64,000 bases of DNA. Origin: Dehalococcoidia bacterium. Lineage in GTDB: Bacteria > Chloroflexota > Dehalococcoidia > Plut-88900. Below the pieces are notes generated by a model. The model was not told the DNA's origin, made no database searches, and saw only the letters and a list, made by a program, of their open reading frames with translations. The DNA lies in the NCBI GenBank assembly GCA_965249275.1, contig CBDFLQ010000005.1, positions 32,001 to 96,000 of the forward strand, read 5' to 3'. Position 1 is the stretch's first letter. Each line of letters starts with the position of its first letter. The position numbers and the translations under genes were made by a program. Positions 1 to 64,000 of this stretch are shown piece by piece.

Positions 1-956
1 AGTAACGATGCCTCCATGTTGGGCACCATGCCCTCGCCCTGCATCCAGGCGATGCGGTAGGCCATCATCCGGGAAGTCTCCAGGGACACCGCCACGTCGG
101 CGAGCTTGTGTCGGATCCGGGGGTCGGCGGCTAGAGGCTTGCCGTTGTGGCTCGTTTCGTTGGCGTAGCGAATGAGCAGGTCGAGGATGCGCTTGCCCCC
201 GGCGGGGTGGTTTATCCCGGTCCTTTCGAAGTCCAGCAGGGTCATGGCCACATACCAGCCCCGGTTCACCTCTCCGAGCACGTTCTGCTTCGGAATCCGG
301 ACGTTGTCGAAGAACTCCTCGTTGAAGGAGCTTTCACCGCTCATCTCCTGGATGGGCCGTACGGTGATGCCGGGAGTGTCCATGTCCAGAAGGAGGAAGG
401 TTATGCCCCGATGCTTCACGGCGCTGGTGTCCGTGCGGGCGAGAAGGAACATGTGGTCGGCGTACTGCGCGTAGCTCGACCAGATTTTCTGTCCGTTGAT
501 CACGTATTCATCGCCGTCTTCCACAGCGCGGGTCTGCAGCGACGCAAGGTCGGACCCCGAGCCCGGCTCGCTGAATCCCTGGCACCAAACCACCTCACCC
601 TTGGCTATGTCGCCCAGGTAGGCCCTCTTCTGCTCCTCCGTGCCGTGGACCATCAGGGTCGGGCCCAGGAGGTTGAGGCCGAAGGAGTCGAGGCCCGGGG
701 CGCCGCGGTATTCCCACTCCTCATTAAAAATGAGCTGGGTCATGGGAGATGCGCCCTGGCCGCCATACTCCTTGGGCCAGCCTATGGTGTTCCAGCCCTT
801 TTCGGCCAGCATCTTCCGCCACTTCATCTCCGTACCCTGATCGACGTTGGCAAAAGATATGGGGCCGCCAATCCAGTCGGAGGGCAGCTCCTTGTCGAGG
901 AAGTCCCTGACCTCCTGGCGAAAGGCTACTTGTTCTTCAGTCAGGTGCAAGTCCAT
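1..956 (-). CDS. Acyl-CoA dehydrogenase (3' end runs off window)
   Basis: Not in ORF track; manual minus-strand reading from ATG at 956 gives MDLHLTEEQVAFRQEVRDFLDKELP...WCQGFSEPGSGSDLASLQTRA...INGQKIWSS, typical ACAD motifs. Confidence 0.9.
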   Translation of the reverse strand, partial: MDLHLTEEQVAFRQEVRDFLDKELPSDWIGGPISFANVDQGTEMKWRKMLAEKGWNTIGWPKEYGGQGASPMTQLIFNEEWEYRGAPGLDSFGLNLLGPTLMVHGTEEQKRAYLGDIAKGEVVWCQGFSEPGSGSDLASLQTRAVEDGDEYVINGQKIWSSYAQYADHMFLLARTDTSAVKHRGITFLLLDMDTPGITVRPIQEMSGESSFNEEFFDNVRIPKQNVLGEVNRGWYVAMTLLDFERTGINHPAGGKRILDLLIRYANETSHNGKPLAADPRIRHKLADVAVSLETSRMMAYRIAWMQGEGMVPNMEASL

Positions 957-985
957 GTTTTCTCTCCTTGTGGGGCGTCGATGCC

Positions 986-2131
986 TTAGAGATTGTAAAG
1001 CCGGATGGCGTTTTCTCCCAGGACCTTGGCCTGGTCGGGCTCCGGGAGGGGGCTGAGTGTCTGTTTAATTGTATTGACGGGGTCCGAGTGGCCTTCTGAG
1101 TGCGGGTAGTCGGACGCCCATACGAACCGGTCGGCCTGGAGCCTTTCGATCATTGGCAGCGCCAGGTCCTCGTCGGGGTCCATGGAGATCCAGCACTGGT
1201 TTCGAAAATACTCGCTGGGCATGAGCTTCATGGGAGTGGTGAAATGGAACTGCTCGGATGTGTGGTCCATCCGCTCCAGCCACCAGGCTATCCATCCACA
1301 GCCGCTCTCCAGCACCGCCACCTTGAGGTCCGGGAACCGATCAAATACTCCCCCTTCGAAAAGGGTCGTAAAGGCGATCATCACGTTTCCGGGGGCCATG
1401 ACGTTGGTGAACCACCAGGGGGTTGGCGGGTAGTCCGGCGACTCGGGGATGGGGTAGAGATGGCTGCCGGGGAAACTGGGGTCGCCGACCACATGAAGAC
1501 CGATGGGAACCCCCTGGCCCTGGGCCTCGGCCCAGAACGGGTCGAAGTAGACATCTCCATAAGGGCGTCCGTTCACCGAGTTAGCGCTCAGCATCATACA
1601 TTTTGCCCCAAGACGCCCCGCCCGAGCCAGCTCGGTAACCGCTCCCTCCACCTCGATCATGGAGATCATGGCCACGGGTATCAATCGCTCGGGATAGGGC
1701 TCGCAGAAGTCGAAGAGCCAGTTGTTGTAGGCCCGACAGTAGGCCTCGGCGACATCCGCCTGCCGGCACTCGGCCTGCCAGCTAAGCCCAAGCGATGGAT
1801 ACAGGACAGCCACGTCTATGCCGTCCTCGTTCAGCACCTTGATCCGCTCGTGGGGGTCCACGGCGCCCTGCACGATGCCCTCTTCGTAGGTGACCATTCC
1901 CGGAGTGAGAAGGGGTACCAGGTCCTGGTCGATAGAGCAGATCCGACCCAAAGTGCCGCCCTGAAGGAGCAGCCCCACCGGCTTTTGCCCGTTAACCGAA
2001 AGGTATTCCAGGCCCTGGTCGTCCTTCGTCAACCGCATGGCCAGGTGACGGTACTCGGGATCGATGTACCGCTCCCAGAGGTCCGGGGGCTCGGTCACGT
2101 GGGCGTCGGCGTCTACTATCGTGGTATTCAC
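986..2131 (-). CDS. Amidohydrolase_2 family protein
   Basis: DADAH metal motif, LESGCGW, WASDYPH. Confidence 0.9.
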   Translation of the reverse strand: MNTTIVDADAHVTEPPDLWERYIDPEYRHLAMRLTKDDQGLEYLSVNGQKPVGLLLQGGTLGRICSIDQDLVPLLTPGMVTYEEGIVQGAVDPHERIKVLNEDGIDVAVLYPSLGLSWQAECRQADVAEAYCRAYNNWLFDFCEPYPERLIPVAMISMIEVEGAVTELARAGRLGAKCMMLSANSVNGRPYGDVYFDPFWAEAQGQGVPIGLHVVGDPSFPGSHLYPIPESPDYPPTPWWFTNVMAPGNVMIAFTTLFEGGVFDRFPDLKVAVLESGCGWIAWWLERMDHTSEQFHFTTPMKLMPSEYFRNQCWISMDPDEDLALPMIERLQADRFVWASDYPHSEGHSDPVNTIKQTLSPLPEPDQAKVLGENAIRLYNL

Positions 2132-2220
2132 ACCTTTGACCTGTATATCGACAACATATGGCTCTACGCACCGGCGAAGTGGCCGGTTCGTAAAGCCGTG
2201 GAAAGGTCCCTGCGGGTTCG

Positions 2221-2460
2221 CTAGGGCAAGGACACGGCGAGACAGGTCACTGTCTTGACGACACTGCCAACTGCGTGGACCTTGTTGGTAACCAGCTCGC
2301 CTATAGTGTTGACGTCCTCGGCTTCCAGGACGACTATCACGTCGTATGGCCCGACCACGGCATCCACTGACGTCACACCAGTGACATTCCTCAGGTTCTT
2401 GACGACGGTATTAGTCGTCCCTACTGCGGTCTCGATGAGAACGAAGGCCTTATTTGCCAT
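2221..2460 (-). CDS. Stand-alone Lrp/AsnC ligand-binding domain protein
   Basis: 79 aa, KAFVLI...VVGPYDVIV...KTVTCL pattern. Confidence 0.85.
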   Translation of the reverse strand: MANKAFVLIETAVGTTNTVVKNLRNVTGVTSVDAVVGPYDVIVVLEAEDVNTIGELVTNKVHAVGSVVKTVTCLAVSLP

Positions 2461-2616
2461 TTGCCCCTCCCCTTGGGCTCGGGGCCAGCGCCCCTGTAGG
2501 TGTCCGCATTCTATTCCGTACGGAAAAAAGGTGTCAAACCGCGTTTGACCGCGCGCTTCTCACACCGGAATTACATACAAGTATGACCGTTCACTCTCTG
2601 CAACCAACCCTTCCAT

Positions 2617-2640
2617 GCCTGCGTCCAGAAGCGCGGTTAC
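2617..2640 (-). pseudogene. Remnant of a VapC toxin N-terminus
   Basis: GTA ACC GCG CTT CTG GAC reads (V)TALLD overlapping the antitoxin stop, like the PIN start MxALLD; similarity ends after about 8 codons. Confidence 0.45.
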
Positions 2641-2864
2641 GGCCAGTCGACCAACGCTCTATAGACATCCTCACTGGTGACTGGTTCGGCATCAGCGACG
2701 ACGGCAAACACTGTCCCGTCCCCATTATCCTCACTGTTGGCTGCCCCCCTGAAGCCGCGCCGCGCCAATTCTGACAAAGCACTCCCGAGACTACACCCCG
2801 TCCGCTCGGCTAACGCCCGTGCTACAGCCAGCACGTCGTCGTCGATATTCAGTGTAGTCCGCAC
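2637..2864 (-). CDS. VapB-type RHH antitoxin (orphan)
   Basis: MRTTLNIDDDVL...SELARRG...VTSEDV, typical VapB pattern. Confidence 0.85.
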   Translation of the reverse strand: MRTTLNIDDDVLAVARALAERTGCSLGSALSELARRGFRGAANSEDNGDGTVFAVVADAEPVTSEDVYRALVDWP

Positions 2865-3030
2865 CTCTGAATCATAGCATCAACCTGTTAATCCTCCTCT
2901 TTTGCGATCTCTGTATTCGTAGGAATCCACTTCTCCACACACTTTCCGACGCTCCAGAGCCACACTCTCAGCAGTTCAGCAAGAGCAGCACCGGCTCATT
3001 TCTTCAATCTTCGCGAATGTGGCCACCCAG

Positions 3031-3066
3031 CCCGCTCACCCTGAGGCACTCGAAGGGTCGAGCGGT
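3031..3066. repeat. Intergenic palindromic repeat, family A (CCGCTCAxCCTGAG..TCGAAGGGTCGAGCGG)
   Basis: Same core recurs at about 3662, 4284, 24430-24864, 27397, 30422 and 35764. Confidence 0.8.
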
Positions 3067-3263
3067 GTCTCGCATTCCTGGCCGCTACAGCAGACCTCCC
3101 CCACCCCCCGCCCTCGACCATCTATTCTCAATCCCGAATCGCCCCCACACCCCACTCCCCCCGAGACTCTCAAAGGGTCGCACAGCGCAAAGTGAGCGTA
3201 TTGTTAACGGTACGGTGCTGATATAGGATGCAGTCCAGCAGAAACTAAGTGGAGGAACACAAC

Positions 3264-3659
3264 ATGGGTATATCACTGGCAGAAGCCAACAAGATGTGCG
3301 AAGTAGCTATGGCCAAGGCGGATGAGTTGGGCATAAAGATTAGCGCCGCCGTCTGCGATTCTGGAGGACGACTGATAGCCTTCAACCGCATGGACGGGGC
3401 TTTCTGGGCCAGCGTTTACGGGTCCCAGGGCAAGGCAACAGCCTCTACGGCATTTGGCCGGGCCAGCGTGCAGCTGATGGAGAGGGCCGATCACCCGACC
3501 ATCCGAGGCATCATCGCCGCCGACGACGGTCGCATGATCCCCGGCCAGGGCGCGATCCCCGTCATCAGGAACAGCGTCGTTGAGGGTGCCTGCGGAGTCG
3601 GGGGCGGCACGGGTGAGGAAGACGAGGTCTGCGCCCAGGCTGCTGTAGACGCACTCTAA
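3264..3659 (+). CDS. GlcG/HbpS family heme-binding protein
   Basis: AVCDSGG...RMDGA...KA...GACGVGG motifs; GGAGG RBS before ATG 3264. Confidence 0.9.
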   Translation: MGISLAEANKMCEVAMAKADELGIKISAAVCDSGGRLIAFNRMDGAFWASVYGSQGKATASTAFGRASVQLMERADHPTIRGIIAADDGRMIPGQGAIPVIRNSVVEGACGVGGGTGEEDEVCAQAAVDAL

Positions 3660-3661
3660 AC

Positions 3662-3741
3662 CCCCGCTCACCCTAAGCTAGCTGCAAGTGGAACACCCGC
3701 CTCTGGAGGGTCCGCCTGTAGAGGATCGAAGGGTCGAGCGG
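3662..3741. repeat. Family A repeat with expanded interior, between convergent genes
   Basis: CCCCGCTCACCCTAAG ... TCGAAGGGTCGAGCGG ends. Confidence 0.6.
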
Positions 3742-3747
3742 TGAAAT

Positions 3748-4158
3748 CTACCCGGCCCGGTCTAAAGCAACGACCGGGATTTTCCGGGTGGTATTCTTCT
3801 CGTAGTCGGCGAACTGGGGAAGCAGGGCGGCCTGCTTTGAATAGATCGCCTCACGTTCCGGGTCGGGGAGGGCCGTAGCTTTAGCATGGAAGGTCTCGGC
3901 GCCGATTTCGACGGTCACGGTAGGGTTCGCTACCAGGTTGTGGTACCAGCCGGGACTGGCAGGGGCACCGGATTTTGACGCGAACACATGGATTCGGCCA
4001 CTGTCGTCGAGATAGAGCATCGGGGTTACGTACGTCTTGGCGCTCTTTGCCCCGATGGTAGTAAGCAACAGGAGCGGCATGCCTTCAAAGTAACCGCCGA
4101 CCTTGCCACCGTTCCCACGGAACTCTTTAATCACTGACTCATTTGAGAAATCTGCCAT
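3748..4158 (-). CDS. Deazaflavin (F420)-dependent nitroreductase family protein (Ddn-like)
   Basis: EFRGNGGKVGG, LLLTTIGAKS, ASKSGAP..PGWYHNL, RKIPVV. Confidence 0.9.
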   Translation of the reverse strand: MADFSNESVIKEFRGNGGKVGGYFEGMPLLLLTTIGAKSAKTYVTPMLYLDDSGRIHVFASKSGAPASPGWYHNLVANPTVTVEIGAETFHAKATALPDPEREAIYSKQAALLPQFADYEKNTTRKIPVVALDRAG

Positions 4159-4283
4159 CGTAAGTGAACGCCTTTATTCACGATTCCGGCTCGGGAGCCG
4201 GGATCGGATAATCCATCCATTTATCAGTGAAAGTTTAGCGTATTTTGAGACAGACACTGCCGAGACCGGCCAACGGACATCGC

Positions 4284-4399
4284 CCCGCTCATCCTGAGCT
4301 TAGTCGAAGGGTCGAGCGGAGGCCCGCAAACCTGGCCGCTTCAACAGGCCTTCCCCACACCCCGCTCATACTTCGACGGGCTCAGCACGAGCGGCCCCT
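4284..4399. repeat. Composite (REPIN/BIME-like) family A doublet
   Basis: Reverse complement of the core of one unit of the 24430-24864 array. Confidence 0.8.
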
Positions 4400-4505
4400 C
4401 CAGTCCCTATTGCTATTCGCCTTGGTAAGCCACCCACGCCGCACGCCCTTACTTAGTCAATGGGTCGAGCGGAGGGACAGAGAGCACGTGAACGGCCCCC
4501 GACGT

Positions 4506-5423
4506 CTAGTCCAGCAATGCGGCTTGCGCGGCCAGAACTTCTGCTTGAGACAACCTCGCCTCTGCGTGTTTAACATATGCCGGGTTGACTTCGTAGCCGA
4601 CATACCGGCGTTTGGTATGCACTGCAGCCTCGGCAGTCGTGCCCGACCCCATGAACGGGTCCAGCACGATGTCTCCGACAAAGGAGTACAGCTCGATCAG
4701 TCTCAGTGGAAGCTCGACGGGGAAGGGGGCGGGGTGGTTGGCCTTTCTCGCGCTGGCTGCGGGAAAACGCCAGATGCTCTTCGTGTATTCCAGGAACTCA
4801 TCCCGGCCTACGCTATTCTCCCCCGTCACCCGACGCTTGTACGCATCCTTGCAGAAGACCAGGATGTATTCGTGGACGTCCCGCAAGACCGGGTTGCTCG
4901 CCGACCTCCAGCTCCCCCACGCGCATGACGAGCCTGCGCTGGCGCCCTTGTCCCAGATGATCTCGCCGCGCATCTGGAACCCGCACTCACGGGCGATGTC
5001 CATCAGGTAGGCGTGGAACGGTATGTAGGGAGTCCGCCCGACGTTGGCGATGTTGACACACGCGCGTCCGCCCCTCACGAGAGTACGGTAAGTCTCCTTC
5101 AAGACGTGGGCCAGCATGTCCAGATATTCAGTCAGTGAAAGGTCGGCGTCATATTCCTTGGTTGCGTTGTAGGGTGGAGACGTGATCATCAAGTGAACGG
5201 AGTTGTCGGGAAGGTGGTACATGTCCCGAGCGTCGGCGCAGTGGATGACGTCCAGCCGGTCAGGGATGTTCTCTTGGTAGTTGGTCTGACTTTTGTCCGA
5301 GTCTCGCAAACCTTTGTAGAGGGGTTGGTCGTAGAAAGCCCGGGAGTCGTGGCCCTCCCGGCTCACCGTGCCGAAGGAGGAGGTTTTGCTGCGCTTTACA
5401 GTACGTCCCATAGGCCTATCCAA
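4506..5423 (-). CDS. Site-specific DNA methyltransferase (N4-C/N6-A, beta class)
   Basis: TSPPY motif IV precedes HPAPFP and DPFMGSGTT motif I. Confidence 0.93.
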   Translation of the reverse strand: MDRPMGRTVKRSKTSSFGTVSREGHDSRAFYDQPLYKGLRDSDKSQTNYQENIPDRLDVIHCADARDMYHLPDNSVHLMITSPPYNATKEYDADLSLTEYLDMLAHVLKETYRTLVRGGRACVNIANVGRTPYIPFHAYLMDIARECGFQMRGEIIWDKGASAGSSCAWGSWRSASNPVLRDVHEYILVFCKDAYKRRVTGENSVGRDEFLEYTKSIWRFPAASARKANHPAPFPVELPLRLIELYSFVGDIVLDPFMGSGTTAEAAVHTKRRYVGYEVNPAYVKHAEARLSQAEVLAAQAALLD

Positions 5424-6049
5424 CGATCATACAAGGCTCGTTCCACCAAAAGTGACTTGTCTCGCTTCCAATCTATCGTTAACGATTGAGTGTCCTGATG
5501 GGCTTGTAGGAGATGCATCGCTGTCTTTGAGAATTCCACTCCCCGAGGATTTGTTCCCCTGGGTGGAGCTTTTGTGTAGTTGATAATCGTCAATCGTTCT
5601 AATGTCGCTCGTTGCACATGTTCAGGAATCAGAAAGAATCTTCCCGTCTTGCCCCAGATTATGTTGATGTAGAGTAGATCGCTGGCTGGCAAGTAAGTCC
5701 GAAGAAAGGCTTCGATCTTGTTCCAGTCCACCGTCCAAACCAGCTTTACTCCGGTGAGGCCCTTAGATGACTTCGTCTTTATTGATAGGGGTTGTTTGTT
5801 GACCAGGACGTCTAATTCCGGTGAATTGCTTGGCGGAAATTCCACGCTCTTAGAGCCATACACATACATGAACAGTGCTATGAGCACCCGTTCCCGCGCA
5901 GTCCCGACCTCCATCCCCAGCTTATTGCCCCGCCTGTTCTCCAACTCTACCATGTTAAACAGAGTCGGCAAAACCTTCTGAATCTTCTCTTTGTAGGGAG
6001 AGCAAAACAGTTCATGCCCAAATGGGAGAGTGGGGTTTTGCGTTTCTAT
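5396..6049 (-). CDS. ThaI-family type II restriction endonuclease
   Basis: GMEVGTARERVLIAL, ELDV...SIKT, GTNPRGVE; frame is open upstream of TTG 5971 to an ATA at 6049 preceded by GGGGGA; overlaps the MTase. Confidence 0.75.
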   Translation of the reverse strand: METQNPTLPFGHELFCSPYKEKIQKVLPTLFNMVELENRRGNKLGMEVGTARERVLIALFMYVYGSKSVEFPPSNSPELDVLVNKQPLSIKTKSSKGLTGVKLVWTVDWNKIEAFLRTYLPASDLLYINIIWGKTGRFFLIPEHVQRATLERLTIINYTKAPPRGTNPRGVEFSKTAMHLLQAHQDTQSLTIDWKRDKSLLVERALYDRWIGLWDVL

Positions 6050-6127
6050 TGTCTATCCCCCATATGTGAGCAAGCAGCCTTCGGATCACCCTCACTCTAG
6101 CTCTCCCACATCAAGGGGAGCACCCCC

Positions 6128-8875
6128 CTAGGGCCGGAGCACGGAGCTCATCGCCCGAGGCCCCTTCCTCACCCTTCTTGGCGAGGACTTGGGCTCGACG
6201 CGGACGGCGCAGACCTTGTACTCAGGTATCTTCGCCGAGGGATCGAAGGCCCGGTTGGTCAGGAAGTTCGCCGCCGAGTCCCGGAGCTTCACGAAGGGCA
6301 CGAATATCTCGCCTTCCCGCACAGCCTCCGTCAACGCGGCCCGACCCTCCAACTCACCCCTCCTCGACTCCACCCGCACCTCTTCCCCATCTCCGATCCC
6401 CACTCTTTTGGCGTCCCTGGGATGGATGGATATCTCAAGGTCCGGGGCCCGGGCCATCAGCCCCTCCACCCGCCGGGTCATGGTGCCGCCGTGCCAGTGG
6501 TACAGCATCCTGCCGGTGTTGAGGATCAACGGGAACCTGCGATTGGGCATCTCAGCGGCGGGCGCCGTCTGCTCCACGGGCACGAACTTGCCGAGACCCC
6601 TCGGGAAGCTCTCCTCGTAGAGGATTGGGGTGCCGGGGTGGTCGGGGGTGGGGCAGGGCCACTGGATGCCGCCCTCGGCGTCCAGCCTCTCGTACGTTAT
6701 GCCCGAAATTATCGGCGTGAGGGCGGCCATCTCTTCAAATATTTCTTTCGGGTGGCCGAAGTCGAACTGCCCCTCGTCGAGACCCAGGCGCCGGTACACC
6801 CGACGGGCGAGATCACATGTGATATCCCAGTCGGGCCTGCTCTGCCCGACCGGCTCGATGGCCTTGCGCACCCGCTGGACCCGACGCTCGCTGTTGGTGA
6901 AGGTGCCGTCCTTCTCGGCGAAGCTGGTTGCGGGTAGCACCACGTCGGCTATCTCTGCCGTCTCATGCAGGAAGATGTCCTGAACGACGAGGAATTTAAG
7001 GTTCTCCATGGCCTCGCGGGCGTGGCGCAGGTCGGGCTCGCTGAGAAGGGGGTTCTCCCCAACAACGTACATCGCCTTCAGGCGACCCTCCTCGGCCTCT
7101 TTCATCATGTCCGTGACCACCATCCCCTCCTCTTCGGGAATGCGTCCACCCCAGGCCCGAGCGAATTTCTCCAGCGACTCGCCGTCGAAGTTCTGATAAC
7201 CGGGTAGGTTGCTGGGTATACAGCCAGCGTCGCCGCAGCCCTGGACGTTGTTCTGGCCCCGCAGCGGCGAGATGCCGTTCCCGGGCTTGCCCATCTGCCC
7301 CGACACCAGCGCCAGGTTCAGCACGGCGTGACAGTTTGCGGTGCCGTTGGTGTGCTGGGTGAGCCCCATGCCCCAGACAAAACACGAGCCGCTGAAGGGA
7401 GGACTGGCGTAGATACGCGCCGCTTCTATCATCTGCTCTTTCGGCACGCCTGTTATCGACTCGACGAAGTCGGGGGTGTACTTGTCAAGCGACGCCTTCC
7501 ACTCCTCGAAGCCCTCCGTCCGTTCGGCTACAAAATGCTCGTCCGATAACCCCTCGTCGAGGATCACCTTTGCCATGCCGTTGAAGAGCGCAACGTCGGT
7601 GCCGGGGCGCTCCCGGAGCCACAGGTAGGCGTAGTCACAGAGGTCGATGCGCTTGGGGTTGATGACGATGAGCTTGGCGCCGTACAGGTCGACGGCCTTG
7701 CGGAAGCGTGTCGCGGCCACGGGGTGGTTGGAGCTCGGGTCACAACCGGCGATGATCAGGCAGCCCGCCTTCTCATAATCAAGATATGAGTTGCTGGTCG
7801 CCCCGCTCCCGAGAGACCTCAGCATTGCCTCCACCGACGGCGAGTGGCACAGCCGAGTGCAGTGGTCGATGCTGTTGGTGCCCATCGCCATGCGCATGAA
7901 CTTCTGGAGAATGTAGCCGTCCTCGTTGGTCGCCTTGGCTGAGGCGAGTGCCGCGGTTGCCCCCCGGTGCTCGACCAGCTTGTCGGCGGTCAGGTCCAGG
8001 GCCTCGTCCCATGACGCGGGCGCGAGCTTGCCGTTCTTACGTATGAGGGGCGTGGTCAGCCGGTCGCCGTGATTGACGAAGGTCACCCCGAACCGGCCCT
8101 TGACGCACAGCTTGCCGAGGCTCGACTGGTTGTTGGGGTCATCGTCCACCCACAGGACCTTGTCATTCTGGTCGGTGTTCAGAACAATCCCGCACCCGAC
8201 CCCACAGTAGGGGCACACCGTGGAGGTCTGCTTGACAGCGTTGGCGGGACTCAGCTTCGGCTCTATCGCCCCGGTCGGGCAGGCCGCGACGCACGAGCCG
8301 CAGGACGTGCATATCGACTCGGCGATGGGCTCATCACCGTACGTTCCTATGAACGCATCCTGCCCCCTGCCCAGGATGGCGATAGCCCCGATCTCCTGCA
8401 GGCTCTGGCACGCCTCGACGCAGCGGCCGCACATGATGCAATCGTCCATCTCCACCGAGAAGAAGGGGTTGCTGACGTCGGTGTGGTCACGGGCACGGGT
8501 CTCGTAGCCGGTTGAAAGCAAGTCGTGATACTGGGAGGCAGTTTTGAGCTCCTTGTGCTCGGCGAGGGGTTGGCCGGGGGTCTCGGTGGGGAGCATTCCG
8601 AGGGTCAGGTCGAGGATGCCCTGGCGGATGCGCCGGACCTCGGGGCTGTTGGTGTGCACGACCATGCCCTCGGAGACGGGGGTGTGGCACGAGGCCGGGA
8701 ACCCGCGTCGGCCCTCGACCTGCACAAGGCACGTCCGGCACGCCCCAATGGCCGGCATGCCCGGGTCCTTGCACAGCTGGGGCACATACACCCCGGCGGC
8801 GTTTATCACCTCCAGGATGGAGTTTCCCTCCCGTGCCTCGACGGGTATCCCGTCTATTGTGAGGTTTATGGTCAT
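6128..8875 (-). CDS. fdhF: Formate dehydrogenase alpha subunit (Mo/W-bisPGD, Cys-type) with N-terminal FeS domains
   Basis: CPYCGVGC, LCVKGRFG, DHCTRLCHSPS, PLRGQNNVQG, EKDGTFTNSERRVQ, IPEYKVCAV; likely ATG 8875 (ORF open from 8905). Confidence 0.92.
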   Translation of the reverse strand: MTINLTIDGIPVEAREGNSILEVINAAGVYVPQLCKDPGMPAIGACRTCLVQVEGRRGFPASCHTPVSEGMVVHTNSPEVRRIRQGILDLTLGMLPTETPGQPLAEHKELKTASQYHDLLSTGYETRARDHTDVSNPFFSVEMDDCIMCGRCVEACQSLQEIGAIAILGRGQDAFIGTYGDEPIAESICTSCGSCVAACPTGAIEPKLSPANAVKQTSTVCPYCGVGCGIVLNTDQNDKVLWVDDDPNNQSSLGKLCVKGRFGVTFVNHGDRLTTPLIRKNGKLAPASWDEALDLTADKLVEHRGATAALASAKATNEDGYILQKFMRMAMGTNSIDHCTRLCHSPSVEAMLRSLGSGATSNSYLDYEKAGCLIIAGCDPSSNHPVAATRFRKAVDLYGAKLIVINPKRIDLCDYAYLWLRERPGTDVALFNGMAKVILDEGLSDEHFVAERTEGFEEWKASLDKYTPDFVESITGVPKEQMIEAARIYASPPFSGSCFVWGMGLTQHTNGTANCHAVLNLALVSGQMGKPGNGISPLRGQNNVQGCGDAGCIPSNLPGYQNFDGESLEKFARAWGGRIPEEEGMVVTDMMKEAEEGRLKAMYVVGENPLLSEPDLRHAREAMENLKFLVVQDIFLHETAEIADVVLPATSFAEKDGTFTNSERRVQRVRKAIEPVGQSRPDWDITCDLARRVYRRLGLDEGQFDFGHPKEIFEEMAALTPIISGITYERLDAEGGIQWPCPTPDHPGTPILYEESFPRGLGKFVPVEQTAPAAEMPNRRFPLILNTGRMLYHWHGGTMTRRVEGLMARAPDLEISIHPRDAKRVGIGDGEEVRVESRRGELEGRAALTEAVREGEIFVPFVKLRDSAANFLTNRAFDPSAKIPEYKVCAVRVEPKSSPRRVRKGPRAMSSVLRP

Positions 8876-8908
8876 GGTCTTACCTAGAAGTCTCCGGATT
8901 GACACATA

Positions 8909-9652
8909 TCAGACTGTACGAGCAGATTCCGCTGCTACATGTCCTGCCAGCTTCGACACGAAGGCCCGCAACCCTGTCGAAGGACTGAGTTCCTGATACG
9001 CCCCTGTCTTTGAAGCGCTACGGGGTGACAGTATAAGGGTTGCCGCCGAATATATTTGTTCCAAAACCAATTTCTGACAAAGCAAATGGTAACGTTCGAC
9101 ATAAGAAGCGCTTTGAAATTCGGGGAATACGGGATAATGAGGCGACGCTTCTTTAACAGGTGCTCGGGACCCGGGGGCATCTTCTAAGAGCATCAAGAAT
9201 CCAACAAATGGGAGTGACGCTCCTTCACCGAACGCCCCTTCTCGAAAAGCCTTCCATAAGTCTACGGCATTACCTATAGCTTCCTCCACTCGATTATTTG
9301 CATTGTTACCGAAAGAAGGACCTACCTGAGATTTGAACTCTATTACTGCAACCAAGTGCCCTTCATTGAGGACCAGTAGATCCCACTGCTTGGTAGGGCG
9401 AAAATATCCAGGCAAAGTCAACAGCCGCCGACCACGCATAATTGTGGCGTCTTTAAGGCCATTAGCTTCTACTAAGCGAGTAACCAGAGATGCAAAACCG
9501 TCCATATTCTTTCCGGCAGTAACGCTGGAACGTTCACCCTGATCCGATATCCCGCCTCGTTGTTGTTTTTGCCTTGCGATATCTCGGCTTTTCCAGAACG
9601 CCCTTACAGCTTGCCGAGCTTGCTGTTCGTAACCCTTAAGCCTTAGAGCCAT
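8909..9652 (-). CDS. PaeR7I/XhoI-family type II restriction endonuclease
   Basis: [42 protein letters not shown]. Confidence 0.88.
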
Positions 9653-9723
9653 CTCGCCTAATCACCCTAATCGTCGTCTTTAAGCAAAGTGATGACCAAA
9701 ACAGAGTTGCCGCTCAAAATCAT

Positions 9724-10728
9724 CTAGTTAGCTTGCATCACCCTTGCAAGTGGGAGATGTGTTGCAAGACGGAATCTTGCACCTTCCAAGAACTGGGGTT
9801 CAATGTCTATGCCCAGGCCGTGACGACCCCATGAGCCAGCTGCCAACAAGGTAGTGCCAGTCCCGCAAAAGGGGTCCAACACCGTGTCTCCAACGAACGA
9901 AAACATGCGTACAAGGCGTTCCGCCAGTTCGAGTGGGAAGGGAGCCGGATGGTACTTCAGAGACTCGCCGCGTATATTCCAGATAGACTGGAACCATTGG
10001 TGATGGCGATGCTCAGGTATAATAGATAGCACTCTTTGGGCATTCGTGGGCGAACGATAAGCTCGGGCCCCCTTCTGCCCCGGTTTCCGCTGTTGCAAGA
10101 TGAATTCGATATCGTTCTTGATTATCGCATTGGGTTCGTACGGCTTGCCTAAAAATCCGCCACGGCCTTCTGATTCATAAGACGCGTTAGCCGTCTTGTG
10201 CCATATTATCGGTGTCAGGTTGTCAAACCCCATCTTTCGACAGCTCTCCTGTATGCTTGCATGTAGCGGCATGGTTACGTGGCGACCGTAGACTCTCCGC
10301 TTTAGACTGACGTCTCCCACCACTATCACGAGACGACCCCCGTCAACTAACACACGGTGGCTTTCTATCCATACTTGGGATAGATTTTCTACAAATTCAT
10401 CGTAATCATCTACGTGGCCTAGCTGTCCCTCCCGTATTGGATATTTTTTTAGGATCCAATAGGGTGGGGAGGTAACTATCAGATGGACGCTCGCATCCGG
10501 TACAGTCGACAATAATCCTCTCGCGTCTCCGAGTAGCAAGGACTGTGTAGTTGGAATGCGACGCACGTGGTCTTCTATTTCATCTGACAACTCTTTTGAT
10601 TTGGCAATACGGGGGAAAAACGTTTGCGTGGAAGTAACGTTACAAAGTGAAGCCGGGAGGAAGTCGTTCAAGGTTTCCACCCAATTCGGGTCGGCTGTTA
10701 CGACAGTTTGAGGCACCCGGTATTCCAC
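9724..10728 (-). CDS. Site-specific DNA methyltransferase (beta class), partner of the XhoI-family REase
   Basis: TSPPYW, HPAPFP, DPFCGTGTT. Confidence 0.92.
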   Translation of the reverse strand: MEYRVPQTVVTADPNWVETLNDFLPASLCNVTSTQTFFPRIAKSKELSDEIEDHVRRIPTTQSLLLGDARGLLSTVPDASVHLIVTSPPYWILKKYPIREGQLGHVDDYDEFVENLSQVWIESHRVLVDGGRLVIVVGDVSLKRRVYGRHVTMPLHASIQESCRKMGFDNLTPIIWHKTANASYESEGRGGFLGKPYEPNAIIKNDIEFILQQRKPGQKGARAYRSPTNAQRVLSIIPEHRHHQWFQSIWNIRGESLKYHPAPFPLELAERLVRMFSFVGDTVLDPFCGTGTTLLAAGSWGRHGLGIDIEPQFLEGARFRLATHLPLARVMQAN

Positions 10729-10734
10729 TCTACT

Positions 10735-12345
10735 TCAACCCCTCCCCACCCCCACCGCCTCCTCAAATGCCTCTTTGAAATGCGCCAGACCCGACCGCAC
10801 GGGGCCCGGGGCCATCTGCCCGAGACCGCACAGTGACCCGAAGCCTACCACGTCGTTCAGATAGGCCAGCTTCTCCAGCCCCGACCTCCCCTCCTCGCCC
10901 CGTTGCACTGCACCCAGCACGTCCAGCATCCGCTTTGTCCCCTCGCGGCAGGGTGTACACTTGGAGCACGACTCCGCAGCATTGTAAGCCGTCAGCCGCC
11001 TCACTACCTCCACCGGCGACACACTGGTGTCCAGCACCGTTATCCCCCCCGACCCCAGGACCGCACCCTCGGGGTCCAGCATGCCGGGGCCGATGGGCAC
11101 GTCCAGCATCGACTCATTGAGCAGCCCGCCCGAAGGACCTCCCGCCACCACGCCGATGACTTCGCAGCCATCCGGCGGCCCACCCCCGATGTCGAACACG
11201 ATCTCCCTGACGGTGGCGCCCATTGGCACTTCCACGAGTCCCGGCCTCCGCACCCGGCCGCTCAACGATATGAGTTTGGTCCCCGGCGAGGGCTCGGCGC
11301 CTACGTCGGAAAGCAGCATCGGGAGGTTGCATAGGGTCTCGACGTTGTTTATCACCGTCGGCTTGCCCCAAAGCCCCGACTCCACCGGGAACGGCGGCCT
11401 TGTCCGGGGCACGTTTCGCTGACCCTCAATGCTGTTCATCAGCGCGCTCTCTTCACCGAGTATGTATCCCCCGCCACCCCGCCGCACCTCGATGTCCAGG
11501 TTGAAGTCGCTGCCCAGTACGCCATCTCCGGCCAAGCCCATGTTTCGGGCCTTCTCCAAAGCGTTCTCGATCCGCCCCGCAGCCGCATTGGCCTCGCCGT
11601 TGACGTAAAGGTAAGTCTTTTCCGCACCTATCGCGTAGGCAGCTATTGCCAGCCCTTCCAAGAGCAGGAACGGAGAGCCTTCCATCACGTGCCGGTCTTT
11701 GTATATGCCCGGCTCACCCTCCTCGGCGTTGACTATCAGGTACCGGGGCCCGGGCCCTGCCGCCCGCGCTCCCTGCCACTTGCGCCCTGCCGGGAAATAA
11801 GCGCCACCCCTGCCACGAAGATCGGCCCTCACGACCTCTTCGACGACCTGCTCGGGGCTCATGGAGTGAAGGACTTCGTTAAGGGTAGCGTAGCCGCCTC
11901 GGGCCACATAATCATCGATGTTGCCGGGCTCTATCGCCCCGACATGCTCTATTACCCGCCGCTCCTGACCCTTCCAGAAACCGGGCAGGTCATCGGTTGG
12001 AGGCCACAGGACGGGTTTTCCCTTCCAAGTCGAAGAGGCGTCGGCCTGGCCCGCCAGCCAGAAGCTAAGGATTGAGTTCACGTCCGCGGGGCCGACGTTG
12101 GTCAGCCGATAGGTGAGCCCCTCAGCCATCTCCACGATGACCACCGGGGCCTCGTGGCACGCGCCGTCGCACCCCGCCCCGCGCACGGGGGTCATCAACC
12201 CCTGCTTGGCGACCGTGGCCTGCAGCAGGGACAGCACCGCCCCCGCCCCGACCGTGCGCGTACAGCCGCCCAGCTGGACCAGGGCCCTGGGAAAGCGGGT
12301 CCTCGCCTCACGGTCGGCGTTCAATTTGAGTTTCGAGTAGCTCAT
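10735..12345 (-). CDS. NuoF/FdsB-like NADH:flavin subunit with N-terminal thioredoxin-like [2Fe-2S] domain
   Basis: LRGRGGAYFP, NAEEGEPG, YILGEESAL, NNVETL, ESCSKCTPCREG, SLCGLG. Confidence 0.92.
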   Translation of the reverse strand: MSYSKLKLNADREARTRFPRALVQLGGCTRTVGAGAVLSLLQATVAKQGLMTPVRGAGCDGACHEAPVVIVEMAEGLTYRLTNVGPADVNSILSFWLAGQADASSTWKGKPVLWPPTDDLPGFWKGQERRVIEHVGAIEPGNIDDYVARGGYATLNEVLHSMSPEQVVEEVVRADLRGRGGAYFPAGRKWQGARAAGPGPRYLIVNAEEGEPGIYKDRHVMEGSPFLLLEGLAIAAYAIGAEKTYLYVNGEANAAAGRIENALEKARNMGLAGDGVLGSDFNLDIEVRRGGGGYILGEESALMNSIEGQRNVPRTRPPFPVESGLWGKPTVINNVETLCNLPMLLSDVGAEPSPGTKLISLSGRVRRPGLVEVPMGATVREIVFDIGGGPPDGCEVIGVVAGGPSGGLLNESMLDVPIGPGMLDPEGAVLGSGGITVLDTSVSPVEVVRRLTAYNAAESCSKCTPCREGTKRMLDVLGAVQRGEEGRSGLEKLAYLNDVVGFGSLCGLGQMAPGPVRSGLAHFKEAFEEAVGVGRG

Positions 12346-12815
12346 CGTTGCAATGGGATGTTACGAGGCACGGACTGGAGGCGAGTTACCGCGTCCTCGG
12401 GGGTCAGCTTGCCGAAAGTCCCGCCTTCCAGCTCCATTGTCGGAGCCATGGCACATACGAAGAGGCAGGGCGCCTCCTCCAAGGTCAGCGCACCGTCGTC
12501 GGTCGTCTCCCCGACCCCGATACCAAGCTCACCACTGACCGCATCCAGGACTCGGGTGCCGCCCTGCAGGTAGCAGGCCAGGCCCGTGCAGACTCTCAAC
12601 ACGAAACGTCCCGGCTCCTTGAGCCGTAGCTCCGGGAAGGATGATGCTACGCCATGCACCTCGCTCTTGGGTACCCTAAGGTAGGCCCCGATCTCCTCCA
12701 TGGCCCACGCGGGTATCCAGTGCAGCCCTTCCTGGACGGCGCGCAAAGCCGGCAGCAGGTAGGTCCTGTGTCGCGGAAAGCGGCCGAGTATCTCTTTTGT
12801 CTCTTCCCTGTCCAA
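12342..12815 (-). CDS. NuoE/FdsG-like [2Fe-2S] subunit
   Basis: VCTGLAC...CLFVCAMAP; ATGA overlap with the NuoF-like gene. Confidence 0.9.
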   Translation of the reverse strand: MDREETKEILGRFPRHRTYLLPALRAVQEGLHWIPAWAMEEIGAYLRVPKSEVHGVASSFPELRLKEPGRFVLRVCTGLACYLQGGTRVLDAVSGELGIGVGETTDDGALTLEEAPCLFVCAMAPTMELEGGTFGKLTPEDAVTRLQSVPRNIPLQR

Positions 12816-12843
12816 AGCCCCTCCCAGCAGGGAATGGGGCTGA

Positions 12844-14634
12844 TTATACAGGTGTTTCGTTGGGGATGTTCAGGCCGAGCCCACACAGCGATTCTCGAGA
12901 GGGCACACCCACCCCACCCCACCCCCGAGCCCCGTAGTAGCCCACAACCGTCTCTGCGAGACCGGACTCAGTCACCGCTCCGCCCTCGAAAACGCGGAGT
13001 GGAAGGGTGTCGTCGTCCCGCTTCCAGCCCTCTCGAACGTTGAACGCCTTGCGGACCAGGTTTATACGCTCCCCCGCTTTCCTCAAGCCTTCGGCGCCGA
13101 TGTCGTGGCCCGTGGCCAGGTGGTAGACGTGCGCCGCCTCGGGGTAGAAGTCGTTGAGAACCCGACGCACGAACTTTGACAGGACCAGGGAGTCGAGCAC
13201 TGCGGCGAAGTCTTCGGCCTCAGCGACCGCTCGCCCGATCTCCGAGGCATCCGCCCGTTGCGCGGCATCATCACTCAGGTCGAAATCATAGGCCGACGCC
13301 TTGTTGTGGCACGCGCCCCGGGGGCTGACTGCGAGGGCTAGGGCCAAGTGTCTCAGCCGGCCTGGGTGATAACCCGGCATCTCCAGCCCCTTGACGTGCA
13401 TGGCCCATGCCTCGGAGCCGCCGCCTGTGCGAGACGCGGCTGCTCGGCTGCCCTCCGACAAAAGCTCCCCGACACCCTCCTTCCGGCCTATCTGTTCGAT
13501 AACAGCGAGTAGCTCTGGCCCGCTCCCGAAGCGCAGGTCCAGGCCGTTGGTGTCGGCGGCAGTGAGGACGCGCTGTTCGAAGGACTCCATTGCCCAAGCT
13601 ATCGTGCCGCCGGCGCTTATCGTGTCGATCCCCAGCCGGTCACACAGCCCAGCGGCTTGGATCACGACGTCGGGATCATCGATCCCGCACAGTGGCCCGA
13701 AGGCGAAAAGGCTCTCGTATTCCAGCCGAGATTTAGTCCTGCCTCCCTTCGCCGAGTAGACGTGCTCCCACTCCCGTGACATATCCGACCCCGACTCCCG
13801 GCTCCGTCTCTGTTCCAGATTCTCGACGCTCAGGGAATCAGCGCCTTCGAAAGTGTACTGCCGGAAGTTGTAGGCCGGGAGCGCGCCCGCTGCATTCAGC
13901 TTCGCCAGGTTGGCCACGGTGCCCGGGCCCCGGTACTTGGCCGTCGTCCCCGACTGCATGGCCCGATCCAGCTTTGCAATAAGCTCGGCGAGATCCGGGT
14001 TGGGTGGGGTTAAGGCCATGTTTCCTTTGAAAGCGACGGCCTTCAGGTTCTTCGCCCCCATCACCGCGCCTGCGCCCGTCCTACCCGCCTGCCGACCACC
14101 GTTGCTGATACAGGCAAACCTGACCAGAGCCTCGCCCGCCGGGCCTATGGCCGCGACCTTCGCATCGGACTCTCCGAGAAGCAAACTCACCTTCGCTGCC
14201 GTTTCCTCGGCAGACAGGCCAACAAGTGACACGGCATCCAGCACCCTAACCGAGTCATCCTCGATATGCAGGAGACCGGGCCCCGACGCCCTGCCCTTGA
14301 TCACCAGGGCGTCGAATGGCATCCGGGACAGCTCCTCCGCCACCGGCCCCGAGGACAGGGAATCGCCTACAAACCCCGTGAGAGGTGATTTGCACGCCAC
14401 CGCCATCTTCGAAGACCCCGGCACCCCCGCCCCGAGAAACGGGCCTCGGGTGAAGATGAGAGGGTTCTGAGGGGAGAGGGGGTCGACGCCCGGCGGGCAG
14501 TGCTTGAAGAGCAGCCAAGCCCCCAGCCCCGCCCCACCTATAAAGGAGACCTGCTCCTCTGCCGAAAGCGGCTCGAACCTCGACTTACCGCTGGCGAGGT
14601 CGATTACGAAAATTCGGCCATGATAGGCATGCAT
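12844..14634 (-). CDS. Aldehyde:ferredoxin oxidoreductase (tungstopterin) family protein, atypical
   Basis: KSPLTG, IGPAGE, GRTGAGAVMGAKNLKAV, EYES, CDRLGIDTIS, HVKGLEMPGYHP, RGACH; FeS cysteines absent. Confidence 0.88.
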   Translation of the reverse strand: MHAYHGRIFVIDLASGKSRFEPLSAEEQVSFIGGAGLGAWLLFKHCPPGVDPLSPQNPLIFTRGPFLGAGVPGSSKMAVACKSPLTGFVGDSLSSGPVAEELSRMPFDALVIKGRASGPGLLHIEDDSVRVLDAVSLVGLSAEETAAKVSLLLGESDAKVAAIGPAGEALVRFACISNGGRQAGRTGAGAVMGAKNLKAVAFKGNMALTPPNPDLAELIAKLDRAMQSGTTAKYRGPGTVANLAKLNAAGALPAYNFRQYTFEGADSLSVENLEQRRSRESGSDMSREWEHVYSAKGGRTKSRLEYESLFAFGPLCGIDDPDVVIQAAGLCDRLGIDTISAGGTIAWAMESFEQRVLTAADTNGLDLRFGSGPELLAVIEQIGRKEGVGELLSEGSRAAASRTGGGSEAWAMHVKGLEMPGYHPGRLRHLALALAVSPRGACHNKASAYDFDLSDDAAQRADASEIGRAVAEAEDFAAVLDSLVLSKFVRRVLNDFYPEAAHVYHLATGHDIGAEGLRKAGERINLVRKAFNVREGWKRDDDTLPLRVFEGGAVTESGLAETVVGYYGARGWGGVGVPSRESLCGLGLNIPNETPV

Positions 14635-14683
14635 TCAGGTTACTCTCGCGTGCCGGGCCCCGACGAATCTAGTCGTCGTCTGG

Positions 14684-15346
14684 CTAGGCTTGCGCCTCGA
14701 GGGCCAGGGCCTTGTCAAGGTCTTCCTGGGTGTTGACGTTGAAGAAGCTCAGGTGGTGCGGGTCTATGAGATCGACGTCATCTTCTTCTACGAAGGCGAC
14801 CCTGACCTCTTCGAAGAAAAGGGCGATTTTCAGGTCATTGCGCTTCAGCCGCTGCTCGATTGGCTCAAGGCAGCTCTTCGAATATATGGCGTGGAGGGGC
14901 TCGGGCCTGCCGTTAAGCCTCGGGACCACGACATCATAGTCGGGGGCGATGTCCAGCATGAAACCCAGCAGTTCAGTGTTCAGGAATGGCATGTCGCAGG
15001 CAACCACGATTCCGTAGTCACCCTTTGCCGCCGAGAGGCCGGTGAATATGCCGCCGAGGGACCCGCTTCCCGGGTAGATGTCGGCGGCGGTCCTGACCCA
15101 GGGTGGGAGGTCCAGGGCCTCGGCCCTCGACTCCTCGGCGACGACCACAATCGTCTCTGAGCTTACCTGGGAGAGCCTGCCGACCACCCGCTCGATCAGC
15201 GATTCCCCGCCGATCTTCTCGACGGCCTTGTTCCTCCCGAGCCGCCTGCTCATTCCCCCCGCCAACGCCACGCCGCTAACCTTGTCAGTCCGCCTTCCAT
15301 TTAGCATAACGAGGTCATTATAGCGACGGGGAGGGTGTCGAGACAA
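14684..15346 (-). CDS. mobA: Molybdenum cofactor guanylyltransferase
   Basis: LAGGMSRRLGRNKA, VACDMPF, EPLHAIY, FNVNTQEDL; true start probably near 15307. Confidence 0.92.
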   Translation of the reverse strand: MSRHPPRRYNDLVMLNGRRTDKVSGVALAGGMSRRLGRNKAVEKIGGESLIERVVGRLSQVSSETIVVVAEESRAEALDLPPWVRTAADIYPGSGSLGGIFTGLSAAKGDYGIVVACDMPFLNTELLGFMLDIAPDYDVVVPRLNGRPEPLHAIYSKSCLEPIEQRLKRNDLKIALFFEEVRVAFVEEDDVDLIDPHHLSFFNVNTQEDLDKALALEAQA

Positions 15347-15399
15347 AGAAGGGCTGAGCGGGGAGCAGAGCTATCACTTAGCTGCTGAGTACACCCACT

Positions 15400-16074
15400 T
15401 TAAACCTGGTTGTCCTCAAGCTTCTCTCTGAGGGGGTTGGCAGAGCTAAACGGATATAGTGAGTCTATAGTATCCAGTTCGTCCAGCATTTGCTTGAATA
15501 CACGCCTAATTATAGGGCTGCACATTTGCAGATTTTCTATAAGCTCAATAACCTTATCATCAACGCGGTGAGTTTTCGCAACTTTCCTGAATTTTGGCTT
15601 CCATGTCACCTCAAGCAGATTACGCAAGTTTTCTTCCGACTTGGCCACTATTTCAACTACATCTACACCGCGCTCTTTCAACTTCTCTATCTTTTGCCGT
15701 TTCGCTGCGTTGGGAGGATGGGAAACGATAACCTCAATGACGCGAATGGGCCTAGGAGAGTCTTCTCCGTATAAAGCTATGTCAGGAATAATACCCCCAA
15801 TGATGTCCCATTCAGGGTCGGGAATCCTAACACTCGTTACTCCTTCTCGCAAGTCGTGGGAAAGATTGCTGCCAGGCGTCAATCTCACTTTGAGCGACTT
15901 GTCATAGGTGAAGCTATTGTTACCTCCGGGCGGGAAAACTCGGTCATGAGTCAGCTCATCATAGAGAACCGCCACAGTTCGCTCGTGCAACCAACTCACG
16001 GGATGTTCGGGTGTGCCCACATTTCGCATAGGATCGGCTTTGGATATCATACCCAAGACTCCTGATGTTTTCAT
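15400..16074 (-). CDS. Hypothetical protein with possible PD-(D/E)xK-like motif
   Basis: IPDIALY...VIEVIVSHPP...K; more AT-rich than flanks. Confidence 0.5.
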   Translation of the reverse strand: MKTSGVLGMISKADPMRNVGTPEHPVSWLHERTVAVLYDELTHDRVFPPGGNNSFTYDKSLKVRLTPGSNLSHDLREGVTSVRIPDPEWDIIGGIIPDIALYGEDSPRPIRVIEVIVSHPPNAAKRQKIEKLKERGVDVVEIVAKSEENLRNLLEVTWKPKFRKVAKTHRVDDKVIELIENLQMCSPIIRRVFKQMLDELDTIDSLYPFSSANPLREKLEDNQV

Positions 16075-16155
16075 TCATACCTAATAAGTTCGAGGGTTGT
16101 TCAACATGATAGCAACTTAATCGATGATAGTTCACTATGCCTCGAGATTTGAGGC

Positions 16156-16998
16156 CTATTCCCCCACCCCCATCACCTCCCCGAGCCCCGCGCCCAACAC
16201 TTCCTCCACCGCCAGCCCCTCCCGAGGCTTGAATCGCAACTCTCTACCCTCCCACGTAAGCACGTAATCGCTTCCACCACCTGCGTCCAACCGCCCATTG
16301 CCTGAGGTTGCGCCGGTTATGGCCTGGAGAGCGTCGTTGATGCAGCCATCTGGGCCCCAGGCGACCCTCAGTGCAGGCTCTTTCTTGGCGATGCCCCAGT
16401 GGTGAATCGCATGGTCGACCATCCTCGCCCCGAGGGCCGCACCCACGCACCTCACCCCGTGAAAGTTGACCGCCTCGAAAAGCATGTCCCGCAGGAACGA
16501 CGCCCGGTTCCTCTCCCCAGGATGCTCCGTGTCCCTCGAAGTCCTCGCCGAGAATATCGAGTTCCAGCCCGGCGAGTAGCGCTTGATGTCGACTATCGGC
16601 GTGCCGTCTATCATGTCCAGCCGGTCAAGCCGCACGACCCGGCCCTCGACGCCCAACACCCGGGCTGAGGTGAGCCCTATCGGGTTCGGCCTACCCGGCG
16701 CCCTCAACCCGAACACGCCTCTCCCCCGGCCCCCGTGTCTCGAAAGGGTCAGGCTAGACCTGTCCGCCTTGTGGAACCACCCCAGTATCAGCAGATGGGT
16801 GTTCGACTCTATGCCCGCCAGCCCCGCCTCGTATTCGGGGAAAACCTCAATGGACGCGGGCACGCCGTCGATGGGCATTTCATCCCCCTCCCCAACGGAC
16901 AGGACCACCCTCCCGATTGGAATGACACTGTACGGTCCGGCGGTCTCGCTGTTCATGTTCCTACTGCCCCTTCCAGTAAATCCGGTAGATAGTGCCAC
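16156..16998 (-). CDS. TrmO/TsaA-like SAM-binding domain fused to an FmdE-like domain
   Basis: GVFGLRAPGRPNPIGL, DGTPIVDIKRY (TsaA); FHGVRCVG...GCINDALQAITGAT (FmdE-like); start possibly ATG 16956. Confidence 0.8.
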   Translation of the reverse strand: MALSTGFTGRGSRNMNSETAGPYSVIPIGRVVLSVGEGDEMPIDGVPASIEVFPEYEAGLAGIESNTHLLILGWFHKADRSSLTLSRHGGRGRGVFGLRAPGRPNPIGLTSARVLGVEGRVVRLDRLDMIDGTPIVDIKRYSPGWNSIFSARTSRDTEHPGERNRASFLRDMLFEAVNFHGVRCVGAALGARMVDHAIHHWGIAKKEPALRVAWGPDGCINDALQAITGATSGNGRLDAGGGSDYVLTWEGRELRFKPREGLAVEEVLGAGLGEVMGVGE

Positions 16999-18154
16999 TG
17001 CCGTAGTCCGCGACCAGCAGTGATCCGTCCGGGGCCTGCGCCACGTCCAGCGGCCTATCGATGCCTAACGCGAAGTCCGACACCTCCGCCCTGTAAGACT
17101 CCCCCTCCCTCTCAAGTTCCACCCGCACTATCTTCCGCCCGGTGTCCCGAAGGTGGGAGCCCCACTGGGCTATGAACAGGTCGTTGGCGTACTCCTCCGG
17201 GAACATCGAGCCCGTATAGAACACCAGCCCGTTCGCTGAGGAGCGCTGCTCCATCTCGGCTATCGGCGGGAGTGTGCCCTCGCAGTTCGACCCCTGCCCG
17301 TCGCCCCAGCAGTCGGGCCAGCCGTAGTTACCGCCGTCTACCAGCAGGTTCAGCTCTTCGGGGACATTCAGCTCCAGCTCGTCTCTGCCGTTGTCCGCCC
17401 CGAACAGCATCCCGTCCACGGGGTGGAAGGCGATGTCGTAGACGTTGCGCAGGCCGGTGGCGTAAACGCGCATGTCGGTCCCGTCGAGGTTGAATTGAAG
17501 TATCGACGCGCTCAATTCGCTCCGCTCCCGGCAGGCGTTGCACGTCGAGCCCAGGGTCAGGTACATCTTCCCGTCGGGCCCAAAGGCCAGGCCATTGTTC
17601 TGGTGTATCCCCGTCGGCAGCTCCGACACAATCGTCTCAACATCATCGGGCTGTCCGTCTCCGTCCGAGTCCCGCAGCGCAGTAACGGACCCTCTGCTCG
17701 ATACGTACAGCGTGTCTTCCCTGTGCGCCAGCCCCAGCGGTGCGGGAAACCCGCGCGCAAACAGTCCCACCGAGTCCGCCTCCCCGTCCGAGTCCGTATC
17801 CCTCAAAGCGGCAATCGCTCCGTCCTGCTGGCTCACGTACACGACCCCGTCATCCGACACGGCAATGCTGGTCGGGTTGGAAAGTCCGAGAAAGAACACG
17901 TTGGCCTCGAAACCGGGCGGCACCGCCAACCCCGCACCCCCCGCCACGAGGCCCATGTCCTCTTCCATCACTTCCTCCATAGTTGGAGTGGGCCCTGCAG
18001 GTTTCTCAGTAGGGGTTGGCGCAGCAGGTTTCTCAGTGGGGGTTGGAGTGGCAGTCGGGTCTGATGCCCCGCACCCCACCACCAGGACAGCAATAAGCAG
18101 CAGAACGAGAGCTACCGCTTGCAGAACTTTGAATGTTGGAAGTCTAGCTGCCAC
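16961..18154 (-). CDS. PQQ-dependent sugar/sorbosone dehydrogenase family beta-propeller lipoprotein
   Basis: Lipobox LVVGC, Pro/Thr linker, GSTCNAC, ATGLRN, DNGRD, NYGWP. Confidence 0.85.
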   Translation of the reverse strand: MAARLPTFKVLQAVALVLLLIAVLVVGCGASDPTATPTPTEKPAAPTPTEKPAGPTPTMEEVMEEDMGLVAGGAGLAVPPGFEANVFFLGLSNPTSIAVSDDGVVYVSQQDGAIAALRDTDSDGEADSVGLFARGFPAPLGLAHREDTLYVSSRGSVTALRDSDGDGQPDDVETIVSELPTGIHQNNGLAFGPDGKMYLTLGSTCNACRERSELSASILQFNLDGTDMRVYATGLRNVYDIAFHPVDGMLFGADNGRDELELNVPEELNLLVDGGNYGWPDCWGDGQGSNCEGTLPPIAEMEQRSSANGLVFYTGSMFPEEYANDLFIAQWGSHLRDTGRKIVRVELEREGESYRAEVSDFALGIDRPLDVAQAPDGSLLVADYGSGTIYRIYWKGQ

Positions 18155-18309
18155 AAATAACCTTCGGGTTGCGCATCCCCCAAGGTCATTCTACCAACTA
18201 TCCTGGGCGTCTATATGCGGGCATCGGTTGAAGTGTGCTCGAAGTGGAAGGCGCTCTCCAACACTCAAGGTCGCGTCGGGGCCCATACCGCACCGGCTTG
18301 TATTCGCAC

Positions 18310-18933
18310 CTACCAGCCGACGGGCTTCGTGAAGTCGCCCTGGGCGTCCGAGAGTGTGCCGGGGAAAAGGCTAGCACTCAAGGGACCTCGGCGCGGCCTC
18401 CTGTACCAGGAGGCCGCTTTGCATAGCTCGAAACTTGTCTTTTTGCTTGGATCAATGACCCCTATCTGCTTCCCCAACTTGGTTCGAGCCATCATGATGG
18501 GAAGCAGGAGGTCGGAGTCGTTGGAGATCACTACAGCCATTTCGTAGTCATTTTCGAAGCCGTCCAGCAACAGGTAGCTTGCGAGATTGACGTCGGAGCC
18601 CTTCTCCTCGGCGTTGAGTATCTCGACAGTGCTCGGGCCGGTTTGTGGATGCTGCGCCAAGGGTCTCCACTTGGTATTCACGAGGAAATGTCCGTAGTGA
18701 ATGCTCAGGTTCGGGACCGTCTGTAGGGCGCGAAGATACGTCTGCTGACGCTGCGGCTGCGTGGGGTCTCCAGGGCGGTTCACTACAAGGGCGGTGAAAT
18801 AACGTATCCGGCCCATGTCGTGCTGGGGTAGCAAAAGCGACGCCAGCTTTCCGACATCCAGCCAGCGATATGGCGTACCCCGCAGGGCACCACAGTAAAG
18901 ATTAAAGCCGTCAATATAGACGTTGGTACGGAT
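18310..18933 (-). CDS. NYN-domain (PIN-like) ribonuclease
   Basis: RTNVYIDGFNLY, EEKGSDVNLA, ISNDSDL; the expected Met position is ATC (18933); the ORF-track GTG start at 19002 lies inside a hairpin. Confidence 0.85.
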   Translation of the reverse strand: MRTNVYIDGFNLYCGALRGTPYRWLDVGKLASLLLPQHDMGRIRYFTALVVNRPGDPTQPQRQQTYLRALQTVPNLSIHYGHFLVNTKWRPLAQHPQTGPSTVEILNAEEKGSDVNLASYLLLDGFENDYEMAVVISNDSDLLLPIMMARTKLGKQIGVIDPSKKTSFELCKAASWYRRPRRGPLSASLFPGTLSDAQGDFTKPVGW

Positions 18934-18954
18934 AAGTGAATGTGCCCAAATAAA

Positions 18955-19015
18955 AGCTAAGGCTGCCTTTCGGCAGCCTTGCGCCCCGCCGCCGAAGCGC
19001 ACGAGGGGGGTACGA
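18955..19015 (-). ncRNA. Structured leader or putative small RNA upstream of the NYN gene
   Basis: Imperfect GC stem with UUCG-containing loop (18983-19010) then perfect 9-bp stem AAGGCUGCC-GAAA-GGCAGCCUU (18959-18980). Confidence 0.5.
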
Positions 19016-19020
19016 ACTGA

Positions 19021-19049
19021 ACTCTATAGTGAGCCTATATAAATGTCAA
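19021..19049 (-). promoter_or_regulatory. Sigma70-type promoter for the NYN leader
   Basis: TTGACA-17 bp-TAGAGT on minus strand. Confidence 0.7.
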
Positions 19050-19107
19050 CACTTTTCCCTACCTCGCCATGAGACCCTTGCATAACTGAGTGACACACAG
19101 TTTCCCT

Positions 19108-22100
19108 CTATTCCTCAACAGCAGGCTGTGTAGCTTCAGCATGCGCAGGGGCACCGCGCCGCAACAGCCGGTTCAATTGCCTTGGAATGCTGTCGTTGAA
19201 GAGCATGTAGACGATTGGCAGCACCAGCAGCGTGAGTGCCGTGGAGCTGGTCAGTCCTCCGATAACCACGGTGGCCAGCTCCGCGCTGATCAGGCCGCCG
19301 TCGCCCCCCGTTTCCACTGCCAGCGGCAAAAGCGCAAAGCTGGTGGTTATGGCAGTCATCAGGATGGGCCGCAGCCGTACCCGAGCCCCGGAGATGAGGG
19401 CATCGTAGACTGTCAGGCCCCTGGCGCGTTGTTGCTCGACAAAGGAGATGAGCACGATGGCGTTCGTGACCACGATTCCGATAAGCAGCAGGACGCCCAT
19501 CATCGCCGCCAGGCCGAGGGCCCGGTCCGTCACCGTAAGCGCGACCATCACGCCAACCAGGGCCAGGGGCAGCGTCAGGATGATGACCAACGGGTTTCGC
19601 AAGCTCCCCAAGGCTGCCACCATGACAAGGTAGACAAGGATGATGCCGACTGCCATCGCGGTGAAGATGGCCTGGAAGCCTTCTGCAATGTCCGCAAAGA
19701 TGCCGCCGCTGTTGACGGCGACTCCCGGCGGCAAGTCCAGCGCCGCAATCCTTTCGTCCACCAGGACTCCCACCGCCTGCGTGTCATCCGAGACGATATC
19801 CGCAATGATGCTGGCCGACCTACGTCCGTCCGTACGGCTGATGGACACGGGCCCTTCCCGCAAGACCGGCTCGGCCAGATCACCGAGGGGAGCCGCCCCG
19901 CCCGGTCCGACAATCATCAGCGAACCTAGCTGGTCGACGCTGCCGGTGGATCGGGGGTCGCCGGTGAGTACCACGTCCACGGCTTCCCCATCTACGTTGA
20001 TTGAGGTCACCCGCTGGCCGATTGTGTACTGGCTTATCTGAAGCCCGACCTGCCGTGTGGTCAGGCCGATGCTGCCCGCCTTTTCCGGGTCCACCTCTAT
20101 CGCCACTTCAGGCCGAGCCTCCGCCACGTCGCTTTCCAGGTTTACGATTCCTTCAATGGCGCCTATGGAGGCTGCCAGTTCCTCGGTCACGTCAGAAATG
20201 TGGTTGTAGTTGGGGCCGGTCACAAATATCTCAACGCCACCCGCGGGCGGACCGTCTGAAATCTCGGACACGCGCAGCGTCTGACCCGGCTTCTCGAATT
20301 CATCCCGCAGCGTTTCAGCTATGCCTTCCGGAGCGTCTCCCGAAAGCCGTATGAAGAAACTGGCCTGCTGCAGGCCCATGGGCCCACCGGCTTCACCGGG
20401 ACCGGTAAAGTCACCTCCGCCTATGATCACTGTGTACACGTCGGACAGTTCGTCTACTCGAGTCTCGATCTCGGTAACGGCTTCTACGGTCTGCTCCACG
20501 CTGGAGCCGGGTGGCAGACTAAGCTGGATCTGTAAGAAGCGGTCCCCGTCGCCGCCGAAGAGGTTAACCGGAATGGTGGCCATCAGGCCAAGGCTCCCGA
20601 CGGTGATGAGCGCCGCGGCCAGGAGCGTCACCACCCGATGCCCCAGCGCCCACTTCAGGACGGTGAGGTATGTACGTTGCAGCCAGGTATCCTGTTGCGG
20701 CAGGTCTCCCTCGTCGCCTGCGCCCTCGGGCAGGTCGCCGGGGCGCAGGAGGAACGCGCCCAGGACGGGCACGGCGGTCAGGGCAACCAGCAGGGAGGCA
20801 ATCAGCGCGAAGCTCACCGTCAGTGCGAACGGCAGGAAGAAGGAGCCGACCAGCCCTTGAATGAAGGCCAGAGGCACAAAGACTACAACTGTGGTCATGG
20901 TTGACGCGAAGATTGCAGGCCCGACCTCCCTAGTAGCCTCCAGCGCTGCCCGCCAACGCTCCCGACCCCCCTGTATGTGGCGATAAACGTTCTCCAGCAC
21001 CACGATGGAGTCGTCCACGACTCGGCCCACGGAGATTGCCAGGCCTCCAAGCGTCATGAAGTTCAGGGTCATGTCCTGCCAGTTCATCAGCAGGATGCCC
21101 GTGAACACGCTCAGTGGTATGGACAGGCCGATTACAACGGTGGGGCGCAGCGTGTTGAAAAAGCCGCGCACGACCGTGGGTCGGATGGTCAACATGAAGG
21201 CAAAGACAACCGACACCGCAAACAGGAACCCGAACGTGCCCTCACGGACCAGGTTGTCTATCTGGCCCTGGATTTCGGGACCCTGGTCGGTCACTACAAT
21301 GACGTCGACGTCGTCGGGGATGCCTTCCAGGTTGGCAAGGACATCGTTAACGGCGGTCGTGACGTCCACGGTGTTGGATTCCGGCTCCTTGGACACGCTG
21401 ACGGATAGGCCCGGTTTGCCGTTGGTTCGGGAGATGCTGGATGTCCGACCCGAGCCGAATGTAACGTTCGCCACGTCCGATAGCCGCACCGGTCCGTCCT
21501 CGTTCACTCCCACGACCAAGTCCCGCAAGTCCTCCACCGACTCCAGGGAGTGGGTGGTCTTGGCGATCACGGCCTGTGTCCCATCAAAAAGCAGACCGGC
21601 GGGGAGGGTCACGTTGTTGTCGCGAAGCGCGGAGGAGACCTGAAGGAGGGAGACACCGTTGGCCGACATCTTTTCAAGGTCCGCCGTGACAATGAAGTTG
21701 CGGTCAACGTCCCCGATCAACTGGACCTGCGTAACCCCCTCAATGTCCTCGATCTCCGGGATGATCAGGTCTTGCACCAGCGCCTGGACCTCGACGAGCG
21801 GCCTGTCGGACACCACGCCGAACTGGATTACGGGAAAGGCGTCAGGATCGAAACGGCCCACGGTGGGGTCATCGACGGCGGCCGGGAAATTTACGCCATT
21901 GAGGGCATTCTCAATAAACGCTTCGGCTGCGGCCATATCCGTGCCGTATTGGAATGTGGCAAAGACCGCGGTGTTGCCTTCGGAGGACGTGGACTGAACG
22001 GTCTCCAGTCCATCCGCGCCCGAGATAGCCCGCTCAATCGGGTCCGTAACATCACGGACCACGGCCTCGGGGTCGGCGGACGGATAAGACGCAAATACCG

Positions 22101-22239
22101 TGACCAGGGGGAACTCAATCTGCGGGAACAGTTCCACCTGCATCGAGCGATAGGAAATCACGCCGGAGACCAGGACAAGAATGATCGCCAGAAGGGTAAC
22201 GGTCGGGCGGCGCAAGGCGAATGTTGTAAGGAAGGTCAC
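19108..22239 (-). CDS. RND efflux permease (AcrB/SwrC-like)
   Basis: ELFPQIEFP, GRVVDDSIVVLEN, GIVVTNAIV, RLRPILMT; 1043 aa. Confidence 0.95.
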   Translation of the reverse strand: MTFLTTFALRRPTVTLLAIILVLVSGVISYRSMQVELFPQIEFPLVTVFASYPSADPEAVVRDVTDPIERAISGADGLETVQSTSSEGNTAVFATFQYGTDMAAAEAFIENALNGVNFPAAVDDPTVGRFDPDAFPVIQFGVVSDRPLVEVQALVQDLIIPEIEDIEGVTQVQLIGDVDRNFIVTADLEKMSANGVSLLQVSSALRDNNVTLPAGLLFDGTQAVIAKTTHSLESVEDLRDLVVGVNEDGPVRLSDVANVTFGSGRTSSISRTNGKPGLSVSVSKEPESNTVDVTTAVNDVLANLEGIPDDVDVIVVTDQGPEIQGQIDNLVREGTFGFLFAVSVVFAFMLTIRPTVVRGFFNTLRPTVVIGLSIPLSVFTGILLMNWQDMTLNFMTLGGLAISVGRVVDDSIVVLENVYRHIQGGRERWRAALEATREVGPAIFASTMTTVVVFVPLAFIQGLVGSFFLPFALTVSFALIASLLVALTAVPVLGAFLLRPGDLPEGAGDEGDLPQQDTWLQRTYLTVLKWALGHRVVTLLAAALITVGSLGLMATIPVNLFGGDGDRFLQIQLSLPPGSSVEQTVEAVTEIETRVDELSDVYTVIIGGGDFTGPGEAGGPMGLQQASFFIRLSGDAPEGIAETLRDEFEKPGQTLRVSEISDGPPAGGVEIFVTGPNYNHISDVTEELAASIGAIEGIVNLESDVAEARPEVAIEVDPEKAGSIGLTTRQVGLQISQYTIGQRVTSINVDGEAVDVVLTGDPRSTGSVDQLGSLMIVGPGGAAPLGDLAEPVLREGPVSISRTDGRRSASIIADIVSDDTQAVGVLVDERIAALDLPPGVAVNSGGIFADIAEGFQAIFTAMAVGIILVYLVMVAALGSLRNPLVIILTLPLALVGVMVALTVTDRALGLAAMMGVLLLIGIVVTNAIVLISFVEQQRARGLTVYDALISGARVRLRPILMTAITTSFALLPLAVETGGDGGLISAELATVVIGGLTSSTALTLLVLPIVYMLFNDSIPRQLNRLLRRGAPAHAEATQPAVEE

Positions 22240-22460
22240 CTGGGGCTCCTGCTGTTCTGCCCTCTGTGGCAGAGGGTCGGTTGTGTAGGGTTATAAGACC
22301 AAGGGATACAAAGGAGGGTTGGCAGAACTTTGTGAAATTCTTACCAATATTTTAGCACGATGTTGTAGCACAAGATTGGCCCGACTCTGAAACCTCAGCC
22401 TATCCTGGTTCCCGCCGAGTCCGCTGCCGTCATGTATAATCCCAACGGAGCCTTCTCACC

Positions 22461-23456
22461 ATGACTTCCAACTACAACGGCAACCCCATGAAGGTCCGCA
22501 TCGGCATTGGCCTTGGGTCCTGGCCCTTCGGCGCGATCACCCCCGCCTCCGTCTTCGATTTCATAGACCGCTGCGAGGCCCTGGACATCGACTCCCTCTG
22601 GCTCAGCGACCGAATAGCCGGCCGCGACGACCTCCTGGAGCCCGTTACATTCATGGCCTTCATGGCATCCCGCATGCGGAACATGCTGTTCGGCACCAGC
22701 GTCCTGGTCCTCCCCGTTCGACATCCCGTAGTCCTTGCCAAGGAGCTTGCCACCCTGGACCTCCTTTCCGGGGGCCGACTCCTCCCCGCCGTCGGAATCG
22801 GCCCGCCTACATCCGAAGACTTCCGGGCCACGGGTATCGAGCAGAAGGGCCGGGGGCGTCGCACCGACGAAGCCATCCGCCTGATGAAACGACTCTGGAC
22901 CGAGGACAGCGTCACCTTCCACGGCGAGTACTACTCCATCGAAAACATCTCGGTCACGCCCAAGCCCGCCCAGCCGGGGGGCCCGCCCATCTGGATCGGG
23001 GGCAGGTCCAAGGCCGCATATAGACGGGCCGGGACCCTGGGCGACGGTTGGCTTTCGTCCAGCATCACCGTTGAGGAGACGGGCGAGGGCGTACGGACCA
23101 TCAAGGCCTACGCCGCCAAGGCTAACCGTGAAGTCCCCGAGGACCATTTCGGAATCTATCTCCCCTTCCTCTTCACCGAGAACCGGGAACGAGACCTCGA
23201 CATCGCCAGGCCCTTCCTCCACGGCAGACCCGACGTACCGGACGACGCCATCTCCGCCGTTGGGAGCCCGGACGAGGTGCGGGCCCGGGTGCAGGAGTAC
23301 ATCGACAAGGGCGCTACCAAGTTCGTCATGAGGCCCGCCTGCCCCGGCAGCATGTGGTTCGACCAGCTGGAGACCCTCGCCCGAGAGGTCATCCAGCCCA
23401 TCCAGACCCCCTTCAGCGTTCGTGAGCGACAGAAACGGGCAGCCGCCGCAGGTTGA
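22461..23456 (+). CDS. LLM-class flavin/F420-dependent oxidoreductase
   Basis: DSLWLSD, LAKELATLDLLSGGR, PPIWIGG. Confidence 0.92.
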   Translation: MTSNYNGNPMKVRIGIGLGSWPFGAITPASVFDFIDRCEALDIDSLWLSDRIAGRDDLLEPVTFMAFMASRMRNMLFGTSVLVLPVRHPVVLAKELATLDLLSGGRLLPAVGIGPPTSEDFRATGIEQKGRGRRTDEAIRLMKRLWTEDSVTFHGEYYSIENISVTPKPAQPGGPPIWIGGRSKAAYRRAGTLGDGWLSSSITVEETGEGVRTIKAYAAKANREVPEDHFGIYLPFLFTENRERDLDIARPFLHGRPDVPDDAISAVGSPDEVRARVQEYIDKGATKFVMRPACPGSMWFDQLETLAREVIQPIQTPFSVRERQKRAAAAG

Positions 23457-23549
23457 CCCCCGACATGCCCTTTCCCTTCCATTGGAATCCCATAATAGAA
23501 GCTAGGATTTAGACAAACGCGGGCCGAAGCCCGCAACCGGAGGTGTATT

Positions 23550-24377
23550 TTGCCCTACGAAAACGTGCTATATGAGACCGACGGCCGCGTCGCGACTATT
23601 ACGATGAACCGGCCCGACAAGCTCAACGCCCTCAGTGAGGGGCTCATCGACGACATCGTCGCCGCAGCGGAAGAGGCGGAAGCCGACCGCGAAGTCCGCT
23701 CCATCATCCTCAAGGCCGCCGGTCGAGCCTTCTCCGCAGGCTACGACATTTCCCCAGGTGCCCACGGCGACGGCTCCGACGATCTATACGGCGAGCTCAT
23801 GCGCTTCCGCAAGACCAACATGCAGTGGGGCAAGCTCTGGAACCTCTCCAAGCCCATCATCGCCCAGGTCCACGGCTACTGCCTCGCAGGCGCCACCGAC
23901 CTCGCTACCTCCTGCGACATGATCATCGCCGCCGAGAACAGCACTTTCGGCCTCCCCGACGTCCGGGGCATCGAGTCGGTCGAAAATCACATGTGGACCT
24001 ACCTGGTCGGGCCGCAGTGGGCCAAGCGCATGATGATGACCGGCGACCCCATCGACGGCAAGACCGCCGAGCGCATCGGCCTCATCATGCAGGCCGTCCC
24101 CGCCGACGATCTGGACGCCGAGGTGAAACGCCTCGCCGGTCGGGTGGCCAACATCCCCCTGGAGCTTCTTGCCCCTCACAAGTCGCTGATCAACAAGGTG
24201 ATGGGCCTCATGGGGCACGCGGTCGCCCAACAGCTCGCCTTCGACACGGTCTCCATCACCCACTACTCGGACTCCCGCAAGAACTTCACCGCGATGGCCG
24301 AGAAGGAAGGCCTCCGAGCTGCCCTCCTAAACCGTGACGGCCCCTTCGGCGACTACACCGCCCGCCCGAAGAAGTAG
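23550..24377 (+). CDS. Enoyl-CoA hydratase/isomerase family protein
   Basis: NRPDKLNAL, AFSAGYD, KPIIAQVHGYCLAG. Confidence 0.92.
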   Translation: MPYENVLYETDGRVATITMNRPDKLNALSEGLIDDIVAAAEEAEADREVRSIILKAAGRAFSAGYDISPGAHGDGSDDLYGELMRFRKTNMQWGKLWNLSKPIIAQVHGYCLAGATDLATSCDMIIAAENSTFGLPDVRGIESVENHMWTYLVGPQWAKRMMMTGDPIDGKTAERIGLIMQAVPADDLDAEVKRLAGRVANIPLELLAPHKSLINKVMGLMGHAVAQQLAFDTVSITHYSDSRKNFTAMAEKEGLRAALLNRDGPFGDYTARPKK

Positions 24378-24429
24378 AAGCTTAGCGCAGCGCTGTCCTA
24401 TTGCCCTCCTGGGAATGAAATACCGGGTC

Positions 24430-24864
24430 GTGGGGCCGCTCGTGCTGAGCTTAGTCGAAGTATGAGCGGGGGGTGGGGGAGGTCCGTTGTAGCGGCCAGG
24501 CCTGCCAGTCCCCACTCGACCCTTCGACTACGCTGATGGTGTGCAGGGTGGGTAGCAGCCAAGCGTCGAGGAAAAGGAAATGGCCGGTGTGGGGCCGCTC
24601 GTGCTGAGCTTAATCGAAGTATGAGCGGGGAGCGGGGCAGGCCCGTTCAAGCCGCCAGGTTTGCTAGTCCTCTCTCGACCCTTCGACTACGCTCATTGTG
24701 TGCGGGGTGGGTGGCAGCCAAGCGCAGAGGAAAAGGAAATGGCAGTCGTGGGGCCGCTCGTGCTGAGCTTAGTCGAAGTATGAGCGGGGGGTGGGACAGG
24801 CCTGTTTAAGCGGCCAAGTTTGCGAGTTCTCGCTCGACCCTTCGACAAACTCAGGGTGAGCGGG
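24430..24864. repeat. Tandem array of about 2.7 x 159-bp units built from family A palindromes
   Basis: GTGGGGCCGCTCGTGCTGAGCTTAxTCGAAGTATGAGCGGGG begins at about 24430, 24589 and 24748. Confidence 0.9.
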
Positions 24865-24945
24865 ATAAGTGAGGATAGGACGTGTAGAAAAGGGGTCCTG
24901 ATCGTATAGAAGACCGCCACGTTTCCAAGTAAGGTTAGTTCAATT

Positions 24946-25740
24946 ATGAATGACCCCCGTGTCGTCGCGCTGCACTACCGCATCGAACACGAGAGTTCCG
25001 TTGACTACAGTAAAGCGGAGCCGGTCGATCACGAAGAAGAGGGATTTGGGCTACGGATAGAAGAAGGCCAGGTGTGCTTTAGGTTGAAGGACGACCATCC
25101 AACTCTGGACTCGGCATTGGAAGTGGTCAACTCTTACATTAGCAATTGGGAGTTGGATGCCACCCTAGCGAGCGGGCCTGGTCAGTTCAAGTTGAGGTTC
25201 GTCAGGCCTGAGGTAGTAGACCGAGCCCCTACCCCAGGCGAGCATAGAGTTTCTGCAAGCCCAATATATTGGGAGTTCGCCACCTCGGTTCCTACAGTCA
25301 CTGTGGGTAGACCGTATCCCAAACCTCCTGTCGGTGTGTCACTTAAACACAATGATGACGTGATGGTTATGCTCGGTCGATATGAGGGCCTTTGTTACGA
25401 GAGGGAAAAGCTACCGTCTGTGGCACAATTCTGTCTCACCATGCTCGAGAAATCAGCGGGAGACCGATCTAAGGTACCCAAGAAGTTTGCGATTGAGAAA
25501 AAGGTGCTCAGTAAAGTCGGAAATCTTGCCGGCAACAAGGGTGGCCGCACCATGGCCAGAAAGGCCAAAGGCATCAATGAGGAGTTCACGCTAGAGGAAA
25601 CTCGATTTCTCCAAAGTGCTGTCAAGGTATTTATTCGGAGAGTGGCAGAGGAGGCACGAACTCCCGGCGGGCCGTTTCGGAAGATCACCGTGAACGACTT
25701 TCCAGAGCTGTGGTCAGAGCACCAACAAGGATGCGTCTGA
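24946..25740 (+). CDS. Hypothetical protein
   Basis: 264-aa ORF, lower GC, no family recognised. Confidence 0.65.
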   Translation: MNDPRVVALHYRIEHESSVDYSKAEPVDHEEEGFGLRIEEGQVCFRLKDDHPTLDSALEVVNSYISNWELDATLASGPGQFKLRFVRPEVVDRAPTPGEHRVSASPIYWEFATSVPTVTVGRPYPKPPVGVSLKHNDDVMVMLGRYEGLCYEREKLPSVAQFCLTMLEKSAGDRSKVPKKFAIEKKVLSKVGNLAGNKGGRTMARKAKGINEEFTLEETRFLQSAVKVFIRRVAEEARTPGGPFRKITVNDFPELWSEHQQGCV

Positions 25741-25814
25741 GTGTATTACTCCCTATCTCTGTCCGCTCTCACTAGACGGTGAGGGTGGGCTTGCTCGTTG
25801 GGGGCAAGCCCACG

Positions 25815-25946
25815 GAGCCTGTCTCATAAGTCCGTTAAACACAGCCCGATTGGATATTCTTGACCAATGCGACGGGTGCCATAGGCACGAATCCAAGTCG
25901 CAAGAAAGCGAGAATTGGGGCGTGCAACGACTTTTGAGACAGGCTC
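25815..25946. mobile_element. 132-bp MITE with 18-bp TIRs and 4-bp target duplication
   Basis: Left GAGCCTGTCTCATAAGTC, right GACTTTTGAGACAGGCTC (17/18 match); CACG at 25811-25814 and 25947-25950. Confidence 0.85.
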
Positions 25947-26107
25947 CACGTGGTTGCCCTATCTTTCCCCTCTTCAGCTAGGAAAAGCAATAGAAACTGC
26001 TCGAAGTTCCGCGTCTATCCAATAGACAGGTTGTGTGTGCTCTAACCCCCCCACCCCCTCCCCAATTCTTGCTAAAATACTACATGGAGATGGTGCCCGC
26101 GTTCGCG

Positions 26108-26136
26108 TTGACTTGCCCCCATGCGGTTGCTATATT
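26108..26136 (+). promoter_or_regulatory. Sigma70-type promoter of the GuaB3 gene
   Basis: TTGACT-17 bp-TATATT. Confidence 0.65.
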
Positions 26137-26190
26137 TCCCCCCAATTCCCACACAGGCCGTAGTGTAGGCTAACCATAACCGGAGGCTGA

Positions 26191-27345
26191 ATGTACCTTC
26201 CTAGGATCAAGGAATTGCGACGGGCCTACGGGTTCGAAGAAGTAGCAATCGTTCCGGGGGAGGTCACAATAAACCCGGAGCTCGCCAACACCACCTTCTC
26301 CCTCGGCCCCCACGCCTTTTCCATACCCCTGATCGCCTCCGCCATGGACGGCGTCGTCGATCCCAACATGGCCATTATGATGCACGAGTTCGGCGGGCTG
26401 GGAGTGCTCAACCTGGAAGGAATCCATGGCCGGTACCAAGACCCTGGAGACATCCTTGAGGAAATATCCCACGCCTCCGAAGACGACATCACACCCCTAT
26501 TCCAGAAAATCTACTCCTCACCCATAAAAGACCAGGCAATCGCCGGTTGCATCACCCGCATCAAGGACGCGGGGGCGGTCTGCGCCGTTTCCGTCACACC
26601 CCAGAACACCAAGAGGGTCGCACCCATTGCCGTCGAGGCCGGCGCCGACATCCTGGTCGTCCAGTCGACAGTCACTACTGCTCGACACGTCTCCCGAAGC
26701 TACAAAGGCCTCATATTCCAGGAGCTGTGCCAGCAGCTTTCGATACCAGTGGTAGTCGGCAACTCCGTCGGGTTTAACACGGCCCTGGAGCTTATGGAGA
26801 CAGGCATTGCCGGCCTGCTGGTGGGTGTCGGGCCCGGCGCCGCCTGCACAAGCCGGGAAGTCCTCGGAATTGGGGTGCCGCAGATCACCGCAACCCTTGA
26901 TTGTGCCGCCGCCCGAGATGAGTACGTGCGCAGGACGGGCCGAGACGTCGCCATCATCACCGACGGCGGCCTCAGGACCGGCGGCGACATCTGCAAGGCA
27001 ATAGCCTCCGGCGCCGACGCCATTATGCTCGGCACTCCCCTCGCCCAGGCCCACGAGGCCCCCGGCCGAGGCTACAACTGGGGCATGGCCAGCCCCCACC
27101 CAGACCTCCCCAGGGGCACCCGCATCAAGGTCGGGACCCGGGGATCGCTGAAAGAGATTCTCCTTGGCCCCTCATCCGTCGCCGATGGCACGATGAACCT
27201 GGTCGGGGCTTTGCGCACGGCCATGGGCATGTGTGGCGCCCTCACCATCAAGGACATGCACCAGGCCGAGATGATCATCGCCCCATCCATCAAGACCGAG
27301 GGCAAGATCTTCCAGATGCAGCAAAGGGCCAACTCCCGGAACTAG
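26191..27345 (+). CDS. GuaB3-family IMP dehydrogenase-related protein (no CBS domains)
   Basis: RRAYGFEEVAIVP, ASAMDGVV, VGVGPGAACTSR, NWGMA, IAPSIKTEGK. Confidence 0.92.
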   Translation: MYLPRIKELRRAYGFEEVAIVPGEVTINPELANTTFSLGPHAFSIPLIASAMDGVVDPNMAIMMHEFGGLGVLNLEGIHGRYQDPGDILEEISHASEDDITPLFQKIYSSPIKDQAIAGCITRIKDAGAVCAVSVTPQNTKRVAPIAVEAGADILVVQSTVTTARHVSRSYKGLIFQELCQQLSIPVVVGNSVGFNTALELMETGIAGLLVGVGPGAACTSREVLGIGVPQITATLDCAAARDEYVRRTGRDVAIITDGGLRTGGDICKAIASGADAIMLGTPLAQAHEAPGRGYNWGMASPHPDLPRGTRIKVGTRGSLKEILLGPSSVADGTMNLVGALRTAMGMCGALTIKDMHQAEMIIAPSIKTEGKIFQMQQRANSRN

Positions 27346-27356
27346 TATTCCACCCC

Positions 27357-27385
27357 GTCATTCCCGACTCCGATTGGGAATCCAG
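27357..27385. repeat. Family B palindrome GTCATTCC-N-GGAATCCAG
   Basis: Copies at 27357, 29833, 30349 and 31352. Confidence 0.8.
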
Positions 27386-27396
27386 AGGGTGGAGGG

Positions 27397-27433
27397 GCCG
27401 CTCATCCTGAGCACCGTCGAAGGGTCGAGCGGG
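27397..27433. repeat. Family A palindrome
   Basis: GCCGCTCATCCTGAGCACCGTCGAAGGGTCGAGCGG. Confidence 0.8.
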
Positions 27434-27572
27434 GGGAGCAGCGTCCCACATTAAGCCAACTCATGCCTCTAGCCTGTCACCGTTATTCGTAGTCGAAAGT
27501 GTGCTTAGTAGACGCAACGTATGTCCCCAATCCGCTAAACTACCCCCAACCATCCCCACCAGGAGAACCGTC

Positions 27573-28094
27573 ATGCCCGAAAGGCTCCTCCAAGGCGACC
27601 GCTTCCCGAAAATCAAGCTGGACCTGACAGACGGCTCGACTATCACACTCCCCAACGAGGCCCCCGGACGCTACTTCGCCCTCCTCTTCTACCGCGGCGA
27701 GTGGTGACCTTACTGCAGGGTGCAGTTGGTCACCTATCAGAAAAGCATGGCCGAGCTTGAAGAGCTCGGTGTGTACGTCATCGGGGCGACGATTGAAGAC
27801 CGGGACACGGCTGCGCGTATGGCCGAGGAGGAGGGCGTAACCTTCCCCATTGCCTATGGAGTCTCGCCAGAGAGCATCAGACCTCTCGCCCCATTGTGGG
27901 GGGAAGAAAAGGGCTACGGCCTCACCGTCGAGCCCATGGAATTCCTGGTGCGGCGTGGGTTTGTGATCGGCTCGATGTACGCCTCGGGGCCCGTGGGCCG
28001 GATGGACGTCACCCAGCTTATCCATTTCATCAAGCTCCGGGAGAAATCACGGCAGCGGGTCTTACACAGCACGGCTGCGTCGCGCGAACCTTGA
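27573..28094 (+). CDS. Peroxiredoxin-like (AhpC/TSA) selenoprotein with UxxC motif
   Basis: AGGAG RBS, ATG 27573; FYRGEW-TGA(27705-27707)-PYCRVQL continues in frame to 28094; hairpin starts at the TGA. Confidence 0.85.
27705..27732 (+). promoter_or_regulatory. Putative bacterial SECIS hairpin
   Basis: TGACC-TT-ACTGCA-GGG-TGCAGT-T-GGTCA stem-loop with G-containing apical loop. Confidence 0.6.
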
Positions 28095-28188
28095 TCGGAT
28101 TGTTGGAGAAATGAATAAAGCGCCCATCTTGGACGCTTTCAACTCTTGATTGAGGAGATGTGTGTTTGCTTCTTGGATTGCCGGCAGA

Positions 28189-28543
28189 CTAGAACGGTCT
28201 CCCACGTAATCGGCGTGGCAGCAATTTCTGCCCCACAGGGTCCACCATTAGGCCAAACTCCTCCAACGCCAAAGCCCCCAAAAGTGGCTCGCTATCCTCA
28301 CCAAAAACCACCTGGCACACTTCCTCGCGGCCATCATAGGACATGAGCGCTCTTCCGATGGGATATTCCTTCAATGACCCATCGGCCATCTCCATCACCT
28401 CGCTCTTATACGGCTTGACACCTGCCTTTTGCAATACAGAACTCGGTATCAGCGAGTAGTGAGCACCCCTATCTACCGTGGCCTTCACTCGTTGAAATGC
28501 GTTGCCTTCAATGTTAGCCACGCCTATTGTCACCGATAACATT
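28189..28543 (-). CDS. Clan AA (retropepsin-like) aspartyl protease homologue, possibly degenerate
   Basis: ATVDRGA (usually DTGA), EPLLGALALEEFGLMVDP; start uncertain (ORF open to 28647). Confidence 0.7.
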
Positions 28544-28621
28544 CGATAAATCTCTCCCTGATCCTCATTATAGGCGGTGTCCGGGACCAATATTGACACC
28601 CCATCTCTCCTCCCCAAGTAC

Positions 28622-28671
28622 TGAATAGGGGCACAAGCATGCGCCAAGGCGCATGCTTGTGCCCCTATTCA
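28622..28671. repeat. Perfect 24-bp inverted repeat with 2-nt loop
   Basis: TGAATAGGGGCACAAGCATGCGCC-AA-GGCGCATGCTTGTGCCCCTATTCA. Confidence 0.9.
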
Positions 28672-28830
28672 TCTCTCCCCCTCTCCCTTAATGGCCCTAA
28701 GGGAGAGGGGGACCAAGGGGGAGAGGGTTCCCTGGTGGCCATTACAGGTGTGAAGAGTTGTTGACACCCCGACACCCCCCTCCCCATAATCACCGCATTC
28801 CACTCCCCCACCCCGCCAAGGAGGTCCAGC

Positions 28831-29817
28831 ATGTCCCCTTCCCAGAAGATGAAGAAACTCGTAGTAGTTGACGACGGCATCAGCACCATAAAAGTGGACG
28901 GCCTCGAGCCCTACGCCCGCACCCTCGCCGACGAGTTCGTCATCCACCGCGACGCCCCCGCCGACAACGAGGCCCTCATCCAGCGCTGCCAGGGCGCCGA
29001 CGCCGTGATCAACATCCTCTCCACCTCCGAGTTCACACGAGACCTAATGACACGCTGCCCCGACCTCCGCGTCGTTTCCATATGGGCCGCAGGGGTCAAC
29101 AACGTCGATCTGGACGCCGCCCAGGAGCTGGGCGTGACCATCTGCAACACCCCGGGCTACGGCAACTTCGGCGTGGGAGAGCACACGCTAGCACTCATGC
29201 TGGCCGCGGCCCGAAACATGCATCAGGTCGACAGGCGGATCCGCCAGGGCGAGTGGGTAAAGGAGCCCCTGGTCCAGCTGTACGGCAAGACCCTCGGGGT
29301 CCTGGGAGCGGGGCCCATTGCTCAGCGAGTCATGGAGTTGGGCCGGCTCATCGGCATGGACGTCATAGCCTGGACGCTGAACCCTTCACCCGAGCGGGCA
29401 GCCAAGTACGGCGTCGAGTTCGTGGACGTCGACACCCTTTGCCAGAAGTCCGACGTGGTAGCCGCGATCATCGCCCTTTCCGACAAGACTCACCACGTCA
29501 TCGGGCGCAAGCAGCTGGAGATGATGAAGCCGAGCGCCATAGTCGTGAACACAGGTAGGGGCGCCCTCATCGACGAAGACGCTCTATACGAGTTCCTGCG
29601 CGACGGCAAGATAAAGGCCGCTGGCCTCGATGTCTTCTCCACCGAGCCCCTCCCCGCCAAGCACCCCTTCACCGAGCTAGACAACGTCGTCCTCTCATCC
29701 CACGTCGCCGCCCACACCCCCGAGACCACCCTGGCCGGCGTCAAGATGTCCTTGGACAACATCGCCACCTTCATCGAAGGCAACACTCAAAACGTCTTCT
29801 CTCCCGGCTTCCGGTAG
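28831..29817 (+). CDS. D-2-hydroxyacid dehydrogenase (SerA-like, no ACT domain)
   Basis: GVNNVDL, NTPG, GVLGAGPIA, NTGRG, AGLDVFSTEP, SHVAA. Confidence 0.92.
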   Translation: MSPSQKMKKLVVVDDGISTIKVDGLEPYARTLADEFVIHRDAPADNEALIQRCQGADAVINILSTSEFTRDLMTRCPDLRVVSIWAAGVNNVDLDAAQELGVTICNTPGYGNFGVGEHTLALMLAAARNMHQVDRRIRQGEWVKEPLVQLYGKTLGVLGAGPIAQRVMELGRLIGMDVIAWTLNPSPERAAKYGVEFVDVDTLCQKSDVVAAIIALSDKTHHVIGRKQLEMMKPSAIVVNTGRGALIDEDALYEFLRDGKIKAAGLDVFSTEPLPAKHPFTELDNVVLSSHVAAHTPETTLAGVKMSLDNIATFIEGNTQNVFSPGFR

Positions 29818-29832
29818 AAGAGGCGTTTATCC

Positions 29833-29861
29833 GTCATTCCGGCCACCGAGCCGGAATCCAG
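29833..29861. repeat. Family B palindrome
   Basis: GTCATTCCGGC-CACCGA-GCCGGAATCCAG. Confidence 0.75.
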
Positions 29862-29920
29862 GGGTGGGGTGGGAGGGCCGCTTGCTGCCCCTCTACTCAA
29901 CGTGGTAGTCTAAATATGTC

Positions 29921-30304
29921 ATGAACGACGCCATCGTTTTCGACAGCCACCGATTCGTAAGGAACCTCACTGCCAGCGGCTTTACCGAGCGCCAGGCCGA
30001 AGCGCTCGCCAACGAGCAGGTCCAACTCCTCAACGGAAACCTCGCCACTAAGACCGACCTCGCATCGTTTCAGACCAACCTTGAAGCGAATCTCACAGGC
30101 GTCAAGACCGATCTCACATCGGTTCAGGTGAACCTTGAAGCAAAGATCGCAGGCGTCAAAGCCGACCTCGAAGCGAAGATCGCAGGCGTCAAGGCCGACC
30201 TCGAAGTGAAAATTGCAAACGTCCAGGCCAACCTGTTGAAGTGGATGTTCGCTGCCCTGATTGCCCAGGCCAGCGTAGTCGTGACGCTAATCAAGCTGCT
30301 CTAA
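29921..30304 (+). CDS. DUF1640/CCDC90-like coiled-coil protein with C-terminal membrane anchor
   Basis: FDSHRFV..L..SGFTERQAEAL, ATKTDL, K(T/A)DL..EAKIAGV repeats, LLKWM tail. Confidence 0.8.
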   Translation: MNDAIVFDSHRFVRNLTASGFTERQAEALANEQVQLLNGNLATKTDLASFQTNLEANLTGVKTDLTSVQVNLEAKIAGVKADLEAKIAGVKADLEVKIANVQANLLKWMFAALIAQASVVVTLIKLL

Positions 30305-30348
30305 CAGCATCCAGGCCCCACCCTTCCTGACCCCCATCCCAACCTTCC

Positions 30349-30456
30349 GTCATTCTCGTGCCACGACACGGGAATCCAGAATCACCCACTCACGCGTCCA
30401 CCCTCCCCACTCACCCAACTACCCGCTCATCCTGAGCACCGTCGAAGGGTCGAGCG
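30349..30456. repeat. Family B (30349-30379) plus family A (30422-30456) palindromes between convergent genes
   Basis: Direct sequence match to both families. Confidence 0.75.
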
Positions 30457-30473
30457 CATCGAACCCCTCACCC

Positions 30474-31307
30474 CTACCCGAACAACGACCTCCCCACCTC
30501 CCCCAGCCCCTTCAAGTCGAAGGGCGGGTAGATGTCTAAGACAATCCTGTCGATCCCTTCCTCCTCCATCCGCTCCACGTAGCCCCGGGGATCGGAGAGC
30601 ACGGCGTAGTCCAGCCTGTCGGAGATGGATATCTCGAACTCGTCCCTGGACCGCCCGACTCTCGCCAATTCTTCCAGTACGATTGGCTTTAGCTGCTTGA
30701 ACTTCGGGTTATCCTCGCCGTTCCAGCCCCGAGGCGCCTCACAGTTCCACCCATCCCCCACTCTCACGGCGTTCCTTGCCGACCTCGGCCCCAGCCCCGC
30801 GACCATCACCGGTGGCACGGGCTCGGGGGCGGGGGTCGATAGGACGCCCTCGGCGCTGTAGTATTTGCCCTGGTAGCTGATCCGCTCGCCCGTCCACATG
30901 AGCCTCATCAGCACCACGGCCTCCCCCACCCGTTCCACCCGCTCCCTCCCTGCCGGGAAGGGCCTGTTGAACCCGACCTGCTCCTTGGGCCGAGCCCCGG
31001 CGCCTATGCCCAGTTCGATTCGACCCCTGGAGACCTGCTGCACGGTGGCGATGGTTTTCGCCAGCACGTCAGGCGCCCGATTCAATACGTTGGCAACGAA
31101 GCTTCCCAGCTTGACGCGCTGAGTAGCCTCGGCTAGGGCAGCGAGGAGTGTCCAGCATTCCAGGACCGGCTCATCGTCGTCTTTGAAAGACAGCAGGTGG
31201 TCCCACGTCCAGACCGACTCGAACCCCGACGCCTCCGCCGCCAGCGCCGCCTCCCGGCACTCGAGGTACGTCGTCCCAAACGGCACTATGCAAATCCCGA
31301 TTTTCAT
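30474..31307 (-). CDS. LLM-class flavin/F420-dependent oxidoreductase
   Basis: GFESVWTWDH, ECWTLLAALA, GRIELGIGAG. Confidence 0.9.
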   Translation of the reverse strand: MKIGICIVPFGTTYLECREAALAAEASGFESVWTWDHLLSFKDDDEPVLECWTLLAALAEATQRVKLGSFVANVLNRAPDVLAKTIATVQQVSRGRIELGIGAGARPKEQVGFNRPFPAGRERVERVGEAVVLMRLMWTGERISYQGKYYSAEGVLSTPAPEPVPPVMVAGLGPRSARNAVRVGDGWNCEAPRGWNGEDNPKFKQLKPIVLEELARVGRSRDEFEISISDRLDYAVLSDPRGYVERMEEEGIDRIVLDIYPPFDLKGLGEVGRSLFG

Positions 31308-31351
31308 TGATGTCCTGGTCTCCTGTAACTCCGACCGACTCTTACCTAACC

Positions 31352-31431
31352 GTCATTCCCGACTCCGATCGGGAATCCAGGGGCGGGGGGAAGGGTCTCC
31401 TTCCCCGTAGGGGCGACCGGCTGGTCGTCCT
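31352..31431. repeat. Family B palindrome followed by a GTAG-type REP-like palindrome
   Basis: GTCATTCCCGACTCCGATCGGGAATCCAG; GTAGGGGCGACCGGCTGGTCGTCC. Confidence 0.7.
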
Positions 31432-31450
31432 CCAGGTGCGGGGCCGCTCA

Positions 31451-32440
31451 TCACTTCGAAGGAAACAACACAGCCAGCAGATCAATTATCAGCTTGGCCG
31501 TGAACCGAGTCGTGGTCTCCGAATGATCGTAAGGCGGAGCCACCTCCACAAAGTCGCACCCGACAATGTTCACCCGCTTGGCCAGCGCTATCAGCGCATC
31601 CCGCATCTCGAAGTAGTAGAGGCCGCCAGGGGCCGGGGTGCCCGTGCCCGGCATCTGCACCGGGTCCATCGCGTCGATGTCCACGGTCAGATAGGCGTTG
31701 CCACCCGAGGGAACTTCCGCTATCGCCGCCTCGGGGCCCATGGCCCGGAACTGGTCGGTCGTGACTATCTTCACGCCCTTGGCTATGGCGTCATCGTACA
31801 CGTCGGGCCGAGCCATGCGTATGCCCAGCGACGTTATGTTCCTCACGTTCGGCAGGTCGAAGCAGCGGCGTATCGGGCAGCCGTGGTGGTAGAAGGTGCC
31901 CTGGAGCTCGTGGCTGAAGTCTATGTGCGCGTCGAAGTGGACCACGTCCAGGTCGGCGTAGCTGTCGAACCCCCGCACTGCGGGAAAGGTGATCGAGTGG
32001 TCTCCCCCGACAATCACAGGGAACGACCCCCGCGCCAATATCTGCCTCACTGCGTGGGTGGTCTTGGCATAGTTATTCTCGACGTCCGACGGGATGATGG
32101 TCACGTCCCCGCAGTCGGCCATGGTGACGCCGCGGAGCATCATCTCCTTCCGGTCGATATCGAAGTAGCCCTGGGCCTCCTTGTCCTCGAAGGCGTCCAT
32201 GTAGTCATAGATGCGGTTGACGTAGCGGATGCCGTTGGGCCCAAACCGGGCCCCGGGCCGGGCGTAGGTGCCCTGGTCGTACGGCACCCCCAGGAAAGCG
32301 ACATCCGCATCCAGCTCATCGATATTATTCACGAGCGGAGTGCGGAAGAACGACATCGGCACCGCCCGAGTCGCGGGCCACGGCCCATCCCACGTATCCT
32401 TCAGTTCGAGAGATCGGTTAGGCTCATGCTCGGCAGTCAT
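31451..32440 (-). CDS. Ureohydrolase (agmatinase/guanidinobutyrase family)
   Basis: GARFGP, GGDHSIT, DAHID, DIDAMDP, GTGTP, VEVAPPYD. Confidence 0.93.
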   Translation of the reverse strand: MTAEHEPNRSLELKDTWDGPWPATRAVPMSFFRTPLVNNIDELDADVAFLGVPYDQGTYARPGARFGPNGIRYVNRIYDYMDAFEDKEAQGYFDIDRKEMMLRGVTMADCGDVTIIPSDVENNYAKTTHAVRQILARGSFPVIVGGDHSITFPAVRGFDSYADLDVVHFDAHIDFSHELQGTFYHHGCPIRRCFDLPNVRNITSLGIRMARPDVYDDAIAKGVKIVTTDQFRAMGPEAAIAEVPSGGNAYLTVDIDAMDPVQMPGTGTPAPGGLYYFEMRDALIALAKRVNIVGCDFVEVAPPYDHSETTTRFTAKLIIDLLAVLFPSK

Positions 32441-32561
32441 AACGCACCTCCACGACAGTCGGGGCTAGGGGTGGGGATTATACACCCTCCCACCCCACCC
32501 CCCTCCCATCCCGAGACCCCGCGAGGGACCTAAAACGCCCCTCCCCACATCCACCCCATTC

Positions 32562-32685
32562 CCCAAGTCGCGGACCAAGGCCCATCCCAGTCATCCTTCA
32601 GCTTCTGCCACCCATTAGGCTCATGCTCACCACTCATAACTCACCTCCAACGAGGGTCTCGGGGGTTGGGGGTGGGGATTATACC
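32562..32685 (-). pseudogene. Diverged duplicate of the ureohydrolase promoter, RBS and first ~24 codons
   Basis: MSGEHEPNGWQKLKDDWDGPWSAT vs MTAEHEPNRSLELKDTWDGPWPAT; shared TATAATCCCCACCCC and GGAGGTG. Confidence 0.8.
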
Positions 32686-32962
32686 GCGTCGGGGGCGGGG
32701 CGTAGGGCGGGCCAGATCCCCTCTCCCTCGACGGAAGAAGGCCTCGGTGGGGTGATTCCTTTCCTCGAAGCTTCGGGATGAATAACACAATGGATGATCG
32801 AAGGTTTTACGAAGCTGCGCTTATGAAAATTCGAAGGGGTCCTCTACGCTTCGCCAGTGCCTCTACATCCTTGGCGCAGTCCGAGTAGAGACTTAAACCT
32901 TAACATCCATAACCCGTAGTACCTTGCTACGAGGCGTTGAAAACATTAGCATTCGATTTACT

Positions 32963-34012
32963 ATGGATTTTGTTAAGCCAGAATATGACAGGCGAGATGT
33001 CGATTGGGCGGGTTCAATGCTCAGAGGACCTCGGGAACTCTTCAAATTCTACGACCCGAATGGGATTGACCCTGAGATCGTCATCAACAACTGGCGATCA
33101 TCTCATGCATATGTGCTCAATACGTTTCAAATGGCTTTACGTCATCGAGCAATTAAGGTAGACAAAGGTGCAATTGTAGCTCAGCGTAGCAAGCGCAGGA
33201 CCTCTATCAAGGCAAAACTTGAACGTATGGATAGCTTACGGCTCTCAGAAATGCAAGACATTGCAGGGTGCAGGGCGATAGTGAGTTCGGTTAAGCAAGT
33301 TTACGAATTGGTCGAGGGTTACAAGCGTCGATACTCAAAGCACAAACTTGTTGATGAAGATGACTACATCAAGCATCCCAAATCAGATGGCTACCGAGGT
33401 TATCATCTCATATACCGCTACTACAATTCGAAATTTCCTGCATATAAAGGGCTAAAGGTAGAAATACAACTACGCTCTGGGCTGCAGCACTGTTGGGCTA
33501 CTGCAGTCGAAACCACAGACATCTTCGAACGTCAGGGATTGAAGGCGCATCAAGGAACTCCAGAATGGAGGCGCTTCTTTGCGTTAATGGGAGCCGCTAT
33601 AGCAATGCGTGAAGACTGTAAGACGGTTCCCAGAACGCCGCGTAACTGGCGCGATCTCACTACTGAATTGCGAGAGGCTGCCATGCAGTTGAATGTGAAG
33701 TCGCGGCTCAGTGCTTTTGGTGCAACGCTCAAGATTATTGGCGAGGCAGATACGCAACGAGCAGGCATCAGACATGTTCTTTTGTTTCTTGACCCAGATG
33801 AAGGTAATGAACGACTTTCCCTGTATGGCTTTCCAACCAGAAATATGGATGATGCAGCGAAGCAATACTACATCCGAGAATTAGAGAAAAAAGAGGGCAC
33901 AGACGCCGTTCTCGTTTCAGTATCAGATGCTGCAACCCTTAGGCGCGCCTATCCAAATTATTTCCTTGATACAGACGTGTTCTTACAAACGCTTGACGAA
34001 TTTATCTCGTGA
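32963..34012 (+). CDS. CapRel-like fused toxSAS-antitoxin (RelA/SpoT synthetase domain)
   Basis: MQDIAGCRAIV, DYIKHPKSDGYRGYH, EIQLRSGLQHCWATAVE, C-terminal LRRAYPNYFLDT (YxxY); ATG 32963, ORF open from 32924. Confidence 0.85.
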   Translation: MDFVKPEYDRRDVDWAGSMLRGPRELFKFYDPNGIDPEIVINNWRSSHAYVLNTFQMALRHRAIKVDKGAIVAQRSKRRTSIKAKLERMDSLRLSEMQDIAGCRAIVSSVKQVYELVEGYKRRYSKHKLVDEDDYIKHPKSDGYRGYHLIYRYYNSKFPAYKGLKVEIQLRSGLQHCWATAVETTDIFERQGLKAHQGTPEWRRFFALMGAAIAMREDCKTVPRTPRNWRDLTTELREAAMQLNVKSRLSAFGATLKIIGEADTQRAGIRHVLLFLDPDEGNERLSLYGFPTRNMDDAAKQYYIRELEKKEGTDAVLVSVSDAATLRRAYPNYFLDTDVFLQTLDEFIS

Positions 34013-34132
34013 ATCACCTTTTGGGTTCTGATTTGTAGAAAAGTCATTATTGAGTCATGGCTTGACGCAGAACCACCATCCCCCTCCCCTCTACCTCGTC
34101 GCTAAGGCCTCCACGATCCCCCACCTCCCCCC

Positions 34133-34168
34133 AAAAAAAGAAGCCGACCCCCATCAGGAAGGTCGGCC
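34133..34168 (-). terminator. Probable intrinsic terminator of the DUF4389 gene
   Basis: GCCGACC...GGTCGGC stem followed by U-tract on minus strand. Confidence 0.6.
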
Positions 34169-34188
34169 CCTTTGCGGTCTTTCAGTCC

Positions 34189-34851
34189 CTATGCGCTCAA
34201 CCGGAACGGCGGATACCGGTCCGTCGTCAGCAGGAAGGCGTACGCGCCGACGCGGTAGCTCCACCGCATCACGCCAACCACGAACTCGAACATTCCTTGG
34301 GGATACCGGCCTGTGACCAGGATCAACAGCCAAGCCAGTATCGTGACCAGAATGGCCAGGACCCCAAGAACGGCGAGAATTATGTAGTGCGGAATGGCCA
34401 AAAGCCACTTGAAGATGGGCAAGACCCGGTTCAGATCAGTCTCGGCGTTCGGATACTCGATCTGCAGATGCACCGACTGCTCTTCGTCCGTGGAGGGATA
34501 CTCGTCCCGGAGCACCAACAGAAACGACTCAATCCTCGCCGTGAACCGGCTCAACTCCAGGTTCCAATCGAACCACCACCTGGGATACTTCTTACGGAAC
34601 ACGATCATCAGCAGGGGCCCGATAAACAAAAACCCGCCGGCAGAGATGGGCAGCAACGCCTCGTTCAGTTCCGGGCTCCCCGTGTCGAAGTAGCCACCTA
34701 TGAAGGCACTCACCACGAGAATCGGTATCGCCAGGATGATTCGCAGCAATACCGACAGCCGGTTCCTCGACGCCTGATAATCCACGGATAACTGCACCGG
34801 ATAGTCGGAACCCCCGCCCCCCATATTGGAATTCGCTTCACTCTGCGCCAT
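34189..34851 (-). CDS. DUF4389 membrane protein
   Basis: Duplicated LAIP...YPxxxF...YP(P)F units. Confidence 0.88.
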   Translation of the reverse strand: MAQSEANSNMGGGGSDYPVQLSVDYQASRNRLSVLLRIILAIPILVVSAFIGGYFDTGSPELNEALLPISAGGFLFIGPLLMIVFRKKYPRWWFDWNLELSRFTARIESFLLVLRDEYPSTDEEQSVHLQIEYPNAETDLNRVLPIFKWLLAIPHYIILAVLGVLAILVTILAWLLILVTGRYPQGMFEFVVGVMRWSYRVGAYAFLLTTDRYPPFRLSA

Positions 34852-35025
34852 GAAAACCTCCCAAATAGAAATTCACAAACCCAGCCGCCACATCCATTCG
34901 CCGAGCATAGCAGAAAGAGGCCGTCCCGTGTCCCACCCGACATGGCTGCGGAAATAGCCCAACGGCTTCCTTGAATCTCACCCTCAGGCCTCTGGCTCGA
35001 CCCCCCCTCACCGCCTCGCAGAACC

Positions 35026-35424
35026 CTAAGCCCCCACCAACACCACCCCCTGCATCCGGGCCAGTCTCCGGTCTAATGTGTAAAGAGACGTAGCTCCCAC
35101 CCGCTCGGCCGCCGCGAGAATCATCAGGTCCGAAAACCCGACTCCCCCCTGGCGGTAGCGATGCGCCGCCGCAACGACGTCATCCGCATTCTCGATTACG
35201 AGACTATCCGAAGCTGTCAAGTCCATCAGCGCCTCGGCAATCCGTGTGCGAGGGAACCGGTAGCTGCGCTCCAACACCCATGCAGCCTCGATCACTACCT
35301 CGCGGCATATGAAGCCTGGATTGTCGGAAGTCAATTGCTCCAGCAGCGAACGGGCGGCCTCCGACTGTCCCGGGTCGTCCGCCACCAAGTAGCGTACGAT
35401 CACGTTGGTGTCGACCGCGGTCAT
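35026..35424 (-). CDS. VapC/PIN toxin
   Basis: AVDTNVIVRYL, GFSDLMI, YTLDR. Confidence 0.92.
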   Translation of the reverse strand: MTAVDTNVIVRYLVADDPGQSEAARSLLEQLTSDNPGFICREVVIEAAWVLERSYRFPRTRIAEALMDLTASDSLVIENADDVVAAAHRYRQGGVGFSDLMILAAAERVGATSLYTLDRRLARMQGVVLVGA

Positions 35425-35654
35425 CCTTCACTCGCCCCCTCTGCGATGGCCTTGTCCATATCTTCCAGGCTCACCGACGGACCGTCGTACTTCAAGCTGC
35501 CGAACAGACGGCTCGTGGGCCGGACCGGCATTATCAGCACTCCCTCATCCAGGATCACGTACCGGACCTTGTCCCCCGCCTTCACCGACAGAGATTCCCT
35601 CACCGCTTTGGGCAGCGTCGTCTGCCCCTTCACCGTTATGCTCGATTCAAACAT
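35421..35654 (-). CDS. AbrB/MazE-type antitoxin
   Basis: ITVKGQTTLPKAVRE; ATGA overlap with the toxin. Confidence 0.92.
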   Translation of the reverse strand: MFESSITVKGQTTLPKAVRESLSVKAGDKVRYVILDEGVLIMPVRPTSRLFGSLKYDGPSVSLEDMDKAIAEGASEG

Positions 35655-35720
35655 GAAAACTCCCCTTCACGTCCCAGTATAGGTCATATCCTTTCATATT
35701 AGGTAATAGCAATGCGTTTA

Positions 35721-35735
35721 GCCTTATTGTAAGGC
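35721..35735. promoter_or_regulatory. Putative TA autoregulatory operator
   Basis: Palindrome GCCTTA-TTG-TAAGGC upstream of the antitoxin. Confidence 0.5.
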
Positions 35736-35763
35736 AATCACTGTTCCAAAAGTAGGTGGATGG

Positions 35764-35800
35764 GCCGCTCATCCTGAGCGGAGTCGAAGGGTCGAGCGGG
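35764..35800. repeat. Family A palindrome
   Basis: GCCGCTCATCCTGAGCGGAGTCGAAGGGTCGAGCGG. Confidence 0.8.
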
Positions 35801-35912
35801 GGGTGGCCCACGCACTGCCAATGCGTCGCATCTGCTAACCCCCCCAAAACAAGAGGCCGACCCCCATTCAGGCGGGCCGGCCCCTCTACGCCTGGTCTAT
35901 GCAATCTGACGG

Positions 35913-37241
35913 CTATGCTTCTTTTTCAACCACCGTCAACGCTTCGTCGATAATGGATACCATCTCGTCCGCCTCTTCACGGGTTAGCGTGAGGGGCGGG
36001 GCGATGTAGAGGAAGGGCTCCGTCCGGGTCAACATGCCCCGGTTCTCCATCTCCTCCACCAGCCTCTTCAGCTTCGGCGCACCCTTCGGGAACGGCTTGC
36101 CCGTGGCCTTGTCCTCAAGTAGCTCGACGGACAGGAGCAGACCGGTCCCGTGGACCTCGCTCACCATCGAATGCTCTTTCAGCGTTTCCAGCTGCCCCTT
36201 CAGGTAGGCCCCCGTCTCCGCCGAGTTCTGCACCAACTCCTCTTCCTCGATGATCGCCAGGTTGGCCAGCGCCGCCGCCGCCCCCGCCGGGTGCCCCGAG
36301 TACGTGTACCCGTGGGTGAACGTCTTGTCCCCGTCACCCTTGAAGGCGTCGTAGACCTTGTTGGTCACCATCACGCCGCCGACAGGCTGGTAGCCGCTGG
36401 TGACGCCCTTGGCGAAGGTCATCAGGTCGGCGGTGACGTTCCAGTGCTCCATGGCGAACATCTTGCCTGTCCGACCGAAGCCCGTGATCACCTCGTCGGC
36501 GACCATCAGGACACCGTACCTGTCGCATATCTCCCGGATCTTGGGCCAGTAGTCGTCATCGGGGACTTTCATGCCCTTGGGCACGGAGATCGGCTCGGTG
36601 ATGAAACCGGCGACGGTCTCGGGCCCCTCGAACTTGATCATCTCCTCCACGTCCTCCGCCGTCTCCCCGACAAACTTGGTGTCGATCAGCATCGGGTCCC
36701 AGATGTCCCTGTGCACATTGGGCGCGCTGTTCATGCTCAGGGCACCCACGCTGACCCCGTGGTAAGAGCCCCTGCGGGCGATGAACTTGGTCCTGCGGGG
36801 CTGGCCGTTGTTCACGTGGTACTGCCGGATGATCTTCAGCGCCGTGTCCACCGCCTCCGACCCGCCGCTGGCCAGGAACACCCTGTTCAGGTCTCCGGGA
36901 GCCAGCTCAGCCAGCTTCTTCGACAGCTTGATCGTAGGGACTGCGGGGTACGCGAAGGTGTTGGCGTAGTGAAGAGCGCCCAGCTGGTCGGCCACCGCCT
37001 CCGCAATCTTCGTGCGCCCGTGCCCGACATTCACCAGGAACAACCCCCCGATCGCGTCGATGTAGGTGGTCCCGTCACTGTCGGTCATTCGAATGCCGTC
37101 GCCCTCGACAATGATCTTCGGGCCACCCTTGCTCAGCAGGTCGTTGTACTGAGAGAAGGGCATCCACAGGTGGTCCATTGCCGCCTGCTTCAGGTCTCCA
37201 AAATCTGCATCGGCATAAGTTTTGCCGTTTGACTTCGCCAT
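35913..37241 (-). CDS. Class III PLP-dependent aminotransferase (omega-amine type)
   Basis: SGGSEAV, SYHG, ADEVITGFGRTG, FAKGVTSGY, HGYTYSGHP. Confidence 0.93.
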   Translation of the reverse strand: MAKSNGKTYADADFGDLKQAAMDHLWMPFSQYNDLLSKGGPKIIVEGDGIRMTDSDGTTYIDAIGGLFLVNVGHGRTKIAEAVADQLGALHYANTFAYPAVPTIKLSKKLAELAPGDLNRVFLASGGSEAVDTALKIIRQYHVNNGQPRRTKFIARRGSYHGVSVGALSMNSAPNVHRDIWDPMLIDTKFVGETAEDVEEMIKFEGPETVAGFITEPISVPKGMKVPDDDYWPKIREICDRYGVLMVADEVITGFGRTGKMFAMEHWNVTADLMTFAKGVTSGYQPVGGVMVTNKVYDAFKGDGDKTFTHGYTYSGHPAGAAAALANLAIIEEEELVQNSAETGAYLKGQLETLKEHSMVSEVHGTGLLLSVELLEDKATGKPFPKGAPKLKRLVEEMENRGMLTRTEPFLYIAPPLTLTREEADEMVSIIDEALTVVEKEA

Positions 37242-37342
37242 TTAAGTCCTCCTTAAACTGTCAATCCCCGTATCAATAGGGGGAATTATACACCCGACGC
37301 CCCTCCCCGCCACCCGAGCCCCTAGACCCCTTGCCCGGTAGG

Positions 37343-37900
37343 CTACTCCGGCGCTGAGAACACGCCTTCCACCTCCAGCGCTAGTCCTTTCAAAGTAGGA
37401 GAGGTTAGTTTATCTCCGGCTCCATACTCCCCGGCCACCCGATAGCCGCCAGCTTCAAGGACCAACACACGGATCGAACGGGTGTCCGGGTCCGCAATCC
37501 AATATTCACCGACTCCGTGTCGTGCGTAGATTTCCCACTTCCTGACCATGTCACGTTCCGGGTTGTTGGGCGATATAACCTCAACAACTAGCTCGGGCAC
37601 GCCGCGAATATTATCCGCCCCAAGAATGGACTTCCGATCCTTTGATATGAATATCACGTCGGGCTGTACCACGTTGGTATCTGAAAGGACCACGTCCGTC
37701 GGCGCGATGAAAACTTCACCCAAACCTCTCTCCAACACGAAGTCTTCCACGAGACGCGCCATCCGAAACAACGCTTTCTGATGAGCAAGATTCGGCGCGG
37801 CTGTCAAGACCAGTTCGCCTTCAAGCAGCTCATGGCGTTCGTCGTCCGGTGCATTGCGGTAGTCCTCGTACGTGAGAACGGCAGTATTGACGTTGGCCAT
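37343..37900 (-). CDS. Uma2-family endonuclease
   Basis: VVQPDVIF, PELVVEVISP, YARHGVGEYWI. Confidence 0.92.
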   Translation of the reverse strand: MANVNTAVLTYEDYRNAPDDERHELLEGELVLTAAPNLAHQKALFRMARLVEDFVLERGLGEVFIAPTDVVLSDTNVVQPDVIFISKDRKSILGADNIRGVPELVVEVISPNNPERDMVRKWEIYARHGVGEYWIADPDTRSIRVLVLEAGGYRVAGEYGAGDKLTSPTLKGLALEVEGVFSAPE

Positions 37901-38034
37901 TTCAAACCTCCTCCCCCGACCTATCTGCTTCCAAGTTTACACTACCCCTAGTTCGATAGCTGTTCAGCCCTCGGCGTGTTGAAGGCTCGCATTCTACAAC
38001 TTTCTACGGCACCCCTCCCCACCACCCGAGTGCC

Positions 38035-38430
38035 CTATAAGGGCCGGACTCCGGGCAACGAGGCCATCCTCCGGTCAAGCGTCAGGACCTCTAGCTCGGC
38101 ACGGGAATAGTCGTCCGCTATGAGCCGATCAAAGAGTCCAGCACCTCCGGAAACGTGCAGTACATCAATCACCGCCCGACCGTTAAGAGGAGCGACAAGG
38201 CCGCTTTGCAATGTTCTCGACAACTCGGTTAGGGCGTCGGCCTTGGATATTCCGTAGTGGTGCTGAACGGTGACATACGCCTCCCCAATAACTTGGTTCG
38301 AGGCAAATATCTCCGCGCCGTGGTCTTCAACTAACATTCTCAGTTCGCTCAAACAATAATTGAAGTGATCCGCCGGCTTTCCGGTTATCAATCGCACCAA
38401 GACGGAAGTGTCAATCCCGAAGCGCTGGGT
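38035..38430 (-). CDS. PIN-domain toxin
   Basis: GIDTSVLVRL, GLFDRLI, LTLDR; ORF open to 38457. Confidence 0.88.
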   Translation of the reverse strand, partial: TQRFGIDTSVLVRLITGKPADHFNYCLSELRMLVEDHGAEIFASNQVIGEAYVTVQHHYGISKADALTELSRTLQSGLVAPLNGRAVIDVLHVSGGAGLFDRLIADDYSRAELEVLTLDRRMASLPGVRPL

Positions 38431-38653
38431 CATACCCCTCCTCCCGAAACTTGTCAATGTCGAACGGAGGATGGTCGGGTGGAATCTTGTCCCTCAACCC
38501 CCCGAGCATCGACACATCAATCCGTCTCGGGCGAAGGATGAATCCGTCGGGGCTCTCTTCCAGTTCCAGCCGGTCACCCGGGCCCACACCCAGAGCATCC
38601 AACACCCGGGCCGGGAATGTGACTTGTCGCTTCGACGTAATCTTCACTAGCAT
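38411..38653 (-). CDS. AbrB/MazE-type antitoxin
   Basis: KITSKRQVTFPA..LDALGVGPGD; GGAGG RBS before ATG 38653; upstream CCTTAC..GTAAGG inverted repeat (38662-38688). Confidence 0.9.
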   Translation of the reverse strand: MLVKITSKRQVTFPARVLDALGVGPGDRLELEESPDGFILRPRRIDVSMLGGLRDKIPPDHPPFDIDKFREEGYDPALRD

Positions 38654-38781
38654 GGGAACCTCCTTACCCATATGATATATATGTAAGGTGGTTTAGACAA
38701 GGGTTTACCCCCCAATAGCCTCCCCCCACCCCCCTGCTCTAAAATATGTTTAGGCCCTATTCATTCGAGGAGCAAACATTC

Positions 38782-39117
38782 ATGCCTGAAGACGCCCCCG
38801 CAACCCCCAGCTACACCATGGGCTACAGCGAGGAATTCCGGCAGATGCTCGACTAGCGCAGCGCCGAGACCCACGCCGCCTATCTACTACCCCACCTCAA
38901 ACCCGGCCACCGAGTCCTCGACTTCGGCTGTGGCCCCGGCACCATCTCCGTCGGGCTCGCACGCACGGTCTACCCCGGAGAGGTGCACGGCACCAAGTTC
39001 GGCTTGGCTACCCAGGAGCAGTTTGATGAATGGAGCGCCAGCCTGGACGATTGGAAAGCCGACCCCGCGGCCTCGGGCGCCCTCCCCTTTGGAGAGTGCG
39101 TGGCCTTCAATCCATAG
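38782..39117 (+). pseudogene. Class I SAM methyltransferase pseudogene
   Basis: MPEDAPATPSYTMGY...MLD*RSAETHAAYLLPHL..RVLDFGCGPGTIS; in-frame TAG at 38854; too short, joins directly to a C-terminal-like segment. Confidence 0.8.
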
Positions 39118-39145
39118 CATACCGGTTAGCTGATAGGAGAGAGAG

Positions 39146-39640
39146 ATGAGCGCTATTAAACTTCTGGCCGCCGTCTACATGCTCCTGGTGGCTGCGGCCG
39201 TGGCCGTCAATTTCATCGCCATCCTCTTCTATGACCCTCCATTGGGGGGCGGGTGGTTCGCTTACTCCTCTTTGTCCGACCCTGACCCTGTGTTGGGAGA
39301 TGCCGGGTTGACCGCCTGGCAGATTCTTGACCCTCTGATGGTAGCCGGTGTGATCATGGTCCTGATGTTTGCTTTCGGCGCAAAGCGCCGCCGGGACTCC
39401 GACTCCTCCAACAGGGCTATCGACCGGGAGTACCTGGAGGCCAACGTTACTTTCTATTTCTCCGGAGTCCTCCTCCTCGCCCTCCTCTGGAACTGGATTT
39501 CATCGCAGTGGGTGGTACCCGCCGGCTACAATGGTCTGCTCTGGGTATTCATCGATACCACCCTGCCCTTCCTCCTCGCCTCTACCGGTATCCGACTCCT
39601 CCGCCGGGACCCGGCCTTTAATTGCAGTCCCAAACAATAG
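39146..39640 (+). CDS. Hypothetical membrane protein (about 4 TM)
   Basis: Four hydrophobic segments; AGGAG RBS. Confidence 0.7.
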   Translation: MSAIKLLAAVYMLLVAAAVAVNFIAILFYDPPLGGGWFAYSSLSDPDPVLGDAGLTAWQILDPLMVAGVIMVLMFAFGAKRRRDSDSSNRAIDREYLEANVTFYFSGVLLLALLWNWISSQWVVPAGYNGLLWVFIDTTLPFLLASTGIRLLRRDPAFNCSPKQ

Positions 39641-39659
39641 TCACCGGAGTTTTTAGCCA

Positions 39660-41381
39660 ATGGTAGAGAATGTTCTCAAGCGCAGACGCGTTATTCTTGG
39701 CGGTGTAGGGATAGTCGTCGCCCTTGTCCTCTTGCTGAGCTTCCGATGCGGCGGGGAAGAGACACTCACCATCCTCTATTGGCAGGCCCCCTCCACCCCC
39801 AACCCCTACCTTTCGGGCGGGTTCAAGGACAGGGACGCCGGTGCCATCAGTCTCCAGCCCTTGGCCTACTTCGGCCCCAATGGCGCCCTTGTCCCGGCCC
39901 TCGCCGAGGACATCCCCACCCTCCAGAACGGCGGCATCTCCCAGGACCTCACCTCAATCACCTGGAATCTTAAGGACGACCTCAACTGGTCCGACGGCAG
40001 CGACCTCACCGCCGATGACGTGGTATTCACCTGGCGCTATTGCACCGACGAAGCTACAGGTTGCACCGCCAGCAGTTCATTCGCCGACATAACTTCCGTG
40101 GAGGCCCTGGACGACTCGACCGTCAAGATAACCTTCCACACCCCCACACCCTACCCCTACGTCCCCTTCGTCAGTTCCGGGGCACCGGTTCTCAGCCAGG
40201 CCCAATTCGCCGACTGTGTCGGTGCAGCGGCCGCAGACTGTGATGACGAGAATTTCGCCCCCCTGGGCCCGGGCCCCTACCGCATCGTCGAGTTCACCCC
40301 CGACGAACTGGCCGTCTACGAACGCAACCCCCACTACTACGGAGACAAGCCTTTTTTCGACCGTATCATCCTCAAGGGCGGCGGCGATGCTCTCACTGCC
40401 GCCAGGTCTGTCCTCGACGAAGGCGAGGCCGACTATGCCTGGAACCTCCAGATAGACCCCGAGACCCTCGCCACATTGGAGGCCGCTGGCAATGGCAAGG
40501 TTATCTCCGCGTTCTCAAGCCTTGTGGAGCGCATCGTCCTCAACCAGACCAACCCCGACCCCGCTCTCGGCGAAGACCGCTCCGATTACCTGGACGGCAC
40601 AAACCCCCATCCCTTCCTCACTTTCGCCCCCATCCCCCAAGCCATGTCCCTGGCCATCGACCGAAGCCTGGTATCCGAGAGGCTCTACGGCTTCGCAGGC
40701 GAGCCCACCTGCAACCTCATCGTCGGTCCCCCGACCTACGTGTCCACCGCAAACGACGGCTGTCTGACCCAGGACATCGGCGCCGCAAACCAGCTCCTCG
40801 AAGACAACGGCGTCCTGGACTCCGACGGAGACGGCATCCGCGAATACAACAGAGTTCCCCTAAAAATCACCTTCCAGACTTCCACCAATGACATCCGACA
40901 GGAGACCCAGGTCCTGGTCCAGGACTGGTGGTCGCAAATCGGCATCGAGACAGAAATCATCCACCACGACGCAGCCGCCTTCTTCGGTGGCGATCCCATA
41001 GCCGACAAGGACGCCCTCTACAGCCGCTTCTTCGCCGACGTCCAGATGTACGCCTCCGGCCCGGACATCGACCCTCAGCAATATCTCGTGGGCCTGACCT
41101 GCGAGGAAATCCCGGACCAGGACAACAACTGGGGCGGCGACAACGTTACGCGGGCCTGCAACCCGGAGTTCGACGAGTTAGTCAAGGAGCTTTCTCATAC
41201 CCCCATTGGCCCCGACCGCGACGCCCTCGTCAGACGGATGAATGACATCCAGGTACAGGCCTACTACGAGATTCCCCTGGTGAACCGAGGCATAGTCTCC
41301 GCCCACTCCGACACCCTAAAGGGGGTGCGTATCAACGGCTGGGACAGCGAGATGTGGAATATCGCCGAATGGCGTCGCTGA
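39660..41381 (+). CDS. Family 5 (peptide/nickel) ABC substrate-binding protein; no permease nearby
   Basis: LYWQAP...NPYL, WSDGSDLTADDVVFTW, GPGPY, EIPLV, WNIAEW. Confidence 0.9.
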   Translation: MVENVLKRRRVILGGVGIVVALVLLLSFRCGGEETLTILYWQAPSTPNPYLSGGFKDRDAGAISLQPLAYFGPNGALVPALAEDIPTLQNGGISQDLTSITWNLKDDLNWSDGSDLTADDVVFTWRYCTDEATGCTASSSFADITSVEALDDSTVKITFHTPTPYPYVPFVSSGAPVLSQAQFADCVGAAAADCDDENFAPLGPGPYRIVEFTPDELAVYERNPHYYGDKPFFDRIILKGGGDALTAARSVLDEGEADYAWNLQIDPETLATLEAAGNGKVISAFSSLVERIVLNQTNPDPALGEDRSDYLDGTNPHPFLTFAPIPQAMSLAIDRSLVSERLYGFAGEPTCNLIVGPPTYVSTANDGCLTQDIGAANQLLEDNGVLDSDGDGIREYNRVPLKITFQTSTNDIRQETQVLVQDWWSQIGIETEIIHHDAAAFFGGDPIADKDALYSRFFADVQMYASGPDIDPQQYLVGLTCEEIPDQDNNWGGDNVTRACNPEFDELVKELSHTPIGPDRDALVRRMNDIQVQAYYEIPLVNRGIVSAHSDTLKGVRINGWDSEMWNIAEWRR

Positions 41382-41568
41382 TTGACCTATTTCCTCTGTC
41401 CTACTATCCTCTATCACCTACGGGAGAGGTTGCGGTGATGACATATCAAGCCCTGCGCCAACCGGAGGATCCAATGAGGCGGGGATTATCCCAAGCTTCG
41501 TAGGCAAAAGCCGAGGCAGGCATTAAACTGAAAAAGAGCGTGTTTGCTGAATTTTCGGGAGGCCGACC

Positions 41569-41907
41569 ATGAATGTAGAAGTCCAGAGACAAGACGGCAA
41601 TCTGATAGCCTTGGTTGAAGGATCCGTCGATGGCAATAACGCCGCCGCGTTCCAGGCTTCCTTGCAGGACTCAGTCCAGCAGGGCGATAAGTCGATGGTC
41701 TTGGACCTCGGGGCGCTAGTCTACATCAGCAGTGCCGGCTTGCGGGTCCTGCTGCTCGTCGCCAAGGACATGCAGAACAGTGGCGCAAACTTTGCAATCT
41801 GCTCTCTCCAGGGGCAGGTCAGGGAGCTTTTCTCGGTCAGCGGCTTCGACCAGATCATCCAGATCAGCGACTCCCAGGAAGACGCCATCAGCTCCTTCAA
41901 CCAGTAA
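41569..41907 (+). CDS. STAS-domain anti-sigma factor antagonist (RsbV/SpoIIAA-like)
   Basis: LDL..LVYISSAGLRVLL with phosphoacceptor Ser; SGFD. Confidence 0.92.
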   Translation: MNVEVQRQDGNLIALVEGSVDGNNAAAFQASLQDSVQQGDKSMVLDLGALVYISSAGLRVLLLVAKDMQNSGANFAICSLQGQVRELFSVSGFDQIIQISDSQEDAISSFNQ

Positions 41908-41970
41908 TCTCTCTAACTCGATGAGTCCTTTGCATAAACCTTATCCCTGGCGGCGGAGGGGAGGTCCAGT

Positions 41971-42009
41971 CCCCTCTCCCTCGATGGGAGAGGGCTAGGG
42001 TGAGGGTGA
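41971..42009. repeat. Family C repeat (CCCTCTCCC..GGGAGAGGG..AGGGTGAGGGT)
   Basis: Degenerate relatives at about 6088-6120, 28677-28727 and 32718-32756. Confidence 0.65.
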
Positions 42010-42023
42010 TTCCCCCCCCACAC

Positions 42024-42062
42024 AAAAAAGTGCCGCTCGGCCTGGCCGAGCGGCACTTATCT
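42024..42062. terminator. Probable bidirectional intrinsic terminator between STAS and GPP34 genes
   Basis: AAAAAAGTGCCGCTCGGC-CTG-GCCGAGCGGCACTT. Confidence 0.8.
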
Positions 42063-42081
42063 TTATCCCTTGTAATACGTC

Positions 42082-42732
42082 CTAATAAAGATGCGGCTGC
42101 ATCGACGATATCACCGTCAGTTCGATATCCCTGATCGCCTGTGACATCGCCTGGCCGATGAGGTCCAGCTTCCGCACCTGCTCGATACGCGGCGCGACCT
42201 GTCCCAACTGCCGCCGAGACAGCAGCTCCTTGAAGATGCCGCACGCATCCACCAGGCAGATGATCATGATGTCCCGGGGATCGGGGATTTCGTCGCTGAA
42301 CAGGACGCCCATGATCCGCAGCTTCACCTCGCGCTCCGCCTCTCCGTCTATCATCGGGTAGCGCCGAGACCTGAACATCCACATGAATCGGTCGTCCTGC
42401 CGTTCCAGGATGCCGCCAGCCACCAGCCGGTTCAGCGCATCCTCCCGGATCTCGCCCGCCCGCTCGGCTATCTTTTCCAGCCAATACCGGGTGTCTTGCC
42501 CCTCGCCCTCGGCTATCTCCGCAAGCACGGGGTCGAGAAGGTTGTCCCCGACAGGCGTGGAGTCGATCAGCATCAGGTTCTCAATGTCCGTGTCGATGCG
42601 GTTCTCCATCGCCAGGTCCATCAGTATGCCTCCCGCAAGGGCATAGTTGAGGGACCACCTGGGCACCCCCACGAACTTCCCGTCCTCGTCGTCCAGCAGG
42701 ATCAGGATGATCTCTTCGGCAAACCTTAGCAT
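42082..42732 (-). CDS. GPP34 (GOLPH3/Vps74-like) family protein
   Basis: AEEIILILLD, LAGGILMDL, L...GIL...F.SRRYP. Confidence 0.85.
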   Translation of the reverse strand: MLRFAEEIILILLDDEDGKFVGVPRWSLNYALAGGILMDLAMENRIDTDIENLMLIDSTPVGDNLLDPVLAEIAEGEGQDTRYWLEKIAERAGEIREDALNRLVAGGILERQDDRFMWMFRSRRYPMIDGEAEREVKLRIMGVLFSDEIPDPRDIMIICLVDACGIFKELLSRRQLGQVAPRIEQVRKLDLIGQAMSQAIRDIELTVISSMQPHLY

Positions 42733-42826
42733 CGTACTTTCCTCTCACTCCGGGGAGCCGAGCGATTTGTGCCAATTCTATCCCACCCCCAACCCATCTG
42801 ATAACCCCCGACCCACTCCAATTTCC

Positions 42827-44239
42827 CTATTGCTCCGTCAGCCGCTCGACTATCTCCAGCGTCAACTCGACACTCTGTGCGAGAGGCTCGGGTTGCAGGT
42901 GTTCCAGCGTGTCCAGGGGAGAGTTGATGTAGGTCACGTCATCGGCGAACAGGAAGATAACGTCAATGCTGGCCAGCATGAAGGCTATGTGGTCGGAGCC
43001 GTAGCCCGCGCCAAGGTCCACGGTGCCCAGTTCGAAACCGATGTCCGCCGCCATCTCCACTGCCAATTCCACCATTCTTTCAGTCCCGATGCCCGTCAGC
43101 TCACCCGTACCTACCACGTCCAGGTTAATCATCGCCAATATTCTGTCCGACTCCCCCTCCCCCAGCCCCCCGACATACGCAAAGCTGCCGTTAAGCCCTA
43201 TCTCCTCCGCCCCGAACAGGACGAACCTCAGGTCGAAGGGAAGCTCATCGTCCGACAGCTCTTCCGCCACGACCAACGCCGCCGCCACCCCGCTTCCGTT
43301 GTCATTCGCACCCGGGGAGTTGGGTGTCGTGTCATAGTGCGCCCCGATTACAAGCGTCTCGTCGTCTTCTATGTCATTGTTCAGCTCGGCGACGACGTTC
43401 CGGGACGGCTGTTGCGCTAACGGTGATTTGGAGACCCTCACCTCTAGGCCGCCCCCCGTTTCCAAGGCCCGCAACAACCCCCGCCCCTCCCGATTACCGA
43501 TCCCGATGGCGGGAATCCTGGTGTCTCGAAATACCCTATCCCAGGATGCTCCGGCGTTGGGCTCCTCATTGAATATCACCGCCGCCGCCGCCCCGGCCTC
43601 CCCCGCCCCCTCCACCTTCTCCCTAAGCGACACCCCCCCACCCCCCTCTATCAGCGCGATCTTCCCCTTCAGGTCGACCCCCGAGAAATCCTCTTCCGTG
43701 CCCCGGCCCGCGTACGCCATTTGCCCCTCCACCTCGTACCCCTCCGCGGCCAGGGATGACGGGTCCACCGGAAATGCAAACATCCACACCCTGTCCCCTT
43801 CCCTGTACCCGAGCCTCGACAGTCCCGCCACCGCATCCCCCGGCCCTAGCACTACGAGCCGGGTTGCGCCCCCAATCTCGACAGCCTCAAATTCCTGCAG
43901 CCCCACCTCATACCCCCACCCCGAGAACCGACCCGCAAAATACTCCGCCGCCCTCAACTCCTCATCCGTAGCGCTCTCCCTCGGACTAACCTCCTCCGCC
44001 AACATAACCGCCGTATCCCAAACCTTCTGCGCGAGGGGGTCGGGCGTGGGGGTGGGTGCCTCCGCAGGAGTCTGAACCGGTACGAGTGTCGCCGTTGGCG
44101 AGGCGGTGGGCAAGGGCGTTGAAGTCGGAGCCATAGTAGCCTCACTCCCACCACAGGCCACGACTAGGGCGAGGGCCACGAGAGCGGCTAGGGAGAGGAT
44201 AGCGAGCCTAACGGCGCGGCGAGTCGTTAAAGAGTTCAT
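42827..44239 (-). CDS. M28 aminopeptidase with PA domain, lipoprotein
   Basis: Lipobox VVAC, GAHYD, GANDNGSG, AEEIGL.GS, NLDVVG, SDH. Confidence 0.9.
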   Translation of the reverse strand: MNSLTTRRAVRLAILSLAALVALALVVACGGSEATMAPTSTPLPTASPTATLVPVQTPAEAPTPTPDPLAQKVWDTAVMLAEEVSPRESATDEELRAAEYFAGRFSGWGYEVGLQEFEAVEIGGATRLVVLGPGDAVAGLSRLGYREGDRVWMFAFPVDPSSLAAEGYEVEGQMAYAGRGTEEDFSGVDLKGKIALIEGGGGVSLREKVEGAGEAGAAAAVIFNEEPNAGASWDRVFRDTRIPAIGIGNREGRGLLRALETGGGLEVRVSKSPLAQQPSRNVVAELNNDIEDDETLVIGAHYDTTPNSPGANDNGSGVAAALVVAEELSDDELPFDLRFVLFGAEEIGLNGSFAYVGGLGEGESDRILAMINLDVVGTGELTGIGTERMVELAVEMAADIGFELGTVDLGAGYGSDHIAFMLASIDVIFLFADDVTYINSPLDTLEHLQPEPLAQSVELTLEIVERLTEQ

Positions 44240-44470
44240 ACATATACTTTAACGTTGAGCTTGGAGCGGGGTTAGGGGTGGGGGGGACTTATGCCGATTG
44301 AAATGGATGCCTACCTCAACAGGCTCCTAAAGAATGGATACGTATAATATTAAGGTAAACGAACTTAAGCTTGGGGAATCTGATATAGTTGCGAGTCCTT
44401 GCCGCGCAAACGGATGCTTTTCGGGTTTGGTGTAGCGTGCGGAGGGCTGAGATGGAAGGATAACAAGGAT

Positions 44471-44923
44471 ATGGCCCTGAGTAAGCAGGAATTCGACACT
44501 ATTCTCAATGACACTACCAAGACAATTGCCGAAGATATCTCGTGGGAGGGCACTCGGGATTTCTCGGCGCGAGAATTTCGAATCAACATTGATTCCGATG
44601 AGGGATACCCTATATTTGTTAAGGGTTGGTACAATCCTGCATCCGCAAAGTTGTCTTACGCCATCATCCATCGAGGAGTGGGCCGAATCTATGGCCTTGA
44701 TTTAGGAGCAGAGCATCGCAACCCAGATGGTGAATTCGTAGGCGAGAAACACAAGAACTTCTGGGTGCCAGGCAGCCGAGACAAGTGGGCCTATGTACCC
44801 ACCGATATTACCGAGACATGGACCCGACCAGTCGCTGTGTGGAATCAATTCTGTAGAGAGGCGAATCTGCAGCATTTGGGAACAATCCAGAATCCGGTGT
44901 CCCAAGGGGAATTGCTGTTATGA
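44471..44923 (+). CDS. Hypothetical protein (DUF6978-like) with HRNPDG..HK motif
   Basis: RIYGLDLGAEHRNPDGEFVGEKHK; coupled to the next gene by ATGA. Confidence 0.65.
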   Translation: MALSKQEFDTILNDTTKTIAEDISWEGTRDFSAREFRINIDSDEGYPIFVKGWYNPASAKLSYAIIHRGVGRIYGLDLGAEHRNPDGEFVGEKHKNFWVPGSRDKWAYVPTDITETWTRPVAVWNQFCREANLQHLGTIQNPVSQGELLL

Positions 44924-45699
44924 ACGTACACGAGCTTTGCGGTGCCGTTGGCAAGACTTTGCCTCCTCTCTTCGTGTGCTCGCCCGCTCCGCAAGAGGGA
45001 GTGCGAGTACGTACCCCATTACTGTATCCAGACGGTGGGCTTGTAGACGTGTTCGTTCTGGAGCGTAGCAATGGTTACATTATCACGGACCATGGAGATG
45101 CGCTGGGCTGGCTTGGGTTGCAATCAGTAAGCCGACGCCTTTCTCCGAAACAGAATTTGCTGGTCAAAGATGTTTGCCAAACTCTCGGCCTTCAGTTATT
45201 CCACAACCAGTTAGTCCTGCGTTCGGTACCAAACAACTCACTAGGAGAATCGGTGCTTCGCGTTGCACAAGCAGCCGTCAGGGTCTCCGACTTGTGGTTC
45301 ACATTACGCAGCCATTCACTCCAAACGACTGCAGATGAAGTGGACGAATGGCTAAGCGAAAAGCGAATTCCATTCGAACGCCAAGTGACAAAACAAGGCC
45401 GATCCGCCCAAAGCTGGACTATTGATTTTGAGACTCAGACCGATGATCGGACATCTCTAATTTTCCTACTAAACACGGGGTCTCGAGGAGCTGCCAGACG
45501 GATTGCAGAGCACGTCTTGGCAGGCTGTGTTGACTTGAGTCATCTCAAAGTGGGGCAACCCAACGTAACCTTCGTTTCTTTATTCGACGACACTGAAGAT
45601 GTGTGGCGTCCGGAGGATTTCCAGTTGGTGGAGGATCATTCCGAAATAGCCCATTGGTCTCGCCCCGATGAGCTTGCCAGCATATTGAACCCTTCGTAA
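44920..45699 (+). CDS. DUF1828/DUF1829-like protein
   Basis: RTPLLYPDG.LVDVF, ITDHG, GRS..WTIDF. Confidence 0.75.
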   Translation: MNVHELCGAVGKTLPPLFVCSPAPQEGVRVRTPLLYPDGGLVDVFVLERSNGYIITDHGDALGWLGLQSVSRRLSPKQNLLVKDVCQTLGLQLFHNQLVLRSVPNNSLGESVLRVAQAAVRVSDLWFTLRSHSLQTTADEVDEWLSEKRIPFERQVTKQGRSAQSWTIDFETQTDDRTSLIFLLNTGSRGAARRIAEHVLAGCVDLSHLKVGQPNVTFVSLFDDTEDVWRPEDFQLVEDHSEIAHWSRPDELASILNPS

Positions 45700-46032
45700 A
45701 GAACAATACGGAGGATTTTGTCCAGAAGATGATCTTGACTTGGCTCCTCCCCCTGAGTTACCTCGTGGGGGGATGCTAGGCTCAATCCAGCAAGCTCTTG
45801 TTTGCAAGGCAACTGCTCTCCCAAACTAAGCTATTACCCCCTACCACACGCGGCAGCAACTAATGAAAGCAAAATGAGAGCAAGTGGTATTACCTTAGGC
45901 ACGCTCTAGGCGCGTCATAAACGTTCTCTCTAGCTTCATCATGCCCCCCACCCCCCAAATCCTCACCTTTCCTCCCCTCCTCCTTCCCGTAGGGATGGGT
46001 CGCGACCCGCCTCGGCGAGTGACATCAACCCC

Positions 46033-46061
46033 TTGACCTGTATGAACATTAGTGCTATTAT
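46033..46061 (+). promoter_or_regulatory. Sigma70 promoter overlapped by a LexA-box-like site
   Basis: TTGACC-17 bp-TATTAT with GAAC-ATTA-GTGC in the spacer. Confidence 0.55.
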
Positions 46062-46627
46062 CCCCACCGTTCGAACACCACCCTAACTACCTCAAGGAGG
46101 AACCAAAAACTAGGGAAGCCCACCCGACCCACCCGAGGACTCAACGCCCCAGCCCATCCCAACGTCCCCCACGCAGGGCCCGCGGCTCAAGCGACCGACG
46201 CCATCTCCTCATCCCACGGGTCCCGTGCCCCTTCCCTACCCCCAGGCGATGGAAGATGTCCTGGACTCAACCCGGCACAGGCCCTCCTAATGGAAGGGCC
46301 GAAGAGACGGGCCATAACAGCCGAAAGATGCAGTGCCTTTCTTGCAGGGCGCCCTACGTGGCCGGCATTGACCTTGCCGGCGAATCGAATGAGCCCCCCA
46401 ACGTGGGGCTACAAGGGCCATCGAGCCCTTTCTGGTGGACGGGGAGCCCCCACACTGGGAGACTTTCTCCCCCCTGACCGCCTTCACAAACACAAGTGGG
46501 ATGAGCAGGCCGGCCTCCCGCCCCCTGCGCCCGAGTCCCGGACCTTCCATCGCTGACCCAAAACCCTAACAAGACAATCAACCCCCCCACAACTGAATCC
46601 CCCACCCCCTCCCCGATGCGCTAACAT

Positions 46628-48376
<1,749 letters not shown>

Positions 48377-48421
48377 GGTCTACTCCACTGTAGGGGCGCT
48401 TCCCCGCTGACCGCGCGCCCC

Positions 48422-50167
48422 CTACCGAGTCTTGTCCACGTGTACCGTGACTATATCCATTCCGTGGTACTTCTGGTGGCGTAACGACGACGCATAATGA
48501 CGCAGCAGTCGGAAGGATATTTCACGAGTGTCAGCGATTTCCACTGATTCTCCCACGTATGCCAGCCTGTCCTCCAGGTTTTCCTCCCCCACCGTCGACA
48601 CAAACTCCAGCTCCGCCCCTCCCCATGTCGCCCGCGCGCTCACACTTAAACTATGTGGTTTGTCTCTGTCTACGTCGTCGCCTTCTGCGGAAAGCAGGCT
48701 GGTCAACGTCTCCTCCCCGACCAATCTCAGCCGCTGCATCGACTCGGAGTCCCATCCGGCCTTCGTTGCAAACTCCTCAAGGAAATCATTCAACTTTGGC
48801 AAGGATTCAATATCCAGGGCAACCCTCAAGCGTTTTCGTCGGGGGCCTGTCAACTCCAGGAACACCATCATTATTACCGCAATCATCGCCCCCGCAGTCA
48901 TCCCGTTGCCCAGCAGAATGCCCAGGAAGCCTTCTCCCAGCAGTTCAGGGAATATCCATCCGTTCTGGAACCCCGTTCCCAGCCAGAAAGACATCCCTAC
49001 AAGGACGGCCTTTCGGTGATCGACCCCGTCCTGAATTATGACTCTCATTCCCTGCACGAACAGCAACCCGATGAGGACCGTCAAGAAGCCGGCAGCCACG
49101 GGGGCCGGGATCGCGATCAACACGGCCGTAAACTTTGGGAAGAATGCCACTGCCACGAAGATCGCTCCGATGATGACCCCCACCCGCCGGGCCGAGACTC
49201 CCGTCACCTCCGCCATGGCTACGCTTGTTCCGTAGGGCGTGCTGGGCAGCGTCCCCGCGAAGCCCGATAGAAATTTCCCCACTCCGTCGGCGTTCAGCGC
49301 CCCCTGCACCACCCGGTAATCCGTCGCCCGTGGCCTGCGCTGGGACACCCTCTGGATAGCCACCGAATTCCCGATTGTTTCTATGGAACTGACTGCAGTG
49401 AACAATACGAAAGCAGGAAGCAGTGCCCAGAACTCCGTGCCTGGGGTTACGTCGAGCCCCGGCCACGATCCCATCGGTACTCCAACCCACGGAGCGTCCA
49501 GTATCTGTCCCACGTCGTATAGGCCGAAGGGTGCACCCGCTAAGGAGCCCACCGCTATTCCGATTATCGGTGACCACAACCGCCAGGCCGGGGGCCCCCT
49601 CAGCACGAGCCCCGCCACCACCAGAATGGTCACACCCACCGAAATGGGAGCGGCCCCTTTGGAAACGCCTTCCGGGACCTCATTCAGGATGTCGAACATC
49701 ACCGGCATGATCGTAACGGCTATCAGCATGATTACCGTGCCCGATACCACCGGCGTGAATATCCGCCTAAGCAGCGATAGCCGGGAAGCCAGCAGAATCT
49801 GAAACAGGGATGAGACCAGGATGAGGCTCGCCATGGTTGCGGGGCCCGCCTCGCTCAGCGCGTCTGCGCAGACGGCTATGTACGCCCCGGACGTGCCCAT
49901 AATTAGTACATGCCCCGCCCCTACACGCCCGATCTTGACGGCCTGCAGCGCTGTGATGACCCCGCTCACCGCCAAGGCCGCAAACACGGCCCAAGAGACG
50001 TAGCTCTCTGGTTGATCAGCTATCCGCGCCACTATCACCACTGTCACCACCACACGCGTCACCATGATCGCAGAAGCCTGGATCCCCGCCCCCAGCGCTA
50101 CCAGGTGCGGGGGCTTTTCATCCGGTTCGTAAAGTACGTTTTCGTTTTCGCGATTTGCTGAGGCCAA
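48422..50167 (-). CDS. NCS2 (xanthine/uracil) permease fused to a degenerate RsbW-like HATPase domain
   Basis: YEPDEKPP, TPVVSGTVI, ETIG, ADG, TGVSARRVG; soluble C-terminal 140 aa with RLRLVGEETL...SFRLLRHYA. Confidence 0.8.
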   Translation of the reverse strand: MASANRENENVLYEPDEKPPHLVALGAGIQASAIMVTRVVVTVVIVARIADQPESYVSWAVFAALAVSGVITALQAVKIGRVGAGHVLIMGTSGAYIAVCADALSEAGPATMASLILVSSLFQILLASRLSLLRRIFTPVVSGTVIMLIAVTIMPVMFDILNEVPEGVSKGAAPISVGVTILVVAGLVLRGPPAWRLWSPIIGIAVGSLAGAPFGLYDVGQILDAPWVGVPMGSWPGLDVTPGTEFWALLPAFVLFTAVSSIETIGNSVAIQRVSQRRPRATDYRVVQGALNADGVGKFLSGFAGTLPSTPYGTSVAMAEVTGVSARRVGVIIGAIFVAVAFFPKFTAVLIAIPAPVAAGFLTVLIGLLFVQGMRVIIQDGVDHRKAVLVGMSFWLGTGFQNGWIFPELLGEGFLGILLGNGMTAGAMIAVIMMVFLELTGPRRKRLRVALDIESLPKLNDFLEEFATKAGWDSESMQRLRLVGEETLTSLLSAEGDDVDRDKPHSLSVSARATWGGAELEFVSTVGEENLEDRLAYVGESVEIADTREISFRLLRHYASSLRHQKYHGMDIVTVHVDKTR

Positions 50168-50343
50168 TTACACCCCGGCCGCCTGAGAGTTCGCACTACT
50201 ATGCTAGCGAGGCAGGCCAAGTGTACAGCATCGCAAACTCATTGGTGGGCAGCCTTGGACCGCTAGCGTTTACTCGCCCTCACTAAGTTCAACGGTCCAG
50301 CCTGCAGTACCGTCCACCTCCATCCACGGTGCCCCACCCCTCC

Positions 50344-50359
50344 CTTTTGAGACAGGCTC
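50344..50359. mobile_element. Solo end of the same MITE/IS family
   Basis: CTTTTGAGACAGGCTC identical to 25931-25946. Confidence 0.6.
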
Positions 50360-50432
50360 CTCGTGGGCGCCCTCCCCCCGAGCCGCGCGAGGTTTACCGA
50401 AGGACAAGTGGCCTCTGTCAGGAGGTTTTCCC

Positions 50433-51512
50433 CTACTCGTACCACCCCGAGGCAAATATCAGCCCGTCGTGCAGCACGGCCCATGTGTGCTTCTGACGCT
50501 CGTCCCCGGTCTCCGGGTTGAGCAGTACGTAGTCCACCCAGCGCCCGGCATCCGTGACGGACAACAAGTCGTCGCCGTAGAAGTACCCCGTGGAGTCCAC
50601 GCGGGTGGCCGGGTCCCGGTTCCTGAACATCGGATTGTGGTGGCCTATCGCGTAGCCGAGTTCGTCAACTATGAAAACGTACCACTGTCCGTCCACGCTC
50701 TCTGTTGTGTTGTAGTAGGCAACAGTGGCTTGTCGCCCCAGCGCGTTGTACAGGTTTATCGCCGACTTCACAAAGCTCTGCGTGTACGCCGGGTTGTCGG
50801 CCTTCATGGGCCCCGCCTCATACCACCCCGACCCAAAGGTCAGCCCGTCATACTCCACCATCCATGAATGCTTAACCTCTACCCCGCCCGTGGCAGGATT
50901 CGGGAACGTGTAGTTGAACCATTCGCCGTCCTCGTCCGCTACTGCCACTACCGCGTCACCGGCCGGATAGTTGTTCGGCCCGACAGCTGCCGAGACGGGA
51001 CGTCCTATGAGGTCAGCGTTGGCGCCATGAGCAATCATCGTCTCCTCTGCGTCGGCTATGAACATGTACCACTGCCCGTCGACGCTCTCCGGCGTGTTGT
51101 AGTGGGCGATGGTCGCTTCCAGCCCTTCAACCTTGTATTTCTCAATTGCTTGCTTCACGAACCACTGGGTGTACTCCTCGACTTCGTACTTCGCAGGCAC
51201 GGGCTCCGGAACAGCCTCCCCCAAGCCCTCAGCAAAGCCCGCCCCGAACAGATCAAAGAAGCCCATTAGGGCATCCTCATCAATATCCATGGGGACAGCT
51301 TCTACCTGGGGCCCCGGAGGCCCGGCGGGGCCTTGGGATCCGGGCGGGCCCGCGAGTCCCGTCGGTCCTGCAGGTCCGGGCGGCCCCGCAGGACCCGGAG
51401 GCCCGGCGCGCCCCTGTTCCCCCTCAGGCCCGACATCCCCCTGGCACGCCACCGTCCCCAGTACAAGAGCTATAAGCAATATTGCCGTTATAAGAAGACG
51501 CATCTGTACCAT
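50433..51512 (-). CDS. Lipoprotein with collagen-like stalk and tandem Cache-like domains
   Basis: Lipobox TVAC, about 15 Gly-X-Y triplets, two copies of YTQ.FV..AI..Y...[10 protein letters not shown]...NP.TG...KH.W...DGL.F.SGWYE. Confidence 0.8.
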
Positions 51513-51800
51513 CTCCCGTAATTTGAATTGCCGTCAGTGCCTATCCCGACTCCTTAGTCGGGACTACCAGCACCTCCGCTGAGCGTGCGGTAGGTTATCA
51601 CAATCCAGGGACATCGTTAATCGCTGTAGCCGGCCAGTCACCACGACCTTCCTCACCACCCGACAAATTGGCCTCCCGCATTCAACGGTATAATCTAATT
51701 GAAAATAGAGAAATCTCCAGGAAATCTGACCTGTCTAACCCGCTCGTTGGGGGCATTTGAAGGCCGAGGATTTGCAGCTAAGTGAAAAGCAGGTGACACA

Positions 51801-52658
51801 ATGGCCTTAATTCCTCCTTCCTTTATGAACTCGGTTGTTGCCTTGGGAATGCAGGCCCAGGACAAACAAGTTCGATTTATGGGGACCGGGTTCATGTACG
51901 GGTATCCCACCCAGGCTACAGACCAAAACGGTATGCCCACATACTGGACTTTTCTTGTAACCAATCGACACGTGTACACCAAGGCGCGTGACCGTGGCAC
52001 GACGATGCATGCGCGCTTCAACAGGCCCATGGGCGCCGTTTCCCATACTTACCCGATACTATTGAAAGAGCCCGACGGTTCTACGTCCTGGACAATTCAC
52101 CAGGAGGCGGACGTGGCGGTTCTTCCCGTCAATGCCGACCGGCTGCGGGCAGACGGCATCGAGTTCTTTTTCTTCGCCGCCGGTGAGCACACTTACACCC
52201 GGGATGAACTGCGTGCAATCGATGTGAGCGAAGGCGATGGGGTCTTTGTCTTGGGCTTTCCCCTGGGGGAAGCAGGCGATGAACGGAACTACGCTATCGT
52301 GCGCCAGGGAATCTTCGCCCGGGCCCAGGACTGGATTAAGGGCAATGCACAAACATTCCTGATAGACGCTTCCATCTATCCCGGCAACAGTGGAGGCCCG
52401 GTCGTCCTCAAGCCCGAGACCCTCACTATTGAGGGAACAAAACCTAACTGCAGGTCTGGGCTGATCGGCATGGTCTCCGCCTATATCCCTTATCAGGAAA
52501 TCGCAGTCAGTACCCAGACCGACCGACCGAGAATGATATTCGAAGAGAACTCCGGCCTGGGCGTCGTGGTCCCCCATGACGCCATAACCGAGACCATAAA
52601 GGCGGCAGTCGGCAAACTGAACAAAGACCAGACCACCGGAACCAGCGCGCTCACATAA
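51801..52658 (+). CDS. Trypsin-like serine protease, no signal peptide
   Basis: LVTNRHV (His), DVAV (Asp), PGNSGGPV (Ser). Confidence 0.9.
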   Translation: MALIPPSFMNSVVALGMQAQDKQVRFMGTGFMYGYPTQATDQNGMPTYWTFLVTNRHVYTKARDRGTTMHARFNRPMGAVSHTYPILLKEPDGSTSWTIHQEADVAVLPVNADRLRADGIEFFFFAAGEHTYTRDELRAIDVSEGDGVFVLGFPLGEAGDERNYAIVRQGIFARAQDWIKGNAQTFLIDASIYPGNSGGPVVLKPETLTIEGTKPNCRSGLIGMVSAYIPYQEIAVSTQTDRPRMIFEENSGLGVVVPHDAITETIKAAVGKLNKDQTTGTSALT

Positions 52659-52667
52659 TGGGAGGTA

Positions 52668-53066
52668 GTGCGACTAATGGCGATGAAACGGGCCTTCATT
52701 AGTTTTGACTTCGATCACGATGAGGAACTCCGAGATGCCTTAGTAGGGCAATCAAAGAATCCTGTGTCCCCATTTAGAATCGCGGATTGGTCGGTCAAAG
52801 AGGCGTTCACAGGCAATTGGAAAGCAAAGGTGCGTGATCGCATACGCAGGACAGACCTCACAATAGTTATTTGTGGAGAATTTACCCGTGACGCCAAGGG
52901 GATTGCGGCAGAATTGACCATCACCAGAGAAGAGGGAAAGCCTTATTTCCTGCTTTGGGGTCGCCCTAAGAGCACTTGCACTAAGCCAGCAATGGCTCTG
53001 AGCTCAGATAAAATATATAAATGGACTTGGCCTAATTTGCAAGAGCTGATTGCTGGACAAAAGTAG
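52668..53066 (+). CDS. Stand-alone TIR-like domain protein (MTH538/DUF1863, ThsB-like)
   Basis: RAFISFDFDHD, DWSVKE, IVICGE.T...GIAAEL (putative catalytic Glu), WTW.NL; ATG probably 52677 or 52683. Confidence 0.85.
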   Translation: MRLMAMKRAFISFDFDHDEELRDALVGQSKNPVSPFRIADWSVKEAFTGNWKAKVRDRIRRTDLTIVICGEFTRDAKGIAAELTITREEGKPYFLLWGRPKSTCTKPAMALSSDKIYKWTWPNLQELIAGQK

Positions 53067-53583
53067 CTGCATGCCCTGCAATGCTGACAATGGCCTAGTT
53101 CGTCACACAAAAGCGACCTACGGAGATTCGTTTAAGCCAGATTTGCTGGAGCAGTACAAGTTGTATGTGCAGTCAGCTGAGAATGTTAGTGCACGGCGTG
53201 TCGCATCAAGCCGTTACTTGCTGACGATTAACGCTTCTCTAATTGCTTTGTACGGACTTCAGTCCGCAGGATTCGGGCAGAGTTACTGGACATTACTGGT
53301 TCCTGCAATAGGAATTCCTATCTCCATACTCTGGTATCTGATCATCAAGTCTCATGCCAACCTAAATCGCGTGAAATTCCACGTGATCCACGAGTTAGAG
53401 CAACATTTGCCGGCGGAAATGTACAAATATGAATGGCACTTGGCTGAGGAAGGGAAAGGCAAGGCCTATCGGGCCGTGACAACCATAGAACAATGGGTGC
53501 CTATTCTATTCACTTTACTGCACGTCGCTCTGACTATCATGATAAGTCTCGCAATCACTCGTGTCATAGATTGGACGCAGTGA
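53050..53583 (+). CDS. Small 3-TM membrane protein, putative effector
   Basis: EQYKLYV.SAE.VS.RR...YLLTIN, W..II.S..LN.VKF.VI.ELE..LP, IEQWVP; overlaps the TIR gene. Confidence 0.75.
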   Translation: MLDKSSCMPCNADNGLVRHTKATYGDSFKPDLLEQYKLYVQSAENVSARRVASSRYLLTINASLIALYGLQSAGFGQSYWTLLVPAIGIPISILWYLIIKSHANLNRVKFHVIHELEQHLPAEMYKYEWHLAEEGKGKAYRAVTTIEQWVPILFTLLHVALTIMISLAITRVIDWTQ

Positions 53584-53824
53584 CCGCATCACTAGGGCCA
53601 GCATGGAGCGGGCGACCTTAGCCCGTCTATCGGACTCGTACAACGATGAGGATTTGGCCCAGATCTGCCGTCGCTTGTACACTTGTCACCCACCTCCCAG
53701 CCCTTCCCCTCGAGATAACGAGCCACCCTCCACCCCACCCCACCCCCCTTGCCCCCTCATCCACAAATCCTTCATAATCCGGCCATCGGGATCCTGACGC
53801 TGCAGTAGCTCAAGGAGGTCGTGC

Positions 53825-54325
53825 ATGGGTGCTTTGAAGAGTTATGTAGTCCGAGTGGGTTCTTTAGAGCTCGGGATAGTCATCTTCTGGATGCTTTTCT
53901 GGCTCGCCAACGGATTAGCCAAGGTGATTCCCGGCGTCCATATCGGCGTGAAATTCGCCGAGAAGGGCGACACAAACTTCTTCACCGTCACCCTGGACAA
54001 GATGGGTTGGGGCACGAGTCTCGGCGAGTTTGCCTTCTACTTCACGGCGGCCTTTGAACTGCTCGTCGGGGTAATCTTCTTATGGGCCTTGATACAGTTC
54101 TTCATGCGAACCGGTTCGGCAGCGCGTCAGCCGTGGATACTGCTGGGGCTCTTCATCAGCGCCATCATATTCACCGTATTCGCCTTCTCGAACGTCGTTA
54201 CGGCGACCAGCCCGGATGTCCTTTTCTCGCACACGGCCTACTTCGCCTCCGTTGGCGTATCGTGGCTGGTGATCGTCGGCCAGAGCATGTGGATGCGCTC
54301 AAACGGGAACGGCGAAAGCAACTAG
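53825..54325 (+). CDS. Hypothetical 4-TM membrane protein (DoxX-like topology)
   Basis: AAGGAGG RBS; four hydrophobic helices. Confidence 0.7.
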   Translation: MGALKSYVVRVGSLELGIVIFWMLFWLANGLAKVIPGVHIGVKFAEKGDTNFFTVTLDKMGWGTSLGEFAFYFTAAFELLVGVIFLWALIQFFMRTGSAARQPWILLGLFISAIIFTVFAFSNVVTATSPDVLFSHTAYFASVGVSWLVIVGQSMWMRSNGNGESN

Positions 54326-54449
54326 CCGTCGCACGGTAGGGCCTTGAGGCCCAAACGTGTCAAGAGAGGACCGTCACGTCCCTTGATGCCGCGCGGGCAG
54401 AACGGGCTCCCCCTGGAAGAAAAACGCCTCTCGCCCTCCCGAGCCCCGC

Positions 54450-55703
54450 TTAAACGAAACCCCTCAGCTGTACCGTGCGGGCCACCCGCTCCACCCCGAT
54501 ATCGAAGGCCGCCTGCCTCAGCGACATCCCGCTTTCTCCGGCCCTGTCGGCCACGCCGTGGTAGGCCGGCACGATCCGCTTGTACAGCTCTTCGTTGACC
54601 CGCTCCTCACTCCAGTCGAACTGCTGGATATTTTGCGTCCACTCGAAGTAGGAAACCGTGACGCCGCCTGCGTTTACCAGCAGGTCGGGCAATACCTGCA
54701 CTCCCCTTTCCTGCAATATCGTATCTCCTTCGGGAGTGGTGGGATGGTTGGCAGCCTCCAGGACTAACCGCACCGGGAGTCGACGCGCCTCTTCCTCTCC
54801 AATCACGTTTTCTATAGCGGCAGGAACGAAAACGTCGGCATCCATTTCCAGGACGTCGCCCGGCGCACAACGCTCACCCCCCGGGAACCCCTCCACCGAG
54901 CCATTGCCGGACACAAACTCGACCAGCTCGGGAATGTTCAAACCGGCGCTGTTGTGTACCGCACCCCGAACGTCGGCCACCGCCACGATTTTCGAGCCAG
55001 ACTCATGGGCCAGGCGGCAGAACCACGACCCCACGTTCCCGAATCCCTGGACGGTTATCCGTGCCTTGCTCAGGTCCAGCGACATGTCCTTGGCAGCTTC
55101 CTGCAACACGTACAGGGCACCGCGCCCCGTGGCCTGCTCCCTCCCCACCGACCCACCAACCTCCACCGGCTTGCCGGTCACAACCGGCAGCGTGTAGCCG
55201 TGGATCTTGCTATATTCGTCCATAATCCAGGCCATGGTGTTGGCGTTAGTGCCCAAGTCGGGAGCAGGAATGTCCCGGTAGGGGCCCAGAAGGTGTTCAA
55301 TGTTCTGAGTGTAGCGTCGGGTAACTGCATTGAGTTCCCGTTCGCTCAGGGCGTGTGGGTCAAGTTGAATGCCGCCCTTGGCCCCGCCGAAGGGCAGGTC
55401 CAGCAGTGCGGTCTTCCAGGTCATCAAAGAGGCCAGAGCCCTCACCTCGTCCTCGTCGGCCCGGGGATGGTATCGCACGCCTCCTTTGTAGGGACCCCGA
55501 GCCCCGTTGTGTTGCACACGATATCCGTGGAACACTTCAACGCGCCCATCGTCCATCCTCACCGGCAGCGATACCCTCAGGTCGCGCCACGGTTCCCGCA
55601 GCATCATGCATGTACCGGCATCCAGCCCGAGCCGCGCCGCCGCAGTCTCGAAGTGGAGCATCACGTCTTTCTGGGCGCTGCGGTGTTTAGCTTCGGCAGT
55701 CAT
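54450..55703 (-). CDS. gdhA: Glu/Leu/Phe/Val dehydrogenase (glutamate dehydrogenase)
   Basis: GPYKGGVRYHP, MTWK, GGAKGG, DIPAPD, QGFGNVG, NAGGVTVSYFEW. Confidence 0.93.
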   Translation of the reverse strand: MTAEAKHRSAQKDVMLHFETAAARLGLDAGTCMMLREPWRDLRVSLPVRMDDGRVEVFHGYRVQHNGARGPYKGGVRYHPRADEDEVRALASLMTWKTALLDLPFGGAKGGIQLDPHALSERELNAVTRRYTQNIEHLLGPYRDIPAPDLGTNANTMAWIMDEYSKIHGYTLPVVTGKPVEVGGSVGREQATGRGALYVLQEAAKDMSLDLSKARITVQGFGNVGSWFCRLAHESGSKIVAVADVRGAVHNSAGLNIPELVEFVSGNGSVEGFPGGERCAPGDVLEMDADVFVPAAIENVIGEEEARRLPVRLVLEAANHPTTPEGDTILQERGVQVLPDLLVNAGGVTVSYFEWTQNIQQFDWSEERVNEELYKRIVPAYHGVADRAGESGMSLRQAAFDIGVERVARTVQLRGFV

Positions 55704-56169
55704 AAAACCTCCGGAAAGTCCTTGTCAGGGTGCTAGGCCAGGTCTCGAGGCGGATAACCATATCCTCACGCGGGGGATGGTCGTGGGTCCCGGCAATGCG
55801 CCATCGCGTCTACACCATCATTATGCCCGAAGACAGCCCCATCCGCGGAATCACCCGACGTGGCAGCGACCCTACAGACCGCGCCACAGCCTACCAACAA
55901 CAGTGCCGGGCCTCCTAGCTCCCACCCCTCGACCTCTCGCAAGTGAGTTAAGCGCGTCCACATTCTGAACTAATCGTATACACCAGACCCCCACCCCGCG
56001 TATCCTCCTCCCGGTCAACTGGTGGGTATAAGTGGATAGTAGATCGCACCGTCTTCGAGATGTGGTTAAGCGTGACTCTGGCAGGATGCTGTCCGAGGCT
56101 CGGGGAGTCTACCTTAGCCTTGTTGGAACCGTTGGTTCGGGAGCTGCGGACGCAACTGAGGCTAGTCCA

Positions 56170-57267
56170 TCAGTTTGATGAGCCACCCAGACCTCCGCTG
56201 AAATACCACGCCTGCGAACCCAAGACTTGGGGGTGTTGACCTATCTGCTTCGACAGTTCGGCTGGGAACTCAGATTCGATGGCCTCGATTGCCTCGAAGA
56301 TCAGCGGGCGGGCGAAGTCACCTGGGGAGCCGGACAGAAGCGCCATCCACACTGATGGGTAGTAACGGGCAAGTGTTCCCAAAGCAAATGAGGTCAAGTA
56401 TAGCTTGAAGAATTCGTTGAGCTTGTCGCCGTTAGGGAAGTCCGCGATTCCATGCATCAGTGCTTGGGGCCCCTCTGTTTCATGGAACAGTGGAAACTTG
56501 GACTGATGAGCAGAGCTGGCTTCATGGCGAAATACCAATCCCTGCTGAGGGATTGGAAGTGTGAGATTTGGCCATCCTTTGGGCATTGGTTGAATGGTAA
56601 CGGACCGTTGATCGACCAGTTTCAGAACCTCGTCTGGCGGCTTTGTAAACAGGAGGAAATGGGTTTCCGCCGCATAGGTGGTAACGATCGTCAGGAACCA
56701 CTTTGGGTCTCTGCCGGTTACTCCCTGAAATGAGTGCATGGTCTGTTTGAGTCGAGAGAGCAAATCGCCCAAGGTCAGGAGTCCCCCGGTCGTGCAAAAC
56801 TTGATATCGCCGAGGTCGTGCTGAAGTACTGCCTTTGACTTTGATTGGTGGCTGAAGTATTCCGTATGGTGCACATTGGGAATTGCTTCTACCAACTCAA
56901 GAAACGTGCCACGCTCGGCTTGAATTCCCAAGTCAAGAATATTTTTGATCCCACCACTCATAGTGCCTCGCCAGCCCACCTCTTTCACTCCGTGCGCCTG
57001 CGCCAGTGATTCTGATTTCTTGCTGGCATTCCTCAGGAGGATCGCCCCCCTGGACAAGGACAGCACCCCGTAGTAGAGGAGGAGCGGTTTGACGCTCATA
57101 TCCGATGAGGATGCGCTCTTGAAGTATTCCCGTCCCTGGATGAAGAAGGCGTTAATTTGCCTTGTCTTGGCGGTGTTCATCTCCCTCTGGTGGGTCTGCT
57201 GATACCACGACCTCGCCAGGTCGTATGATTCGAACCGGGAGATGTTGTGCCATTCTTGGTTGGTCAA
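56170..57267 (-). CDS. YaaC-like family protein
   Basis: QGREYF..A.....KPLLLYYG...HG; F.LGTLARYYP..W. Confidence 0.75.
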   Translation of the reverse strand: MTNQEWHNISRFESYDLARSWYQQTHQREMNTAKTRQINAFFIQGREYFKSASSSDMSVKPLLLYYGVLSLSRGAILLRNASKKSESLAQAHGVKEVGWRGTMSGGIKNILDLGIQAERGTFLELVEAIPNVHHTEYFSHQSKSKAVLQHDLGDIKFCTTGGLLTLGDLLSRLKQTMHSFQGVTGRDPKWFLTIVTTYAAETHFLLFTKPPDEVLKLVDQRSVTIQPMPKGWPNLTLPIPQQGLVFRHEASSAHQSKFPLFHETEGPQALMHGIADFPNGDKLNEFFKLYLTSFALGTLARYYPSVWMALLSGSPGDFARPLIFEAIEAIESEFPAELSKQIGQHPQVLGSQAWYFSGGLGGSSN

Positions 57268-57583
57268 AGATTACCCCTCCTTTCGCTTGACGGGATGGAA
57301 ACTGAGCAGGCGAGACGAATTCAGTCTCCTTGAGCCAGATAATGTGAGCTTACCTGCATTGTACTGCGAACTTTCATCCCGATTAGCCAACACACACCAT
57401 ATGTTGCGGTACTCTTGGAATCCAGCCCTTAACCCCCCCACCCCCCACCCCTCCCTGTTGTCTTCTCAACATCCCAGACTTATTCTGTCGTGCATGAGCC
57501 GGCCATCGATAGTCCTCCCGCCCGAGCTACAAACGTGCACTGCACCAACGACCCCGTGCCATTGCCCACCTGGATAAAGGAGC

Positions 57584-58351
57584 TTGCAAATGACCGATGT
57601 CTTTAGGGATAAAGTGGCACTTGTTACAGGTGGCAGCTCCGGTATTGGCCGAGCCACGAGCCTCGCTTTCGCCCGCCAAGGGGCCCGCGTAGCGATTGCA
57701 GACCGGGAGCCGACCGGCGCTGCAGAGACGGCTCGCATGATAGAAGATATCGGAGGCAGCGCCACAGTGTTCGAGCTCGACGTCACCAAGGCGGATCAAG
57801 TAGCCTCGGTTATAGACAGAGTAGTGCAGACCTACGGCAGGCTGGACTGCGCTTTCAACAACGCCGGTATCGGCGGTAAGGTCGCCAAAACTGCCGACTA
57901 CCCTGAGGAAGAATGGGACCGGATAATTAACGTCAACCTGAAGGGCGTCTGGCTTTGTATGAAATACGAGATTCCCGTTATGGAGAAGCAGGGCGCTGGC
58001 GCGATAGTAAACACGGCCTCCATCTACGGGCTGGCAGGCGCGGCAGGCTACATAGCCTACAACGCCGCCAAACACGGGGTTGTCGGGATCACCAGGACCG
58101 CGGCGTTGGAGTATGCAACAGCCGGTATACGAATCAACGCAGTCTGTCCCGGCTACATCCGCACACCGATGACCCAGCCTGGCATCGACGCCAATCCCGA
58201 GTTCGAGCGAAAGATGGTCTCCCAGACCCCCATGGGAAGAATGGGTATGCCCGAGGAGATCGCCGAGGCCGTCGTCTGGCTATGCTCAGACGCAGCGTCC
58301 TTCGTCACCGGCCACGCCATGACCCCAGACGGCGGCTACATGGCCCAGTAG
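57584..58351 (+). CDS. SDR family oxidoreductase
   Basis: TGGSSGIG, NNAG, YNAAK, NAVCPG. Confidence 0.95.
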   Translation: MQMTDVFRDKVALVTGGSSGIGRATSLAFARQGARVAIADREPTGAAETARMIEDIGGSATVFELDVTKADQVASVIDRVVQTYGRLDCAFNNAGIGGKVAKTADYPEEEWDRIINVNLKGVWLCMKYEIPVMEKQGAGAIVNTASIYGLAGAAGYIAYNAAKHGVVGITRTAALEYATAGIRINAVCPGYIRTPMTQPGIDANPEFERKMVSQTPMGRMGMPEEIAEAVVWLCSDAASFVTGHAMTPDGGYMAQ

Positions 58352-58414
58352 CTCGGCCATCGATCATCCCCGAATCCCTCCCACTGACCCATTCTTGCCT
58401 TCCCGACGCCCCAG

Positions 58415-60046
58415 GTGCTAACTTCCTCCCGTCGCGTTTCACCTATGCCTGGAGGAGGTGGCCCCTTGTTGGACATCTTGATCAAGAACGGCCTGGTGGT
58501 CGATGGTACGGGCAACCCGGGATTCTACGCCGGAGTGGGCATTCAGGGTGAGACCGTTGTCATACTCCGGGGAGACTACTCGCATATCGAGGCCACCCGG
58601 GTCATCGACGCCGCCGGCAAGGTGGTCTGCCCAGGGTTTATCGACATGCACGCCCACACCGGTCTCGTGATTCTGGCCGAGCCCGAGCACCATCCCAAGG
58701 TCCGACAGGGCATCACCACCGAGCTCGTGGGTGTCGACGGCAACTCCTACGCTCCCTTCACCTCCCACGATGACTTTCTGGACTTCGTCGAGCTGAACTC
58801 GGGCTTGGACGGGTCGCCACCCCTCCCCGGCCGCTGGTCGACGGTGGCGGAGTACCTGTCCATGTTCGACAACAAGGTGGCCGTGAACATCGCCTACGTC
58901 ATCGGCAACTCCCCCATCCGGATCTGCGCCATGGGCTGGGACGACAAACCCGCCACCGACGCCGATCTCGCCAATATGAAAGCGATGATGCGCGAAGGCC
59001 TGGAGGAGGGCGCCTTCGGCCTGTCCACCGGCCTCGACTATCCCCCCGGAAGCTACGCCGACACCGATGAACTGGTCAGCCTCGCACGGGAGGCCGCCCG
59101 GCTGGGTGGCATCTATCACACCCACCTGCGCAACACCCTCGGCGATCGGTTTCTGGACCCGGTTAAAGAGGCGCTGGAGATCGGCCAAAGAGGGGGCCTC
59201 CCTTGCCACCTCACCCACTTCTATCAGCGGATCACCCATCCGGGAAGCGCCCGTCAGCTCCTGGACCTGGTGGAGGGGTCCGTCGACGGCGGGCAGGACG
59301 TGACCATGGACTGTTATCCCTACGAGTACAGCAGCACCCGGGCGTTGATCCTGATTCCCCAGTGGGCCCACAACGGAGGCCCGAGAAAGCTGAAGGAGGT
59401 CCTGCGTTCAGAGGAAGGCCGGGAGCGCCTGCGGGACGAGGTCCGTGCTCGGGGCACCGGGTCTTGGAACGACATCTGGCTGACCTACTTCAAGCATCCC
59501 CACAATCAGAGGTTTGAGGGACGCTCCGTCGCCGAGATTGCTGAGATGATGGGCAAAAGCGAGGTCGACGCCCTATGCGACCTCCTCCTCGACGAAGACC
59601 TTCAGACTTCCTACGTGTCCCCTGGGCCGAACCTGTCTACCCTGTCCGACTTCATGACCCATCCTCTCACCATGGTCGGCACCGACGCCCTTCTCCTCGG
59701 CGACTACCCCAGCCCGAGGACCTACGGCACCTACCCGACCATCCTCTCCCACTACGTCCGCGACGAAGGCTCCATCACCCTGGAGGAGGCGGTCAGGAAG
59801 ATGACGTCCTTCGCAGCCCTGCGCCTGGGCATACCGGACCGAGGCATGCTCCTCGACAACATGAAGGCCGACGTCGTCATCTTCGACCCGGCCACCGTAA
59901 AGTCTCCGTCCACCCGCCACCGGCCAAAGCAATACCCCACGGGCATCGAGCACGTCCTGGTAAACGGCCGGCTGGTAGTAGACGACGGCGACCACACCGG
60001 CGCCCTCCCAGGCCGAGCCATCCGCCGCGGCCGCCCCTCCACCTGA
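58415..60046 (+). CDS. N-acyl-D-amino-acid deacylase family amidohydrolase
   Basis: PGFIDMHAH, GLSTGLDYPPG, PRTYGTYP, EAVRKMT; true start probably near 58447-58470. Confidence 0.9.
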   Translation: MLTSSRRVSPMPGGGGPLLDILIKNGLVVDGTGNPGFYAGVGIQGETVVILRGDYSHIEATRVIDAAGKVVCPGFIDMHAHTGLVILAEPEHHPKVRQGITTELVGVDGNSYAPFTSHDDFLDFVELNSGLDGSPPLPGRWSTVAEYLSMFDNKVAVNIAYVIGNSPIRICAMGWDDKPATDADLANMKAMMREGLEEGAFGLSTGLDYPPGSYADTDELVSLAREAARLGGIYHTHLRNTLGDRFLDPVKEALEIGQRGGLPCHLTHFYQRITHPGSARQLLDLVEGSVDGGQDVTMDCYPYEYSSTRALILIPQWAHNGGPRKLKEVLRSEEGRERLRDEVRARGTGSWNDIWLTYFKHPHNQRFEGRSVAEIAEMMGKSEVDALCDLLLDEDLQTSYVSPGPNLSTLSDFMTHPLTMVGTDALLLGDYPSPRTYGTYPTILSHYVRDEGSITLEEAVRKMTSFAALRLGIPDRGMLLDNMKADVVIFDPATVKSPSTRHRPKQYPTGIEHVLVNGRLVVDDGDHTGALPGRAIRRGRPST

Positions 60047-60261
60047 CCTTGGCGGGGCAGTTACCTCGGCCATCCCCGACCGCACCACCCTTCCACTGCG
60101 GCAGACTGCGCTCCCTTCGCTCCTTCTTGCTCGTCATGCCTCACCTCCCACCGCGGGATAGGCGGCGGGAACCGGAGCTCACAAGGGAAAGCGACTCAGC
60201 TTCCTTACCTATCGATGCTGTATTATAGTCTCGAAGATTCTCCCTGCCAGAAGGATGCGAT

Positions 60262-61329
60262 TTGACTAGGACTACCATCAAACTGAAAGTCGTTCAGGAT
60301 ACCTGCCTCGGACATACTGTGTTCAGAGGGTCAGCGCCCGCTAAGGATATCGTAGAAGCGGGGTGGATAGACTTCCATGATCCAGACCAGAATCCCCTAG
60401 GGTATCAACGTGCTTTTGACAAAACTCGAAGTGAAAAGGCTCGCATATATGCTGAAGGCACAGCTGACGCTTTTTGGCCCGAGTCTATTCTCGCAATTCG
60501 AAGCGATGCCGACCTCCTAGAGGAGGAAGAGGTTGAATGGACGTTTACTCCGGACAGTCCAACAAATGACCATTACGGCACCTTAGAGGTCACTTACACA
60601 CACGAATTGACAAGTAATATAAACGGTGAGGATGTGCCTTGGCGTAGGGCCTTCTCTCAGGTCGACTGCCAACATCGGCTGGGTTCGATGCGCGATTCAG
60701 ACAAGCCCATCACCTTCTGCGTGATTCCGGGAATCAGTCGGCACCAGGAGGCAACATTATTTCAAGTTATCAATAAGAACCAGAAGGGCATTTCAACCTC
60801 CTTGGTGGATACCATAATCTTACTTACTGTTCCTAATCCCACTAACCATATGCTGTGGGCTCGGGATCTCGATGCTGACTTGGCCAGCCCTTTCCACGGT
60901 CTTGTAGACACGGGCGGGCGCGGAAGAAAAAACACCCTAATTACATTTCGCGGCCTTCGGAACAGCCTACAGCAACTGATTCCATCCAGGTACGTCGGCA
61001 ACGGTAGCATCGACTACCAGCAGGGATATACGTTCGCCCGGAATTATTGGCAAGCTGTACATGACGAATGGCCAAAAGAGTTCGGCGATAAGAGCGCGTA
61101 TAAGATGATGGTTAACCCTGGTGTGCTGGCTCTGTCACGCCTTGGTCGACTACTCTTCGAATCCAAGGTCGACGTCCAAGACTTCGGGAAATCTTCGATT
61201 GCAACCTATCTGCAAGGAGGTAAGCCCGATGTAGATTGGTCGGTGGCTGGCCCTTTCAAGGACGCAACAGGGAAGGGTGCCGTAAAGCTGGTGTTTAACC
61301 AGCTCAAGCAATGGTTCGGCACGCCTTGA
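60262..61329 (+). CDS. DGQHR-domain (DndB-like, ParB superfamily) protein, DCQHR variant
   Basis: GYQR, SQVDCQHRL, EATLFQVINKNQKGI. Confidence 0.8.
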   Translation: MTRTTIKLKVVQDTCLGHTVFRGSAPAKDIVEAGWIDFHDPDQNPLGYQRAFDKTRSEKARIYAEGTADAFWPESILAIRSDADLLEEEEVEWTFTPDSPTNDHYGTLEVTYTHELTSNINGEDVPWRRAFSQVDCQHRLGSMRDSDKPITFCVIPGISRHQEATLFQVINKNQKGISTSLVDTIILLTVPNPTNHMLWARDLDADLASPFHGLVDTGGRGRKNTLITFRGLRNSLQQLIPSRYVGNGSIDYQQGYTFARNYWQAVHDEWPKEFGDKSAYKMMVNPGVLALSRLGRLLFESKVDVQDFGKSSIATYLQGGKPDVDWSVAGPFKDATGKGAVKLVFNQLKQWFGTP

Positions 61330-61354
61330 TGTCCGCAAGCCTGGACAGCGCCTC

Positions 61355-62224
61355 ATGAGCGCTATCGTAGTAGGCAACGCAGCTTCTGTCCTCAATAGGA
61401 TTCCAGCGGGATTGGCCCAAGCCTGCATCACCAGCCCGCCGTATTGGGGTCTGCGTGACTATGAATTGGCCCAACAGATTGGAAGCGAGGATAATTTATC
61501 CACCTACCTTCGCCGTCTTGCTCGCGTCTTCGCGAAACTAAGAGCCGTAGTGAGGCCTGACGGCGTTCTGTGGCTGAACATAGGTGACACCTATACCAGC
61601 GGAAACAGAGGGTGGCGAGCTGAGGACAAACGGAATCCCGCTAGGGCAAGAGGCTGGAGGCCCGACAACCCTCCGGGAATGAAGAATAAAGAGCTTGTTG
61701 GCCTTCCGTGGGAGTTAGCGCGGGTCATCCGCCGACGAGGTTGGTACCTTCGCTCTGAAATTATCTGGCAGAAAACCAACAACCAACCTGAATCGGTGAA
61801 GGATCGTCCGACAAGATCCCATGAACAACTCTTCTTATTCTCTAACGCAGAACAGTACTATTACAACAGTCAAGAAATCGCTGAGCCTGCGAACGGTGAC
61901 GGACGGACGAAGAACCGCAGATCAGTGTGGCCTTTACAAACTGAACCGTTCAACGGAAATCACTTTGCCGTCTTCCCGACTGAATTGGTGCGGTTGTGTA
62001 TTCTTGCCAGCACCCGTCAGGGCGACCTCGTTATAGACCCCTTTTTCGGATCTGGAACTGTCGGGGTAGTTTGTCGGGAACTAGGAAGACGTTTCCTAGG
62101 CATTGAACTAAACTCCGAATACGCCGAAATCGCTAGAACTCGCCTTGAGCTTCCACCCGAGTCCGTTATTAGGTCCCGCGCGACGGATTTGAGTTCGATA
62201 TTGTCTTTGCTGAACACCAACTAA
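61355..62224 (+). CDS. Site-specific DNA methyltransferase (beta class)
   Basis: TSPPYWGLRDY, PESVKDRPT, HFAVFP, DPFFGSGT. Confidence 0.93.
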   Translation: MSAIVVGNAASVLNRIPAGLAQACITSPPYWGLRDYELAQQIGSEDNLSTYLRRLARVFAKLRAVVRPDGVLWLNIGDTYTSGNRGWRAEDKRNPARARGWRPDNPPGMKNKELVGLPWELARVIRRRGWYLRSEIIWQKTNNQPESVKDRPTRSHEQLFLFSNAEQYYYNSQEIAEPANGDGRTKNRRSVWPLQTEPFNGNHFAVFPTELVRLCILASTRQGDLVIDPFFGSGTVGVVCRELGRRFLGIELNSEYAEIARTRLELPPESVIRSRATDLSSILSLLNTN

Positions 62225-62394
62225 ACCTAGTGTGGTTGGCACCGCTCGGAAATCTAGTCATCGAGCCTTGCCTAACGCCCCTATTGGGTCTACATTCGAT
62301 ACGGAACGTGGAAGACTCGGTCGGCTGATACCCCCCACCCCCCCCACCCCTCCAAGTCCCCCTCCCAAAGAATCCCCCAGCAGCCCCCCAACCC

Positions 62395-64000
62395 CTACGG
62401 TGTGAAAACGTCCCCTGGAAGGTTCTCCCGGAGATTCCCCCACCACCCGCGGTCCACTCCGTAATGGACCACGTATCCCGCTTCCTCATCCTCCCCGATC
62501 CTTCCGGCCATGCGAACGCGCTCGCCTACGAAAACCCCCTCAAAGACTTCCTCCGGTCCACGGACCAGCACCCACTGCAGGTAATCTCCCCGGTCCATCT
62601 CTACCACCAGCTCGCCGACGTCCTGCGACACCACCTCCCCGTCAACGCTCACGCACTCATCCAGGATCACGTCAAGCAGCACAAGTAACGACCCGGGTGG
62701 CGGGATAGTCGGAGAGTTCTCCGGACACGGTTCGACAGCCGGTGAGACCAGGTTGTAGCCGACCACGGCCGCCGCGACCAGCACCCCCACGCCGAGCAGC
62801 CGGAACACCCACTTGCAGCACCTGCCGCACCCCCCTCCGCCCTTCGGCGGCTCCTCTACCTGCCCCGCAACCCGGAACTTCCGATAGTCCAGCGGCGAAC
62901 TCGATGGATCTGTCATTGTTTCCCCTCGCGCCTCCGTCTCAGGCGTGATGCCCTCAGTTAGTGGTCTCTCATACACCGTTCCCCCACCGACCTCGCTGTT
63001 CGCCGTCCTTTCAGCCTCCTCGATGTACCGCATCAGTTCCTGTTCTGCCTCGCTGCCTGGCCCCGCAGCCGCTTCTACCGCGCTTGCCGACCGTCCAGCG
63101 AGACCCCACGCCGGTGCGGACATAAAGCCGTGATAGGCTGCGCCCAGGTCGTGAGCCCCCAGGGAGGCTGCCTCACCTGAGCCGAACCATGATGGAGCCG
63201 GCGCCGAGACGTCCAGCCAGGGCTTAGCTGCATCCAGTGCGACTGCATAGGCCAACATGGAGTCGGACTCGTCCCGGCCTTGCTCCTGGTCGGGTCCGGG
63301 CAGGGATTCTTTCAAACCAAGCCACTGACCTATCTCATATGCCCCAGCGTCCGTTGGCTGCAGCTTACCCACGTTCGTCGGCGTCGCAACCAACAAATAT
63401 ATGAAGCCGATCGCCGCGCCGACCAGGGAGTTCGCCCACCATTGGGACAGCCATAAAGCCGTCCAAAACCCGCCGCCAACGCCGATCAAAATCCCGGCCA
63501 ATGCTTCCAGTTCGAATCCATCACTCCCATGTTTCCTCATTACCCGCATCGCGTTGTCATCGAAGAAGCCTCGGTCCTGGAGGTACTTCCCCAACTGGTC
63601 GCCGATGACATCCTCCCGCTCGTTTATCACGTCATGCAGCTCTTGAATCGTTGTGGGGCGCGCTGGCAATCTGTTGCATATCAACTGCTCCCAGTCAAAC
63701 TGCGCGGACCCCTTCTTCGACAGCCGGTACCGGTAGCTGCTACCTGTTCCGACGCACTCCAATTGCAGCGTGCCGCGCTGGCACATCTCGACTATCGCCG
63801 CCAGCAGCGTTCGGTCGCTGACCGTCCGGCCTTCCAGCACCGATACTGCCGCCGCCGACAGTTCGCTCGGCTGCTTGGTTACCGGCTCCGATGAGCCCGG
63901 ATACTTGATCTCCTTCCAGGACCGGTACTTGCGCCACAGCAACAGTGAGAACAGCACCCCGACGCCCACGCCAATCGTCCGGAAGCCCCAGGCCGTCAGC
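62395..64000 (-). CDS. DUF2207-like membrane protein with extra C-terminal domain (5' end off window)
   Basis: P..LSAA.VS.L, LLAAIVEM..RG, LAYAVAL, PSWF. Confidence 0.7.
   Translation of the reverse strand, partial: LTAWGFRTIGVGVGVLFSLLLWRKYRSWKEIKYPGSSEPVTKQPSELSAAAVSVLEGRTVSDRTLLAAIVEMCQRGTLQLECVGTGSSYRYRLSKKGSAQFDWEQLICNRLPARPTTIQELHDVINEREDVIGDQLGKYLQDRGFFDDNAMRVMRKHGSDGFELEALAGILIGVGGGFWTALWLSQWWANSLVGAAIGFIYLLVATPTNVGKLQPTDAGAYEIGQWLGLKESLPGPDQEQGRDESDSMLAYAVALDAAKPWLDVSAPAPSWFGSGEAASLGAHDLGAAYHGFMSAPAWGLAGRSASAVEAAAGPGSEAEQELMRYIEEAERTANSEVGGGTVYERPLTEGITPETEARGETMTDPSSSPLDYRKFRVAGQVEEPPKGGGGCGRCCKWVFRLLGVGVLVAAAVVGYNLVSPAVEPCPENSPTIPPPGSLLVLLDVILDECVSVDGEVVSQDVGELVVEMDRGDYLQWVLVRGPEEVFEGVFVGERVRMAGRIGEDEEAGYVVHYGVDRGWWGNLRENLPGDVFTP

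Follow-up and report, generated by a model that had tools for sequence, protein, structure and literature searches.

A TIR and 8xMP membrane protein cassette behind a protease gene in a Dehalococcoidia genome is a likely Thoeris variant

The 64,000-nucleotide stretch of Dehalococcoidia DNA analysed here (the window) contained a trypsin-like protease gene followed by a TIR gene and a small membrane protein gene of the 8xMP family. Direct comparison of the site with its relatives showed that the TIR and 8xMP genes were a cassette inserted right behind the protease stop codon. Sequence comparisons led us to consider it likely that this cassette is a variant of the Thoeris defence system, in which a TIR-made signal would gate an oligomeric 8xMP membrane effector and for which the protease would not be required. 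TIR-8xMP is a mobile and probably anti-phage pair. An earlier note on this DNA had read all three genes as one candidate defence system.

Gene layout and the insertion site

The protease, TIR, and membrane protein reading frames were all co-oriented in the window (Table 1), and the open reading frame list thus bore out what the earlier note had said of their orientation. The spacing given there was revised. The most likely start of the TIR gene was ATG 52677, which lies 11 nt past a GGGAGG motif and gives a protein of 129 aa, the usual length among homologues; with this start, the gap between the protease and TIR genes was 18 bp and not 9 bp. Similarly, the 8xMP gene most likely started at ATG 53071, 4 bp past the TIR stop, which gives 170 aa as in most homologues and removes the overlap that had been read between the last two genes. 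The GC contents of the TIR gene (47.6%), the 8xMP gene (47.4%), and the insertion as a whole (49.4%) were compared with those of the protease gene (56.2%) and the genome (59.0%), and the last two genes were indeed AT-richer, as noted before. A scan for promoters and terminators produced matches at chance level. One RNA run yielded a single contig, which covered the right flank only, and RNA runs contained only small shares of the sequence words.

Table 1. Features at the protease-TIR-8xMP locus (window coordinates)
Feature	Position	Strand	Basis
Left flank: collagen-repeat/Cache-domain protein gene, kept in relatives	50433..51512	-	Pfam, synteny
Trypsin-like serine protease, 285 aa, PDC-S45-like	51801..52658	+	PF13365, PADLOC model, triad
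Strain-variable insertion with TIR and 8xMP, 1,071 bp	52659..53729		Missing from orthologous site in relatives
ThsB-type TIR of the type IV Thoeris (PsTIR-like) lineage, 129 aa, with catalytic Glu79	52677..53066	+	PF08937
Predicted oligomeric effector: three-helix membrane protein of the 8xMP family (PF24838), 170 aa	53071..53583	+	Pfam, AF2
Right flank: gene for a small membrane protein, conserved, with a separate upstream region and beyond the insertion	53825..54325	+	Synteny

The insertion was absent from the orthologous site in four genomes of the same genus that carried the protease gene (G008, G010, G005, and G011). In the case of G008, DNA identity was 93-94% on both sides, and the protease stop was followed by window position 53730 with 12 other bases between. 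A different 655-bp stretch sat in place of the insertion in G011, an unrelated gene occupied the slot in G007, and the right-flank gene came directly after the protease in G008, G010, and G005. The joint 52658>53730, which skips the insert exactly, was present in contigs from three of four sequencing runs, and the summed depth of the run contigs was far lower across the insert than across the flanks. The insert itself was recovered from X1, possibly the source sample, in a 1,172-bp contig that crossed it entirely with 0 differences, and from X4, a run of another study, in a 1,086-bp contig that covered 52632-53670 from the protease end with 17 differences. Because the run contigs showed the joint as well as the insert, both forms of the site exist. 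No second copy of the insertion was found in the genome. Among 12 genomes of the order (completeness 80-94%), the protease occurred in five and 8xMP in three, and both occurred only in the window's genome. The tight packing of the protease and TIR genes therefore reflects where the cassette was inserted and does not mark a conserved operon, and the locus illustrates how distinct defence cassettes that accumulate at a single site may look like an operon.

Other variable or defence-like genes were observed in the window. A two-gene cassette of DUF6978 and DUF1828 (window 44399-45699, + strand, about 51% GC) matched PADLOC PDC-M24A/B at 4.5e-58 and 1.9e-83. A YaaC-like gene (PF14175; window 56170-57267, - strand) occupied another variable slot, which lacked the gene in G008 and G010 and held a different gene in G011. 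At window 60262-62224 (+ strand), an N6/N4 DNA methyltransferase gene came after a DGQHR-domain gene, and the two probably make up a further defence cassette.

The TIR-8xMP pair and the lineage of its TIR

In Pfam searches, the third gene matched PF24838 (8xMP) at 1.2e-35, and the TIR matched ThsB_TIR (PF08937) at 3.2e-6, above the cut-off. The association between the two families was examined at 8xMP loci taken as the best 80 of 232 genome matches and the best 80 of 443 metagenome matches, many of which were kin (Dehalococcoidia) or duplicates; the closest homologues came from Dehalococcoidia assemblies. Among these best matches, 141 loci had 600 nt or more of upstream sequence, and a TIR gene lay directly upstream of 8xMP at 130 of them (74 of 79 genome loci and 56 of 62 metagenome loci). 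The pair was found in Pseudomonadota, Cyanobacteriota, Actinomycetota, Chloroflexota, and Halobacteria, and type I restriction-modification (RM) genes lay within 4 kb of 8xMP at 44 of the 79 genome loci (best 80 of 232). We also inspected 13 of 34 plasmid records with 8xMP: eight had an annotated adjacent TIR (hosts in Pseudomonadota, Cyanobacteriota, Actinomycetota, Bacillota, and Halobacteria), four had no annotated TIR beside 8xMP, and one was unannotated. This conserved adjacency across several phyla suggested that the TIR is coupled to a pore-like membrane protein, as the earlier note had supposed.

An adjacent TIR of the window's family was missing from the other 11 of the 141 best-match loci and from L206, L207, L276, and L277. 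Since TIR-free loci and fusions to unrelated domains exist, gene order and domain content indicate that not every 8xMP is TIR-gated. In predicted fusions, 8xMP formed the C-terminal domain of long proteins with a PQQ propeller/NosD, a PGF-pre-PGF, or an unassigned N-terminus (P0383, P0362, and L153:70-1653). At L207:328-4435, where none of the window's TIR family was detected, an NB-ARC/WD40 gene immediately precedes the 8xMP gene, and the membrane protein may there be gated by a STAND protein.

Several TIR-8xMP loci carried additional features. At an archaeal locus (L209:3507-7627), the pair was followed by an uncharacterised gene, a PfkB kinase gene, and a 7-cyano-7-deazaguanine synthase gene, which recall the Cap9-type ancillary genes that have been reported for some Thoeris operons. 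The TIRs upstream of 8xMP at L051:2666-3997, L069:2972-3970, and L122:2355-3329 had N-terminal extensions of 200-300 aa that matched no Pfam family and are candidate sensor domains. At L059, the TIR was interrupted by a transposase.

The Glu of the GIAAEL motif (Glu79), which the earlier reading had picked out as retained, was invariant in all 125 aligned TIRs. The best PDB match of the TIR was BcTir 8FZ9 (profile E 1.8e-8; 10.1101/2023.05.26.542521), which is too distant for predicting the TIR signal. A relationship was found with type IV Thoeris, which consists of a TIR and the caspase-like protein ThsE and uses the signal N7-cADPR, as described by Rousset et al. (10.1101/2024.10.24.620036). 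Specifically, the window TIR was 52-61% identical to nine caspase-paired TIRs and 38% identical to the TIR of L246, which by hand count shares about 91 of 122 positions with the published PsTIR (PsTIR sequence from the PMC13243611 supplement). A hand count against the published EcTIR, also taken from that supplement, gave about 76 of 132 positions for the 8xMP-paired TIR of L205; the EcTIR lineage differs from the PsTIR lineage. The catalytic Cys was at position 129 in four of nine caspases checked, the same number as in PsCaspase C129.

Searches anchored on the TIR returned both partners. On viral contigs (n = 9), the downstream gene was 8xMP at five loci, a caspase gene at three, and neither at one; in the 401-genome sample (n = 10), it was 8xMP at one (the seed genome), a caspase gene at five, and neither at four, which were weaker matches. 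From 53 plasmid records, ten TIR loci were picked after four with a known 8xMP gene had been set aside, and each of the ten had a caspase gene (eight annotated and two found by HMM). A viral scan with a single 8xMP sequence gave no match.

Trees were built on subsets of 69 and 41 of the 182 TIR rows, which had been dereplicated at 85% to 120. In the 41-TIR tree, for which 20 8xMP rows were hand-picked from 87 and the divergent L077, L205, and L209 were excluded, 8xMP-paired and caspase-paired TIRs interleaved, and the starred branches forced at least six changes of partner. The caspase grouping was tested after a quick tree had been inspected: none of 200 bootstrap trees had one caspase clade, and a single clade was rejected (AU p=1.04e-6). 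The closest TIR pairs with different partners were 84, 77, 77, and 75% identical. These comparisons place the window TIR in the type IV Thoeris lineage and indicate that swapping between caspase and 8xMP on the same TIR lineage was repeated. The likeness to type IV thus extends over the lineage, the short TIR, the catalytic Glu at 79, the interleaving of TIRs, and three loci with both effectors (L274, L137, and L208). Because each of these three loci has two TIRs, separate signals are possible there. The difference lies in the effector of the window, which is a 170-aa membrane protein and not a caspase; the adjacent serine protease is trypsin-fold and unlinked.

On the plasmid locus L274:1495-3808, the genes were co-oriented in the order caspase-TIR-8xMP-TIR, and the last TIR was EcTIR-like by eye. 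Small genes with a weak RyR-domain match followed the type IV caspase gene in two distant hosts (L246:3855-4130 and L208:1900-2184).

The membrane effector, its signal, and other wirings

The earlier description of the third gene as a small multi-TM protein agreed with the AF2 model, which predicted three long helices (residues 21-64, 71-110, and 131-162) at pLDDT 91; by hydropathy, helices two and three were clear and helix one was marginal. A model of four copies scored 0.46 versus 0.00 for the best control, with contacts agreeing to at least 73% and a partner pLDDT of 67 or more, so self-association, which had been put forward as something to model, was predicted. In calibration, 20 of 30 solved homodimers came up to the mark, as did 1 of 23 monomers, which is a rough guide for four copies. 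Conserved residues of the family were Q28, R42, R43, N99, K102, E110, E121, W122, and E140, and the modelled interface held conserved Q28, K102, L113, P114, E121, Y133, and E140, plus R42. Two residues of the window's 8xMP protein differed from the family consensus: S47, where 82% of the family have N, and H95, where 79% have Y.

Sequence comparison of 8xMP with PDB gave no match, and Foldseek gave none at E 0.001. VIA-align returned generic helical bundles only (best Z 10.2, rmsd 2.2, 96 aligned), with Rip1 not among its rows, and the ESM Atlas returned solely 8xMP clusters and unnamed clusters. The lack of a specific structural match does not imply a new fold.

None of the effectors of Thoeris types I-III (SIR2-SLOG, Macro-TM, and SLOG) was matched in the three genes or flanks by Pfam, PADLOC, or NCBIfam, and the earlier claim that the trio has no SIR2, Macro, SLOG, or caspase gene held in these searches. 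The type IV caspase-like effector was likewise absent: the downstream gene was 8xMP, and the upstream protease was Trypsin_2, not Peptidase_C14. The general Thoeris features were present, namely a ThsB-type TIR with the catalytic Glu and an operon with a separate effector gene (130 of 141 loci among the best matches). The idea that a TIR with a small membrane protein was undescribed did not survive, since two examples, types V and VII, have been verified (Yirmiya et al. 2025, 10.64898/2025.12.03.692087). Nor was the trio wholly unnamed, as the third gene belongs to the named family PF24838 and the protease matches a PADLOC model.

Type V consists of ThsB and ThsF (DUF2270) and uses 3'cADPR. 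ThsF is described in the same preprint as having three TM helices, no separate ligand domain, and a modelled homo-oligomer with charged residues between protomers. TIR-8xMP resembles type V in its two genes and three-helix effector, and the modelled 8xMP interface resembles the inter-protomer pockets proposed for ThsF, but the effector family is PF24838 and not PF10028. An identification of 8xMP with ThsF/DUF2270 was tried on a by-eye likeness of motifs and was rejected: there was no Pfam match, and hhalign gave a probability of 0.1%, below the reversed control. This comparison used 29 DUF2270 sequences from one phylum that were not TIR-selected and were of low diversity (Neff 3). The best HMM E-value of DUF2270 against the collected 8xMP proteins was 0.03, and a remote relationship is possible. 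Type VII, which consists of ThsB and the SLATT protein ThsH, uses cADPR, a signal shared with type VIII; in these two types, two unrelated effectors read one signal, sometimes in one operon (Yirmiya et al. 2025). By analogy, type VII would share with TIR-8xMP a TIR-gated small membrane effector. The two differ in that 8xMP had no SLATT match in Pfam at E 0.1 and that a SLATT-paired TIR (L271) fell outside the 8xMP/caspase group in our sample. Judged by these profile matches, TIR-8xMP lacks the effectors of types I-V and VII.

On the basis of known Thoeris biology, we infer that phage infection would lead the TIR to make a cyclic ADP-ribose-type signal from NAD+. The binding site for this signal would consist of polar and basic residues that are conserved and lie on the soluble side, between the protomers of 8xMP. 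The oligomer would open or breach the membrane, and the infected cell would die or arrest. Because the swaps were repeated on near-identical TIRs, both effectors may read N7-cADPR, the likeliest signal, and we give this signal, which is suggested by partner swapping only, about an even chance. Against it, the window TIR is 38% identical to the PsTIR-like L246, and its caspase-paired relatives at 52-61% are known from sequence alone. TIR kinship does not fix the signal, because Yirmiya et al. 2025 have one TIR cluster in which partners of type I, type IV, and type V (DUF2270) occur together.

A broader proposal, which we advance tentatively and rate somewhat short of even, is that PF24838 is a membrane receptor-pore for N7-cADPR and a second type IV effector, exchanged with the caspase in bacteria and archaea. 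If true, this would assign a function to the uncharacterised 8xMP family and place a nucleotide-binding site between transmembrane protomers. The type IV caspase is the one receiver of N7-cADPR described in the sources consulted. As partners are swapped on TIRs with up to 84% identity, a second receiver can be sought directly and at low cost, for which a caspase reporter, N7-cADPR, and the TadIV-1 sponge exist. A confirmed second receiver would provide a function for a family of 2,779 clusters (at 50% identity) and extend the pattern of one signal and two effectors seen in types VII and VIII.

It is possible, although we doubt it, that the TIR-gated pore belongs to one of the types verified so far, with type IX (ThsJ) as the most plausible candidate, or that it uses another signal (3'cADPR or an unnamed one). 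Yirmiya et al. 2025 list 29 putative Thoeris types, many with TM effectors, and verified types V-XI, and their main text names ThsJ without a description; 8xMP may be one of the 29 predicted types, or ThsJ. Given how common 8xMP is, a systematic screen probably met it, and the mixing of signals within TIR clusters in that study favours a different signal. However, none of the verified new-type TIRs is reported there to have activated the type IV caspase, yet the 8xMP TIRs interleave with those of type IV. In addition, a literature search, mostly outside subscription papers, found nothing that linked 8xMP, PF24838, or the name 'RipA family' to defence. Further context was provided by PMC13434031, PMC13712596, PMC13069673, PMC13243611, 10.64898/2026.08.12.744502, and 10.1101/2024.10.26.620412.

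An unlikely alternative, drawn by analogy, is that the roles are reversed, with 8xMP as a Rip1-like membrane sensor or scaffold and the TIR as an NAD+-depleting effector, or that a constitutive TIR signal keeps 8xMP off in a Panoptes-like guard. The occurrence of 8xMP without a TIR and beside an NB-ARC/WD40 gene fits a reversed order, Yirmiya et al. 2025 caution that unverified TIRs could be effectors, and inverted logic is known for OptS/OptE. Near-identical TIRs serve the type IV caspase, however, and PsTIR signals with only mild NAD+ loss; moreover, the TIR is a minimal 129-aa domain that lacks a ligand-binding domain. We therefore retain the reading in which the TIR signals to 8xMP.

The protease as an independent neighbour

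The protease matched Trypsin_2 (PF13365) at 1.7e-10 in Pfam. Its His/Asp/Ser triad was intact, as had been observed before (H57/D104/S197; 119 of 120 homologues retained each of the motifs), and no signal peptide was seen, as judged by eye and hydropathy alone, in line with the earlier reading. In the PADLOC search, which had been proposed earlier as a check, the TIR-8xMP pair matched no type I-III effector, and residues 9-272 of the protease matched positions 21-286 of the 293 in the PDC-S45 model (4e-26, a profile match alone). PDC-S45 is a single-gene phage defence candidate from gene embedding (Payne et al., 10.1101/2024.01.29.577857), and the main text of that preprint does not name S45. 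Consistent with a single-gene candidate, the window protease family occurred alone or in RM slots. A literature search, mostly outside subscription papers, found no paper on a TIR with a trypsin-like protease.

The neighbourhood counts likewise separated the protease from the TIR module. From the 8xMP side, among 159 best-match loci (120 with at least 1.5 kb upstream), the protease HMM matched only L031 and L054; a protease gene thus adjoined the pair upstream at 2 of 120 loci and was absent from 118. At both, the protease gene was directly upstream of TIR-8xMP in a type I RM slot, and the two proteases were 73% alike, so the arrangement was probably one event. From the protease side, 29 places were found in 26 of 401 genomes of the class, and the pair lay within 1.5 kb at one of them (the window's genome) and was absent at 28. 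The protease occurred without 8xMP in G005, G008, G010, and G011, and since these close relatives carry it alone at the site, its suggested role as a sensor, activator, or second effector was not upheld.

We rejected as very unlikely a three-gene system in which the protease would sense phage, process the TIR or 8xMP, or serve as a second effector: the tight spacing and the protease-TIR-8xMP order at L031, L054, and, loosely, G569 favour it, but the co-occurrence counts, the empty site in relatives and three runs, the differing GC content, and a slot in another genus that holds either the protease or TIR-8xMP all stand against it. The protease is an independent neighbour, separate from the TIR module. 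In G569, TIR-8xMP was two genes away from a protease gene. The slot just mentioned is a single chromosomal site in one genus (rows L236, L237, and L238), which held the protease in G533 and G581 and TIR-8xMP in G569; its flanks were an M50-like protease gene and an ispG-like gene, which we take to be housekeeping genes. By gene content, the protease and TIR-8xMP appear to behave as interchangeable cargo in this slot.
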